In this document: positions 1 to 64,000 of the stretch, in pieces
How the letters are laid out: the number at the start of each line of letters is the position of its first letter
Numbering within the stretch: the first letter of the stretch is position 1
Source of the DNA: a bacterium
GTDB taxonomy: Bacteria; UBA8248
Assembly: GCA_965203325.1 (NCBI GenBank)
Contig: OZ241875.1
Span: forward strand, 3,168,001 to 3,232,000
DNA: 64,000 bases
Reading direction: 5' to 3'
Notes under the pieces: generated by a model
The model's database searches: none
Told to the model about the DNA's origin: nothing
What the model saw: the letters and a program-made list of their open reading frames with translations, nothing else
Position numbers and translations under genes: made by a program

Positions 1-159
1 CACGAAGTTTTCGAGGGTAAGGAAATTCTCGGTCGCAAAAGTGTAGAAGATCATCAAGACTACGAACGCGGAAATGAGGAGCACCCGCTCCCAGGGAATA
101 TCCTTTACCGGATAACCCAAGATGAACTTTTCATTTTCCGCCGAGACTGCAGCGCTCAT
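1..159 (-). CDS. Sugar ABC transporter permease (RbsC-like), N-terminal fragment running off the window edge
   Basis: Manual translation MSAAVSAENEKFILGYPVKDIPWERVLLISAFVVLMIFYTFATENFLTLENFV has a TM helix and the FLT..N motif. GGAGG RBS upstream; lies directly downstream of the sugar ABC ATPase. Confidence 0.75.
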   Translation of the reverse strand, partial: MSAAVSAENEKFILGYPVKDIPWERVLLISAFVVLMIFYTFATENFLTLENFV

Positions 160-181
160 TCAAGCTACCTCCGAACGCGGT

Positions 182-2140
182 TCAATCCGCCGTCATTGCG
201 TAGCGCAAAATTCCTTCTTGCGTAGCTTCGTTTCTGTCGATATCTGCGGTGAGCCGTCCTTCACGCATCACCAGAATGCGGTCGCTCATTCCGAGAATCT
301 CGGGCAATTCGCTTGAAATCATCATAACCGCAGCGCCGTCTTTGGCAAGTTGCAGCATCTGCGAGTGAACTTCGAATTTAGCGCCTATGTCTATCCCGCG
401 AGTCGGCTCATCGAATATGAGCACGTTGGCGCGTCTGAAGAGCCATTTTGCGAGAACGACTTTTTGCTGATTGCCGCCCGAGAGAAAGCGTATTTGCGTC
501 TCCTGGTTCGGCGTCATGATTTTTAGCTGGTCGATATGCTCATCGACGAAATCTTTTTCCATACTCAGGTTGAGCAGCCAACGCTTGATGAGGCGGCGGA
601 GATTAGCACTTGTGGTGTTATAAGCAACCGAGAGAACCTGGGTGAGGCCTTGGGTTTTCCTGTCCTCGGGCAACAGCCCCAGCCCGCGTCGTATGGCCAG
701 CGTTGGGGTCCACTTGCGCTCATGCGTGAGGATTGTGAGGAATCGAATCACAATCATGGCGACGCCGCCCCAGATCATGACCCATTCGAGAACGAAATTC
801 TGGGTGAACAGACTCGTAAAGACCATCGCGCATATCGCCAGGGCGTACCAGCTTGCGAAGTCGATGATCAAGGTGCGCCAGCGGTACTGCCGTTCGAGGA
901 ACCAAAGTCCCAATTGCCTCAGGACGGCCAATCCGGCGGCGACGAGATAGGGGGTGGGACCGTTCGGTATGTTGTATAACGGCCCGCCAAGAATCCATTC
1001 ATAAAACCAATTCCCACTGAAAAGTGGTGGTGGTGAGTTCATGTTGAGCGTGAAAGGATCGTAAATCCCCTGGAAGATGACGGTGAACAAAGGCAAAGCC
1101 AGCATGAAGACAACCACATCGACGAGCGCCATCCATAGCGGGTAGTGGGGGAGTTTTTGTATCTCCTCTTTCTCTTTTGTCGCGTTGGTCATCTCGACGG
1201 TGCCGCCATCAACAGGGTCCGCGCCCATCACGGCCCGAGCCACTTCGGTTCTTCCCGCGCCTACGAGACCCGAGAGGCCGACGATTTCGCCATAATGAAG
1301 GTCAAAATTGATGTCTTCGAATACGCCGTTTCGGGTGAGTCCACGCACCCGCAAAGCTACTTCTCCATGTTCACGGGGCGTCCAGGGGAATTTCTCATCG
1401 AGCGTTCGTCCCACCATCTGCGTGATCAGGAAATCGAGTTCCACCTCCTTGACTTCCCACGTGCCCATATATTCCCCGTCACGCAGGACAGTGACGCGGT
1501 CTCCAATCTCGTGGACTTCTTCAAGGCGGTGGGAGATGTAAATGATGCCGACGCCATGCTCCCGCAAACGGTTGACCGCCTTGAAGAGTTCCTCGATTTC
1601 GTGGCCGCTCAAAGAAGACGTGGGCTCATCCATCACCAATATTTTGCAGTCGAACGCAAGAGCCCGGGCGATCTCCACCATTTGCTGATCCGCGACGCTT
1701 AGAGAGCGGACCGGCGCATTGACGTCGATTTTCACGTCCAGACGCTCCATGATTGCGCGGGATTCTTGCTCGACTTTGGCCCAATCCACACGCTTCATGA
1801 CGCCGGGCAAGACCGGTTCACGACCCAGGAAGATGTTTTTGGCCACGCTCAAATCGGGCACCAGGTTCAGTTCCTGATAGATGACGCTGATTCCCAGATC
1901 GCGCCCGGTTCTGGCGTCGGGAATAATGGTGGGTGTTTCGCTAATCTCGATTTGCCCCGAATCGGCGTGATACATGCCTGCCAGAATTTTGATGAGCGTG
2001 GATTTTCCGGCCCCGTTCTCACCCAAAAGGATGTGGACTTCGCCTTCGGCGAGATCGAAATCGACTTCTTTGAGCGCATGAACGCCCGGAAAGGACTTGT
2101 CGATTTTCATCATTTTCAGCAAATTCTTGGATTCTGGCAC
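182..2140 (-). CDS. Sugar ABC transporter ATP-binding protein (RbsA/MglA type, two NBDs) with a hydrophobic insertion in NBD2
   Basis: Motifs GENGAGKSTL, VIYQE, DEPT, ISHRLEE, GLVGAGRTE, PEDRK, LSGGNQQK, DEPTRGID, SSELPE. About 150 extra hydrophobic residues lie before PEDRK. Confidence 0.9.
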   Translation of the reverse strand: MPESKNLLKMMKIDKSFPGVHALKEVDFDLAEGEVHILLGENGAGKSTLIKILAGMYHADSGQIEISETPTIIPDARTGRDLGISVIYQELNLVPDLSVAKNIFLGREPVLPGVMKRVDWAKVEQESRAIMERLDVKIDVNAPVRSLSVADQQMVEIARALAFDCKILVMDEPTSSLSGHEIEELFKAVNRLREHGVGIIYISHRLEEVHEIGDRVTVLRDGEYMGTWEVKEVELDFLITQMVGRTLDEKFPWTPREHGEVALRVRGLTRNGVFEDINFDLHYGEIVGLSGLVGAGRTEVARAVMGADPVDGGTVEMTNATKEKEEIQKLPHYPLWMALVDVVVFMLALPLFTVIFQGIYDPFTLNMNSPPPLFSGNWFYEWILGGPLYNIPNGPTPYLVAAGLAVLRQLGLWFLERQYRWRTLIIDFASWYALAICAMVFTSLFTQNFVLEWVMIWGGVAMIVIRFLTILTHERKWTPTLAIRRGLGLLPEDRKTQGLTQVLSVAYNTTSANLRRLIKRWLLNLSMEKDFVDEHIDQLKIMTPNQETQIRFLSGGNQQKVVLAKWLFRRANVLIFDEPTRGIDIGAKFEVHSQMLQLAKDGAAVMMISSELPEILGMSDRILVMREGRLTADIDRNEATQEGILRYAMTAD

Positions 2141-2379
2141 GGGATAAAGCTTCCAAATAAAGGTGTGTAGATTCCAAATAAATAAGCGAATGAATGCCTG
2201 GCGCTACCCGCTGTGTTTGTAAAGTTGCAGTTTTTGAATACTTGCCTAACTTTATAGTGGTCGAGATTGTTTTTCAACATGACAAATTAGCGGGTCAAGC
2301 TGAAGAACCATTTCGTCGACATTCATGGTATGATCGTCCGGTATGTATTCTAATGAGTCTATATCTTGGGGATTATTTT

Positions 2380-2643
2380 GTGGGCTGTCTGAAAATTCTG
2401 GGGTTAGTTGTTTTCTTTCTTGTGAGCGTGTCCAGCGCGTTTGCCGAAGAAACACACGGCAAAACCGATGCGTGCCTGGTTACTCTTTACAACTACCCCG
2501 CCGAATCACCTAAGTATGACATTACGAAGAAAGCGCCGCCCCAATCCCCCTTGACTCAGACAAAGAATCTTCGCGCAAGCAAAGCGGTTAAAAATACACA
2601 ATCTCGCAAGAGTCTTCTGACACAAGTTCATAGCAAAAAATAA
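2380..2643 (+). CDS. Putative small secreted protein
   Basis: GTG start followed by a signal-peptide-like segment (LKILGLVVFFLVSVSSAFA-EE). No recognisable domain. Confidence 0.4.
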   Translation: MGCLKILGLVVFFLVSVSSAFAEETHGKTDACLVTLYNYPAESPKYDITKKAPPQSPLTQTKNLRASKAVKNTQSRKSLLTQVHSKK

Positions 2644-2681
2644 ACTCTTTTCTCGCTTGGCGCCAATAGGTCCGTAAGCTT

Positions 2682-3290
2682 TTAGCGGTCGATGACACTT
2701 CGGTATTCGGCGGATGGGGTATGTTGTGCCGGCCAGTCCATCCCATCTTCAAAACGGGCCAAAACGCTTGCGTGACGGGCGAAACCACCCTCCAGCAGAG
2801 CGACCGAGACGATCTCCACGATTGCCGGCTCGTCAAAGCCGTGCTCGCGCAACGCTTGAAACTCTTCGTCTGTTAGTTGTTCGTTGAGCGTAAGTTTTCT
2901 GGCCACGCGGAATACTGCTTTTTCCGACTCGGGCAAATCTGCATTTTCAAAATCATGGAGTTTTTCCACTTCATACTCATCGAGTTCCATGCGGTGAATG
3001 AGGTCGGTTTTGTGGAAATTCACGCATCGGGGACAATCGGAAGCAACTGCGCAAACCATCGCGATACGATTGGTCAACTCGCGTGAAATGTGACCATCCA
3101 GCACTTCGAGACGTTTTTGCAGCTCCCAGAATCCACTTAGGAGACCCGGCACATGAGCGAAAAAACCGAACAAAGGCCCCAGCCAGCGCGGGTCTTTCAA
3201 TCGGCATATCTCATCATAAATTTGTGAAACCTCGCTTTCGGCTTCATTGGGTTTTACGAGACGAAAGGTTTCAAAACCGGGTGTGCTCAT
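2682..3290 (-). CDS. AhpD/carboxymuconolactone decarboxylase-like (peroxidase-related) protein
   Basis: CxxC-H motif (SDCPRCVNFH) and AhpD-like helical pattern (EFQALREHGFDEPAIVEIV). Confidence 0.75.
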   Translation of the reverse strand: MSTPGFETFRLVKPNEAESEVSQIYDEICRLKDPRWLGPLFGFFAHVPGLLSGFWELQKRLEVLDGHISRELTNRIAMVCAVASDCPRCVNFHKTDLIHRMELDEYEVEKLHDFENADLPESEKAVFRVARKLTLNEQLTDEEFQALREHGFDEPAIVEIVSVALLEGGFARHASVLARFEDGMDWPAQHTPSAEYRSVIDR

Positions 3291-3380
3291 TTTCTTCCCC
3301 CTGGAATGAATTATCTGGCCGTAGGTAAGATTCGGCCATCATAACATTTCCAAGGCTTATAATGAGCATGATTAGACGAC

Positions 3381-3412
3381 AAAAAACCCCCCGCCGAAGC
3401 AGGGGGTTTTTT
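3381..3412 (-). terminator. Intrinsic terminator downstream of the TAXI gene (A/T tracts on both sides, possibly bidirectional)
   Basis: AAAAAACCCCCCGC-CGAA-GCAGGGGGTTTTTT hairpin. Confidence 0.75.
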
Positions 3413-3427
3413 AGGGCTTGTTGTTGC

Positions 3428-4399
3428 TTACATCATGCCTGCTTCTTTCCAATAGCGTGACGCGCCCGGGTGTATTTTCAGTTTCTTCATGCCGCGAAGG
3501 CCGGTCTTTTTAGTAACGTATTTCCCGGTTGGATGGTACTTGGTGATTTGCTTGTGATTGTCGTACAGGGCTTTAACGATCCCATATGCGTTGGCATTGC
3601 TCATTTTGCTGTTGGTCATCAATGTCCACATCTGGCCCCAGCTAACGACGTCTTTTTTGTAGCCGGGAATGGAGCCGGCAGCTACGACATCGCGTACGAT
3701 GCCCGCTTCGTTATCAGCCAGCTTTTTGATGGTGGCGTCATCCGGACCGAAGAAATGCAGTTTGCCGGAGAGCGTGCGTGCGAGTTCCATGTATACTGGT
3801 GCGGGAACATTCGCGTTCAGGAAGAAAAAGCCGGCGTCCACCCTTTCGTCTCTGATTGCGGCCGCATTCTGGGGGTTGTTGAAGAATTCTTTTTTCGCTT
3901 TTACGCCGCTGTGTTTGAGTGCAAGCTGCGTAACGATGTAAATGGAACCCCCGCGTCCGCCGACGACGAATCTTTTGCCGGTGAGGTCGGACCATTTCTT
4001 GATTCCGGAGGTCTTGAAGGTGGTATAGACCGTCGTCAACGGGTACAGGGCCCCTAACGCCAGCACGTCTTGGGGTTTCTTGAATGGTTTTCTGCCCACT
4101 TGTCCCCACGAGACGGCAGGCGCCGTGGCCATGCCAATACGGAGGGCTTGGTTTTTGTCTTTCTTCTGAAGGGTGCGGACATTTGCGGTTGAACCGCCGG
4201 TAATGGATGCAGCCACCGAGATTTTTCCACCGGAGTTATCCGTGATGACTTTACCCATTGCGGTTCCAATTTCGAAGGTGGCGCCGCCGGGCTGGGACGT
4301 TCCCAGAAGTATTTTGGCTGCGTTCGCCGTCGGGGCCGTGCCGATAACCAAGGCAAGACCTGCCGCCAACGTAATCAGCCGAAGCGTGGATTTCCTCAT
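3428..4399 (-). CDS. TAXI-family TRAP transporter solute-binding subunit
   Basis: Signal peptide; LGTSQPGG, TGGSTANV, SDLTGKR and IHPGASRYWKE motifs. Start set at MRKST after an AGGAGA RBS. Confidence 0.88.
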   Translation of the reverse strand: MRKSTLRLITLAAGLALVIGTAPTANAAKILLGTSQPGGATFEIGTAMGKVITDNSGGKISVAASITGGSTANVRTLQKKDKNQALRIGMATAPAVSWGQVGRKPFKKPQDVLALGALYPLTTVYTTFKTSGIKKWSDLTGKRFVVGGRGGSIYIVTQLALKHSGVKAKKEFFNNPQNAAAIRDERVDAGFFFLNANVPAPVYMELARTLSGKLHFFGPDDATIKKLADNEAGIVRDVVAAGSIPGYKKDVVSWGQMWTLMTNSKMSNANAYGIVKALYDNHKQITKYHPTGKYVTKKTGLRGMKKLKIHPGASRYWKEAGMM

Positions 4400-4604
4400 T
4401 CGTTTCTCCTTTTTGGTAGTGAAAATTACTCCCACGTTTCGACTTGGAAAGTCGAAACTCATGAATAAAATGCCGAACTTTGGAGTCTGTCGAGTTCGCT
4501 ACACTTAAGCAAAACCATCTGGTTTGGTCAAGTGGTTAGAATTATATAGAAAGCAAAATTTCCTAAGTCGCTGGCGAAAGAAACAAACTATCCGATAGAA
4601 TAGC

Positions 4605-4656
4605 ATAGATCATCAACATAGTTTCTTAAGATAGATCATCAACATAGTTTCTTAAG
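4605..4656. repeat. Perfect 26-bp tandem duplication in a divergent intergenic region
   Basis: ATAGATCATCAACATAGTTTCTTAAG twice (4605-4630, 4631-4656). Confidence 0.95.
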
Positions 4657-4693
4657 ATTAAGGATCCACTACAGTGGAGAAAGAAGGAGAGAT

Positions 4694-7600
4694 ATGAATA
4701 CAGAATCAGACCCCACCCAGTCGGCTCCTCTCGTAAGGGCTCTGGTTTTCATCACTTCCTGGCTATGCGTGCTCTCGGGTTTGTATCACATTTCCGCGGT
4801 CTATCTCCGGCCTTTGCCGGGTGAGATGCACCCCAACATGCACATGCTTTTGGCCTATACCATTCTTCTCATCGGCGGCGCCGGAGCAATGCCTCAGATT
4901 TACGGGGATAAAATTCGCAAGCTGAAGTTCCTTCCCGTCCTCTACCTTTTGTCTTTGATTCCCGCCGTCATCTTCTATTATTTCGTCTACGAGATGGGAG
5001 AAGGTTGGTCTGACTGGAGTGTTTGGTGGGTTTATGCGCTACCGTTCGCCATCTGGATGGCGATGATGGTCGTCGAGAAATCCTGGCTCGCGCTTTTTCT
5101 CTGGTTATTGGGCTTTGTTCCTGCCCCTATACTTTTTTGGTATTGGGATTATTTGCCCGAAAGCACGCATGAGCCCAACTTTTGGTGGCTTATAATCGCA
5201 TGCTCCGCCATTCCCACGATGTGGACCTTGTTCGCGGTTTTCTTCAGACCTGCCGAGGGAGTGAAAAAAGCGGGTGTTTTTCTCGTTGTATTTTTCGTAG
5301 CGCTCATTCTGATTGGGTGGCGGGTAGGATTGTGGGCCGGGCAAAGCGATGCGGTGAGGAGCGCTTTTTACCTCTGGCCGGCGATTGTACTCGCTTTTCC
5401 TCTTTTTTGGGCGAAAAGACGGATCAAAGAGGTGTTTCAGGAATATCCCGCGCATCCTTTTCCGGCAGGCTTCACGATCGGCCTGAACGCAGGGATGCTT
5501 TTCTTCGTGGCGACCTCATGCCTGTACCTGTTCTACTACCACGAAGAGATGGTCGATCGCCCGGGCGCGCCGACAATCGGCGATGCGCGCGTCGGCTTCG
5601 TCATGATCGTCGTCGCTCTCGAATTGACGAGGCGCTGTTTCGGCCCCCCGCTTCCGACCTTGGCGATGATTGCTTTGGCTTATGGTATATGGGGCAATTT
5701 GTTTGCGCCTCCTTTCGGGCATGGCGGCCATACATGGATAGAACTCCAGGCGAAACTCTCTACCGATTTCATCGGTGGCGTTTTGGGCTTTTTGGTCGTC
5801 ATCTCGGCGACCTTTATCATCATGTTTCTGATCTTGGGGGCGTTTCTGCATGAATCGGGCGCGGGCCGTTTTTTCGTGAACTTCGCCTTGGGGCTGTTTG
5901 GAAAGCTGCGTGCGGGCGCCGGCCTCGCCGCCGTGGGTTCGAGCGCGCTCATGGGTACGGTATCGGGCAGCGCATCCGGCAACGTCGTAACCACCGGCAC
6001 GTTCACGATTCCGCTCATGAAGCGTATCGGGCTGAGCCCGCACATCGCCGGAGCGGCGGAAGCGGCGGCCAGCAGCGGCGGACAGATCATGCCGCCTGTC
6101 ATGGGGGCGGGCGCCTTCATCATGAGTGAACTCATCGAGGTGCCGTATTTCCAGATTATCGGATACGCCACCATACCGGCCATCTTGTATTTCACCATCG
6201 TGGGGATCAACATCCACTTTGCGGCCGGCGCGCTGAACATCCAGCCGTTGCCCGCTAACGAAATTCCGAGTTGGAGGGCGGAACTCAGGAACGGATGGTT
6301 CTATCTCGTGCCCCTGGCGTTTTTGGTCTATTTCCTCTTTCAGGGCAGAACGCCCGTATTCGCCGGCGTCATGTCGGTTTTCATTATGGTGGGCATCTGG
6401 TTTTACCGGAACGTGACGGAATTTTTGGGTACTATGAGGAGAGGCGACAAGACGATCGCAGATGATGTATTCGTTTTTGTGCCGGTTACGTTTTGGGTTT
6501 TCACATTTTTCCTATACGCGTTGCTCACGGTTTTCGAGTTGGGTTTCGGATTTCCGTTGGGGGTATACGGAAAACCGACTTGGGGCGGGGCGATAAAGGC
6601 TGCTCTTTCTCTGGGTGTCGTCGGATTTGTTCTGGCGAGCGTTTTCGCTCGCATGTTCTCCTGGGTGGGTGAATTCTGGCGCGAGACAGAAAGCAACTGG
6701 CTCGCCATCTTCCCGCTCACGTTGTTGGGTTTGTGGGTCGCCTTCGGCTGGTCTTCCGGCGTGGCGGGAGCCGCTCTCGTGCTGGCCCTGCTGAGCGTAT
6801 GGTCCGTTTCCAGGGGCAAAGGAGCGCAACCCACCACGACCATACCTTGGCTTTTCGTCATGATTTGGGTGGGCGCCTATTATGTGCAAAAAGGAATTTA
6901 TGCGCTCGTCCCCGCCATAGCGAATTTCGGCGAATGGTTCGTGCCTTTCGGGTTCATATATGACGGTCTCATCTTTTTCGGGTTGGCCGTCATCGTGCAG
7001 AGGGTTATTTTTTCATTCGGCTCGCAAGAATCCGACCCCGAAGCCCCGACGCCTAACCTGAAGCAGGTGTTGGCCGTATCCTGCAATCCGTTCACCTATT
7101 TGCGCAGGGCGAAGCAGACGGGTGAGACCGGCCCTGCCGCGCAGGCTGCGCAAAGCGCCTCCGACTGGATTTTCAGCATTCGCAACGCTCTGCGCGTAGG
7201 CGGCAGGCAAGGGGCTGAATTCGCCGTGACGCTGGCTACCATCGAGGTCGTCGTTCAGGTTCTGTCCATCACGGGCGTGGGCAACAAGTTCGCCTTCATG
7301 ATCGAGGCCCTCGCCCAGGATATATGCGTGTTCGGCGCCGCTGTCGGTGGCGGGTGCGCGTATTATATCGGCCTCGATGGTTTCTTTGTCGCATTGCTGC
7401 TGACGGCGGTTTGCTGCGCCATATTGGGAATGGGCATGCCGACGACCGCGGCGTATGTTCTACTCGCCATTCTGGGCGGACCGGTGCTGGTTAAACTCGT
7501 GGGTCCTGAACTCACGCATATTTACGGAGCGGAATGGGTCAAGGAGTTCGTGGCCGCCAAGGGAGACCGGGTCGCGGCCCACATGTTCATCTTCTACTTC

Positions 7601-8020
7601 GCGATTCTCTCCGCCATTACGCCGCCCGTGGCGATAGCTTCGCTCGTTGGGGCCAAGCTGGCGGGAGCGCCCTATTTCAAGACGTCCATGATGTCTCTTC
7701 GCTTCGCCATCGTGGGCTTTATCGTGCCGTTTTTGTTCATGTTCGACCCGGCGCTGCTTACGTTCGCGAGTCCGTTGCGCGTCGCGCTTTCCGCATCCAT
7801 TACGCTCCTGGGATTCATCGCTTTCTCGGCGGGAACGCAAGGCTGGCTCTTCGACAGGCTATACAAATACGAGCGGATACTCTTGTTTGCCTGCTTCATC
7901 GCGTTCATCTTGTTCGTCATTTTCTTCAGCATTACCATGCTGGTAGCGGGCTTGGTTTGCGGCGGGATTCCGCTTGTCCGGCAAATCAAGGATTACAGGA
8001 AACCTGTTCCCCAAACATAG
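4694..8020 (+). CDS. TRAP transporter fused 4TM/12TM permease (TAXI type), expanded to 1108 aa
   Basis: Motifs SSALMGTVSGSASGNVVTTGTFTIPLMKR, EAAASSGGQIMPPVMGAGAFIM, LGMGMPTTAAY, AHMFIFYFAILSAITPPVA. Confidence 0.92.
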   Translation: MNTESDPTQSAPLVRALVFITSWLCVLSGLYHISAVYLRPLPGEMHPNMHMLLAYTILLIGGAGAMPQIYGDKIRKLKFLPVLYLLSLIPAVIFYYFVYEMGEGWSDWSVWWVYALPFAIWMAMMVVEKSWLALFLWLLGFVPAPILFWYWDYLPESTHEPNFWWLIIACSAIPTMWTLFAVFFRPAEGVKKAGVFLVVFFVALILIGWRVGLWAGQSDAVRSAFYLWPAIVLAFPLFWAKRRIKEVFQEYPAHPFPAGFTIGLNAGMLFFVATSCLYLFYYHEEMVDRPGAPTIGDARVGFVMIVVALELTRRCFGPPLPTLAMIALAYGIWGNLFAPPFGHGGHTWIELQAKLSTDFIGGVLGFLVVISATFIIMFLILGAFLHESGAGRFFVNFALGLFGKLRAGAGLAAVGSSALMGTVSGSASGNVVTTGTFTIPLMKRIGLSPHIAGAAEAAASSGGQIMPPVMGAGAFIMSELIEVPYFQIIGYATIPAILYFTIVGINIHFAAGALNIQPLPANEIPSWRAELRNGWFYLVPLAFLVYFLFQGRTPVFAGVMSVFIMVGIWFYRNVTEFLGTMRRGDKTIADDVFVFVPVTFWVFTFFLYALLTVFELGFGFPLGVYGKPTWGGAIKAALSLGVVGFVLASVFARMFSWVGEFWRETESNWLAIFPLTLLGLWVAFGWSSGVAGAALVLALLSVWSVSRGKGAQPTTTIPWLFVMIWVGAYYVQKGIYALVPAIANFGEWFVPFGFIYDGLIFFGLAVIVQRVIFSFGSQESDPEAPTPNLKQVLAVSCNPFTYLRRAKQTGETGPAAQAAQSASDWIFSIRNALRVGGRQGAEFAVTLATIEVVVQVLSITGVGNKFAFMIEALAQDICVFGAAVGGGCAYYIGLDGFFVALLLTAVCCAILGMGMPTTAAYVLLAILGGPVLVKLVGPELTHIYGAEWVKEFVAAKGDRVAAHMFIFYFAILSAITPPVAIASLVGAKLAGAPYFKTSMMSLRFAIVGFIVPFLFMFDPALLTFASPLRVALSASITLLGFIAFSAGTQGWLFDRLYKYERILLFACFIAFILFVIFFSITMLVAGLVCGGIPLVRQIKDYRKPVPQT

Positions 8021-8040
8021 TTCAGTATTCTTTTTAGAGG

Positions 8041-9288
8041 ATGTTCATGCTTTTTCATAAAGAACGCGCGCTTGAGTTCATGGAGAGGTTCGATCTGGAC
8101 GCGCTGATAGCGACGACACGGCATAACGTCTTGTATCTCTCGGGTTTTCAGGGCTGGGCGCAATACACCTACGGCGATGCCACGACGGAAACTTTCGCGC
8201 TGTTTTTTCGGGATCAGGCCTCCCCGCCCGCGTTGATACTCTCCCGGCAGGACGAGACATACTACGCGGCGACGGGTTCGTGGATCAAAGACGTGAGGGG
8301 CTATGGTCCCCGCTCGGCGCTCGATATGGCGCCCGGCGAGACGGGAGCGACCGAAGAGGAGAGGAATTACATATCCCTCATCGCCGAAGACGCTCCGCGC
8401 GAGGCGAATATTACCAGTGCCCTGCTCAGGCTTTTGCGGGAGCGGGGCTTATCGAGCGGTAGAGTAGCCCTCGATAACGAGGGAATCCGCCCAAGCACGC
8501 GCGGCGCTCTCGAGGCGGCATTACCGGATATGTCTTTCCTGGATGCCTCGAACCTGTTTCGTTTGATTCGCCTCCAAAAGACGGATGAAGAGATTGAGCG
8601 CATGCGCGCCGCAGCGGTCTTGAACGAAAACGCTGTCGTCGCGTTCCACAAGGAGATGGCCGTAGGACGAACCGAGCGCGAAGTAGCAAGCCATTATTAC
8701 CGCACCGTGGCCGCAGGAGGCGGTAAATGGAGTTGGTTCCATCTCGCCGGCGGCAGGCGTTCGGCCTCGATTTTTCCGCCCTCTGAGCGAAAATTCGAGG
8801 CGGGAGACGGCTTTTTCTTCGATGCCGGGATGCGGCTGAACCATTACTGCGCGGACGTGGGCTGTTGCGGTTCGTTCGGCGAGCCGGGCGCGGAGCGCAA
8901 GGCACAGTGGAACGCCATCCAGGCGGGGCTCGAGGCCGCCTTCGGCGTGATCAGGGCGGGGGTGAAGCCCTCCGAGATTTTTCGCGCGGCGGTGGCGGCG
9001 GCGAAAAAATCGGGCCTGCCGCGCTACAACGGCGCTTTCTGCGGGCACACGATAGGGATCGAAGCGCGCGAACTGCCCTATACGCTGAGCGAACCCATGA
9101 AGCTGGGCGATCCGTTTTTGCCTGAAAATTCAGACATTTCCCTGCCTTCTGGCGCGGTGCTCTCGGTGGAATTGCCCTCCGGGAAATTCGGCGAGGGCGG
9201 TGTCCACGCGGAATATACCGTTCTCGTCACCGAGACGGGCATGGCGCACCTAGGCGAACCCATCCGCGAGTACGTCGTCATCGGGTGA
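8041..9288 (+). CDS. M24-family (Xaa-Pro aminopeptidase/creatinase-like) peptidase
   Basis: Creatinase-N start (LDALIAT..NVLYLSGF), RLQKTDEEIERMR, and metal ligands FDAG..YCADV, GHTIG, SVE, AEYTV. Confidence 0.85.
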   Translation: MFMLFHKERALEFMERFDLDALIATTRHNVLYLSGFQGWAQYTYGDATTETFALFFRDQASPPALILSRQDETYYAATGSWIKDVRGYGPRSALDMAPGETGATEEERNYISLIAEDAPREANITSALLRLLRERGLSSGRVALDNEGIRPSTRGALEAALPDMSFLDASNLFRLIRLQKTDEEIERMRAAAVLNENAVVAFHKEMAVGRTEREVASHYYRTVAAGGGKWSWFHLAGGRRSASIFPPSERKFEAGDGFFFDAGMRLNHYCADVGCCGSFGEPGAERKAQWNAIQAGLEAAFGVIRAGVKPSEIFRAAVAAAKKSGLPRYNGAFCGHTIGIEARELPYTLSEPMKLGDPFLPENSDISLPSGAVLSVELPSGKFGEGGVHAEYTVLVTETGMAHLGEPIREYVVIG

Positions 9289-9344
9289 AGTCATAATATA
9301 TTAAGAATTAATTATTTACGACAAATCCGCCGAAACGCGGCGGC

Positions 9345-9694
9345 GCAGACTCTCGCCCTGAAAGGACACCCCCTCCTCGGGGCTGTCCTGCCCCCCTACC
9401 CCCCCTTAACAAGGGGGTAAAGGCCGCGCCCCCCGACGTGCGGCGCAAGCGCGCCTGCTCGGGATGGAGGTCAGGCTCGTCATTCCGGCGTCATCCCCGA
9501 CCAAAGAGAGGGGAGGGGGAATCCGGAGGTTTCGTCTTTCGCTTTCGTAGGGACAGGCCTCTGTGCCTGTCCTAGGTCGCGATCTGTCCCTACCGTTGCG
9601 TCTCGCCTGACCGGCGTGGGGTTTTGCAACAGGCCCGTATGCGGCTCCTGCGTTCCCTCATCACACCGTATAGGGGGCGTTCGTGAACGCCCCT
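9345..9694. repeat. Mosaic of palindromic repeat elements (C-rich hairpin, GTCATTCC..GGAATCC-like, GTAG-REP, TIR remnant)
   Basis: CCCCCCTACCCCCCCTTAACAAGGGGG (about 9391); GTAGGGACAGGCCTCTGTGCCTGTCC (9547-9572, near-identical to 26777-26802 on the minus strand); TTTTGCAACAGGCCC (9622-9636). Confidence 0.7.
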
Positions 9695-9724
9695 CTTGCC
9701 CGCCGCGCGTGGATGGGCGATAGT
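9695..9724 (+). promoter_or_regulatory. Repeated 30-bp sigma70-like promoter motif, copy A
   Basis: cTTGCCC-17nt-GATAGT; aligns with the copies at 10946 and 11931. Confidence 0.5.
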
Positions 9725-9792
9725 CGGCGGGCGTCATCGACGTGCTGCACATCGTTTCACGCGGTGAAGCGTACGAGGGACAGGAGAACGTC

Positions 9793-10086
9793 ATGTCGAA
9801 CGGGGACGCCGAGGCGCTCTTGAGCGATGAGGAACTCTACGACCGCGCCGATGCGGAGGGGGGCGAGTCCTTTCCCGCCGAGGTCGTGGATCGCCTTCTG
9901 GTAAATGAAAACCCGATACGCGTCTACCGGGACCATCGCGGCATGACGCAGGGTGCTCTGGCCGCCGCAGCTGGCATCCACCCGGTCTACCTCTCCCAAA
10001 TCGAGACGGGCAAGCGTTCAGGCTCGGCGAAGACGCTGGCCGCCATCGCCGAGACCCTGGGCGTTACCGTGGACGACCTGATTTAG
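9793..10086 (+). CDS. XRE-family HTH protein (antitoxin-like), preceded by a probable RelE/ParE C-terminal remnant
   Basis: ENPIRVYRDHRGMTQGALAAAAGIHPVYLSQIETGKR is an HTH_3 pattern; AGGAG RBS. The in-frame upstream remnant GVIDVLHIVSRGEAY resembles a RelE C-terminus. Confidence 0.8.
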   Translation: MSNGDAEALLSDEELYDRADAEGGESFPAEVVDRLLVNENPIRVYRDHRGMTQGALAAAAGIHPVYLSQIETGKRSGSAKTLAAIAETLGVTVDDLI

Positions 10087-10117
10087 GTTAGAGGGATACT
10101 CCGTAGAACGACCCCTG

Positions 10118-10762
10118 CTAATCCGGGTTCTCGCCGACCCGGGGATAGGCGACCTTGCCCCAGTCGGCCTCGGGATTTTCTTCCATAATCTTGAGAATTA
10201 CTGGCACGGTGGCCGTCATGATTCGACTACCGTCTCTGAGTTGTGTTCGCCCCCATCCTTTTTTGAAAGTTACGCCTCCGTGAAAGACTTGGTTGCGCAA
10301 CTGATACAGCCGCCAAAAAACTTCCGTAAAGATGCCATGTACATCTCTTTGACCCAAGGCCCTGTTTATTCGTTCATTGATACGGTTGAACCGCCTGCGC
10401 CAGTCGTTGTCCGTCGTCGGATCTCGTACCCACTCCCAGAATGGAGCATAGACATACTGGTTATTCAGTAGAACCCGGATGGGACCAGAATATGTTTCCC
10501 AGAGAATGTTTTCAATTTCTTTCTCTTTATCGCAGTTAATGATGTCTTCCAAAAAATTTGTGAATCTCTCACGGTCTGGGTACCCGTTTTGGCCAGTTGC
10601 TTCACCGCCATAGGCCGCGTTGAACGCGATCCACAGGCAGATGAATTTCTCCTCATCAGAATTGACTTCTTTGCTTTGCGCCAGCCAACTCCGCGCTCTG
10701 CGCATCCGGTGCTCGTTGTGTTCGCTTTGGGGTATCTCGTCGCTGGTTCGGGTCATCGCCAT
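10118..10762 (-). CDS. HEPN-domain protein (putative RNase)
   Basis: LYQLRNQVFHGG contains the RxxxxH motif; N-terminal EKFICLWIAFNAAYG helix; lower GC than the core genes. Confidence 0.8.
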   Translation of the reverse strand: MAMTRTSDEIPQSEHNEHRMRRARSWLAQSKEVNSDEEKFICLWIAFNAAYGGEATGQNGYPDRERFTNFLEDIINCDKEKEIENILWETYSGPIRVLLNNQYVYAPFWEWVRDPTTDNDWRRRFNRINERINRALGQRDVHGIFTEVFWRLYQLRNQVFHGGVTFKKGWGRTQLRDGSRIMTATVPVILKIMEENPEADWGKVAYPRVGENPD

Positions 10763-10795
10763 GAGTCCTTTTGTTGTTTGATAACGTCGGATTGT

Positions 10796-10891
10796 AAAAA
10801 GCGACCTCCCCGACTACTCCGGCTTCCATTGCTGGAGGCTGGAGAGGACCCCTTGGGTCCTTGTCATCGGGGAGGAACCTTTGGAACGTAG
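10796..10891 (-). ncRNA. Candidate structured ncRNA copy 1 (DUF3800-associated), directly 5' of the HEPN gene
   Basis: Minus strand reads CCTCCCCGA-tgaca-AGGACCC aag GGGTCCT-CTCCAGCCTCCA gcaa TGGAAGCCGGAG-tag-TCGGGGAGG-tcgc-TTTTT. 81/87 identical to copy 2. The 5' end is estimated from the promoter. Confidence 0.65.
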
Positions 10892-10897
10892 CGCGGC

Positions 10898-10926
10898 AAT
10901 ATACCCCAATAGACTTGCGAATTCTA
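10898..10926 (-). promoter_or_regulatory. sigma70-like promoter for ncRNA copy 1 (and possibly the HEPN gene)
   Basis: TAGAAT (10926-10921), 17-nt spacer, TATATT (10903-10898). Confidence 0.5.
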
Positions 10927-10945
10927 TAAACACGCTGGCCTCGAC

Positions 10946-10975
10946 CTTGCCTGACGCGCATGGATGGGCGATATT
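10946..10975 (+). promoter_or_regulatory. Repeated 30-bp sigma70-like promoter motif, copy B (upstream of DUF3800)
   Basis: cTTGCCT-gacgcgcatggatgggc (17 nt)-GATATT. Confidence 0.55.
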
Positions 10976-11040
10976 TGATGCCCGCGACATTTACATGTAA
11001 ACGCCGCCTTGACCTATCCTTAATTTCTAAATAGGACGAT

Positions 11041-11712
11041 ATGAGCCGTTGCGCCTACATTTTTCTTGACGAGGCGGGCAATCTCGATTTCAGCCACAAA
11101 GGAACGCGCTATTTCGTGCTGACGAGCGTCAGCATGCGTCGACCGTTTCCGGTCTACGGGGCGCTTAATGACTACAAACTTGATTGTCTCGAATACGGAT
11201 TGGACATGGAGTATTTCCACTGCGCCGATGACAACAGGCATGTGCGCAATGGTGTGTTCAATCTGATCGCCGAGCATCTTGGAGGTATGCGTAATATGCG
11301 CATCGACTCTCTTGTGGTCGAGAAGCAAAAGACCAGTCTAGCGTTGCGGGACGATAAGCGTTTCTATCCGGAGATGCTCGGCCATCTGTTGAAATATGTG
11401 CTACCCAGGGAGTTGGATGTAGACGCCGAAGAGGTCATCGTAATTACCGATAAACTTCCGATGAATAGGAAACGGCAAGCCGTCGAAAAGGGAACTCGCC
11501 TTGCGTTGACCGAGATGTTGCCACAGGGAATGAAATACCGGATTCTGCATCACGAATCGCGGTCGCATTACGGACTACAAGTGGCGGACTACTGTTGCTG
11601 GGCGGTATTCCAGAAATGGAATAAAAATAAAACGCACTTTTACGACCGTATAAAGACAGCAGTGCGCGGCGAGTTCGATATTCTTCGAAGTGGGAATAGA
11701 AATTACTATTGA
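11041..11712 (+). CDS. DUF3800-domain protein (predicted RNase H-like fold)
   Basis: N-terminal YIFLDEAGN..YFVL, YFHC, IVITD and C-terminal ESRSHYGLQVADY motifs. Confidence 0.85.
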   Translation: MSRCAYIFLDEAGNLDFSHKGTRYFVLTSVSMRRPFPVYGALNDYKLDCLEYGLDMEYFHCADDNRHVRNGVFNLIAEHLGGMRNMRIDSLVVEKQKTSLALRDDKRFYPEMLGHLLKYVLPRELDVDAEEVIVITDKLPMNRKRQAVEKGTRLALTEMLPQGMKYRILHHESRSHYGLQVADYCCWAVFQKWNKNKTHFYDRIKTAVRGEFDILRSGNRNYY

Positions 11713-11724
11713 ATAGCAGGCCCC

Positions 11725-11823
11725 AAAAAGCGACCTCCCCAACTACTCCGGCTCCCATCTCTGGAGGCTGGAGAGAACCCCTTGGGTTCTTGTCATCGGG
11801 GAGGAACCTTTTCATCAAATTCG
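11725..11823 (-). ncRNA. Candidate structured ncRNA copy 2, convergent with the 3' end of DUF3800
   Basis: Same fold as copy 1 with a GAGA tetraloop and an AGAACCC/GGGTTCT stem (compensatory change); ends in a U-tract. Confidence 0.7.
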
Positions 11824-11829
11824 ACATTA

Positions 11830-11858
11830 AATATAACCGCTTCGGTTTCAAAATTCAA
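11830..11858 (-). promoter_or_regulatory. sigma70-like promoter for ncRNA copy 2
   Basis: TTGAAT (11858-11853), 17-nt spacer, TATATT (11835-11830). Confidence 0.65.
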
Positions 11859-11930
11859 CCAGTATTTTTCACTACACGACCATCCCGCAAGGCAGTGTTT
11901 AGAAACGCCCCACATTCACGCATGCACATA

Positions 11931-11960
11931 CTTGTCGGATGCGCATGGATGCGCGATATT
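11931..11960 (+). promoter_or_regulatory. Repeated 30-bp sigma70-like promoter motif, copy C (upstream of the cupin gene)
   Basis: cTTGTCG-17nt-GATATT. Confidence 0.55.
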
Positions 11961-12031
11961 CCACGCTTCTTATAAGAGGCAGACCCGTCCATGCGGCGGA
12001 TAATCCATTCAGGAAAGGGAGAAAAAACGCG

Positions 12032-12748
12032 ATGACGTATTTCTACAAGACGGACGAGATGGCGAAGAACCTGGCGGGCGCGGCCTACAGCTCGGCGGCG
12101 GGCGCGTGGGTGACGGGCGAGCGGCTCATATTCGGCAAGATGCGCATGCCCGCGGGCACGCGCTCGAGCGCACACGCCCACGCGAACGAGCAGTTCGGCT
12201 ACTGCTTGGCCGGCAGCTCTCGCCTCAACATCGAAGGCGATGTTCACGTATTGACGCCCGGCGACATCGCCTACCGGCCCGCCAACGCCGTGCACGAGGC
12301 CGAGATACTGGGCGATACGGATTACGAGTTCATCGTGGCGAAAGACACCGCGACGACGATAGAGGGCACGCCCACGGAGATGAAACAGACGGCGGAGCAC
12401 GTTCCCTACTTCTACGACACCGAGGCGATGGAAAAGGGTCTGGCGGGCGAGGCCTACAGCCCCACCGAGGGCGTCTGGGTGACGGGCGAGCGCATCATTT
12501 TCGGCAAGATGTGCATTCCCGCAGGAGCCAAAGCGGAGCCGCATTCCCACCCCAACGAGCAGTTCGCCATCGTCCTGTCCGGCACCGCGCGCGCGACCAT
12601 CGGCGGCGAGACCGCGACGGTCACCGCGGGCGACATCGTCCATATGCCGGCGGACGTCGTCCACTCGGTCGAAATCGTCGGCGATGAGGACTACGTCTTC
12701 GTGACGGCGAAGGACACCTCCTGGGGGATTGAGGGGATTAAGGTGTAG
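12032..12748 (+). CDS. Tandem (bi-)cupin protein
   Basis: Two closely similar halves (WVTGER.IFGKM..PAG....H.H.NEQF....G...GDI...PA..VH..EI.GD.DY.F..AKDT). Confidence 0.85.
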   Translation: MTYFYKTDEMAKNLAGAAYSSAAGAWVTGERLIFGKMRMPAGTRSSAHAHANEQFGYCLAGSSRLNIEGDVHVLTPGDIAYRPANAVHEAEILGDTDYEFIVAKDTATTIEGTPTEMKQTAEHVPYFYDTEAMEKGLAGEAYSPTEGVWVTGERIIFGKMCIPAGAKAEPHSHPNEQFAIVLSGTARATIGGETATVTAGDIVHMPADVVHSVEIVGDEDYVFVTAKDTSWGIEGIKV

Positions 12749-12788
12749 GGGGGTACGAAAACGGATTTATCATTTGCTGTTCCTGGTT

Positions 12789-13256
12789 TTATTGGCGGAG
12801 TCCTTGAGTCAATGGATCACCGCATCGGATTCGGCGAATTGGTATGTCATTCCCATGAAATTTTATGGTTTGTTTTATCGCTGCTCTTTCTGCTTTCGGT
12901 ATGTTTCCACTGGCGACGATCGGGCGAAAATTGATTGGAAGGTTTCTGCTAACAAGATTCTCAGCCACGTGGGCGCCCGCTTGAAGCTGTCTTATTGCTT
13001 GACTGGCATCCACCCTGCCGCTTTTTAATTCCAGTGGCGCGACCCAGCCTGAGTCGCCGTTTTCTTCCTCGGCGATGAACAGGAAATCGCAGCGCGTATC
13101 ACGTTCGCCGAGTGGCGACTCCGGTTTGTCGAAGTCGATAATCAAACGCGGGCTTGGAGCATTGTTTAAGGATACACGGCAATTACGCCTGCTACATCTT
13201 TCTGTGAGGCAGTGGAGAGAGACATTTGCACGAACAACATCCAATAATTCCGTCAC
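12789..13256 (-). CDS. Small PD-(D/E)xK-like nuclease-fold protein coupled to the ATPase
   Basis: RCDFLF...PLELKSG...QLQAG pattern; the GTG start overlaps the ATPase TGA stop (GTGA). Confidence 0.6.
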   Translation of the reverse strand: MTELLDVVRANVSLHCLTERCSRRNCRVSLNNAPSPRLIIDFDKPESPLGERDTRCDFLFIAEEENGDSGWVAPLELKSGRVDASQAIRQLQAGAHVAENLVSRNLPINFRPIVASGNIPKAERAAIKQTIKFHGNDIPIRRIRCGDPLTQGLRQ

Positions 13257-14842
13257 CCGCTCGCGCCACCTCGGCTGGATATCTCGGCCCATTTGTTGTG
13301 GAGCGCGACGGCGACCTCATCGAAGCCGGACGGAAAAAGCCCCGAATCATCGTCAAGCGGGATTTCCTTGACGACAGACCCCCTGGGGCGGTTCTTGGGC
13401 TGGAACAGCCATGCCCCCACCTCCTCGGGTTGTAGGGCGACGTTCCCGCCTTCAATCCCTTTTCTCCCGGCTTTGGAAAGACCGGATAGCCGCACGATGT
13501 TGGCGAGTTCCTCGAGCACCCACTCGCTGTGCGTCGTGATGATTACCCGAACGCCCGCACGAACGAGCGCCGCAAGTTGTCGGGTGAACTCGACCTGCAT
13601 GACTGGATGCAGATGTGATTCCGGTTCCTCTACGATTAGTACGTTGCCGGGTCTGACAACATGCCGCAGATACAGCACCACTGGCGCGAGTTCAGAAACC
13701 ATGGAGGAGGCGTTCATCAAAGGTAGATCATTCTTCCAACCTTCTGGCCTGTATGTAAAGCTTGGATAGTTAGTTGCTGATTTCTGGATATCAACTGTTC
13801 CATCTAGAATGGCCTTTTCAATTTGATCACCAAGGCTACTCCGCTGATGCCGTCCGAGTATAGAGCGCTTAAATAATCCCTCTAAGGGTTGTTGCTTGTC
13901 GAGAGTAATCAATTGTTTGAGGAAATCCGCTAGAACGCCGGAAAGCATGGGAGTGGGAGCGGCCTGATGCAGACCTCCACTGGCAGCGCGCTCGATCAAT
14001 CCGCTTACGGCTACGCTATGAGCGTGCATGATGCCGGTTCGGTCGGCAGGGAGATAGAACGCGGGGAGATAGAGAGGAGTTACGAAGCAAGTCAAGGCAT
14101 TAGCAGCTAATGTGCTTAACAGACGCCCAATAGTCATATTTTTCGACAGCACGTCATCTGCTGGGATCAGTTCCTTGGCTCTCTGGATCAAATCTTTCAA
14201 TCCACTGTCTATTTTGGAGGAATCAATCTGTATGGGCGTTTTTTCGGAAATCGTAGTGTCGAACACGTTCGCCTGAGTGCTGATTGTCAAACTGCGAACA
14301 AAAGATTCTGAATCCTTCTGGGTACCTCTTCTTAGGATGACCCGAGCGCCTCTTCTACTTTTATTGCGGATCAACATCTTTGCTTCATCGACTCCGAAGC
14401 ATCTGAGGACATTATCGATTAGAGCATCGCCCCCTTTAGCTAGATCACTGATACAAGGACGAATCAAATCTGCGATAGGTTCAGGCAAAAGAATGCTTCC
14501 CTTGTTTGGCAACTTACTTCCGTTTGGGAATGTACGCTCTGTCCATTCGCTAAGAGCGTCTATAGCTTCTTTAGACACTTCCTTGCTCTGAATCATACTG
14601 AAATCGCTAACAAGAGAATGACGGTAGCGGAAACTGCTAAGAAGAGGAGAGCGGTAACCAAATAGTATGTCGTCACTAAAATACTTGTGCAAAGCATAAA
14701 TCAGAATCGCCAGATAGGATTTGCCGGTATTGCTCGGCCCCACGAATACGGTAAAGGGTCGCAGATCAATCTTGGCTTCGGCTATCGGCCCGAAATTCTT
14801 CACTTCGAGTTCGAGAGGACTCTGGGTGTTGAGGTCGGTCAT
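13253..14842 (-). CDS. ABC/AAA_21-type ATPase (defence-associated class)
   Basis: VKNFGPI, Walker A GPSNTGKS, LPADR, ASSMVSELAP, Walker B/D-loop LIVEEPESHLHP, H-loop ITTHSE; low-GC variable middle. Confidence 0.85.
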   Translation of the reverse strand: MTDLNTQSPLELEVKNFGPIAEAKIDLRPFTVFVGPSNTGKSYLAILIYALHKYFSDDILFGYRSPLLSSFRYRHSLVSDFSMIQSKEVSKEAIDALSEWTERTFPNGSKLPNKGSILLPEPIADLIRPCISDLAKGGDALIDNVLRCFGVDEAKMLIRNKSRRGARVILRRGTQKDSESFVRSLTISTQANVFDTTISEKTPIQIDSSKIDSGLKDLIQRAKELIPADDVLSKNMTIGRLLSTLAANALTCFVTPLYLPAFYLPADRTGIMHAHSVAVSGLIERAASGGLHQAAPTPMLSGVLADFLKQLITLDKQQPLEGLFKRSILGRHQRSSLGDQIEKAILDGTVDIQKSATNYPSFTYRPEGWKNDLPLMNASSMVSELAPVVLYLRHVVRPGNVLIVEEPESHLHPVMQVEFTRQLAALVRAGVRVIITTHSEWVLEELANIVRLSGLSKAGRKGIEGGNVALQPEEVGAWLFQPKNRPRGSVVKEIPLDDDSGLFPSGFDEVAVALHNKWAEISSRGGASG

Positions 14843-14939
14843 ATCCTCACTTCTCCGACTCGGTGGTAAAACACAACTTCTAAAGTGGCGTTCACAGCCT
14901 ACGATACCCGTATCATGGATTCAAGACGAAGCGATTCGC

Positions 14940-15599
14940 CTACGGCCCGAGTCTCTCGATACGCCACTCGCCGCTCTCTTCCAGCGTGTAGCGCACGCGG
15001 TCGTGGAGGCGGCTGTCGCGGTGCTGCCAGAATTCGATGCAATGCGGCTTCAGGACGTAGCCGCCCCAGTGGGGGGGACGCGGAACCTCTTGCCCCAAGT
15101 ATTCTTTTTCCAAAGCGCGCTCTTCTTCTTCGAGATAGGCGCGGGAGGGGACGGCCCGGCTCTGGGGCGACGCCCACGCGCCGATTTGGCTGGCCCGCGG
15201 TCGGGTGGCGAAATAGGCGTCGGAAATCCCGGCGGGGAGTTTTTCCACGACGCCCTCTGCGCGCACCTGCCGGGCGGGGGGCTTCCAGTGGAAGACGAGG
15301 GCGGCTCTCGCGTCGCGCGCAAGCTGCTCGGCCTTATCGCTTTCGTAGTTCGTGAAGAAGGGAAAGTCCGGCTCCGCGTAGCTCAGGTCTGCGAGGTCCT
15401 TATACAGCACGATTCGGGCTGCGGGCGCGCCGTCCGGCCCCACCGTGGCGAGGGTCATCGCGTCCTCGCGCGGGATGCCTGCGCTTTTCGCCTGCGCGTA
15501 CCAGCGGCGGAACTGCTCGATGGGATCGGAATCGACACTCGCGACGTCGAGGGCTTCCGCCGCCATCTGCTGAATTAAATTCTCATCCATTTCATTCAT
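14940..15599 (-). CDS. pdxH: Pyridoxine/pyridoxamine 5'-phosphate oxidase
   Basis: AMTLAT, RIVLYK, FFTNYESDK, RQVRAEG, SQIGAWASPQS, PPHWGGY, IEFWQ..SRLHDR motifs. Confidence 0.95.
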   Translation of the reverse strand: MNEMDENLIQQMAAEALDVASVDSDPIEQFRRWYAQAKSAGIPREDAMTLATVGPDGAPAARIVLYKDLADLSYAEPDFPFFTNYESDKAEQLARDARAALVFHWKPPARQVRAEGVVEKLPAGISDAYFATRPRASQIGAWASPQSRAVPSRAYLEEEERALEKEYLGQEVPRPPHWGGYVLKPHCIEFWQHRDSRLHDRVRYTLEESGEWRIERLGP

Positions 15600-15660
15600 C
15601 GCTCATTGCCCAGTCAGGTGGCGGATTCGGGGGTGTGGAAGAAGTCTTTGTGAAGGAAGT

Positions 15661-15816
15661 AACCCCCCAACCCCCCTTGTCGGGGGGCTTTTCTTCCACC
15701 TCCTCATCGGGGCATTGCCTTTACCCCCCTGTCAAGGGGGGGTAGGGGGGGTTGCTTTTCCAGTCGAGAGGGGCGCTCCCTCTACTCCTTGAAAAGAGCA
15801 CTTTTTCAACAGCCTC
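15661..15816. mobile_element. MITE-like palindromic element with one terminal inverted repeat
   Basis: Internal inverted pair CCCCCCAACCCCCCTTGTCGGGGGG / CCCCCCTGTCAAGGGGGGGTAGGGGGG; ends in TTTTTCAACAGCCTC. Confidence 0.65.
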
Positions 15817-15830
15817 ATTCAGAGCCGCTA

Positions 15831-16298
15831 CTATTTCCCAGCCACGCCGACCTGCACGATGCGGGCCTTGTCCACGCCCGCGACGCCCACGTACTTGAAG
15901 GATTTGCCGTCCAGTACGCGCGCCTGAAATCCCTGGACGACCACCTTCTTCGCGCCGCTCAGGAGCGCGGCGAACGGAGCGGCCTGCGTCTTGGCGTTCA
16001 CGTCGGTCGGGAACTTGAAGCTCATTCCCGGAATGTTGGTGAACTCGACCCGGCCCTTCTCGTCGCTGACCCAGAATTCCGATATGGCGGAATTGTTCGC
16101 CACCTTCGTGAGGACGGCGTTGATTTCGGCTTTACTCATGCCCGCCTTGAGGGCCGCGGCGATGAAGTGCGCCGTCAGGGTCGCTTCGGCGACCATGTGC
16201 TTCGAGACGGCGTCGTCCATCGCGCGGGCGCTCTTCACCCCGACGCCCAGGCCGAAACAAAGGCTTAAGGCCAATGTTGCTATCGCGACTTTTCTCAT
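15831..16298 (-). CDS. Secreted/periplasmic protein with a stand-alone Cache-like sensor fold
   Basis: Signal peptide; ISEFWVSDEKG, QAAPFAALL and FKYVGVAGVDKARIVQVG resemble extracellular sensor modules of chemoreceptors. Confidence 0.6.
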   Translation of the reverse strand: MRKVAIATLALSLCFGLGVGVKSARAMDDAVSKHMVAEATLTAHFIAAALKAGMSKAEINAVLTKVANNSAISEFWVSDEKGRVEFTNIPGMSFKFPTDVNAKTQAAPFAALLSGAKKVVVQGFQARVLDGKSFKYVGVAGVDKARIVQVGVAGK

Positions 16299-16398
16299 CT
16301 CGCTCTCCTCGTGTTTTCGCCAAACGGGGGACGTTTTCCATGAAATTCCGCGCGATGATACTAGGGCGCGAAACCACCGCGCAAGGGGGCGGTTCTCG

Positions 16399-16723
16399 GG
16401 GTGGTTGAAAAAGACCCCTTTTCAGGGGGTAGAGGGAACGCTCCTCTCGCCCTGAAAACCAACCCCCCCCTTGTGGGCCTGTTGAAAAACCCCGAGGAGA
16501 GAGGAACCACTCCCCCCTTGAGGGGGAGTCGGTGAGGTGAGGGGGATTTTGCCCGAAACCGAACCGGTGGGGGGAGTTTTTTCTGTGGCATATCCCCCCA
16601 CCGAATCGGCCTTCGCCAAGGCTCGGCCTCTTCGACTCCCCCTCAAGGGGGGAGTAGATTTGAAATTCTCGTCCGTGGAGAGCGAGCTTCGTTGGGGTCG
16701 CATACCAGCTTTTTCAACAGCCT
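16399..16723. mobile_element. Nested MITE-like elements
   Basis: 16399-16472 is an inverted, diverged copy of 15745-15816. It is interrupted by a second element (16476-16723) with CTGTTGAAAAA/TTTTTCAACAG ends and a perfect 23-bp internal IR (16509-16531 / 16633-16655). Confidence 0.7.
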
Positions 16724-16754
16724 GGCCACGGGACGGTTCCCCGCCGCTTCGCGC

Positions 16755-17462
16755 TCAGGCGTCTTTTTTCACCGCCTGTACGTCGTTCTGCGCGGGGTCG
16801 CTGGGGTGTACCCTGTCGGGCATGATGTAGGGGGCCTGCATCTCGAAGATGTCCTGGGTGCGGCAGTACCGGGGGCCGCCCAGCCTGCCCACGGGCTGGA
16901 GCTTCGCCGGGTCGATGTATATCTTCTCCCCATCGAAGAGCAGCATATCCTCGCGCACGTGCCAGCGCAGCACCTCCCCGATGATCAAGTGCGTCACCCA
17001 TTCGTCTCCGAAGGGAATCATGCGCTCGAAGCGGCACTCCATCGCCACCGGGGCGTCCTTGATGCGGGGCGCATCCACGAGGTCCGAAGGGGCCATCTCC
17101 AGACCCGCCGCCTCGAACTCGCTTTCATCGGGGGCGAAGTTTCCCGAGGAGGCGTTCATGGCCTCCTCCCAGCCGTTCACCACCGTGTGGATGACGTAGC
17201 CCTTGGTGTCCAGAATGTTGCGCGCGGTGTCCTTGGGCCTCATCTCGCGCTCGCTGATGGATATCCGCTCGCCGACGGAGATCGACGCCATCGGCGGGTG
17301 GTGCGACACCATGGTGAAGAAGCTGAAGGGCGCCAGGTTCGCCACGCCGTCCGCGCTCATCGTGCTCACCCAGGCGATGGGCCGGGGGACGACCGATCCG
17401 ATGAGCAGGCGGTAGATCTGCTGGGGATTGATCTCTGAGGTGCTGAAGACGCGGTAGTTCAT
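16755..17462 (-). CDS. Flavin reductase family protein (DIM6/NTAB)
   Basis: YRLLIGSVVPRPIAWVST..NLAPFSFF, KDTARNI, MECR, GRLGG motifs. Confidence 0.9.
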   Translation of the reverse strand: MNYRVFSTSEINPQQIYRLLIGSVVPRPIAWVSTMSADGVANLAPFSFFTMVSHHPPMASISVGERISISEREMRPKDTARNILDTKGYVIHTVVNGWEEAMNASSGNFAPDESEFEAAGLEMAPSDLVDAPRIKDAPVAMECRFERMIPFGDEWVTHLIIGEVLRWHVREDMLLFDGEKIYIDPAKLQPVGRLGGPRYCRTQDIFEMQAPYIMPDRVHPSDPAQNDVQAVKKDA

Positions 17463-17499
17463 CGTATGTCCCTCATGTCGTAAGGGGAAAGGGCGCGGC

Positions 17500-18606
17500 T
17501 CAGTTCCAGGCGGCCGTCTGCGGTTCGAGCCGCGCCGGGTTCGTGTCCACGAGGAGCGGCATCACCTCGCGTCCGAAAATCTCGGCTTCTTCCAGATGCG
17601 GCCAGCCGGAGAGGATGAAGTTGCGAACGCCCAGGTCGACGTATTCCCTGAGCGCAGAAGCCAGCATATCCGGCGTGCCGACCAGCATGGCCGCAGCACC
17701 CGAGCGCACCTTGTTCACGCCCATCCAGAGGGTTTCGGTGAGCCAGGGGGAGCCGCCCTCATACAACTCGTTCATGCGGCGCTGGCCCTCGCTCTCGGAG
17801 CGATTCCGCTGGTCGGCCCACATCCGCGTGTTCTCGAGCGCGCTGTCTTCTAACAGCGCCTCCGCCGCGCGTCGGGCTTCCTTCTTGCTCTCGCGGCACA
17901 TCACGTGGAGCCTCAAGCCGAAGCGCAGATCGTCGCGCCCGATTTCCGCCGCCCGGCGGCGCATGTCGGCGGCGTCCTCGGCGACCTGCTCGGGTGCCAC
18001 CGCCCACATCATGTGCACATCGGCGTGCTTGGCACCCACGCGGCGTCCGGCGTCCGAGCTTCCGCCCAGGAATATCGTGGGATGGGGCTTCGATACGGCC
18101 CTGGCGTAGAGGGTGGCGTTTTCGATCTGGTAGTACTCGCCCGAGTAGCTCACCGGCTCCTCACTCGTCCAGAGCGCTTTCACGACGTCGAGAAACTCCT
18201 CCGTCCGTGCGTAGCGCTCCGCGTGGTCCAGGTGGTCGCCGTATCGTTTCTGATCCACCGGCGTCGAGCCCGTCACCACGTTCACGGTGAGCCGCCCGCC
18301 CGTAACGGCGTCGTAGGTGTTCGCCTGCTGGGCGGTGAGCACGGGACTGGCGAGTCCGGGGCGGAAGGCCACGCAGAACTTGATGCGCTCTGTGCGCTGG
18401 GCGACGGCGAGGGTGATCATCCAGGCGTCCAGGCAGTGCGTGCCCGTCGGCACGAGCAGGTTCACGAAGCCTGCGTTTTCCGCCGCGCGCGCGACTTGCG
18501 CGATGTATTCCACCGTCGGGGGACGCTCGGGCGTCTTGGCGTTGATGGTGTGCCCGTCGCCGTATCTACCCGTCGGCAGAAACCATGCGTATTCGGTGGA
18601 GGTCAC
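17500..18606 (-). CDS. Luciferase-like (LLM) flavin-dependent monooxygenase, SsuD/alkanesulfonate type
   Basis: WFLPT..DG, LLVPTG..C.DAW, VAFRPG, GRLTVNVVTG, DHAERY, GGSS, FILSGWPHLEEA motifs. Confidence 0.88.
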   Translation of the reverse strand: MTSTEYAWFLPTGRYGDGHTINAKTPERPPTVEYIAQVARAAENAGFVNLLVPTGTHCLDAWMITLAVAQRTERIKFCVAFRPGLASPVLTAQQANTYDAVTGGRLTVNVVTGSTPVDQKRYGDHLDHAERYARTEEFLDVVKALWTSEEPVSYSGEYYQIENATLYARAVSKPHPTIFLGGSSDAGRRVGAKHADVHMMWAVAPEQVAEDAADMRRRAAEIGRDDLRFGLRLHVMCRESKKEARRAAEALLEDSALENTRMWADQRNRSESEGQRRMNELYEGGSPWLTETLWMGVNKVRSGAAAMLVGTPDMLASALREYVDLGVRNFILSGWPHLEEAEIFGREVMPLLVDTNPARLEPQTAAWN

Positions 18607-18638
18607 GTTCGCTCATCCTTCGCGATGCGGATAGAAAA

Positions 18639-18663
18639 GGGCGGCCCGCCGCATGGGCCGCCC
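18639..18663. terminator. GC-rich hairpin between the selenoprotein and LLM genes
   Basis: GGGCGGCCC-gccgcat-GGGCCGCCC with AAAA on the left (a U-tract on the minus strand). Confidence 0.45.
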
Positions 18664-18716
18664 GTATATCATCGTATCACCCTGCAAGCCCCCCGCTTGG
18701 GAGGCGTATCCTTCAA

Positions 18717-19367
18717 CTAGGCGGTCGCCTTAGCCCCGGCCTTCTGCTCGGCCAGCAACTCGTCGAGCAACTCCTCGACGCGCGCCGCTTCCATCCAGTC
18801 GGATTTGTATGCGATCTTGCCTTCCTTATCCACGATGAACGTCATGTTCGGCATGCGGCCGAAGGCATGCACGACGCTCTCGTCCAGGTCGTCGATGAGC
18901 ACGGACACCTTCATCCCGAATTCCTCCACCATCTCCTGTGCGTATTGTTTCTTGTGCTCATACGTGGTGTGCTGCGCGTACTTCTTGAAGTGGCTTGTCT
19001 CGCCCGCGTGGGGCTCCTTGGAGTAGACGACGAAGAAGACCACGTCCTCATCCTTGTACTTCTCCTGCAAATCCTCGACGCCGGCCACCTGCCGGCGGTA
19101 GGGCGGTCACGTGATGGCCCCAAACTCGACCACGATGTTCTTCTTGCCGAAGAAATCGGAGAGGTCGAACGCGACGTCTTCGGTGGTCTTGAGGCGGACG
19201 TCCGGCATCGGCTCGCCCGGCTTGAGCGTGTCGCGGAACGCCTCCTTGCGCTGCTTGCGGTAGCCCATGAGCATCCGCTTCGCGAACTGAAACTTGTCGA
19301 TGTAGAACGCGCTCCATAGCCCGAACAGCGGCCCCGGCGGCCTGTCGAATTCGTCCGATACTCGCAT
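18717..19367 (-). CDS. Iodothyronine-deiodinase-like/thioredoxin-fold selenoprotein (Sec at in-frame UGA 19107-19109, codon 87)
   Basis: ORFs 19107-19433 and 18717-19088 are in frame across one TGA, giving IVVEFGAIT-U-PPYRRQ..VVYSKEPHAGE (compare deiodinase FGSxTUPPF...Y..EAH). A hairpin follows the UGA. Confidence 0.85.
19079..19106 (-). promoter_or_regulatory. Bacterial SECIS-like hairpin
   Basis: After UGA: ccgccctac CGCCGGC aggtg GCCGGCG. The G-containing loop starts 16 nt after the UGA. Confidence 0.65.
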
Positions 19368-19801
19368 AATCGCTCCAGATATGAGGGTGTAAAGACGCCG
19401 CCCCATTAAAGACGAACGGGGCGTGATGCGCAAGGGGTAAGGGAGTAGTTCCTGGTTGCGACCTGCGAGAATCCAGTCATATCTCTTTATGTGTGGATTT
19501 TTGTCTGGTTGACCATATCCATCAATCTGGATAATCTGTTATCAGGCGCCTGAGGCATTTCGCAATACCCGTATGGCTTCGGCCACGCGAGGGGGTGGCG
19601 ACCCTCCAGGCGCCGGCTCTTAGCGATAATACCCTCCATTCCATCCCCCATAGACAAACGAAAGCCCTGTTTCACCTTCACCTGAGAACAAAACCGGATT
19701 GTAAAGCCTGCACTTGGTCCATCTTCTGGAAAACTCGTTCAATTTCGTGTATATTTCGTTACACGTAGGCGGCGTATCTGCTCCCCCCGAAGGAAATCCG
19801 C

Positions 19802-20338
19802 ATGACAATCCGCTTCGAGATGAACGAAGACAAGGCCATCGAGGTTTTGACCTGGCTGGCGAACGAACAGCCGGGGATCGCTGCGTTTCACGTCTCGAAG
19901 GTTCTCTATTATGCGGACAAGGAACACTTGAATCGCTACGGCAGGCCTGTAGTCGGGGACACGTATATCCGAATGGAATTCGGCCCCGTGCCTTCGAAAA
20001 CATACGATCTGATCAAGAAAGAGAATTTAGGGCAAAGCGTCCTCAAGAGATTCCGGGAAGCCGTCGATGTACGCGAGGGATTTCGGCACTTGCATCCGCT
20101 CAGAGAGCCGAACATGGAGATGCTCTCGAGGACGGATGTCGAATGCCTCGCGAATGCGCTCAAGAAATACGGAACCCGCGATTTCGGGGTTCTGAGCAGG
20201 ATTTCACATCGTGAGGCTGCATGGGCGAACGCGCCGGAAAACGGTCCGATGGACTATGAGCACATGATTGAACAAGGCCCGAACCAGGAAGAGATCATAC
20301 AAAATCTCAAAGAGCATTCGCACCAAATCGCATTTTAG
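19802..20338 (+). CDS. Panacea (DUF4065/SocA-like) antitoxin
   Basis: KVLYYADKEHL..YGRP..GDTY..MEFGPVPS and LSRISHRE.AW motifs. Confidence 0.88.
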   Translation: MTIRFEMNEDKAIEVLTWLANEQPGIAAFHVSKVLYYADKEHLNRYGRPVVGDTYIRMEFGPVPSKTYDLIKKENLGQSVLKRFREAVDVREGFRHLHPLREPNMEMLSRTDVECLANALKKYGTRDFGVLSRISHREAAWANAPENGPMDYEHMIEQGPNQEEIIQNLKEHSHQIAF

Positions 20339-20341
20339 GGG

Positions 20342-20695
20342 ATGCGCTCCGGCGACGTTTTTCATTACCACAGCCGCATTACCAGACCGCCGAAAGACAA
20401 GTTCATCATCTGTGTTTGTCCCGAAGAACTCTTGTTCTTTTTCATAAACTCCAACCCGCCCGTACCGGATGGGGCGGGGGTCGAAATCACGCCGTCCGAT
20501 CTTCCCTGTCTGAGGCACGTATCTTATGTCGATACGTCGATGATGATTAGGGTTTATCCCGACGAACTGGATGAGACATCGGCAAGAGGCGAGATATCAT
20601 TGTCCATGCGTCAAAAGGTTGCGGCGTGCGCCCGAAGCCACGGAATTCTCCCAGGGAGATTCTTGGGGATGCTGGAGAGGAATTTCCTTGCATAG
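20342..20695 (+). CDS. Putative cognate toxin (PemK/MazF-like pattern)
   Basis: 3 bp downstream of the Panacea gene; GDVF..PPKDKFIICV..FFFINS..CLRHVSYVDT. Confidence 0.55.
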   Translation: MRSGDVFHYHSRITRPPKDKFIICVCPEELLFFFINSNPPVPDGAGVEITPSDLPCLRHVSYVDTSMMIRVYPDELDETSARGEISLSMRQKVAACARSHGILPGRFLGMLERNFLA

Positions 20696-20860
20696 TTTTC
20701 TATCCAACCCCCGTGGGTAAGGTTGGGTGTAATTCGCCCGTGCCCCCCAAATTCACGCCGCCCTGTGAATCTGATATGCTCGGGCCTTGGCGCTTGCTAG
20801 CCTTGCGCAGCGCCCGCCGAATAAACAAGCCTGCCGCTATGCTCCCCCAAGGAGGGGACG

Positions 20861-22687
<1,827 letters not shown>

Positions 22688-22693
22688 AGCCCC

Positions 22694-23866
22694 CTAATCC
22701 TCATCACTTAGCGTGAACGCGCCGTCGCTGGCCGGGATGTAGGTCTCGGGCAGGCCGAGTTCTTTCTTCACGATGTTCGTCCCGCGCGCCAGGGCCACCA
22801 TCTTGTAGAACGCATGTCGGCGGCTCATGCCCTCGCGCCCGAAGCCGCAGTCGGTCGAGATGCAGAGCCGCTCGGCGGGAACCGTCTCGAGCGCCTTCCA
22901 GATGAGGGCGGCCACTTCTTCTGGGCGCTCCACCTGCAGCCCCCGGTGGTTGATGACGCCGATGGCCACCTTGGGCTTCGTGATGCGCTTTCCGATTTCG
23001 CCCAGGTCCATCCCGCCCGTGCTCGCGCACTCGAAGGTGAGCACGTCGACGTCCAGTTCGTTCATGTATTCGAGGGCGGGCGCGTAGCTTTTAGACGACT
23101 CGTAGAACCGCTGCTGGGCCGGGTTGCCCCAGCAGGTGTGGCACCAGAGCTCGAGCTTGTCCCTGAGACCCGCCACGCTCCTGTTGAACGCATCCACGTA
23201 GAACTCCATCGACATCTCCGAATCCTCGGCGTGGAAATCGAAGCGGTGCACCCAGGGCTCTTCCACCTGGAAAATCTGGCAGCCCGCGTCCGCCAGGCGG
23301 TGGAATTCCGCGTGCATGATTTCGCACAGGTCGAGACACAGCTCGCGCCTGTCGTCATAGAACTCGTTCGAGACGATGGATTCCACGCAATCCGCACTGA
23401 TGGAGCCGAACTTGAGGGGCTTGTCCGTCATCGCCTGCGCGCAGCGCCACATCTGGGCGTATTCGAGGGGGCCTTCGCCGACTTTCGAGGTGACCTTGGG
23501 GAGCATCCGGGCTTCTAACACCTCGAACATGATCTCGCCCGGCACGGACCCGCCCCAGGTGGCGTGGCTCCTCGATGTCTCATGGCCCGTGAAGCCGGCG
23601 AGCCTGTCGACGATGTAGCCCACCCAGTCGCGCCCGCCCACGTTGGTGTCGAAGCGCGCGTCGCCGTCGGTCACGACGTCCAGCCCCGCGCGCTCCTGGT
23701 CCCTTATGACGCAGGAGACGTTGTCGAGATATTGCTCGCGGAAATCCGCGTCGATCATCGCTTCGCGGAAAGTCCTTCGCCCGATGTTCTGGCGGAACCA
23801 GGTCGGCCGGGGCAGGGAGCCCGTGATGGTGGTGGGAAGTATGAGGTCACTCGTGGCGATGTACAT
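22694..23866 (-). CDS. Cobalamin-independent methionine synthase II family protein (single barrel)
   Basis: TTITGSLPRP, QERAGLDVVTDG, QVEEP, zinc ligands HTCWGN and TDCGFG. Confidence 0.85.
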   Translation of the reverse strand: MYIATSDLILPTTITGSLPRPTWFRQNIGRRTFREAMIDADFREQYLDNVSCVIRDQERAGLDVVTDGDARFDTNVGGRDWVGYIVDRLAGFTGHETSRSHATWGGSVPGEIMFEVLEARMLPKVTSKVGEGPLEYAQMWRCAQAMTDKPLKFGSISADCVESIVSNEFYDDRRELCLDLCEIMHAEFHRLADAGCQIFQVEEPWVHRFDFHAEDSEMSMEFYVDAFNRSVAGLRDKLELWCHTCWGNPAQQRFYESSKSYAPALEYMNELDVDVLTFECASTGGMDLGEIGKRITKPKVAIGVINHRGLQVERPEEVAALIWKALETVPAERLCISTDCGFGREGMSRRHAFYKMVALARGTNIVKKELGLPETYIPASDGAFTLSDED

Positions 23867-23948
23867 GTCGATTCCTCCGCTCGAAATGGTTTCGGCGAAT
23901 CATCTTGTTCCGTTACAGCCGTCTTCTCGCTTTCGATACCTCCCTAAC

Positions 23949-24131
23949 GGGGCTGTTGAAAAAAACCTCGCCAAGGGAGAACCCCCCCTACCCCCCCTTG
24001 ACAGGGGGGTATAAAAAGGCGATGCGCCCCCGCCGGGCCGAGAGGGTTTTGCTTTTTCTTGCCCCCCTGTCAAGGGGGGGTAGGGGGGGTTGTCTTTATC
24101 CCCTGACAAAACGGGCTTTTTCAACAACCCC
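23949..24131. mobile_element. Complete MITE-like element (183 bp)
   Basis: TIRs GGGGCTGTTGAAAAA / TTTTTCAACAACCCC; internal IR CCCCCCCTACCCCCCCTTGACAGGGGGG / CCCCCCTGTCAAGGGGGGGTAGGGGGGG. Confidence 0.78.
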
Positions 24132-24145
24132 CTTGCGCCGCGCTC

Positions 24146-25141
24146 CTAGAGCTTCATGAGCCTCGCGGGCGTCTCGCGCAGGATTTTCTCCTGCGCTTCT
24201 TCGGTAAGGCCCGCTCCCTCGACGAAATCCACGACGCGCTGCTGCATCATGTCGTAGGGGTAGTCCGTGCCGCACACGACGCGGTCGGCCCCCACCTCGT
24301 CGACCATCCACTTGAGCGCCGAGGGGTTGAAGGTGATGACGTCGAAATAGAGGTTCTTGAAATAGTGCCGGGGCGGATGCGGCGTGTGCACCTTGGTTTC
24401 CGGCCGCACTTCCCAGCAGTGCTGGATGCGCCCGACCGCCCAGGGGAGGTTTCCGCCCGCATGGGCGAGAAGCAGCTGGAGGTTCGGGTAGCGCTCGAAA
24501 TGGCCCGAGAGAATGAGCCTCGTGGCGGCGATGGTGGTGGAGAGCGGGTTTCCGATGCAGTTCGCCATGTAGTAGGGGAACAGCGCTTTTAAGTCGGCGA
24601 AATCGGGATGGATGAACACGAGCGCGCCGAGCCGTTCCGCCGCCGCCCAGAATGCCTCGTACTGGGGCTCATCCAGCGCATGGGTACCGATGCGATCCGA
24701 GATGATGCAGCCGAGAAGGCCCTTGCCCATCGCGCGCTCGAGTTCGGCGGCCGCGGCCTCGCCCCCGTTTTGCATGGGCAGGTTGCAAAGGCCGCGGAAT
24801 TGCGCGGCGTTTTCGTTGCAGAAATCGACCACGCCGTCGTTTTGCACCTGGATGATCTCCTCGCCCGCCTTGCCGCCGATCCAGTAATAAAAAGTGGGCG
24901 GGGGCGGGGAAGCCAGCGCCATGTCGAGCCTGTCCGCCTTCATATCGCTCAGCTTGCGCTCCGCGTCGGCGAGTTGCACCGCCCAGTTCTCCTCCGTCAT
25001 CTTCGCGTTGTAGCGCGAGGAGACGGGCGGGAAGAACCCCTCGAAGCTGTCGGCGTGCTGGGGGCGTCTTTCGCGCTCTTTGGTGGCGAGCGCTTCCGCC
25101 GCCGGGATGTAGATGTGGTGATGCAGATCGATGTTGGGCAA
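24146..25141 (-). CDS. Amidohydrolase_2 family protein (ACMSD/decarboxylase-like)
   Basis: IDLHHH, FIHP, AHAGG, YFD, GTDYPY motifs; TTG start after GGAGG. Confidence 0.85.
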   Translation of the reverse strand: MPNIDLHHHIYIPAAEALATKERERRPQHADSFEGFFPPVSSRYNAKMTEENWAVQLADAERKLSDMKADRLDMALASPPPPTFYYWIGGKAGEEIIQVQNDGVVDFCNENAAQFRGLCNLPMQNGGEAAAAELERAMGKGLLGCIISDRIGTHALDEPQYEAFWAAAERLGALVFIHPDFADLKALFPYYMANCIGNPLSTTIAATRLILSGHFERYPNLQLLLAHAGGNLPWAVGRIQHCWEVRPETKVHTPHPPRHYFKNLYFDVITFNPSALKWMVDEVGADRVVCGTDYPYDMMQQRVVDFVEGAGLTEEAQEKILRETPARLMKL

Positions 25142-25364
25142 GGGGACTTCCCTCCGTTTGGGTTCTATCGGGGCGCCTTCACGCCCGCCTGGCTGTAGAA
25201 ATGGTGATCGCCTTTTCGGAGAGAGTAGATTCTGGCGCATTCCGCGTCAATCGAGATTCGCGCCCGCCGATTGACGCCCTCGATACGGAGTGAGAAACTT
25301 CTGCTCCGCGCTCGACGGCGGGATGTTTCGCGCCTCCCGGCCTTGTGTGGAGGGGACGATTCCG

Positions 25365-25700
25365 GTGAATGAAGAGGACGCTCCCAGGCTGCCGCGCTCC
25401 TACGAGGGGCTCGGCGCCCTGCAAGCCGAATTCGCGCGCTACCAGGAAGAAGCGTTTCCGGAGCGCGAGCCCCGGTTTTTCGCCCTGGAGCTTGCGGGCG
25501 AGACGGGCGAACTCGCGAACCTGGAGAAAAAGGAGTGGAAGGGCCGCGAGATAGACCAGGCGGCCTATACCGACGAGGCGGCGGATGTCATGATCGCCGT
25601 GATGAACTACGCCAACGCGCGGGGGATCGATTTGGCCGAGGCCGTTTCGGAGAAAATGGCCAAGATCGAGCGCATCAGAAGGGAGCGGCCCGAGAAATAG
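25365..25700 (+). CDS. MazG-like nucleotide pyrophosphohydrolase
   Basis: LAGETGELAN..KK and DEAADV..GIDLAEAV.EKM motifs. Confidence 0.75.
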   Translation: MNEEDAPRLPRSYEGLGALQAEFARYQEEAFPEREPRFFALELAGETGELANLEKKEWKGREIDQAAYTDEAADVMIAVMNYANARGIDLAEAVSEKMAKIERIRRERPEK

Positions 25701-25804
25701 GCCCGAGACCCTGCATTTTCGGTGCTTGGGGCGGCGCCGGAAAGAGTGGAAAACAAGCCGCTGCATGAATGTTCTGTAAACCAGAGCGGAAAGGATGAGA
25801 TTCG

Positions 25805-26614
25805 ATGTCAGGCCTCCCGACGGAGCCGGCCGACCTCGCCGACGTGCAGGCGAGTTCCGATGAGCGAAACGTCAAGATAGACAAGGTGGGTGTCAAGAAC
25901 ATCCGCTACCCCATCGTGGTGAAGGACCGGGCGAAGGACGCCCAGCACACCATCGGCAACGTCAACATGTATGTGGACCTGCCGCACCACTTCAAGGGCA
26001 CCCACATGAGCCGGTTCCTGGAAGTGTTGAACGAGCACACCGACGCCATCGGCGTGGACAGCGTGCCCTCGCTCCTGCAGACGATTCGCGAGCGCCTGGA
26101 CGCGCAGACGGCGCATTTTTCCGTCACCTTTCCCTACTTCATGCACAAGGCCGCCCCGGTGACGGGCGCGGAGGGCCTGATGGCGCTCGAGTGCGGCTTC
26201 GAGGCTTCCGCCGGCGCGACGGACGATTTCGTCCTGAGCATCATGGTGCGCATCGCCACGCTGTGTCCGTGTTCGAAGGAGATCAGCCTGCGCGGCGCGC
26301 ACAACCAGCGGGGTCACGTGCGCATCAAGGTGCGCTTCGACGGCGAGTTCTGGATCGAGGAGCTCGTCGAGGTCGCAGAGAGCGCCGGAAGCTGCGCGCT
26401 CTATCCGATCTTAAAGCGCGAGGATGAGAAGTTCGTCACCGAGACGGCTTTCGACAACCCCCGCTTCGTGGAGGACGTGGTGCGCGAGGCGGCCCTCCTG
26501 CTCCGGAACGACAAGCGAATCCGCTGGTTCCAGGTGGAAGTCGAGAACTTCGAGTCCATCCACGACCACAACGCCTACGCCTTCATCGAGGAAGAGGTGA
26601 GTCCCAAAGAGTAG
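25805..26614 (+). CDS. folE2: GTP cyclohydrolase IB
   Basis: KGTHMSRF, TLCPCSKEIS..GAHNQR, LKREDEKFVTE.AFDNPRFVED, ESIHDHNAYA. Confidence 0.95.
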   Translation: MSGLPTEPADLADVQASSDERNVKIDKVGVKNIRYPIVVKDRAKDAQHTIGNVNMYVDLPHHFKGTHMSRFLEVLNEHTDAIGVDSVPSLLQTIRERLDAQTAHFSVTFPYFMHKAAPVTGAEGLMALECGFEASAGATDDFVLSIMVRIATLCPCSKEISLRGAHNQRGHVRIKVRFDGEFWIEELVEVAESAGSCALYPILKREDEKFVTETAFDNPRFVEDVVREAALLLRNDKRIRWFQVEVENFESIHDHNAYAFIEEEVSPKE

Positions 26615-26688
26615 TTCGTTTCGGGCGGGTTTTTGGTTCTACCCCCCGACAAGAGGGCCAGGGGGTTGCCTTTTGGGGTGAGGGTTTT

Positions 26689-26928
26689 GTAGGGGCGGGC
26701 CTCCGTGCCCGCCCGTATTTGGAAGGCCGCTGGACAACCCTGTTGGATTGTCTATCCACGTTGTTATTCCTCGTCAGGACAGGCACAGGGGCCTGTCCCT
26801 ACGGCGCGTAATCTCGATTGTAGTGGGCCGTTCACGAGAACGGCCCTTCCCGGAGGAGCGGGCGCTTCAAGAAGCGCCCCTACAATAGGTGCCCCCTCAC
26901 TTGTCATCGGATTTTTTTCAACAGCCCC
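26689..26928. repeat. Cluster of four GTAG-type REP palindromes in alternating orientation, ending in a MITE TIR
   Basis: GTAGGGGCGGGC..GCCCGCCC (26689+), GTAGGGACAGGC..GCCTGTCC (26802-), GTAGTGGGCCGTT..AACGGCCC (26820+), GTAGGGGCGCTT..AAGCGCCC (26883-); TTTTTCAACAGCCCC at 26914-26928. Confidence 0.78.
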
Positions 26929-27156
26929 CAGATCGATGACTCGTTCGGTTATGTTTTGGACCGAAAACAGATCGTCGTCGTATTTCTCTTTGGCGAAAAC
27001 GACCGCGTCGTGCACGGAATCGAAAACGTGCACCACCTTTTCGCCGCGCATGAGGGCGAACCTTTCGTTGTGTTCTTCAATCAGTTCCGGCAGCAGTTTC
27101 TGAAAAGCCTGGTAATTTTTGTCCACTTCGGCCTGAATGGCAGTATGATCCATCAT
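26764..27156 (-). pseudogene. DUF5678-like small protein whose C-terminus is replaced by MITE/REP sequence
   Basis: NYQAF..LLPEL..H..RFALMR..VV..FDS..DA..FSVQ.IT..IDLG, then GAVEKN encoded by the TIR and read-through into the REPs. Confidence 0.55.
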
Positions 27157-27484
27157 CGTTCCTCCCCGGATATCTCAGGCAAACCTCCATGCGTGGCGGG
27201 TTCACGATATACCTTGCGCGTCTTTGGCGCTGCAAAACTAATATATGGCATACGACCTTATGTTTTAATACACGATGCCATCCTCGATGCGTTTTCACGG
27301 CGAATATCAGACCAACAAACAAAATTTCCTTACAGCGACGAGCTAAACGGAGGTATCCCATGTTTCACGCGGCATTTCCGGAAACCCCTCATCCAAAATT
27401 TTGGTAGTGGAGCAGTTTGAAATAGCTCACCGCGTTACTGCTAGAGTGGCTCGGTCTTTGAGTATCAAGAGAGGGAATACGGAA

Positions 27485-27577
27485 ATGTCGCTAGACCTCT
27501 TGCCCGTCATTACCGTGAACATCGCGTTGGTTGTCGTGTCGGCGATCGCGGGATATCTCGCCCGTAAAAATAGGTAG
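27485..27577 (+). CDS. 30-aa single-TM peptide (type I toxin-like)
   Basis: GAGGGA RBS; MSLDLLPVITVNIALVVVSAIAGYLARKNR. Confidence 0.4.
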   Translation: MSLDLLPVITVNIALVVVSAIAGYLARKNR

Positions 27578-27914
27578 GAGCGTGGACTTGTTGAACCTTT
27601 GGCGTTCTTCGATGTAAAATCCCGGACATAAAATAGCCCCCGGTACCAGTCGGGGGCGAGGGGTGTTTCAGATTCCTTTGCCAAGAAGGACTCTGAAATA
27701 TCTCTCATTCTCATTTTTTGTCAAGCGGCGCACCCGACTGGTGAGTCCGCGAGGTGGGGAGAGTGCAATGTTGCATCCAGTACGGCTAAAAGTGGAAGCG
27801 AAAGCCGAAGGATATGGCCGAGTCGTATTTACGGGACCTCCATCGCAAATCAATGGTCGACCGACCAGTCCGCACACCGAGAAATCAGCCGTCTGGGGTT
27901 GGTAATAAATCGAA

Positions 27915-28247
27915 ATGTGGAAACGATTTGTTGCGTGGGTACAGCACTTAGGATGGACTACATTTTTCCATATATTGAGCTTCATATTCATCATCTTGCT
28001 TTGGCGTTATCGTCCCATGTACGGAATCAAATGGGTGGAATATGAATTAGATCATCTGACCGTGTGGATGACTCTCACGCAGATAGTCCTCGCGTCCGTT
28101 GTGATCATTCTAATAACCCTGGGGATAATGACTTTTGATAGAATAAGCAAGATTGAAGATAAAATTGATGGTAGAAGATTTGTTTTTCCTGAAAACCCAG
28201 GTAGCAAACCGAAAGAGGGGCCAAACCATGAATTCCTTGACGATTAG
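27915..28247 (+). CDS. Hypothetical two-TM membrane protein
   Basis: Two hydrophobic segments; overlaps the start of the next ORF. Confidence 0.55.
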   Translation: MWKRFVAWVQHLGWTTFFHILSFIFIILLWRYRPMYGIKWVEYELDHLTVWMTLTQIVLASVVIILITLGIMTFDRISKIEDKIDGRRFVFPENPGSKPKEGPNHEFLDD

Positions 28248-28524
28248 CGAGCATGTGAGCAGCCTGCAGGCACAAGTAGATTTCTTGGGATACATTTGTT
28301 CACGTTTAATGCGAGAAACCAAAGTATCCGAAAACATAAAAAGTGAATTTGTAGATTTGCTCAAAGGGCAATATGAAACATTATCTCCTAACTATTTGGA
28401 TGGCATGGAGCGTGGTTTCAGGAATGTATTTAAAGAAAGTATACCTAGTCATATCGAAACGTCTGCAGAATTATCTGAACGCGTTAAAACTGTAATTGAG
28501 AAAGTGCGCGGAGAAAAAATATAA
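28228..28524 (+). CDS. Hypothetical protein
   Basis: GAGGGG RBS and ATG; operon-like packing. Confidence 0.55.
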   Translation: MNSLTISEHVSSLQAQVDFLGYICSRLMRETKVSENIKSEFVDLLKGQYETLSPNYLDGMERGFRNVFKESIPSHIETSAELSERVKTVIEKVRGEKI

Positions 28525-28525
28525 T

Positions 28526-28726
28526 ATGGATGACAAGCAAATGGGGGAGAATTTTGGGATTATAATTTTGTTTCATACGATTATGAAATTTTTGGCAACA
28601 GAAGAACAGACAAAAGAAATTTACTCCGATTTGAAAATATGGCTAGAAATCGATAATCCTGAGATTGGAGCTGAATTTTTGGATGGAATGAAAGAAGTCA
28701 TTAGAGATGTGATAGAATTTTCATAG
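28526..28726 (+). CDS. Hypothetical protein
   Basis: ATG 1 nt after the previous stop; GGAG RBS. Confidence 0.5.
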   Translation: MDDKQMGENFGIIILFHTIMKFLATEEQTKEIYSDLKIWLEIDNPEIGAEFLDGMKEVIRDVIEFS

Positions 28727-28836
28727 CACACTTCCCAACTGATCCACTACCAAAATTTTGTGCTTTTCTCGCACCCCAAAATCGCTTATAACCATCTTTT
28801 GGTTTGAATCTTTAAGCATTTGATTCGGGACGGTTT

Positions 28837-32610
<3,774 letters not shown>

Positions 32611-32666
32611 TTTCCTGTCCCCCCGCGAATCCCGCCCGGAAGGATGGCCGCGTTGTGGTTTCCCCG

Positions 32667-32695
32667 TTGACGGCCCGCCCCTGTGCGACTAGATT
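32667..32695 (+). promoter_or_regulatory. sigma70-like promoter for tRNA-Leu/tig
   Basis: TTGACG-17nt-TAGATT. Confidence 0.55.
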
Positions 32696-32786
32696 GAGGG
32701 ACGCGAAATCCCGGCCCGCGGGACTCATGAAGGGCGGTGGATTCGGATACGGATTTGAAGTATAAGCGCTTGTTCGCCAAGGGGCT

Positions 32787-32871
32787 GCGAGGGTGGCGGA
32801 ACTGGTAGACGCGCTGGATTTAGGATCCAGTGCCTTCGGGCGTGGGGGTTCGAGTCCCCCCCTTCGCACCA
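32787..32871 (+). tRNA. tRNA-Leu (TAG)
   Basis: GCGAGGG/CCTTCGC acceptor stem, CTGGA-tt TAG ga-TCCAG anticodon arm, long variable arm, GGTTCGAGTCC, encoded CCA. Confidence 0.96.
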
Positions 32872-32922
32872 AGGATTTTCAGGTTTTTTATATTTTTGTG
32901 TTCTGATACCGGAGAGTGAGGC

Positions 32923-34299
32923 ATGACCGGCACAGTGAGCGACATCGACGCCTGCACGAAGCGCCTCGAAGTCGCCGTCCCGCGCGCGGAGGTCGCCGAC
33001 GAGATAGAGCGCGCCTACAGGCGGCTCTCAGGGCGCGTGAAGATGAAGGGTTTCCGGAAGGGGAAAATCCCCCGCCGCGTGCTGGAGCGTTACTACGGGG
33101 AGGAAGTGCAGGCCGAAGTCTTGAACCACGTGATATCGACTTCCTACCGCAGCCTCCTGGAAGACAAGGGCATGCGCCCGGTGGGCGAGCCGAACGTGAC
33201 CGACATCAATATGGATGACGACGCGCCCGAGTTGACATACAAGGCGACGGTGGAGGTCATCCCCCCTTTCGAACTCGGCGAGTACAAGGGTCTTCATGTC
33301 AAGGTGCGCCGCGGTACGGTGACGGACGAGATGATCGATCAGCAGATCGAGGCCCTCCGGCAGCGGGCCGCCACGTTCGAGGACGTGGACAGGGAGGCCC
33401 GGACGGGGGATTACGTTCTCTTCGACATCGAGGGCTTCGAAGACGGCAACGCCGTGCCCGGCACCCGGGGGGAGAACCAGGCCCTCATGATCGGGGGCGA
33501 TGAGGGCGAAACGGAGTTGAGCGATGCGCTCATCGGCATGAGGAGCGGCGAAGAGACGGACGTCGACATCGACGTTCCCGAGGGCGCCTCGCCCAACATC
33601 GCCGGCAAGAGCCTCCGGTTCCACCTTCATCTCAAGGAAGTGAAAGAAGCGCATCCGCCCGAACTGGACGAGGAATTCGTCAAGTCCCTGGGCCGCGGCT
33701 ATACCAGCACGGAGGATTTAAGGGCCGACGTCGCCAAGGAAATGGAATCGATGGAGGATTCGAATGCGCGCGGCAACGGGATCTCCGAGTTGCTGAAGTC
33801 GCTGCTCGAAGCGCATCCTTTCGAGGTGCCCCCAACACTCGTGCGGGGGGAGGCGGATCAGCAGATTCGCGAATACGAGCGGCGTCTGCGCCAGGAGAAC
33901 CCCGACGTTCAACTCTCGGAAGCCAAAATCGAGGAATTGCGCGAGGAGGTAAGGCCCCAGGCCGAGGAGCGGGTGCGCCAGCTCATTATCGTGGAGCGCA
34001 TCCGCGAGGCGGAGGAGATCGAGGCGAGCGCCGAGGAGGTCGAGGCGCAAATCAACATCTCTGCCGCGCGCTACAGCATGACGCCCGAGAAACTTCGCGA
34101 GCGAATGATGACGACCGGGGCGATGGCCTCGCTCGTCTCGAACATCAACTACAACAAGACGGTGAGTTGGCTTTATGATCAGGCCGACGTGGAATTCGAC
34201 ATTCACGATGCCGCCGAGCATGAGGCGCATTCCCGCGACTCCGATGAGGGGACGGGGGAGGAGCGCTCCCCGGACGGCGATTCGAAAGAGGATGGATAA
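32923..34299 (+). CDS. tig: Trigger factor
   Basis: GFRKGKIP ribosome-binding motif, FKBP domain, upstream of clpP. Confidence 0.95.
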   Translation: MTGTVSDIDACTKRLEVAVPRAEVADEIERAYRRLSGRVKMKGFRKGKIPRRVLERYYGEEVQAEVLNHVISTSYRSLLEDKGMRPVGEPNVTDINMDDDAPELTYKATVEVIPPFELGEYKGLHVKVRRGTVTDEMIDQQIEALRQRAATFEDVDREARTGDYVLFDIEGFEDGNAVPGTRGENQALMIGGDEGETELSDALIGMRSGEETDVDIDVPEGASPNIAGKSLRFHLHLKEVKEAHPPELDEEFVKSLGRGYTSTEDLRADVAKEMESMEDSNARGNGISELLKSLLEAHPFEVPPTLVRGEADQQIREYERRLRQENPDVQLSEAKIEELREEVRPQAEERVRQLIIVERIREAEEIEASAEEVEAQINISAARYSMTPEKLRERMMTTGAMASLVSNINYNKTVSWLYDQADVEFDIHDAAEHEAHSRDSDEGTGEERSPDGDSKEDG

Positions 34300-34302
34300 A
34301 CA

Positions 34303-34953
34303 GTGGCACTCGTACCCATGGTGGTGGAACAGACGAACAGAGGCGAGCGGGCGTATGACATCTACAGCCGCCTGCTCAAGGAGAGAATCATTTTTCTGGG
34401 CACGGCGATAGACGACACCATTGCGAACCTCGTGACGGCCCAACTGCTTTTCCTGGAGGCGGAGGAACCCGACCGCGACATCGCCATGTACGTGAACAGC
34501 CCGGGCGGCACCGTCACGGCGGGCCTCGCGATTTACGACACGATGCAGTACATCAAGCCCGACGTGTCGACCATCTGCATCGGCCAGGCGGCGAGCATGG
34601 GCGCGCTCTTGCTGACGGCGGGGGCGAAGGGCAAGCGCTACGCCCTGCCCAATTCGCGCATCCTGATCCATCAGCCCCTGGGCGGCGTGCAGGGACAGGC
34701 GAGCGACATCGACATCCAGGCGCGCGAGATTCTCCGCATGCGCGAGGAACTCAACGAGATTCTCGCGAGACACACCGGACAGCCGATCAAGCAGATTGAA
34801 AAAGACACCGATCGTGATAATTTCATGACGGCCGAGCAGGCGAAAGACTACGGCCTGCTCGACGACGTGATCATCGCGCGCTCGGACGCATCGGGCATCG
34901 TGCCGGACGTCGGCGGCGATGACGGCGCGAACGAGGAGAACAACGGCTCCTAG
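34303..34953 (+). CDS. clpP: Clp protease proteolytic subunit
   Basis: [31 protein letters not shown]. Confidence 0.98.
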
Positions 34954-35006
34954 ACGGAGGCCGGTTTTGTTTCGCGTAACGCTATTCTCCGAGGGGGAAT
35001 GATTCG

Positions 35007-36248
<1,242 letters not shown>

Positions 36249-36408
36249 GCCATCTACCGCATCGTTTCCCAGTCAGTTGAGCGTTTCGTGAATCTCAGGC
36301 CGCATAATCCATCTTGCGCGGCTTCGGGGGAGTTCGCCTCCCGGTGAGGGCTGGTTGGATTTTTTCACCAGGGGCGTTATTTTTTTGTTTATCTGGGGAG
36401 AGCGCGCG

Positions 36409-36438
36409 TTGACAATGCGCGGGCCGCTTTCCTATCAT
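36409..36438 (+). promoter_or_regulatory. sigma70 promoter for tRNA-Val/thrS
   Basis: TTGACA-18nt-TATCAT. Confidence 0.6.
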
Positions 36439-36464
36439 TTCGCTATACCGGATATGCCGGACGA

Positions 36465-36539
36465 AGGCGCGTAGCTCAGGGGGAGAGCGCTTGCTTGACA
36501 CGCAAGAGGTCGGCGGTTCAAAACCGCCCGCGCCTACCA
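36465..36539 (+). tRNA. tRNA-Val (GAC)
   Basis: AGGCGCG/CGCGCCT acceptor stem, CTTGC-tt GAC ac-GCAAG anticodon arm, GGTTCAAAACC, CCA end. Confidence 0.96.
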
Positions 36540-36633
36540 CTATGGAATGGACGATGAGGCGGGTCGCCGCCGCATCGTGGGGATAGTTCGAGGAACTACA
36601 AGAGGAGCTTGCGGCGTCAGCCGACGCCCGTCT

Positions 36634-38511
36634 ATGTCACAGCAAACCAAGAGTAAAGATTTCCCCAAAGACGCTATCGCGCTGAAGATTGGCGGCGCAC
36701 CCGTTGATTTGAATCGCGACCTTCCCGACGACGCCGAGCCGGAGTTCATCCTCCTCGATTCCGAGGAGGGCCTGGAGATTCTGCGCCACAGCACGGCGCA
36801 CCTCATGGCGCAGGCCGTGCAGGAACTCTACCCGGGCGCGCAGCTCACCATCGGCCCTCCGATCGAAAACGGGTTTTATTACGACATCGACGTCGACGTC
36901 ACGTTCACGCCCGAGGATTTGAAGAAGATCGAGGCGAGGATGAAAAAACTCGCCAAGAAGAAATACGCCATTGAGCGCGAGGACATTTCCCGCGACTATG
37001 CGCTGGACCTGTTCGAGAAGCGGGGCGAGAGCTACAAGATAGAGATGATCCACGACCTGCCCGAGGACGAGGCGCTTTCGATCTACCGCCAGGGCGATTT
37101 CGTGGACCTGTGCCGGGGGCCGCACGTGCCCGGCACGGGCTGGCTGCGCAACTTCAAGCTCCTGAGCGTGGCGGGCGCCTACTGGCGAGGCGATGAGAAG
37201 AACAAGATGCTCCAGCGCATCTACGGCACCGCCTTCGCGACGAAAGAAGGCTTGGCCGATCATCTGCAAATGCTCGAGGACGCGAAGAGGAGAGACCACC
37301 GCGTCATCGGCAAACAACTCGGCATCTTCCTGGTCGATGAGGACGCCGGCGGCGGCCTCATCTATTGGCAGCCCCGCGGCACGACGGTCAAAAAAGTGAT
37401 CGAGCGCTTCTGGGAGGATGAGCACGTAAAGCGCGGCTACCAGCTCGTCTCCATCCCCCACATCACGCGCGACGTGCTTTTCAAGACTTCGGGCCATTAT
37501 GATTTCTACCGGGAAAACATGTATGTCCTGAACATCGACGAGGATGAATACGTCCTGAAACCGATGAACTGCCCGGGCCACATCCTGATCTATCAGCAGA
37601 AGATCCACAGCTACCGCGATCTGCCCTACCGGCTGGCGGAATTGGGCACGGTCTATCGCTACGAGCGAAGCGGCGCGCTGCACGGAATGCTCCGGGTGCG
37701 GGGCTTCACCCAGGACGACGCCCACATCTTCTGCACGCCCGAGCAGGCCGAAGACGAGGTGCTGGGCGTCATCGACCTGGCGCACTTCATGCTGAAGACA
37801 TTCGGGTATGAGGATTTCGAGACCGAACTCTCGGTGCACGATAGTTCTGATTTCAGCAAGTACGCCGGCGTGATCGAGGATTGGGAGGCGGCGGAGGCCG
37901 CGCTGACCCGCGCGCTCGAGAAGCGGAGCATCCCCTACAAGCGGATCGAGGGCGAGGCGGCGTTCTACGGGCCGAAAATCGACATCAAGATGCGCGACGC
38001 CCTGGGCCGCGGCTGGCAGGGACCGACCATCCAGTTCGACTTCAACCTGCCCAAGCGCTTCGATCTCAACTACGTCGGTGCGGACGGCGCGCGCCACAAG
38101 GTCGTCATGATACACAGAACCGTCATGGGTTCGATGGAGCGTTTCGTGGGCGGGCTGATCGAACACTACGCGGGCGCGTTTCCCACATGGCTCGCGCCCG
38201 AGCAGGCGCGCATCATGACGATCACCGACGATCACATCCCCTACGGCCGCGAGGTGGAGAGCAAGCTTCTCGCCGCCGGTTTCCGGGCGGAGGGGGATTT
38301 CCGAAACGAGAAGATTGGGTATAAAATAAGGGAAGCCCAGAGAGACAAGATACCGTACATGCTCATCCTCGGCGCGCGCGAGGCGGAAACGGGAGAAGTA
38401 TCTCTCAGGCTTCGTGAACAAGGCGATTTGGGGTCTATTTCATTGGAGGAACTTATGCAGAAAATGCGAAGCGACATCGATACGAAATCACTCACCGCGG
38501 GAGCGGTCTGA
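36634..38511 (+). CDS. thrS: Threonine--tRNA ligase
   Basis: RHSTAHLMA, DLCRGPH, KPMNCPGH, YRYERSG.LHG..RVRGFTQDDAH, FYGPKID. Start inferred at MSQQ. Confidence 0.97.
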   Translation: MSQQTKSKDFPKDAIALKIGGAPVDLNRDLPDDAEPEFILLDSEEGLEILRHSTAHLMAQAVQELYPGAQLTIGPPIENGFYYDIDVDVTFTPEDLKKIEARMKKLAKKKYAIEREDISRDYALDLFEKRGESYKIEMIHDLPEDEALSIYRQGDFVDLCRGPHVPGTGWLRNFKLLSVAGAYWRGDEKNKMLQRIYGTAFATKEGLADHLQMLEDAKRRDHRVIGKQLGIFLVDEDAGGGLIYWQPRGTTVKKVIERFWEDEHVKRGYQLVSIPHITRDVLFKTSGHYDFYRENMYVLNIDEDEYVLKPMNCPGHILIYQQKIHSYRDLPYRLAELGTVYRYERSGALHGMLRVRGFTQDDAHIFCTPEQAEDEVLGVIDLAHFMLKTFGYEDFETELSVHDSSDFSKYAGVIEDWEAAEAALTRALEKRSIPYKRIEGEAAFYGPKIDIKMRDALGRGWQGPTIQFDFNLPKRFDLNYVGADGARHKVVMIHRTVMGSMERFVGGLIEHYAGAFPTWLAPEQARIMTITDDHIPYGREVESKLLAAGFRAEGDFRNEKIGYKIREAQRDKIPYMLILGAREAETGEVSLRLREQGDLGSISLEELMQKMRSDIDTKSLTAGAV

Positions 38512-38512
38512 T

Positions 38513-39244
38513 ATGGCGTCGCGCTTTAGAGGACGGGATATTCACCCGACGGCGACAGGCCCCAGAGCCAACCGGAACATCCGCGTTCCGATGGTGCGGG
38601 TCATCGACGAGGACGGTCAGCAGCTCGGCGTACTCCCCGTGGAAGAAGCGGTGGAGGTCGCAGAGGACAGGGATCTGGATCTCGTCGAGGTGTCTCCCAA
38701 CGCGGACCCGCCCGTTTGCAAGATCATGGACCTGGGCCGCTACAAGTACACGCAGCAGAAAAAGGCGCAAGAGGCCAAGAAGAAACAGCGCGTGGTGGAG
38801 GTGAAAGAGGTCAAGCTTCGCATCAAGATTGAAGAGCATGACTACGCGATCAAGAGAAGACACGCGGAGCGGTTTTTGAACGACGGCAACAAGGCGAAGG
38901 TCACCATCATGTTTCGCGGTCGCGAGGTGACGCACCCCGACCTGGGAAGGAAGCTGCTGGAAAGAATGGCGAACGAGCTCATCGAAATCGGCACGGTGGA
39001 GCAGTTCCCCAACCTGGAAGGCCGCAACATGACGATGGTTATCGCGCCGAAATCGACAAAACCGCCCAAAAAGGATACAACGCCCCGGAAGAAATCGGGC
39101 AGAAAAGCGGATGACGTCTCGACGGACGACGGGAAATTGACGGCTCCCCTGGCGGAGGCGCTCAAGGAGGCGGACATTCAAATCAGCCCGGCTGAAGGGG
39201 CGGATGACGGAAAACCCGAAGGAGAAATGAAAGAAGATGCCTAA
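38513..39244 (+). CDS. infC: Translation initiation factor IF-3 with a C-terminal extension (alternative ATT start at 38540)
   Basis: [46 protein letters not shown]. Confidence 0.95.
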
Positions 39245-39434
39245 GATGAAGACGAACCGCGGAGCGGCCAAGCGTTTCAAGATAACGGCCACGGGCAAAG
39301 TGAAGCGGAACCGCTCCCATCACCGTCATATCCTGACGAAGAAGACGACGAAAAGAAAAAGAGAACTCCGCCACAGCGTCATCGCGAATCCCACGGACGC
39401 GAAGATGATCAAGCGACTGATACCTTATATGTAG
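39237..39434 (+). CDS. rpmI: 50S ribosomal protein L35
   Basis: [21 protein letters not shown]. Confidence 0.97.
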
Positions 39435-39513
39435 CCTTTCGCGGAAATGGTGATGGTTTCGCCCAAGGCGTGCGGACGAGCCCGCGACGTCATTTCGCCG
39501 GAGCAAAGAAAAG

Positions 39514-39663
39514 ATGAGCAATCCGGTGGGCCAGTTGAATGACTTCATCAAGTCGATCCTGGGCGGGGTCGGGTCATTCGTAGGTGAATATCCTTACGCT
39601 GCAGGGGCCGTCCTTTTCCTGGCCATCATTCTCAGACGCACCATCAAGCGCGCCCGTAGGTAG
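39514..39663 (+). CDS. 49-aa small membrane protein between rpmI and rplT
   Basis: MSNPVGQLNDFIKSILGGVGSFVGEYPYAAGAVLFLAIILRRTIKRARR; GGAG upstream; hydrophobic segment followed by a basic tail. Confidence 0.55.
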   Translation: MSNPVGQLNDFIKSILGGVGSFVGEYPYAAGAVLFLAIILRRTIKRARR

Positions 39664-39806
39664 AGCGCCCTTTTTCTGGCGCCTTGGGCTTGCGGTCATC
39701 CGGCTGGGCGGGTATATTCCCCCGGTCGGTGGCGCGAGTTCGAGGTAATTCGAGGCGGCCTCCGAGGAACTGGAATAAAATCATCGATTGAGGGAGTATC
39801 CGAATC

Positions 39807-40163
39807 ATGCCGCGTTCGAGAGGAAATCCGGCTGCCAGGGAACGGCATCGCAGGCTTCTGAAGGAAGCGAAGGGCTATCGCGGCGCGCGCTCGAAGAGGT
39901 TCCGCTCCGCGCGGGAAACCGTGCATCGCGCACGCGCCTATGCCTATCGTGACCGCCGGGTGCGCAAGCGCGAGTTCAGGCGTCTTTGGAATGTTCGCAT
40001 CAATGCAGCGGCCCGTCTGCACGGTCTCAATTACAGCCGTTTCATCTGGGGGCTGGGCCAGGCGGGTGTGGAAGTAAACCGCAAGATTCTGGCCGAATTG
40101 GCGATAGAGGATCCCCAGGCATTCGGCAAACTCGTGGAAATTGCCAAGGCGCAGGCCGCCTAG
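39807..40163 (+). CDS. rplT: 50S ribosomal protein L20
   Basis: [42 protein letters not shown]. Confidence 0.97.
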
Positions 40164-40186
40164 AGCCGGGCGAGAAAAGGTGCTTC

Positions 40187-40217
40187 AGGCTCCACCCTGC
40201 CGGGTGGAGCCTTTTTT
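40187..40217 (+). terminator. Intrinsic terminator after rplT
   Basis: AGGCTCCACCC-tgcc-GGGTGGAGCCT-TTTTT. Confidence 0.85.
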
Positions 40218-40255
40218 ATGCGGCCCCCCGAATGAGTGGAGATGAAGGAACGAGC

Positions 40256-41368
40256 ATGAGCGAAGATTTGCTTGTCGGCATTATACGTGAATCCTCCAGC
40301 GCGTTGTCGGACGCCTGGGTAGCGCGCGACGCCGGGGCGGCCGAGGGGGTGCGCATTCGCTACCTGGGCCGCAAAGGCGGTGAACTCAACGAGGTGATGC
40401 GGGGACTCAAGGATTTGTCCGCCGATGAGAAGCGCATCGTCGGCCCGCTGGCCAACTCGGTTCGCACCTACATCGAGGCGAGCGTTTCGGCCATCAAGGA
40501 AGATGACAAGGATAAGATAATCGAAGCGCATCGTGCCCTCGGCGCGCGCCTGAGAAGCAGGGAAGAAGGCGGCGCGTTGGGCGAGATGATCGAGCAAAGG
40601 GGGAGCGAGATTCTCGCCGCCGGGGATGCCGCCGACACGCCGCGCTCGCGGCTTGATCTCACGATTCCCGGCCGCGCGCCGCTCATCGGCCACGAGCATC
40701 CCCTCGTGCAGACGATGGAGGATTTGATCGAGGTGCTGACGCGCCTGGGCTATTCCGTGGCCGAAGGTCCGGAGGCGGAACTCGATTATTACAACTTCGA
40801 GGCCCTGAACATCCCCAAGGACCATCCCGCGCGCGACATGCAGGATACGTTTTATCTCGCCGGCGACGCCCTTTTGCGCACGCACACCTCGCCCGTCCAG
40901 ATTCGGGTGATGGAGAGCCAGCCGCCCCCCGTCAAGGTTATCGCGCCCGGCAAGGTGTTCCGTTGCGATGCGGACGTCACCCATTCGCCTATGTTCCACC
41001 AGATCGAGGGCCTCTATGTGGATGAGGGCGTGACGTTCGCCGATCTGAAAGGAACCCTGGAAGCCTTCGTGCGTGAAATCTTCGGACCCGAGTACCGCGT
41101 GCGGCTGAGGCCCAGCTTCTTCCCGTTCACCGAGCCGAGCGTCGAAGTGGACATCGCCAGCGATTATGTGGCCGGTGGGGAGTGGATGGAGGTTTTGGGC
41201 GCAGGCATGGTGGACCCGGCGGTCTTCGAGGCGGTGGGGTACGACCCCGAGCGATGGACCGGGTTCGCCTGGGGCCTGGGCGTGGAGCGCATCACCATGC
41301 TGCGTTACGGCATCAGCGATATTCGCCTTTTCTTTGAAAACGACTTGAGAATGCTGCGGCAATTTTGA
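40256..41368 (+). CDS. pheS: Phenylalanine--tRNA ligase alpha subunit
   Basis: NFEALNIPKDHPARDMQDTFY, LRTHTSPVQIR, FPFTEPS, GLGVERITML. Confidence 0.97.
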   Translation: MSEDLLVGIIRESSSALSDAWVARDAGAAEGVRIRYLGRKGGELNEVMRGLKDLSADEKRIVGPLANSVRTYIEASVSAIKEDDKDKIIEAHRALGARLRSREEGGALGEMIEQRGSEILAAGDAADTPRSRLDLTIPGRAPLIGHEHPLVQTMEDLIEVLTRLGYSVAEGPEAELDYYNFEALNIPKDHPARDMQDTFYLAGDALLRTHTSPVQIRVMESQPPPVKVIAPGKVFRCDADVTHSPMFHQIEGLYVDEGVTFADLKGTLEAFVREIFGPEYRVRLRPSFFPFTEPSVEVDIASDYVAGGEWMEVLGAGMVDPAVFEAVGYDPERWTGFAWGLGVERITMLRYGISDIRLFFENDLRMLRQF

Positions 41369-41401
41369 GTGGAAGCATTAGAAGCGCGATGAGGAACCCC
41401 G

Positions 41402-43813
41402 ATGCGGATTAGCCTGGAGTGGCTCGCCGATTTTATTGATTTGGACCTGGAAGACCCCGAACTGCCCGAACGCCTGGCGAACGGGCTTTTGCTCGCGGGT
41501 CTGGAGGTCGAGGCGCTCGAGCGGCCCGAGGGGTCATTCGACGGGCTGGTGGTGGCCGAGGTCTTGTCCGTGGAGCCTCATCCCAACGCGGACAGACTCA
41601 AACTCTGCCGTGTCGCCGATGGAGCGGGGGAGCGCTCCGTGGTGTGCGGTGCGCCCAACGTCGAAACCGGGCGGCGCGTCGTCCTGGCGAAGCCCGGGGT
41701 GCGGATGCCGGGGGGGATGAAGGTCGAAGTCGCGCGCATTCGCGGGGAACAGAGCGAGGGGATGATCTGCTCGGAGCGCGAACTCGGTTTGGGCACGGAT
41801 CACAGCGGCATCATGGTGCTCTCGGGCGCGCCCGCAGTCGGCAGCGACGTTGCGGAGCTTTTGGGTCTTAACGATGTGATTTTCGACATCTCGATTACGC
41901 CGAATCGCGCGGATTGCCTCTCCGTTCTGGGCGTGGCGCGCGAGGCGGCGGCCCTCTTGGGAACCTCGCTCAGAGCGCCCGATATCTCCGTCGAAGAGGA
42001 TGAGAATACATCCGCCGCTTCGGTCTGCGGGGTGGAGATATGGGATCCGGACAAGTGTCCGCGCTATGCCGCGCGCATCATCCAGGGCGCCGAGATCGGT
42101 CCCTCGCCCGGTTGGATGGCGCGGCGCTTGAGAGCAGCAGGGATGCGGCCGATCAACAACGTGGTCGACGTGACGAACTATGTGATGCTCTCGCTCGGCC
42201 AGCCGCTCCACGCGTTCGACTTGCACCGCCTCGCCGAGTACAAAATCATCGTGAGAAGGTGGGCCGAGAGCGACGGCCCCTTCACTACGCTCGACGGACA
42301 GCAGCGCGCGATGGACGATGAAGACCTCATGATTTGCGACGGTGAAAAACCCGTCGCCATCGGCGGCGTGATGGGGGGTTTCTTCTCCGAGGTGAGCGAC
42401 GACACCCGCGACATTCTTTTGGAGAGTGCTTATTTCACGCCCCAGACCATCCGCCGCACCCGCAGGCGTCTGGGGATGTCGACGGAGGCGTCGTATCGTT
42501 TCGAACGGGGGGTGGACCCCTCGGGCACCGTTCGCGCGGCGGATTTGGCCGCCGAACTCATCCGCCAGACGGCGGGCGGCGCCGTCGCCCGGGGTGCGGT
42601 GGACGCGCATCCGGCGCCCATTGCGCCGAAACAGGTGCCGATTCGGGTGGCGCGCGCATCGAGTCTGCTCGGCGTATCCCTGGACGTCCCCCGGGTGAGG
42701 GAGAGCCTCGAATCCCTGGGGTTGCTAGTGAGTGATGCGAAAGACGGCGTTTTCAGCGTCGAGGTCCCCACCTTCCGGCCCGACATCGAACGCGAGATCG
42801 ACCTCATCGAAGAGGTGGGCAGAAGGGTGGGCTACGAGAACATTCCCGCCACCCTGCCTGCTTCGGGAAACCCCGCTGCGAGGCCGACGCGCGCCCGATC
42901 CCTGGAGCTTCAGGCGCGCCGGACCATGGTGGCCGGCGGATTCAGCGAGGCGCTCAACTACAGCTTCGTGAGCAGGGAGGCTCTCAAGAGCATGGGGTGG
43001 CTTGACGAGCAGATGGTGGCGCTGCGCAATCCCCTGAGTGGTGAGATGGACGTGCTCAGAACCACTCTGCTTGCCGGTTTGCTGGCGAACGTGGCGCACA
43101 ACCTGAGCCGGGGAGTGAGCGAGATCCGCCTGTTCGAGTTGGGACGCTCGTTTCATCCCGTGGATGGAGAAGCCTTGCCGGAGCAGGTGCAGCGCGCGGC
43201 CGGCGTCGTCGTCGGGAGCGCGGCGTCTCAAGACGGCGTCTCGCTTCCCGGAGCTTTGTCCGAACTCAAAGGGGTGCTCGAGCGCTTCCTGGAATCATTG
43301 GGGCTGGAGAACCTCCTGTTCGAGCCGGTGGACGCCGCTCCGGGTTGGGAGCCGTCGGCGGCCTCCCGGGTTCTCGTCGGCGAGGCGGCGCTCGGCCACG
43401 TCGGTTTGGCGGCGCCCGAGGTGTTGGGTGTCTTGGATATCGAGATGGGCGTGGCCGCTTTCGAAATAAACCTCGCTTCCTTGGCCGGGATGGAACCTGC
43501 TCCCCGACGCCTGACGCCCCTGCCGAGGTACCCGGCCTCGCTGCGCGATCTGGCGGTGGTGGTGGATGCCGCTCGGACCAATCGGGAGATCGAGGAGATC
43601 ATCCGTCACTCGGGTGGAGACTGGCTGGAGTCGGTGGATTTGTTCGATGTCTATCAGGATGCCGCCTTGGAGGCTTCGGGGGAGAAGAGCCTGGCGTATT
43701 CGCTGGTGTTCCGGCATCCCGAGGCGACCCTCACCGATGAGCAGGTCAACGAGGCGTTCGATGGAATCGTCGGGGCGTTGGGCGCTCGTCTGGGCGCGCG
43801 GCTTCGCTCGTGA
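41402..43813 (+). CDS. pheT: Phenylalanine--tRNA ligase beta subunit
   Basis: HPNADRL, VCGAPN, ITPNRADCLS, GQPLHAFD, RFERGVD, RDLAVVV. Confidence 0.97.
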   Translation: MRISLEWLADFIDLDLEDPELPERLANGLLLAGLEVEALERPEGSFDGLVVAEVLSVEPHPNADRLKLCRVADGAGERSVVCGAPNVETGRRVVLAKPGVRMPGGMKVEVARIRGEQSEGMICSERELGLGTDHSGIMVLSGAPAVGSDVAELLGLNDVIFDISITPNRADCLSVLGVAREAAALLGTSLRAPDISVEEDENTSAASVCGVEIWDPDKCPRYAARIIQGAEIGPSPGWMARRLRAAGMRPINNVVDVTNYVMLSLGQPLHAFDLHRLAEYKIIVRRWAESDGPFTTLDGQQRAMDDEDLMICDGEKPVAIGGVMGGFFSEVSDDTRDILLESAYFTPQTIRRTRRRLGMSTEASYRFERGVDPSGTVRAADLAAELIRQTAGGAVARGAVDAHPAPIAPKQVPIRVARASSLLGVSLDVPRVRESLESLGLLVSDAKDGVFSVEVPTFRPDIEREIDLIEEVGRRVGYENIPATLPASGNPAARPTRARSLELQARRTMVAGGFSEALNYSFVSREALKSMGWLDEQMVALRNPLSGEMDVLRTTLLAGLLANVAHNLSRGVSEIRLFELGRSFHPVDGEALPEQVQRAAGVVVGSAASQDGVSLPGALSELKGVLERFLESLGLENLLFEPVDAAPGWEPSAASRVLVGEAALGHVGLAAPEVLGVLDIEMGVAAFEINLASLAGMEPAPRRLTPLPRYPASLRDLAVVVDAARTNREIEEIIRHSGGDWLESVDLFDVYQDAALEASGEKSLAYSLVFRHPEATLTDEQVNEAFDGIVGALGARLGARLRS

Positions 43814-43821
43814 TGGTTTCC

Positions 43822-43850
43822 TTGACACCGCATTCCCCCGAACCTAGAAT
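43822..43850 (+). promoter_or_regulatory. sigma70 promoter for zapB-zapA
   Basis: TTGACA-17nt-TAGAAT. Confidence 0.7.
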
Positions 43851-43909
43851 TATCCCCAAGCATTGCGGAACTCATTTTCGTGTCTTGCGCCCGTGGAAAG
43901 ATTGTCCGA

Positions 43910-44164
43910 ATGGTCATTGATAAGTTGAATGCGCTTGAAACCGCGCTCTCGAATCTTTTGGAAGAACGTGATTCCCTCAGGCGCTCCCGGGCGGAGTTGG
44001 AGTCGCAACTCCAGAGGATGAGAGAGGAGGCCCGCGCCGATTCGGAATCCGTGCGCGCCCAGGCCGACGAGTTGGCGAAATGCCAGGCGGAAAACACGCG
44101 GCTTCAAGAAGAGCAAGCCGAGATTCGGGAGCGTGTGGAGAAGATTCTGACGCACATCGAGTAG
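43910..44164 (+). CDS. Coiled-coil cell division protein, ZapB-like
   Basis: Heptad coiled coil ending IRERVEKIL; lies between pheT and zapA. Confidence 0.7.
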   Translation: MVIDKLNALETALSNLLEERDSLRRSRAELESQLQRMREEARADSESVRAQADELAKCQAENTRLQEEQAEIRERVEKILTHIE

Positions 44165-44206
44165 TTCGTCGAAAGCATGCAATACTAGGGCATAAGGAGA
44201 CAGCTT

Positions 44207-44485
44207 ATGGCCGGGGGGAATAAATTCGTGGTGGAGATTTTTGGTCATTCCCTGAACCTGAGAAGTTCAGCCGACTCGGAATATACACTGCAGCTCGCCG
44301 AGTATGTAGATTCTCAAATTCACAAGGTCTCACGCCAGTCGAACGATCCGATAAAGGTCGTTCTGCTGGCTTCGATGAACATCGCCAACGAGTTGTTCGA
44401 GGAGAGGGAAGCGAAAGAAAAAAGTGAGGAAACCCTCTCCCAACGCGCTGATTCTCTGTTGGAGATGGTGAGAAAAGCGGGCTGA
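44207..44485 (+). CDS. zapA: Cell division protein ZapA
   Basis: VEIFG...LAEYVD...VLLASMNIANELF. Confidence 0.88.
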   Translation: MAGGNKFVVEIFGHSLNLRSSADSEYTLQLAEYVDSQIHKVSRQSNDPIKVVLLASMNIANELFEEREAKEKSEETLSQRADSLLEMVRKAG

Positions 44486-44560
44486 CCAGTCGTTTTCTCC
44501 ACGCAGTAGCTTCTTCCTGTATTCATCCCCAAGTTTTAGTGTCATAATGCTTCTTTGCTT

Positions 44561-44740
44561 TGACCCTGCCGTGTTCGTGATGGGGGAAAGCATTTTGACC
44601 CAGTACTATTGTACCGGGAGTCCTGACCCAGGGTGGTGAGCTATTCCTCTCGGGGAGTTCAGCCTAAAGCCATGGAAGTGGACGCCCACCTGGCGAAAGC
44701 TGGGTTCAAAGCGAACCTCACACGGCACAAGGCGGGGTCA
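44561..44740 (+). ncRNA. ssrS: 6S RNA
   Basis: Ends pair (TGACCCTGCC / GGCGGGGTCA), about 180-nt rod, in the canonical zapA-6S-ygfA context. Confidence 0.85.
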
Positions 44741-44819
44741 TTACTAACATGGACCTCGAGTCTGGTTGAGAGATTTCCGCTCGTGTTCATGAAGACTCGG
44801 GTGTGGTGAAAGAGGATTC

Positions 44820-45437
44820 ATGGCCGAATCAGACATGGAGAAACGCGACGTTCGGCTGAAGATGAAGGAGATGAGAGCACAATTCCCCCCTGCCGAGGCC
44901 GGTGTGTCGAGCCGCCTGGCGGGACGGCGCCTGGAAGCTTTTCTGGTTTTCATGGGCGCGTGCAGGGTGGGGATATATGCGGCGGTTCGCGGTGAGATGG
45001 ACTTCTCGTCGCTCTGGAGTGAAGGCAGCGATGCGAAAAGGACATATTGCTTCCCCCGGGTGGGGAAAGATGTTTTGCACTTCTGTCCGGTGAATCATCC
45101 CGAGGAGGAACTTCAGCCGGGCACGCTTCGAATTCCAGAACCTGTTCGCGATATTCCACCCCTGAACCTGAATGAACTCGATGTGGTCGTGATCCCCGGC
45201 CTTGCGTTCGATCTCTACGGCGGTCGGCTGGGAACCGGCGGGGGATTCTACGATCGCACGTTGCAGGGGCGCCGCGGCGGCCCGGAGCAGTCCGGCCCTC
45301 TTCTGGTAGGCGCTTGTTATGCGTTTCAGTTGCTCGTCGGTGAATCCTGGAAGCGCGATGTCTGGGATGTCGGCGTTGATTGGGTGATAACCGATCGGGA
45401 GGCGCTGCGTTGCCTTCCACGTGAATATATGCCCTAG
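44820..45437 (+). CDS. ygfA: 5-formyltetrahydrofolate cyclo-ligase
   Basis: FPRV, IPEP, VIPGLAFD..GGRLGTGGGFYDR, WDV.VD.VIT. Confidence 0.9.
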   Translation: MAESDMEKRDVRLKMKEMRAQFPPAEAGVSSRLAGRRLEAFLVFMGACRVGIYAAVRGEMDFSSLWSEGSDAKRTYCFPRVGKDVLHFCPVNHPEEELQPGTLRIPEPVRDIPPLNLNELDVVVIPGLAFDLYGGRLGTGGGFYDRTLQGRRGGPEQSGPLLVGACYAFQLLVGESWKRDVWDVGVDWVITDREALRCLPREYMP

Positions 45438-45446
45438 GAGGCGGAT

Positions 45447-47030
45447 ATGGATAACGTGGTTTTGTGGCAGATAGCCGTTGTTGCAGTCGCCGTCGTGTGT
45501 GTGGCGGTGTTGTTGGGCATGCGGGCGATGAAGCGCCGGCATGAAGAGACGGTGGCCCGTCAGGAGGCGGACGCCGATAAGCGGATTCAGCAGATCAACG
45601 AGAACGCGGCCAAGGAACTCGCGCAGAAGATTCAGGAATCGCAGGTCGCGCACAAGGCGGAATTGCTGCAGGAAAGAGAGCGCATCGAGCGGGAGAACAA
45701 ATCCCGCGTGGATGAGCTTCAAAAGCTCGAACAAAGGGTGAACCAGCGCGAAGAGATGCTGGACAGGCGACGCGAGAGCCTCGACGGCAAGGAGGCGGCG
45801 GTCGAGCGCCGCGAGACAGAATTGAGCGTAAAGGAACAGGATCTGAAGCGCGAGGAGGCGCGCTACAAGCAACTCCAGGAAGAAGAGATCAGAAAGCTCG
45901 AGGAAATTTCGGGCCTCAGTGTCGAGAACGCGAAGCAAGAACTCAAGGATCGCTTCATGGAGGAGGCGAAACAGGACATCGCCGCCGAGGTCCAGCGCCT
46001 CGAACGCCGGGCCAGGAGCACCATGGAAGCCGATGCGAGACAGGCACTCGCCCTGGCCGTGGAGCGCTTCTCCTCCGAACACGTCGCGGAAAATCTGGTG
46101 AGTGTGGTGGATTTGCCGACCGATGAGATGAAAGGCCGCATCATCGGCCGCGAGGGTCGGAACATACGCGCCCTCGAGATGGCGACCGGCGTGGACGTGA
46201 TCATCGACGATACGCCCGAGGCCGTCGTCGTCTCGGGTTTCGACAAGGTTCGCCGCGAGACGGCGCGCCTGGCGCTCGAAGCGCTCGTGCAGGACGGGAG
46301 AATCCACCCGGGCCGAATCGAGGACATCGTCAACAAGACGAAAAAAGACATCGATTCCCAGATACGGCAGGCGGGCGAGGAGGCCGTGATGGAACTCGGG
46401 GTCGGCGACGTGCATCCCGAACTCGTGAACATGCTGGGGCGGCTCAGATACCGCACGAGCTACAGCCAGAACGCGCTCATGCACTCCAAGGAGGTGGCCT
46501 ATCTCGCCGGGATGCTGGCGGATGAGTTGCGCATTGACCCTACGATGGCGAAGCGCGCCGGCTTGTTTCACGATATCGGCAAGGCGGCGACGCACGAGGT
46601 CGAGGGCTCTCACGTCCAGATAGGCTACGACATCGCCAAGCGCTACAACGAGCCGTCCGAGGTCTTGAACGCCATCGTTTCCCACCATGAGGACGAGGAG
46701 GCGAATTGCATCGAATCCGTCCTGGTGAAGGCGGCCGATACGCTTTCCGCCGCCCGGCCGGGGGCGAGGCGCGAGATGGTGGAAAGCTACATCAAGCGCC
46801 TCGAAGCGCTCGAGAAAATCGCCGAATCCTTCAATGGCGTGGAGAAGTGCTTCGCCATTCAGGCGGGACGGGAGATTCGCGTGTCGGTCCTGCCCGATGA
46901 GGTCACCGACTCGCAGGCCACGTTCCTGGCGCGGGACATCGCCAAGAGAATCGAGAGCGAACGCACGTATCCGGGTGAGATTCTCGTCACCGTCATTCGT
47001 GAAACCCGCCACGTGGCCACTGCGCGCTGA
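45447..47030 (+). CDS. rny: Ribonuclease Y
   Basis: N-terminal TM, coiled coil, KH domain ([13 protein letters not shown]), HD domain (FHDIGK), [10 protein letters not shown]. Confidence 0.97.
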
Positions 47031-47037
47031 GGTAGTC

Positions 47038-47823
47038 TTGAGGCTTCTTTTCGTCGGGGACGTCACGGGAAAAGTAGGTCGCCGGATGGCCTGCGCTTAT
47101 CTGGGGGAACTCAGGGAAAAACACGCGGTCGACGTGTGTGTCATCAACGGGGAGAACGCGGCCGGCGGCTTCGGGATCAACAACACGCACGTCGATGAAT
47201 TGCTCGATGCGGGGGCGGACGTCATCACCTCGGGGAATCACATCTGGAACCGCAAGGAAACGGCCGATTTCATATTGCGCGAACCCCGGCTGCTCCGGCC
47301 CGGGAACTACCCGCCCCGAACGCCGGGCAAGGGCGTCTTCGTCCTGGAATCCGAAAAAGGACGCATCGCCGTGTTGAACCTCATGGGCCGCGTCTTCATG
47401 CCGCCCATTGAATGTCCTTTCCGGGAAGCCGACGATCTCATCAGACGGGTGGGGGGAGAGACGAAGATGGTGATGGTCGATTTCCACGCGGAGGCTACGA
47501 GCGAGAAAGTAGCCATGGGCTGGCATCTCGACGGTCGCGTGAGCGCCGTCTTCGGCACGCATACGCACATCCAGACGGCGGACGAGCGGGTGCTGCCCAG
47601 GGGAACGGCCTTCATCACGGACGTCGGCATGACGGGGCCGCGTAATTCCATCATCGGCATGAAGACGGAGATTGTTCTGGATAAATTCATATCCGGGCTT
47701 CCGCGACGCTTCGAAGTGGCCGGAGGCGAGGGACAGCTCAACGGCGCGCTCGTCGAGATAGCCCCGGATACCGGAAAAGCGCTTTCGATCGAGCGTGTCC
47801 AGGTCTTGGAGGGAGAGCGCTAG
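47038..47823 (+). CDS. ymdB: YmdB-like metallophosphoesterase (TIGR00282)
   Basis: FVGDV.G, NGENAAGG, TSGNH, DFHAEATSEK, GTHTH, TDVGMTG; follows rny. Confidence 0.92.
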   Translation: MRLLFVGDVTGKVGRRMACAYLGELREKHAVDVCVINGENAAGGFGINNTHVDELLDAGADVITSGNHIWNRKETADFILREPRLLRPGNYPPRTPGKGVFVLESEKGRIAVLNLMGRVFMPPIECPFREADDLIRRVGGETKMVMVDFHAEATSEKVAMGWHLDGRVSAVFGTHTHIQTADERVLPRGTAFITDVGMTGPRNSIIGMKTEIVLDKFISGLPRRFEVAGGEGQLNGALVEIAPDTGKALSIERVQVLEGER

Positions 47824-47860
47824 CGGTCGCGCCCGTTTCCCCTTCATCCCGATGAAGGTT

Positions 47861-48466
47861 TCAGTGTCCGTTTCTGTGAGTGGACTTCTCGTAGTCGGTG
47901 ATGGCGAATCTGGAGGGGTCATCCTTTTTGAGAAATACGAGCAGCCGCTTCAGGCGCCATTCGAGGGAGCGCGACCCCAGGAAGGCCTGTTTTTCCCGAA
48001 GCGGCAGCCTGAGAACCTCGGCGACGGCGAAAGAAAGGCGGAGCGGGTCTTCCAGCAATTCATCGGGCAAATTCTGAGGCGCAGAACCGCTTTTTTCGAG
48101 AGCGTCCCACACCATCCGGCATAATTCCGTGGGGTCGTCGCCCTCCTCATCATGAAAATCGCTCACCTCCGCCTCGAAATAGGGCCGGGTGTCATAAACG
48201 CGGAAAACTTCGAAGCGCTGCTCGCCCAGGGTGAGGATGTTCATCCTGCCGTCGGGAAATTTTTCGAGCACCTGGGTGATGCGGGCCGCGCATCCGATTT
48301 TATGGATGCCGCCTTTCCCCACCAGAACAATCCCGAAGGGCGCGTCGTCCTCGATGCACTCGCCGATCATGATCTTGTAGCGTTCCTCGAAAATGTGCAG
48401 GGGCAGTCGCTGACCCGGCAAGAGTACGACCTGAAGCGGGAACAGGGGCAGGCGATAGGTAGTCAT
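47861..48466 (-). CDS. LON peptidase substrate-binding-domain protein
   Basis: LPLFPL..VLLPG..LPLHIFEERY and PDGRMNI motifs. Confidence 0.85.
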   Translation of the reverse strand: MTTYRLPLFPLQVVLLPGQRLPLHIFEERYKIMIGECIEDDAPFGIVLVGKGGIHKIGCAARITQVLEKFPDGRMNILTLGEQRFEVFRVYDTRPYFEAEVSDFHDEEGDDPTELCRMVWDALEKSGSAPQNLPDELLEDPLRLSFAVAEVLRLPLREKQAFLGSRSLEWRLKRLLVFLKKDDPSRFAITDYEKSTHRNGH

Positions 48467-48662
48467 GAGAAAATTGTAACTTGAATCGCCCGATTTTGAA
48501 ATTCGCGAGAAATTCTCCCGAAACCCGGCGCGATGGATATCGCTCCCTGCAATGGTCTTGCAATTCGCCTCTAGCTGGCCTGATTGCGCGCGAATATGAT
48601 ATTTTGTTCCCCATTGAGACCAAGGCGTCATCCGGATTCTCGTTTTACGGAGGTTTCTCACG

Positions 48663-50291
48663 ATGAGCGAGCCGAGCATCGCCACGGCCCAAAGGGCCTG
48701 GAGCGAACGTGCGGAGGAGGGGGGTAGAGCCACCCTCTCGGGCATCGCGCTTCCGGCGTTTTTCGGTCCGGGTGAGGTGGATCCGGGAACCTCCGATGAG
48801 AAGCCGGGCGCGCATCCCTACACGCGCGGCATCTACGAGAACATGTACCGGGGCCGGCTCTGGACGATGCGCCAATACGCCGGTTTCGGCAGCGCGCGGG
48901 AGAGCAACCACCGCTACCGCTATCTCCTCGACCACGGACAGATGGGGATTTCCGTGGCGTTCGATCTGCCCACCCAGATAGGCTACGACCCGGATCATCC
49001 CCTGGTCTTTGGCGAAGTGGGCCGCGTGGGGGTGTCCATCGCCTCTATCGAGGACATGGAGGTTCTGCTCGACGACATCCCGCTGGACAAGATTTCCACG
49101 TCGATGACCATCAACGCCACCGCGCCCATCCTGCTGGCTCTCTACGTCGCGGTGGCCGAGAAGCACGGCATTCCCTCCGAAGCGCTCCGGGGTACCGTGC
49201 AGAACGACATTTTGAAGGAATACATCTCGCGCGGGACCTACATTTATCCGCCAGAAGCGAGCCTGCGCCTCATTACAGACACCATGGAGTTCTGCAAGGA
49301 CAGGGTTCCCAAATGGAACGCCATATCGATCAGCGGCTACCACATCCGCGAGGCGGGCTCGACCGCCGTTCAGGAGGTCGCGTTCACGCTCGCGAACGCC
49401 ATCACCTATGTGGAGGCCGCGGTCGCTTCAGGACTGAACGTGGATGAGCTCGGCTCGCACATCTCGTTTTTCTTCAACGTCCACAATCATTTTCTGGAAG
49501 AGATCGCAAAATTCCGCGCCGCGAGGAAGCTTTGGGCGCGGATCATGCGCGAGCGCTTCGGGGCGCGTTCGGAGAAGGCGTGCATGCTGCGGTTTCACTC
49601 CCAGACCGCCGGCAGCGCGCTGACCGCCCAGCAGCCGAAAAACAACGTCGTGCGCGTTGCTCTTCAGGCGATGGCCGCTGTGCTGGGGGGCACGCAGTCG
49701 CTTCACACGAATTCGATGGACGAGGCGCTCTCCCTTCCCACGGAGGATGCGGCGAGGCTCGCGCTCAGAACCCAGCAGATACTCGCCGAGGAATCGAACG
49801 TGCCGAACGTGGCGGACCCGTGCGGCGGGGCGTACGCCATCGAGGCGCTGACGTCCGAAATTGTCTCCCGTGCAGAGGAGATCATCCAGCATATCGACGA
49901 TATCGGCGGCATGCTCCACGCCATCGAGACGGGGTGGGTGCAGCACCAGATTCAGGACAGCGCCTATGCCTACCAGCGCCTCGTCGATGAAGGGGAGATG
50001 GTCGTCGTCGGCGTGAACCGCTATCAACAGGAGGAAGAGGCGCCCATCTCGACGCTCCAGATTCGCCCCGAGGTCGAAGGAGAACAGAAGGAGCGTGTCG
50101 AGTCGCTGAGGATACGGCGCCACGCCGATCGTACGAGCGAGGCGCTCGACGCCTTGAGTCACGCGGCCAGGAGCGATGACAATCTTCTGCCCTACATCCT
50201 GAGGGCGGTAAAGGCCGAGGCCACGGTCGGAGAAATCGCGGACACCATGCGTGAGGTTTTCGGCCTCTATCAGCAAGACGTCGCCATCTGA
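48663..50291 (+). CDS. Methylmalonyl-CoA mutase, substrate-binding (large) subunit
   Basis: WTMRQYAGF (Tyr specificity residue), [32 protein letters not shown]. No B12-binding domain. Confidence 0.92.
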
Positions 50292-50357
50292 AACGGACAG
50301 GATGTAACTTGCCGCTGAACTTTGGACATCAGGGGTATCATCTGGAGAAATGAATTT

Positions 50358-53003
50358 ATGAAGGGCAATGAGGTCCGCCAGAAATTTCTCGAATTCTTCG
50401 CCGACGAGTCGCACAGGATCGTTCGCAGCTCCAGCCTGGTGCCCATGAACGACCCCACCTTGTTGTTCACCAACGCGGGCATGGTCCAGTTCAAGGACGT
50501 GTTCACGGGACTGGAGAAGCGCGACTACAACCGTGCGGTGAGTTCCCAGAAATGCCTGCGGGTGAGCGGCAAGCACAACGATCTGGAAAACGTCGGCCGA
50601 ACGGCCCGGCACCACACGTTTTTCGAGATGCTGGGCAACTTCTCCTTCGGCCAGTATTTCAAGGAAAAGGCGATCGAGTTCGGCTGGGAGTTTCTGATCA
50701 ACCGCGTGGGTCTCGATGGGGATCGCATGTGGATCACCGTCTTCAGGGAGGACGACGAGGCGGCGGAGCTTTGGCAGCGGCTCGTCGGCGTCCCGCCCGA
50801 GCGCATCGTCCGCATGGATGAGAAGGACAACTTCTGGGCGATGGGGGATACCGGTCCCTGCGGCCCGTGTTCGGAACTCATTTATGACCAGGGAGACCAC
50901 ATCGTCGGCGCGCCGCCTGGCAGCGGACACGAGGATGAGGACGGGGATCGCTATCTCGAACTCTGGAACCTGGTGTTCATGCAGTTCAACCGGGAGGCTT
51001 CGGGCAAGATGGAGCCGCTGCCCAAGCCCTCCGTCGATACGGGAATGGGCCTCGAACGCCTCGCGGCGGTGGTGCAGAAAGAAGACAGCAATTACCACAC
51101 CGACCTCTTGATGCCTCTCATTCATTCGGTCGAGGAGCGCTGCGGCAAGGAGTACACCGGCGGTGACGCTCCGAACGACGTTTCTTTCCGCGTCATCGCG
51201 GACCACGTTCGCGCGGTCAGCTTCCTGGTGGCCGACGGCGTTCTGCCGAGCAACGAGGGCCGGGGCTACGTGCTGAGGCGCGTGGCGAGGCGGGCCTTGC
51301 GGCACGGCAGGATGCTGGGCATCGAGGGGCCGTTCCTGCACCGGACCGTGGGGGTGGTGTCCGATATGATGGGTAATGCCTTCCCCGAACTCAGGGAGGG
51401 CTTGAGCTACATCTCCCGCGTCACGCTGGCCGAAGAAGAGAGGTTCGCCAACACCCTCGCGCAGGGCCAGCCGCGCATGGACGCGCTGGCGGAAGAGGTG
51501 AAATCATCGGGCAGCGCCACCATTCCGGGCGGGGAGGTGTTCACCCTGCTCGACACCTATGGCTATCCGTGGGATCTGGCGGTGGAAACGGCCGCATTCC
51601 ATGGCCTCGAGATAGACCAGGGCGGTTTCGATGAGGCGATGGAGCAGCAGCGCGAGCGCGCCCGCGCCCACTGGAAGGGTTCGGGTGAGGCCGCCGTCGA
51701 TGAAATCTGGCATCAGGTGCGCGATGAGACGGGCGCGAACGAGTTCACCGGTTATGATCACGATGAGGAAGAAGCCCAGGTACGCGCCATCATCTTGGAT
51801 GGCGCGCTGTGCGATGAAGCCGGTGAGGGAACCGAGGCGCGCGTCGTTCTCGACAAGACGCCGTTTTACGGCGAAGCGGGCGGACAGGAAGGCGACAAGG
51901 GCGGGTTTTCCTGGCCCGATGGCGCCACGCTCGTGCTCGACACGCAGAAACCGCTCCCCGACGTGTATGTCCATCACGTCAAGGTGACGGAAGGAACCTT
52001 GAAGAAGGGGCAAAGTCTTACTGCGCAAATCGACGCGGAAAGACGCGATCTTTTAAGGCGCAATCACTCGGCCACCCACCTGCTGCAATACGCGCTGCGC
52101 CAGGTTCTGGGAGATCATGTAAAACAGGCGGGTTCCCACCTTTCGCCGGATAGGCTTCGTTTCGACTACACCCACTTCACGGCGATGACGGCGCGTGAGC
52201 GCGAAAGGGTGGAGGACATCGTGAACGAGCGCATTCGCGAGAACGCGGGTGTGGAGACGCGCCACATGTCGATAGACGACGCGCTGGCTGCAGGCGCGAC
52301 GGCGCTCTTCGGCGAGCGGTATGGAGAAGACGTGCGCGTCGTCTCCGTGGGCGATTTCAGCATGGAGCTTTGCGGGGGTACGCATGCGCGCGCCGCGGGC
52401 GACATCGGGTTTTTTCGCATCCTGCACGAGGGCAGCGTGGCTGCCGGCGTGAGGCGCATCGAAGCCTTGACGGGCGAGGGCGCGCTCTTGCAAGCCCGCA
52501 AGGAACAACACGTTCTCTCTGAAATCGGGGAACTCACCAGAGCGGCACCGCTTGAGGAAGCCGAACGCGTGAGGCGCCTGCTCGATCGCGTGAAGACGCT
52601 TGAGCGTGAACTCAAAGATTCGCGCGACAGGCAATCACGCGATGAGATGGGCGATCTGGCTTCCGAGGCCAAAGAAATTTCAGGCGTCAAGCTCCTTGCC
52701 GTGAGGCGCGACGGACTTCAGGCGGGCGATTTGCGCGGAATCGTCGACGCGGCGAAGGGGAAGCTGCAAAGCGGCGTCGCTGTGGTCGCCGCCGTGACGG
52801 ACGGGAAGGTCGCCATCGCCGCGGGCGTAACGAAAGACCTTACGTCTCGCATTCATGCCGGGAATCTGGTGAAAGAGGTGGCCTCGCTCGTCGGCGGCAG
52901 AGGCGGGGGCCGGCAGGACTTCGCGCAAGCGGGCGGCAAGGATGTCGAAAAGGTGGACGACGCCCTCGCCGCTGTTCCCGGACTCATCGAGAAAATGAAA
53001 TAA
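50358..53003 (+). CDS. alaS: Alanine--tRNA ligase
   Basis: LLFTNAGMVQFK, HHTFFEMLGNFSFG, GPCGPCSE, NHSATHL, ELCGGTH, GGGR.DFAQAGG. Confidence 0.98.
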   Translation: MKGNEVRQKFLEFFADESHRIVRSSSLVPMNDPTLLFTNAGMVQFKDVFTGLEKRDYNRAVSSQKCLRVSGKHNDLENVGRTARHHTFFEMLGNFSFGQYFKEKAIEFGWEFLINRVGLDGDRMWITVFREDDEAAELWQRLVGVPPERIVRMDEKDNFWAMGDTGPCGPCSELIYDQGDHIVGAPPGSGHEDEDGDRYLELWNLVFMQFNREASGKMEPLPKPSVDTGMGLERLAAVVQKEDSNYHTDLLMPLIHSVEERCGKEYTGGDAPNDVSFRVIADHVRAVSFLVADGVLPSNEGRGYVLRRVARRALRHGRMLGIEGPFLHRTVGVVSDMMGNAFPELREGLSYISRVTLAEEERFANTLAQGQPRMDALAEEVKSSGSATIPGGEVFTLLDTYGYPWDLAVETAAFHGLEIDQGGFDEAMEQQRERARAHWKGSGEAAVDEIWHQVRDETGANEFTGYDHDEEEAQVRAIILDGALCDEAGEGTEARVVLDKTPFYGEAGGQEGDKGGFSWPDGATLVLDTQKPLPDVYVHHVKVTEGTLKKGQSLTAQIDAERRDLLRRNHSATHLLQYALRQVLGDHVKQAGSHLSPDRLRFDYTHFTAMTARERERVEDIVNERIRENAGVETRHMSIDDALAAGATALFGERYGEDVRVVSVGDFSMELCGGTHARAAGDIGFFRILHEGSVAAGVRRIEALTGEGALLQARKEQHVLSEIGELTRAAPLEEAERVRRLLDRVKTLERELKDSRDRQSRDEMGDLASEAKEISGVKLLAVRRDGLQAGDLRGIVDAAKGKLQSGVAVVAAVTDGKVAIAAGVTKDLTSRIHAGNLVKEVASLVGGRGGGRQDFAQAGGKDVEKVDDALAAVPGLIEKMK

Positions 53004-53049
53004 TCACCGCACAACCGCGCTTGGTTCAGGCGGGTTTATTGCGGCATTT

Positions 53050-54249
53050 TTGTTTCGGAGAACGTTTTTGAGAGATACGGCCGTGGCCGGCGCCGTTCCA
53101 GAGCGCCTCAAGAAAAGAAGAATCTCCGTCCTCATCGTCGCTCACATCGCGAACGACAGCTATTTCGGTTTTCTCCCGCCGCTGCTCCCCCTCATCGTGG
53201 AGCGCATGGATCTGCCCTTGAGTCTGGCGGGCCTTCTGGCGACCACGCTTTCCGTCACCGGCGCCGTGGGTCAGCCTCTTTTCGGCTATTTCGCCGACAG
53301 GATCAGGAAAGGGTGGCTCCTGGCGCTCGGGCCGCTGGGTGGCGCGCTTCTGGCGTTCATGCTCTACATGCCGAATTTCTGGATACTCATGCTGCTCATG
53401 CTGGTCGCGGGCTCGGGGTCGGCTTGTTTTCATCCCGTGGCTTCTGTCATCGCCGGCCAGTCTGCCGGCGCGAGAAAAGGGTTCGGCATGTCGCTCTACG
53501 TCGCAGGTGGCCGCCTGGGCGTGGGGATAGGTTCGGGGATGGCGACGTTCATCGTCACCCGGTGGGGCATCGACGCCATGCCGTACGCCAGCCTCGTCGG
53601 CATCATTATCGGGTTTCCCTTGTTTTTCTTCTCTCCGCCTATCCGTGACGTCGGGCGCGGGGCTTCGCAAACTTTCATGCAGACGATGCGCACGCTCCGG
53701 ATCGTGTTCCGCCCGCTTTTCCTGCTTTGGGTCGTGAACCTGTGCCGCACCACGGTGACGATGACGGTGCAGGTATTCTTGCCGATTTACATTATCGCCA
53801 AAGGCGGTTCGCTGGCCGCGGGTGGAACGTCCGTCACCCTGTTTCTGGTCGCCGCGGCGATAGGCGGCATCTACGGCGGACATCTCTCCGACATCTTCGG
53901 CAGGCGGATCGTGACGATCATGTCCATCTGCGTGGGCACGCCCGCTTTGGGCCTGGCTTTTCTGTTCGATGAGCCCTTGCGGACCGTCTTCGTCATACTC
54001 TCGGGCGCCGCTTTCTATGCGCAGATGGGGGTTTCTGTGACGTACGCGCAGGAGATCGCCCCCGAACACGCTGCCCTGGTGAGCAGCTTCATGCTCGGGG
54101 TGGTCTGGTTCGTGGCGAGCATCGGGATGATCGCCGTGGGCGGCCTGGCTGATTACATCGGTGTGGAAACGGCCCTGCCCCTGGTCTGCATGGCGTTCGG
54201 CGTCGTGGGTTCGTTCCTCTCTTTCGGACTACCCAAAGAGACGGCTTAG
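53050..54249 (+). CDS. MFS transporter (Fsr-like)
   Basis: AHIANDSY, QPLFGYFADR, FHP, GGHLSDIFGRR. Start uncertain. Confidence 0.85.
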   Translation: MFRRTFLRDTAVAGAVPERLKKRRISVLIVAHIANDSYFGFLPPLLPLIVERMDLPLSLAGLLATTLSVTGAVGQPLFGYFADRIRKGWLLALGPLGGALLAFMLYMPNFWILMLLMLVAGSGSACFHPVASVIAGQSAGARKGFGMSLYVAGGRLGVGIGSGMATFIVTRWGIDAMPYASLVGIIIGFPLFFFSPPIRDVGRGASQTFMQTMRTLRIVFRPLFLLWVVNLCRTTVTMTVQVFLPIYIIAKGGSLAAGGTSVTLFLVAAAIGGIYGGHLSDIFGRRIVTIMSICVGTPALGLAFLFDEPLRTVFVILSGAAFYAQMGVSVTYAQEIAPEHAALVSSFMLGVVWFVASIGMIAVGGLADYIGVETALPLVCMAFGVVGSFLSFGLPKETA

Positions 54250-54253
54250 AGAC

Positions 54254-54646
54254 ATGTCGAAAAATTTCAAACCCCTGGCCGTGGAACGCGAGATAGCCGA
54301 GGAGATGGCTTCAACGCTCGGCCGCATCGGCAGCGAGTTCTCCAAGCGCCATCAGAGGGCGTGGGCTGCCTGGCGCGCCTGGGAGAAGGGGCAAGAGTTC
54401 GGCGATAATATCAGGGAAAGGCTCGAGCGCGCGCTCCATGGCGCGATGGATGAAGCGGAGCGCTACCGGTATTTCCTCATCGTGCAAAGAGAGGCGATGG
54501 GACTTCGAAACCATGCGGAGGTGAACCGCAAATACCCGCTGCCTCGCGTGCCGGGCAGGCCGCCCGCGGCGGGCGACCCCACTAGCCCTCGTCTCGCTTG
54601 GCCCGGAGGATTTTCACGAGGTTGGCGTAGGAAGTTCTCCGGATGA
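54254..54646 (+). CDS. Hypothetical protein (DUF6665-like)
   Basis: EREIAEEMASTLGRIG ... LIVQREAMGLRNH..V...YP. Confidence 0.6.
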   Translation: MSKNFKPLAVEREIAEEMASTLGRIGSEFSKRHQRAWAAWRAWEKGQEFGDNIRERLERALHGAMDEAERYRYFLIVQREAMGLRNHAEVNRKYPLPRVPGRPPAAGDPTSPRLAWPGGFSRGWRRKFSG

Positions 54647-55187
54647 TGGATCGGAACTGGTCGCGGTAGTTTTTCACCAGGCTCACGCCCTCCACCACAA
54701 CGTCGTAGACGCGCCATTCGCCTCCCACTTTGTGCAGGCGGTAGACGATGTCGACCTCTTTCTTGTCCATTGTGATGATGACGGTGTTGACCTTGGCGAA
54801 TTCCTCGTCGATGCTCTCTTTTCCGAGAACGACTTTCTCGTTGGTGTAGCTTTCCAGCGTGCCGGCGTAGTTGCGTTCCATGAAATAGCTGAAAAGCTCG
54901 ATGAATTCGGTCTTCTCCTCGGGCGTGCGTTTTCTCCACGCCCTCGCGAGGCTTCGCCGGGACATTTCCTCGAAATCAAAGTGCCTGTGGATGATCTCGC
55001 GCATCCGGTTTCTGCGTTCCGCTTTTTTCTCAGGCGCCTTCAAATCGGGCTGGCCGAGGATCTCCAACACCCCGTGTATCCCCTTTCGCACGACTTCGGA
55101 CGGCTCTCCCGCCTGAGCGAGCGGCGCGAGAAGCGCACAGGCGAATAGGGTGGCCATAAGAAGCTGTAGACGCTTTTTCAAAAGCAT
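54582..55187 (-). CDS. mlaC: MlaC/Ttg2D phospholipid-binding protein
   Basis: Signal peptide; FDFEEMSRRSL..W; WRVYDVVVEGVSLVKNYRDQF. Confidence 0.9.
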   Translation of the reverse strand: MLLKKRLQLLMATLFACALLAPLAQAGEPSEVVRKGIHGVLEILGQPDLKAPEKKAERRNRMREIIHRHFDFEEMSRRSLARAWRKRTPEEKTEFIELFSYFMERNYAGTLESYTNEKVVLGKESIDEEFAKVNTVIITMDKKEVDIVYRLHKVGGEWRVYDVVVEGVSLVKNYRDQFRSIIRRTSYANLVKILRAKRDEG

Positions 55188-55360
55188 GGGTTCTCCTCGT
55201 GGGGGAATGACTGAATTCGGGCGTGGCGGCAAAACGTGGATGATGTAATGATGTTTATATGTTTTCCGGCTCTCTCGATTCTGGGTCCGCTAGCGCGAAG
55301 CACTCATTGACGAACAGATTGTCGGTCATCTTCCAGTGTTTTTTCAGGCGGCGATGCCCG

Positions 55361-55810
55361 TCATTTCTTCTTCACGTTGCCGAAAATAAAGTCGCCGATG
55401 AGTTTCTCGATGTCAACCGGGGGTTCCGTCTCACGAATCCGTCCGCCGGGGGAGATGATTTTTTCCGACCCTCCCTGGCTCAAGCTCACGTATTTGTCAC
55501 CCAAGACGCCTTTCGTGCGAATGGAGGCGATGGAATCACGCGAGAGTTTGATGCTCTCATTGATGCGGAGCGTGATTCTCGCATCCTCCCCGTCGAGGGA
55601 GATTCCGCTCACCCGCCCGACGCGTACGCCCGCCATTTCGACCGAAGCGCCACTTCTCAAACCCGTGGCGGACGTGAAATTCGCCGAGACCTCATAGGTG
55701 CCGTCATCGAAAATATCCAAGCCGCCGAGGTTGATCGAAAGATAGGCGAGCGCGAGGATTCCCGCCAGAACGAATATGCCGACGCCGAATTCCACGTTTT
55801 TCCGGTACAA
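55361..55810 (-). CDS. mlaD: MlaD MCE-domain protein
   Basis: VGIFVL, F..A.GLRSGASVEMAGV.VG.V, IRTKGVLGDKYVSL; TTG start after a GAAGGA RBS. Confidence 0.9.
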   Translation of the reverse strand: MYRKNVEFGVGIFVLAGILALAYLSINLGGLDIFDDGTYEVSANFTSATGLRSGASVEMAGVRVGRVSGISLDGEDARITLRINESIKLSRDSIASIRTKGVLGDKYVSLSQGGSEKIISPGGRIRETEPPVDIEKLIGDFIFGNVKKK

Positions 55811-55824
55811 GGCTCGTTCCTTCT

Positions 55825-56613
55825 TCAAATGAGAATCGAGGTGAGGAAATAATCGCCCACCAGTATCAGGACGGAAGAGAGCACCACGGCCGAGGTGGTC
55901 GCCTTGCCCACTCCCTCGGCCCCGTGACCGCAATGATACCCTTTATAGCAGCAGACCCATGTGACGATCAGGCCGAAGACGATCGATTTCCATAAGCCTA
56001 CGTTGATATCGGCCATCTCGATCTTGTCCTGCATTTCTCCGAAAAAGGTGCCCGAACTCAAGCCCATCAACTCCACGCCCACGAGATAGGCCCCGAATAT
56101 GCCGATGAGGTCGCAAAGCGCCGTCAGCAGCGGGAATACTATCACGCCCGCGAGCAGGCGGGGAGAAACGAGGCGCTGCAGGGGGTTTACGGCCATACTC
56201 TTAAGAGCGTCCACTTGTTCTGTGATCTGCATGATGCCGATTTCGGCCGTCATGGCCGATCCCGCCCTGCCAGTGACGACGAGAGCTGTGAGCACGGGTC
56301 CGAGTTCACGGATGAGGCTGAAGGCGACGGCAGGGCCCAGAAAAGCTTCGGAGCCGAATTTCCTGAAAGCGTAAATGCCCTGCAGCGCCAGCACCATTCC
56401 TGTGAACAAGCCGCTCAGCAGGACGATGGAGAGCGAACCCGTGCCGATGATGTATATCTGGCGTATCAAGAGCGAGGGTCGCCAGGGAGGTGCGAAAATC
56501 CAACGCACGGATTCGAGCAGGAAGATCGCGGCGCTTCCCATGCCGGCGATGATCTCCATCGCGCGCCGGCCAAGTGTCCGGATGCCTTGTGTCACCATTG
56601 CCGTGGAACTCAT
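55825..56613 (-). CDS. mlaE: MlaE ABC permease
   Basis: RELGPVLTAL..GRAGSAMTAEIG.M..TEQVDAL and GAEGVGKATT. Confidence 0.93.
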   Translation of the reverse strand: MSSTAMVTQGIRTLGRRAMEIIAGMGSAAIFLLESVRWIFAPPWRPSLLIRQIYIIGTGSLSIVLLSGLFTGMVLALQGIYAFRKFGSEAFLGPAVAFSLIRELGPVLTALVVTGRAGSAMTAEIGIMQITEQVDALKSMAVNPLQRLVSPRLLAGVIVFPLLTALCDLIGIFGAYLVGVELMGLSSGTFFGEMQDKIEMADINVGLWKSIVFGLIVTWVCCYKGYHCGHGAEGVGKATTSAVVLSSVLILVGDYFLTSILI

Positions 56614-56795
56614 GGGGCTTGCCTTCTATTCCTTATCATGAGCGAGTATAGTGTCGTCATCGGTTGCGGGGCGGTTTCCACGAGCGATCTCGCGATTCGC
56701 AGGGCGGCGGAAGCAGGTCCCTAGTGTATCGTTTCTGAAGGATGGAGATCAACGCCGGCGCTGGCGCCGCATTCTTCTAAGGGTTTGTTTTTTAT

Positions 56796-57620
56796 ATGAA
56801 AAATACAGCACTCGGACCCCTTTCCAGATATATCGAATACGGTGTGCGCAACCATGCGGCGGATTTTGTGCAGATCACCCGCCTTTTCGTCGCAATTTAC
56901 GTGCCCGTATCCATGATCGCGCTCTCGGTGCATCCTTCGATCAAATCGCTGATGGAGCCCGAGGCGAACCTGATGCTGCTTTTCCCGCTGATGATCGCCT
57001 CCCAGCTTCTCTTGCGCATATTGCAGGTGTTCTTGTTCATTCTCCTGATACTGCGGGTTGAATCCGAGCGCACGGGCGATGGGGCCGTTTGGGACATCAC
57101 CGAGGCCGTGAATCGCCTGAAAGCCGTCGCGAAGGTGGACCTGGCTTATACCTTTGGTTTGCAGTTGCTGGGCGTCATCGGGTTTGCGGCGTCTTTGTTC
57201 ATATTCACTTTTATCTTCGGGGACTCACCCATCGGGCTTCCGTTCTCGTTCGCCGTCACGATTTTTCTCGTTCTCACGCCTGCGGTTCGGTATTATTTCT
57301 GCACCCTGACCGCATTGTTGTATGGGGATGACTTTGCCCAGGCATTCCGTCGCGCCGGGATGATATCGAGTGGAGGCGAGAGGACCATCGTTGTTCTGGC
57401 GATGGTCTATCTACTGGCCTGGTTCATACTCTGGCAGGTGATACAGGGGATATTCGGCGGAGGTCTCTTCGGGCAGGTCCTGTTGCAGACGGGGGTGATG
57501 GTGACTTCGATCTCCTACTATCTGGCGGGATATCTCTTGTTTTCGGATCTCTGCCAGGCGGCGAGCGAGAGGCGCATGGATGAAACGAAGGAAATTCCCG
57601 AAGACGCGGGCGACGCCTAG
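56796..57620 (+). CDS. Hypothetical multi-pass membrane protein
   Basis: About six hydrophobic segments. Confidence 0.65.
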   Translation: MKNTALGPLSRYIEYGVRNHAADFVQITRLFVAIYVPVSMIALSVHPSIKSLMEPEANLMLLFPLMIASQLLLRILQVFLFILLILRVESERTGDGAVWDITEAVNRLKAVAKVDLAYTFGLQLLGVIGFAASLFIFTFIFGDSPIGLPFSFAVTIFLVLTPAVRYYFCTLTALLYGDDFAQAFRRAGMISSGGERTIVVLAMVYLLAWFILWQVIQGIFGGGLFGQVLLQTGVMVTSISYYLAGYLLFSDLCQAASERRMDETKEIPEDAGDA

Positions 57621-57629
57621 CGCAAGTTC

Positions 57630-58412
57630 CTACAAGAGGACATCGAAACTCAGCCCGTCATAGGCGAGCTCGACTCCGCTGGGCAGGCTCCGGTTCGTTT
57701 CGTAGTATTCCAGCTCGAAATTGGTGTGGGTGAAATACGTTTGCTCGGGTTTGAGTTCCTCGACGATTTCGAGCGCCTCGGCGACTGTGAAGTGTGAGGG
57801 ATGCTCCCGGTGGCGCAGGGCGTCCAGGATGAGGATGCGTACTCCTTTCAGGATTTCCATGGATTTTTCCGGAATGGCGTTGCAGTCCGTGGCGTAGGCG
57901 AAATCCCCCACCCGCAAGCCCATTACTTTCATCCCGGCGTGTTCGAGTTCGAAGGGGATGACTTTCATGCCGGCCACCCCGAAAGGGGAGTCTCCGATCT
58001 CCGCTAGCGTGAGTTGCGGCTTGAAGCCGCTGTAGTCTTTCGCGTGATTGAAAATGTAGCTGAAATTCTGGCGGAGTATCTTCACCGTATTGGGATAGGC
58101 GTAACAGGGAATCGGTTTTCCCATCAGGAAATTAAAGGCGCGCAAGTCGTCGATGCCGTGCGTATGGTCCGCGTGATAGTGCGTGTAGACCACGGCGTCC
58201 ACACGGGCGATCTCGTGTCTGAGGGCCTGCTCGCGCAGATCGGGGCCCGTATCGACCAGCAGGTTTCGCCCATTGTGCTCGATGACGATGCTCGGACGCA
58301 GCCGCTTGTTCCTGGGGTCATCCGAAAGACACGCGGCGGTAGTGCACCCGATGGAAGGAACGCCGGTGGAAGTGCCGCAGCCGAGAACGGTGACCCGAGC
58401 GCTCGAGTTCAT
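57630..58412 (-). CDS. MBL-fold metallohydrolase, PhnP-like
   Basis: LGCGTSTGVP, THYHADHTHGIDDLR, YATD, HPSH, LAYDG. Confidence 0.9.
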   Translation of the reverse strand: MNSSARVTVLGCGTSTGVPSIGCTTAACLSDDPRNKRLRPSIVIEHNGRNLLVDTGPDLREQALRHEIARVDAVVYTHYHADHTHGIDDLRAFNFLMGKPIPCYAYPNTVKILRQNFSYIFNHAKDYSGFKPQLTLAEIGDSPFGVAGMKVIPFELEHAGMKVMGLRVGDFAYATDCNAIPEKSMEILKGVRILILDALRHREHPSHFTVAEALEIVEELKPEQTYFTHTNFELEYYETNRSLPSGVELAYDGLSFDVLL

Positions 58413-59443
58413 CTCACCGAATCCGCCAGAACCTGAGCGGCGGTTTCCACGTCTTTCCTCGAGACGTCCAGGTGGGTGACGGCGCGGAGCATCTTCGAGT
58501 TCGGAACGGAGAAGGCGACGCCTTTTTCCATCATCGACTCGTTGATTTGGTGCGCTGTTTTGCCGCTTTCCGAGACATCCAGGAACACGAGATTGGTGGG
58601 CGTGGTGTCATGGACGGGCCGGACGCCCGGAACCCCGGCGGTGAGCTCCGAGAATAACTGGGCGTTGGCGTGGTCATCCGCCAGGCGTTCCACATGATGC
58701 TCCAGGGCGTAGAGTCCCGCAGCGGCGAGAACCCCCGCCTGACGCCAGCCGCCGCCCCACATTTTCCAGTAGCGGCGCGCTTCCTGAATGAACGCTTCTT
58801 TCCCTAGCAAGATGGAGCCTACCGGGCAGCCCAATCCCTTGGAGAAGCAAAAGCATATCGAGTCACAGCGCTTCGCCCATTCTTTTGGGGGGATGCCGGA
58901 GGCGACGATGGCGTTGAAAATGCGGGCGCCGTCGATGTGAAGGGGGATATTCTGCTCTTTCGAAAAAGCGCGTAGCTCGTCAAGTTTTTCGAGGGGGAAC
59001 ACGTGGCCACCGCCCTGGTTGTGCGTGTTTTCCACCCAGAGCAGGGCGCTTTTCGGGTACCCGCTCTTGGGGCGAAGCCATTTCTCGGCGTCTTCGCGGG
59101 CGTATACACCGCGTTTCGCCGAGAGCAGGGCGAATTGAACCCCCGATAAGAATGGCCCCGCGCCCAGTTCGTTCCGAAAGGGGTGGCAATGGGAATCGGC
59201 GATGATCTCATCGCCCGGGTTCGTGTGGACCTTGATGGCCAGTTGATTGGCCAGTGTGCCCGATGAGGCGAAAAGGCCGTCTTCCATGCCGAAGAGGGCG
59301 GTCGCCTTTTCGATGAGCTCGTTGACGCTCGGGTCCTCTCTGAGGGTCTCGTCGCCGACCTGTGCCTCGGCGATGGCTTGGCGCATCGCTTTCGTGGGGC
59401 GCGTTGCGGTGTCGCTTCTCATGTCGATGAAATGACGGGACAA
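58409..59443 (-). CDS. ltaE: Low-specificity L-threonine aldolase
   Basis: DMRSDT, SGTLANQ, ENTHN, HIDGARIFNA, CFSKGLGCPVGS, GGGWRQAG. Confidence 0.9.
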   Translation of the reverse strand: MSRHFIDMRSDTATRPTKAMRQAIAEAQVGDETLREDPSVNELIEKATALFGMEDGLFASSGTLANQLAIKVHTNPGDEIIADSHCHPFRNELGAGPFLSGVQFALLSAKRGVYAREDAEKWLRPKSGYPKSALLWVENTHNQGGGHVFPLEKLDELRAFSKEQNIPLHIDGARIFNAIVASGIPPKEWAKRCDSICFCFSKGLGCPVGSILLGKEAFIQEARRYWKMWGGGWRQAGVLAAAGLYALEHHVERLADDHANAQLFSELTAGVPGVRPVHDTTPTNLVFLDVSESGKTAHQINESMMEKGVAFSVPNSKMLRAVTHLDVSRKDVETAAQVLADSVR

Positions 59444-59620
59444 AGAATAACCCCCCCGGCTTCCGGCCCCCGTCTCCGGGAGTCGGGTTTTAAGCACTCG
59501 GTTTGTTGTAATCTACTTGATGGAGAATATATTTGCATAATCGCAAGTGATTTGCCAAATTATCGCCCTGTCATTTTTGGGCTTTCACAATCCTCATGCA
59601 CGCCGAGAGATTACACGGAT

Positions 59621-60754
59621 ATGCGAAATACCGGTGGAAATCCTGTCTTCGAGGATGATTTCCTCAGGCGCGCGAGGTCGTACCAGATGCGCCGCCTGTA
59701 TGTAGGATTAACGTCCTCCGCTCTGGAATGTGGCGTCTTGCTCGCGTTTTTGTTCTGGTATCTGGGTGCAGGGGCCGGGAAGCCTGCGGACGGCGCGTTC
59801 GTGAGTGGATTCGCTATTTTTTCATTTGTTGCCCTTGCGAAAACACTGGTTTCTCTACCCTTTGATTTCTACGGCGGCTACGTGCTCGCCCACCGGGAAA
59901 ATTTATCGAACCAATCGCTGGCCGGTTGGATATGGGACAGATGCAAGGGATTGGCGCTTCTTTTGTTGTTGGGCGGGTCGGCCAGCGGTGTTTTCTTGAT
60001 GATCATGACCGCTTGGCCGGCCGATTGGTGGTGGATAGCCGCGCTTGCTTCGGTTTTGTTGGTGGTTTTCATCTCCCTCATCGCTCCCGTACTGCTGGCG
60101 CCCATCTTCTTCCGCTTCAAGCCCCTGGAGGATGAGAAGCTCAAGGGGCGACTCCTCGCCTTGCTGGAGAGAACGAAGGCGAGAGTGTACGGCGGGGTGT
60201 GGGAAATGGATATGAGTTCCAAGAGCAAGACGGCGAACGCCGCCCTTGTCGGCTGGGGGCCGTCCCGGCGGGTGGTGCTCTCCGATACCCTGCTTGATTT
60301 TACGCCCGATGAGATCGAAGCGATCCTCGCCCATGAAATTGCGCATCACGTGGGTCGCCACATCCCGGCCCTCATCGCGATGAAAAGCGCTATGCTGGTC
60401 TTCGGGGTGTATTTCTCGCACTACGCGATGGAATGGCTGGGGGATTGGGTGGACCCCGCTCTGGTGCAGCCCGGAGAGCCCGCTTGCGTCGTGGTTTTAT
60501 GGGTCGTTCTGAGTCTCCTGGGAGCGGTCGTATCTCCTGTGGTTCTCGTGATTTCGCGCGCTTTTGAATACAGCTGCGATCGCTATTCCACCGAATACGC
60601 CGAGGCGAGGGGCGGTTTGTCTTCCGCCCTCGTCAAGTTGTGCAAACAAAACCTGACGGACCCCGACCCGCCCGGCTGGGTGGTCGCTCTCTTTCATTCG
60701 CACCCCTCGGTTTACGATCGCTTGGCCAGAATCGAATCCTGGGAGAAAGCCTAG
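59621..60754 (+). CDS. M48 (Ste24/CAAX-like) metallopeptidase
   Basis: ANAALVG, AHEIAH (HExxH), EYSCD, HSHP; N-terminal TM helices. Confidence 0.9.
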   Translation: MRNTGGNPVFEDDFLRRARSYQMRRLYVGLTSSALECGVLLAFLFWYLGAGAGKPADGAFVSGFAIFSFVALAKTLVSLPFDFYGGYVLAHRENLSNQSLAGWIWDRCKGLALLLLLGGSASGVFLMIMTAWPADWWWIAALASVLLVVFISLIAPVLLAPIFFRFKPLEDEKLKGRLLALLERTKARVYGGVWEMDMSSKSKTANAALVGWGPSRRVVLSDTLLDFTPDEIEAILAHEIAHHVGRHIPALIAMKSAMLVFGVYFSHYAMEWLGDWVDPALVQPGEPACVVVLWVVLSLLGAVVSPVVLVISRAFEYSCDRYSTEYAEARGGLSSALVKLCKQNLTDPDPPGWVVALFHSHPSVYDRLARIESWEKA

Positions 60755-60767
60755 GCGATATTTTGGG

Positions 60768-61634
60768 TTAGCGCGTTTTGTGTGTTTTCCTGATGAAGGG
60801 GATAACCCACTTCGCGATGTTCGGATGCGTGAGTGATTCGAGCGGGCCCTGGTTTTTTATTCTCTGCAGTTCCGCACTCCCGCCTTTTGCCTCGATGGCT
60901 CTTAGAAAAGCCTCGGCGCCGCCGAGCGGGTAGGGTCCTCCCTGGCTGTGGAGGAGCAATACCGCGGCCTTGATCTTGCCCGCCACACGGATGGGGGAGC
61001 GCACTCGATATGCTTCCTGATTTGGAGTGGACATACCGCCGAGCAGCGCGCGTATTCTGTTCTTCCGTTTTTGGGGCAAGAACGCGTAGGCTTTCTCCAG
61101 GTCATAAAATCCGTTCTCAAGAATGAGACCCGAAATGTTCGCGCTTCTCGCAGCCGCGAGGGCGGCGGTAGAAGCGCCTTGTCCGATCCCGTAGACGAAA
61201 ACACCGTCTTTTCTGGCGTTCTCCCTGGTACTTAGATAACGGACCGCGCCCAGGGCGGCCTCCACGCTTCTGTATCCTGCGAAATCTTCCGGCCCGGTGG
61301 ATGCGCCGAAGCCGGGCAGCGAGATGCTCATCAGGATGAGACCGTCGCGTACGTGAGCCAGCATGGCGCGTCGGAATCGTTGGGCCCGTGCGTCCGCCCC
61401 GTGTAAGAGGAGAATTGCCGGATGGCGTACTTGTGGAGAATGCCCTCTGGCAGGTGGCCATACAGCATAAGCCTCCACGCGCCCCCAGGGAAATTCCATA
61501 AACCATTCCCGTATCACATCGCCCCGGGTTGTTTTCGTCTCATGGTCCGCAACGCATCCGGCGAGTAAAAATGTTGAAACGAGAAGAAAAAATACGCCGT
61601 GAAGGATATTTTTCGAAATGTTTTTCAAGATCAC
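60768..61634 (-). CDS. Alpha/beta-hydrolase-fold lipoprotein, probably catalytically inactive
   Basis: Lipobox LLAGC; LLLHG; PGFGASTG. The nucleophile elbow reads GIGQG rather than GxSxG. Confidence 0.7.
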   Translation of the reverse strand: MILKNISKNILHGVFFLLVSTFLLAGCVADHETKTTRGDVIREWFMEFPWGRVEAYAVWPPARGHSPQVRHPAILLLHGADARAQRFRRAMLAHVRDGLILMSISLPGFGASTGPEDFAGYRSVEAALGAVRYLSTRENARKDGVFVYGIGQGASTAALAAARSANISGLILENGFYDLEKAYAFLPQKRKNRIRALLGGMSTPNQEAYRVRSPIRVAGKIKAAVLLLHSQGGPYPLGGAEAFLRAIEAKGGSAELQRIKNQGPLESLTHPNIAKWVIPFIRKTHKTR

Positions 61635-61766
61635 GGCCAGTCCTTTTCACCATTTGACAAGTTGTGGACCTGGATTTACGCCCATCAGGGATGAATGGAA
61701 AACATAAAAAATAACATCTTAACATACTGAAAAGGTGGTGCTAGACACATCAAAAAGAAAAAAGGG

Positions 61767-61795
61767 TTGCATTTTTCATATTTTCGTATTATATT
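61767..61795 (+). promoter_or_regulatory. sigma70-like promoter in an AT-rich intergenic region
   Basis: TTGCAT-17nt-TATATT with an upstream A-tract. Confidence 0.55.
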
Positions 61796-61952
61796 CGCTA
61801 TATTGGAGGGCAGAAAAATTCTCCATATCGCAACAATTTTTTAACATGATTTTCACACAAAATGTAGTGCAAAAATGTAAGAGAGGCACTATATATAGAT
61901 TATTGAACCATTCTCTCCCAAATCGGAGGAGAAGCAGGAAAGGAGGCCCGTC

Positions 61953-62174
61953 ATGGCGATAACAACTCAAAGACCCGGATACAAGACTCATGGGACGAGC
62001 CAGACCTCGAAGCGCATTCATCAAGCCTGCATGCGGAATCTCGCCCTCTATTTGCAAGGCCATATCTCTTATGAGGATTGGCGAAGCAGACAAGAGGAAC
62101 TCGAATCGAGACTTACGCCCGCGCCCGAACTTCCTTTCGAAGCATTGGAGCCCAAAACCCCCGAGGCCGCCTGA
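61953..62174 (+). CDS. Small hypothetical protein
   Basis: Strong AGGAGG RBS downstream of the promoter. Confidence 0.55.
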   Translation: MAITTQRPGYKTHGTSQTSKRIHQACMRNLALYLQGHISYEDWRSRQEELESRLTPAPELPFEALEPKTPEAA

Positions 62175-62578
62175 TTCCCTCCCTCGCCTGGGCGCAACGG
62201 TCCAGGCAAGCGCATCGCTTCTCCCTGATGCGCTTACGCCGCTTTCTCCGCTCGGTCCTGCCATCAGCGGGGCATCGCCCGTAGGCGGCATGAGGGATGG
62301 GGAGAATCCGGAAAACAATCGTCTTTGCCCATGTTTTCCGAACCATGGAGAGAAACCGCGTTCTCGTCATGCGGGCGGCACAGCGCAAGCGTTTGTAAAT
62401 CTTTATTTTTTACCTCTTGCGCTTATTGGGGGTATCTGGTAGGGTTCGGCGTCTTTTTCCACAACAGGTGTGGGTAAAAGGTTTGTGGGTATGCAAGACG
62501 AATGAAGATTCCCTTCCGAGAGACGCTCCATTCATCATTACATCCCCGAAGTTCAATCTCTTTTTTATGAGGAAGTGT

Positions 62579-62782
62579 ATGTCAACAGGTACAGTGAAGT
62601 GGTTCAACGATGCAAAAGGGTATGGTTTCATCACGCCCGAGGACGGTGGTGAGGATCTGTTCGTTCATCACTCGGCCATCCAGGCGGAGGGGTTCAAATC
62701 CTTGAGCGAAGACGACCAGGTTTCGTTCGAAGTCGCTCAGGGCCCGAAAGGGCTTCAGGCGCAAAACGTCGTCAAGCTCTAG
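62579..62782 (+). CDS. Cold-shock protein (CspA family)
   Basis: [37 protein letters not shown]. Confidence 0.97.
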
Positions 62783-62802
62783 CGCACCAATCAGCGCTTC
62801 AT

Positions 62803-62837
62803 AAAAGTGGTGGCCGGCTTCCGGCCACCACTTTTTT
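62803..62837 (+). terminator. Intrinsic terminator after csp
   Basis: AAAAGTGGTGGCCGG-ctt-CCGGCCACCACTTTTTT. Confidence 0.9.
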
Positions 62838-62910
62838 CGTCTCGGACTTTCCCATCTTCTCTCTCCCAAGGTAATCTGCGCCTCAGTTTTCTCGAACAGA
62901 GGATTTTCCC

Positions 62911-64000
62911 ATGAAGCGTCCTGCGCTCGAAATGAGAAGAAACATCGGCATCATCTCCCACATCGACGCCGGAAAGACGACGACCACCGAGCGCATGCTG
63001 TTCTGCTCGGGGGCCGTGCACCGGATCGGCGAAGTGGATGAGGGCTCGGCCACAATGGACTGGATGAGCCAGGAGCGCGAGCGCGGCATCACCATCACCT
63101 CGGCGGCCATCACCACCACCTGGGCGGATCATGAGATCACCATCATCGATACCCCCGGACACGTGGATTTCACCATTGAGGTCGAGAGGAGCCTGCGCGT
63201 GCTTGATGGCGCCGTCGCGATTTTCAGTGCGGTGGAAGGCGTCGAGCCGCAGAGCGAGGCCGTTTGGCGGCAGGCGGACAAGTTCGCCGTGCCCCGGCTC
63301 GCCTTCATCAACAAGCTGGATCGACTGGGTGCGGATTTCGAGCGAACCGTCGAGATGATGGTCGAAAAATTAGGGGCCAGACCCGTGCTCATGCACTGGC
63401 CAGACGGAGAGGGTGAGGATTATACGGGTCAGGTGGAAGTTCTGAGCGGGGATTTTCTCACCTGGGAAGGCGGAGAACCCCACCGGAGCGGACTAAGCGG
63501 TGTGCTCAAGGAAAGAGCGCAGGAGTTGAGGGAAGCTCTCATCGAAGCCGTGGCGGATCACGACGAGTCGGTCATGGAAGCGTATCTGGAAGGAAGGGCC
63601 ATTGATGCCGAAGCGCTTAAGGCGGGTTTGCGGAGCGCCGTGCTCGCAGGTGAACTCGTGCCCGTTTTTTGCGGCTCATCCCTGAAGAACAAAGGGGTGC
63701 AGCCCTTGCTGGACGCCGTGGTGGATTATCTGCCCTCTCCGGTGGACGCGCCGCCCGCAAGCGGTTTCGCTCCGGGCGAGGACGAGCCCATCACCCGTTC
63801 TCCCCTAGAGGATGTGCCTTTTTCGGCCTTGGTTTTCAAGGTGCAAATCGATGGGGGGAGACGGCTCACCTACCTGCGGGTGTATAGCGGCGCGGCCAGG
63901 GTGGGCGAAAGCTTGTGGAATCCAGCAAGAGGAGATGGTGAGCGCTTCGCCCGGCTTTTCAGGATGTATTCCCACAAGCGCGAGCGCATCGACGCCGTGG
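62911..64000 (+). CDS. fusA: Elongation factor G (partial, runs off the window; not in a str operon)
   Basis: Manual translation: RNIGIISHIDAGKTTTTER, MDWMSQERERGITI, IDTPGHVDF, GVEPQSE, NKLDR, GSSLKNKGVQPLLDAVVDYLPSP. Confidence 0.9.
   Translation, partial: MKRPALEMRRNIGIISHIDAGKTTTTERMLFCSGAVHRIGEVDEGSATMDWMSQERERGITITSAAITTTWADHEITIIDTPGHVDFTIEVERSLRVLDGAVAIFSAVEGVEPQSEAVWRQADKFAVPRLAFINKLDRLGADFERTVEMMVEKLGARPVLMHWPDGEGEDYTGQVEVLSGDFLTWEGGEPHRSGLSGVLKERAQELREALIEAVADHDESVMEAYLEGRAIDAEALKAGLRSAVLAGELVPVFCGSSLKNKGVQPLLDAVVDYLPSPVDAPPASGFAPGEDEPITRSPLEDVPFSALVFKVQIDGGRRLTYLRVYSGAARVGESLWNPARGDGERFARLFRMYSHKRERIDAV

Follow-up and report, generated by a model that had tools for sequence, protein, structure and literature searches.

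The operon and its neighbours

At the left end of the window (the whole stretch of DNA analysed, 64,000 nucleotides) lies the first gene of a transporter operon. The gene (182..2140, reverse strand) is a single open frame with a GTG start and encodes a tandem ABC ATPase of the CUT2 (RbsA/AraG) type with 652 residues. It is followed by permease 1 (337 aa; 3167146-3168159 of the genome, G000), the 5' end of which falls in the window (1..159, reverse strand). Permease 2 (331 aa), a binding protein (352 aa; L135:1989-3047, reverse strand) and a convergent molybdoenzyme gene lie beyond the left edge. Both downstream permeases are RbsC-type. All four operon genes were present in 28 of the 29 loci examined, the remaining locus ending at a contig edge. 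Scans for promoters and terminators stayed at chance level.

The ATPase was matched by PF00005 of Pfam in three stretches. Its best NCBIfam scores were 552 bits for AraG and 518 bits for RbsA, under every equivalog cut-off, and the top ten matches were all tandem sugar-type ATPases; in a tree built from the NBD columns it was nested among RbsA-like proteins. With its two permeases and binding protein it makes up a complete CUT2 importer, in which it is the working ATPase; importers of this class (TC 3.A.1.2) take up monosaccharides or related solutes, which would be the putative cargo here. Two fused NBDs, with one working and one degenerate site, are shared with RbsA, AraG, XylG and MglA, and so are the accompanying genes, for permeases of RbsC type and a binding protein of sugar type.

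The binding protein is TorT-like and ends in a basic tail. TorT was its best NCBIfam match with 102 bits against a cut-off of 200 (next family, 78 bits), a second score being 75 against a cut-off of 310, and two of its relatives carry the JGI name 'protein TorT'. TorT is a periplasmic protein that binds TMAO; in the cited portion of PMC8050422, it is described as binding the outside domain of the membrane sensor TorS, whereas the gene here belongs to a transporter operon. The tail comprises the last 17 residues, with 5-8 Lys/Arg and no acidic residue in all eight complete family proteins. The three nearest binding proteins outside have an unrelated 10-residue end, and those of two genomes (G043 and G048) stop 4-5 residues past the same Trp. 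Constraint on the tail matches that on the protein body (pN 0.009 vs 0.014).

Divergently from the operon runs an unannotated gene (2380..2643, forward strand) for a protein of 87 residues with a signal-peptide-like N-terminus, recognized by eye, and a variable tail. Its motif, D-x-C-L-x-x-L-Y-N-Y-P, has eight invariant residues in 11, and one Cys is invariant. No NCBIfam or Pfam family matched the protein; an alignment of 14 copies shows synonymous changes at third positions, which marks the gene as coding. The convergent gene on the other side of the operon (L135:833-1915, the same as 3163832-3164914 of the genome; forward strand) encodes a SorA/MsrP-like molybdoenzyme with a twin-Arg-type start.

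Several other genes of the region were recorded. An AhpD/CMD-like protein (2682-3290, reverse strand) is encoded upstream of the operon in most loci of the same genus and was not seen in the second genus. A TAXI-type binding protein (3428-4462) accompanies a TRAP fused permease (4694-8020, forward strand) of 1108 aa with 22 hydrophobic segments, the ten other TRAP fused permeases of the genome having 617-868 aa and 12-18 segments. This large permease, found in most loci of the genus, has long extra hydrophobic stretches ahead of and inside its DctM part. To the left of the window (3150214-3156090 of the genome), a gene for a fatty-acid-desaturase-like membrane domain with a GlnE-like C-terminal part (798 aa) is followed by one for a YcaO-type protein (772 aa), all labels being given by eye from the translations.

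The insert in NBD2 and its membrane topology

NBD1 (residues 6-245; 1406..2125, reverse strand) carries Walker A GENGAGKS, Q-loop IYQE, a Walker B, H-loop YISH and the degenerate signature LSVAD. NBD2 comes in two parts on the same strand. Part 1 (residues 258-317; 1190..1369) holds GLVGAGRT, a degenerate Walker A, as well as the strand that leads up to an insert, while part 2 (residues 478-652; 185..709) holds LPEDRK, signature LSGGN, Walker B LIFDEPT and MISSE. An earlier sequence-only reading of this DNA had taken all ABC motifs to be intact, which does not hold: Arg replaces Lys in the Walker A of NBD2, ISSE stands at its H-loop position, and LSVAD is the signature of NBD1. This is the usual CUT2 asymmetry. 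The pairing of GENGAGKS with LSGGN against GLVGAGRT with LSVAD recurs in 20/20 insert proteins, and the same asymmetry is found in most of the 98 best listed insert-less relatives; one canonical and one degenerate site have been described for RbsA (PMC11466899, in the section cited). As NBD1 has a full Walker A and NBD2 the signature LSGGN, the working ATP site is formed by NBD1 plus the NBD2 signature.

The insert (residues 318-477; 710..1189, reverse strand) is bounded by GADPVDGGTVEM, the last residue of which is 317, and TPTLAIRRGLGLLPEDRK, the first residue of which is 478. Its extent was obtained from a joint alignment, in which the spacer from the residue following the NBD2 Walker A to the Glu of LPEDRK was measured. 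The spacer is 192 in all 20 full-length family proteins, three partial ones being excluded. Relatives were collected with residues 246-652 as query by scoring the 8000 candidates sharing most words, and the best 120 were listed; among these, the 98 best insert-less relatives have a spacer of 40 (97 proteins) or 41 (one protein). Thus the insert substitutes for an 8-residue turn of NBD2, and since the nearest insert-less relatives listed have 8 residues at this site, the net gain is 152 residues. The length of the insert was 160 aa in every full copy examined. The presence of an in-frame insertion with hydrophobic segments inside NBD2, as first read, is confirmed; the limits given for it (712-1185) miss the reading frame and fall short by a few bases. 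Read from the motifs on either side, the insert sits in the catalytically degenerate half, just ahead of the Q-loop region, where the coupling helix of a permease docks according to the cited part of PMC3971661. The ATPase therein departs from the CUT2 pattern of a soluble protein of about 500 aa without membrane helices: it has 652 aa against 456-536 aa in the 98 best listed insert-less relatives, the 152 residues gained within NBD2 being predicted to include four membrane helices.

Four hydrophobic segments had been quoted for the insert, and all four are present, although they differ in strength. The maxima on the Kyte-Doolittle scale (over 19 residues), averaged over 20 family proteins, were 2.50, 1.33, 1.66 and 1.97 for segments 1-4, and segment 2 is therefore just moderately hydrophobic. 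At a cut-off of 1.6, three segments were counted in 15 of the 20 proteins, two in four and four in one; the 98 best listed insert-less relatives gave none in 86 and one in 12. Predicted helix 1 (residues 335-356; 1073..1138) contains the invariant Asp341. It leads into the predicted outside loop 1 (residues 357-397; 950..1072), a Pro/aromatic-rich stretch of 41 aa with a short helix at 376-385, in which 22 columns are invariant among the 20 proteins. Predicted helix 2 (residues 398-416; 893..949), weakly hydrophobic and with an invariant Arg408-Gln409, is joined by a basic and variable inside loop (417-427) to predicted helix 3 (residues 428-446; 803..859). The predicted outside loop 3 (residues 447-452; 785..802), QNFxxE with four of six columns invariant, and predicted helix 4 (residues 453-472; 725..784), placed by hydropathy and AlphaFold, follow, all of these features being on the reverse strand. 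Within or beside the helices, Asp341, Arg408, Gln409, Asp427 and Glu452 are invariant.

The mean number of Lys+Arg in 20 proteins is 3.2 in the N flank, 0.5 in loop 1 (41 aa), 2.0 in loop 2 (11 aa), 0.1 in loop 3 and 3.25 in the C flank; this alternation of high and low fits the positive-inside pattern of four passes. Outside loops 1 and 3 are net acidic. AlphaFold, run on the full protein with 20 sequences, placed helices at 335-356, 396-415, 421-445 and 451-476, each 20-26 residues long, and the insert alone gave the same four helices (mean pLDDT 55.1). The mean pLDDT of the full model was 61.5, with blocks of about 50-80 in the insert and values under 50 for residues 473-570, so normal folding of NBD2 around the insert is not demonstrated by the model. 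Conservation peaks near the helical periodicity, at 90-100 degrees, in helices 2-4.

Because the flanks of the insert are parts of a cytoplasmic domain, the number of crossings must be even, and with both flanks inside, the best reading is a segment that crosses four times and exposes loops 1 and 3 on the outside. According to these predictions, the insert is very probably a four-pass element that starts and finishes on the inner side, and the ATPase would so be an integral membrane protein with a 41-aa periplasmic loop. Helix 2 is the weak point of the four-pass reading. Its mean of 1.33 and its invariant Arg-Gln, together with the single protein of 20 that shows four segments at 1.6 and the low-confidence models, would suit a topology in which just helices 1 and 4 cross, or a monotopic or re-entrant patch in the inner leaflet, with no outside docking loop as drawn here. 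Such arrangements are nevertheless very unlikely, as the basic loop 2 between nearly Lys/Arg-free loops 1 and 3 argues for four crossings and all four helices have 20-26 residues. The view of a membrane-anchored ATPase with unusual architecture in the sequence-only reading is thus borne out at the level of prediction, by the four helices that both AlphaFold runs gave, at low to moderate confidence, and by positive-inside charges.

Distribution, origin and selection

When the 51 genomes of the class were searched with a profile of the insert, one copy each was found in 27: in 22 of the 23 from the same genus (G000 included), in four of five from a second genus and in the only one from a third. 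In G017, the one genome of its own genus without a match, the contig starts within permease 2, so that it still carries the last part of that gene together with those for the binding protein and its downstream neighbour, while the ATPase is cut off. An orthologous permease (at least 80% identity) occurs in exactly the same 27 genomes, and none of the 51 yielded a copy of this operon that lacks the insert. The 20 insert proteins compared form one clade (NBD columns only, FastTree support 1.0, midpoint-rooted), the nearest outside proteins being 60% identical. These sequence relationships show a single origin of the insertion, in the ancestor of the three genera. Public records of the relatives bear the label Nitrospinota, and many of them come from sponge metagenomes; the carriers are uncultured bacteria of one family, from the sea and from sponges, and the range, three genera, is narrow. 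To judge from PMC10839748, the lineage is probably UBA8248-like. The nearest insert-less operon in the same family (locus L079; G043:C6:178000-192000) contains an ordinary ATPase of 502 aa (P0059) and two permeases with 41% identity; its binding protein is related too, but the tail is short.

That the insert might be an assembly artefact, an intervening sequence or a decaying gene is practically negligible as an explanation. It is contradicted by the occurrence in 27 genomes of three genera, by a dN/dS of 0.12 for the insert and by a GC and GC3 that resemble the rest of the gene. Contigs from four of the 22 sequencing runs listed were aligned to the gene as well. A single contig of DNA run X6 spans 100-2112 with 23 differences, and DNA run X4 gave two contigs, each across one junction. 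Contigs of the RNA libraries X19 (880-1292) and X20 (510-1058) each cross a junction, a result uninformative on transcription or strand. No joint skipping the insert was found among those listed in the runs compared. A chimeric assembly is ruled out by the 27 genomes and the independent X6 contig.

In searches for relatives of the insert, Pfam gave no family for the insert of the window and, over 18 family members, weak scattered matches, the best with an E of 0.015 in one member; NCBIfam gave no match. ESM Atlas returned no usable match for the insert and ABC fragments only for the query with flanks, while PDB sequences yielded chitinase A alone with an E of about 2. No second copy was found in the same genome. 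Against 1.84 billion representatives the insert profile detected one cluster and no relative outside the clade, and over 401 genomes it detected the same 27 plus two short frames at chance level (E 0.036 and 0.041). Sequence look-ups with the insert and with the 87-aa gene were likewise empty. Within the scope of these searches, the architecture is not a common one in described families. Structural comparison was made with the insert model (pLDDT 55): Foldseek gave no match at E ≤ 0.001, and VIA-align gave Insig (6m49_A; Z 9.8, rmsd 3.0, 104 aligned) and MvINS (4xu4_A; Z 6.3, rmsd 3.3, 104 aligned). The level for helical bundles is about 13 in VIA-align, so the Insig match lies within the background and is a weak lead. 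The best Z in a repeat fold search was 5.8, and the full model returned ABC domains only.

Derivation from a four-helix domain of the WcaJ/WbaP/CapD type (PF13727 region) was a resemblance by eye without statistical support; hhalign of the insert against 18 and 31 such domains of this class gave E values of 0.22-0.75, and in a profile test of the four-helix domain the inserts ranked 39th or lower among the ORFs. A genome-wide habit of helix insertion was discarded: among 90 ABC-like ORFs of G000, this ATPase alone has several segments inside an NBD, the segments of the other multi-segment ABC proteins being N-terminal to the NBD. Several genera were also seen to have proteins of roughly 600 aa (L115-L132; for example G028:C1:796600-799000), in which an apparent WecA/MraY-type membrane part is combined with a CapD-like four-helix part and CoA_binding_3; save for the PF13727 match, these domains were labelled by eye.

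Selection was measured in two ways. Over the 159 of 351 sequence pairs with pS of 0.05-0.5, dN/dS was 0.049-0.051 for the NBD parts and 0.12 for the whole insert, in which loop 1 had 0.050, loop 3 had 0.009, the helices 0.16-0.26 and the inside loop 0.15. In a set of 11 pairs, no two of which had a sequence in common, pN was 0.021 for the outside loops (bootstrap interval 0.010-0.035), 0.021 for the NBD, 0.045 for the helices (0.031-0.060) and 0.10 for the inside loop, the intervals of outside loops and helices overlapping slightly. The insert is under purifying selection. Both measures are consistent with outside loops constrained like the ATPase core and helices constrained less.

Possible roles and what the architecture means

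The term 'anchor' is probably too modest for the insert, since it is the predicted outside loops, rather than the helices, that are under the strongest selection. By way of the insert, the motor probably spans the membrane and makes contact with a partner on its outer side. By analogy, the outside loops are a putative docking surface for the periplasmic side of their own transporter, most likely for the binding protein with its basic tail, a proposal to which we give somewhat less than an even chance. It finds a parallel in MalFGK2, where the periplasmic P2 loop of MalF binds the substrate-binding protein (PMC6906923, in the excerpt cited). An extra periplasmic element between membrane helices is common to both, and the insert may be a functional analogue of P2. 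P2 is, however, a 185-aa Ig-like domain of a permease, whereas the element here is a 41-aa loop on helices of the ATPase. In the ancestor of the three genera, a 160-aa segment replaced the surface turn between Walker A and Q-loop of the degenerate NBD2. Outside loops 1 and 3, borne by the motor, would then hold either the binding protein or the permeases on their periplasmic side, much as MalE is held by MalF P2. Where nutrients are scarce, this might keep the binding protein close to the permease, and the state of the binding protein could be relayed directly to NBD2. Against docking it may be said that loops rich in Pro, Gly and aromatic residues can be constrained by folding alone, and that ordinary CUT2 importers, of which the same genome has four or five, function without such a domain.

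One alternative is a passive anchor or assembly scaffold, in which the helices fasten the ATPase to the membrane next to a permease, against which they pack, and the loops are conserved for folding of the bundle only. The helices do drift like lipid-facing surfaces (dN/dS 0.16-0.26, with the periodicity of 90-100 degrees in helices 2-4), and the degenerate half, in which the site is located, should be able to accommodate extra sequence, to judge from the cited part of PMC11466899. Yet an anchor requires neither a 41-aa loop with 22 invariant columns nor a fixed length of 160 aa, and the invariant Asp341, Arg408, Gln409, Asp427 and Glu452 suggest specific contacts, which makes this explanation doubtful, if by no means far-fetched.

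The genes that travel with the operon suggest a different partner. The 87-aa gene is present in 26 of the 27 insert genomes and in none of the 24 others (in G049 at the end of another contig), and the molybdoenzyme, found in 26 of 41 family genomes besides G000, has nearly the range of the insert; its gene is interrupted by a stop in G009, and two distant copies (40-42% identity) occur in another family. The insert might accordingly be a receptor or switch that binds the mature 87-aa protein, or senses a signal linked to the periplasmic molybdoenzyme, and toggles the ATPase across the membrane. The coding nature of the gene, its lack of a family match and the roughly 11 conserved residues past the signal-like segment, as a peptide ligand would show, speak for such a role. 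G054, however, keeps insert and operon, yet the motif was not found there and apparently just the downstream part of the 87-aa gene is left; linkage accounts equally well for the co-occurrence, and the signal peptide was judged by eye. The tail, the 87-aa gene and the insert may simply be neighbours inherited as a block in kin that are not independent. We regard a receptor or switch as improbable on this balance. The same low standing is given to its boldest form, an ATPase that would act as its own transmembrane receptor, binding the mini-protein motif and/or the basic tail and switching ATP turnover with the permeases bypassed. A separate idea, the insert as heme-binding partner of the molybdoenzyme, was dropped: there is no conserved His within the predicted helices, and the genome encodes PF01794 in a gene of its own.

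HisP is reportedly the subject of an old proposal that it spans the membrane, which is not drawn on here. The KAP/YobI P-loop NTPases (Tmn) have membrane helices within a P-loop NTPase domain, as the cited passage of PMC13001434 describes. They are another class of NTPase with two inserted helices and a role in defence or signalling, and the core here is ABC and not KAP-type; the likeness is architectural only. In the literature covered, with supplements and most subscription journals outside the search, this architecture was not described for an ABC ATPase. The CUT2 importer and helices within P-loop domains are known; new here, for a CUT2 ATPase with a nested domain of four predicted membrane helices, are the constraint on the predicted outside loops, the conserved basic tail of the binding protein and the co-occurring 87-aa protein, putatively secreted.

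The system lends itself to experiment, being compact, with four genes, and expressible in a laboratory strain. The insert-less P0059 of G043, about 60% identical, is a natural control, and the 87-aa mini-protein that travels with the operon is a concrete candidate partner. A search of the PDB found no solved CUT2 ATPase, so a structure would be doubly informative. The turn of NBD2 is marked as a site that tolerates a whole membrane domain. If the receptor form were true, the receptor-ATPase would make a self-contained regulated importer. Importer ATPases have been treated as soluble motors that are informed of the outside through the coupling helices of the permease alone, and an ATPase with its own predicted membrane domain and a conserved outside loop would break that division.
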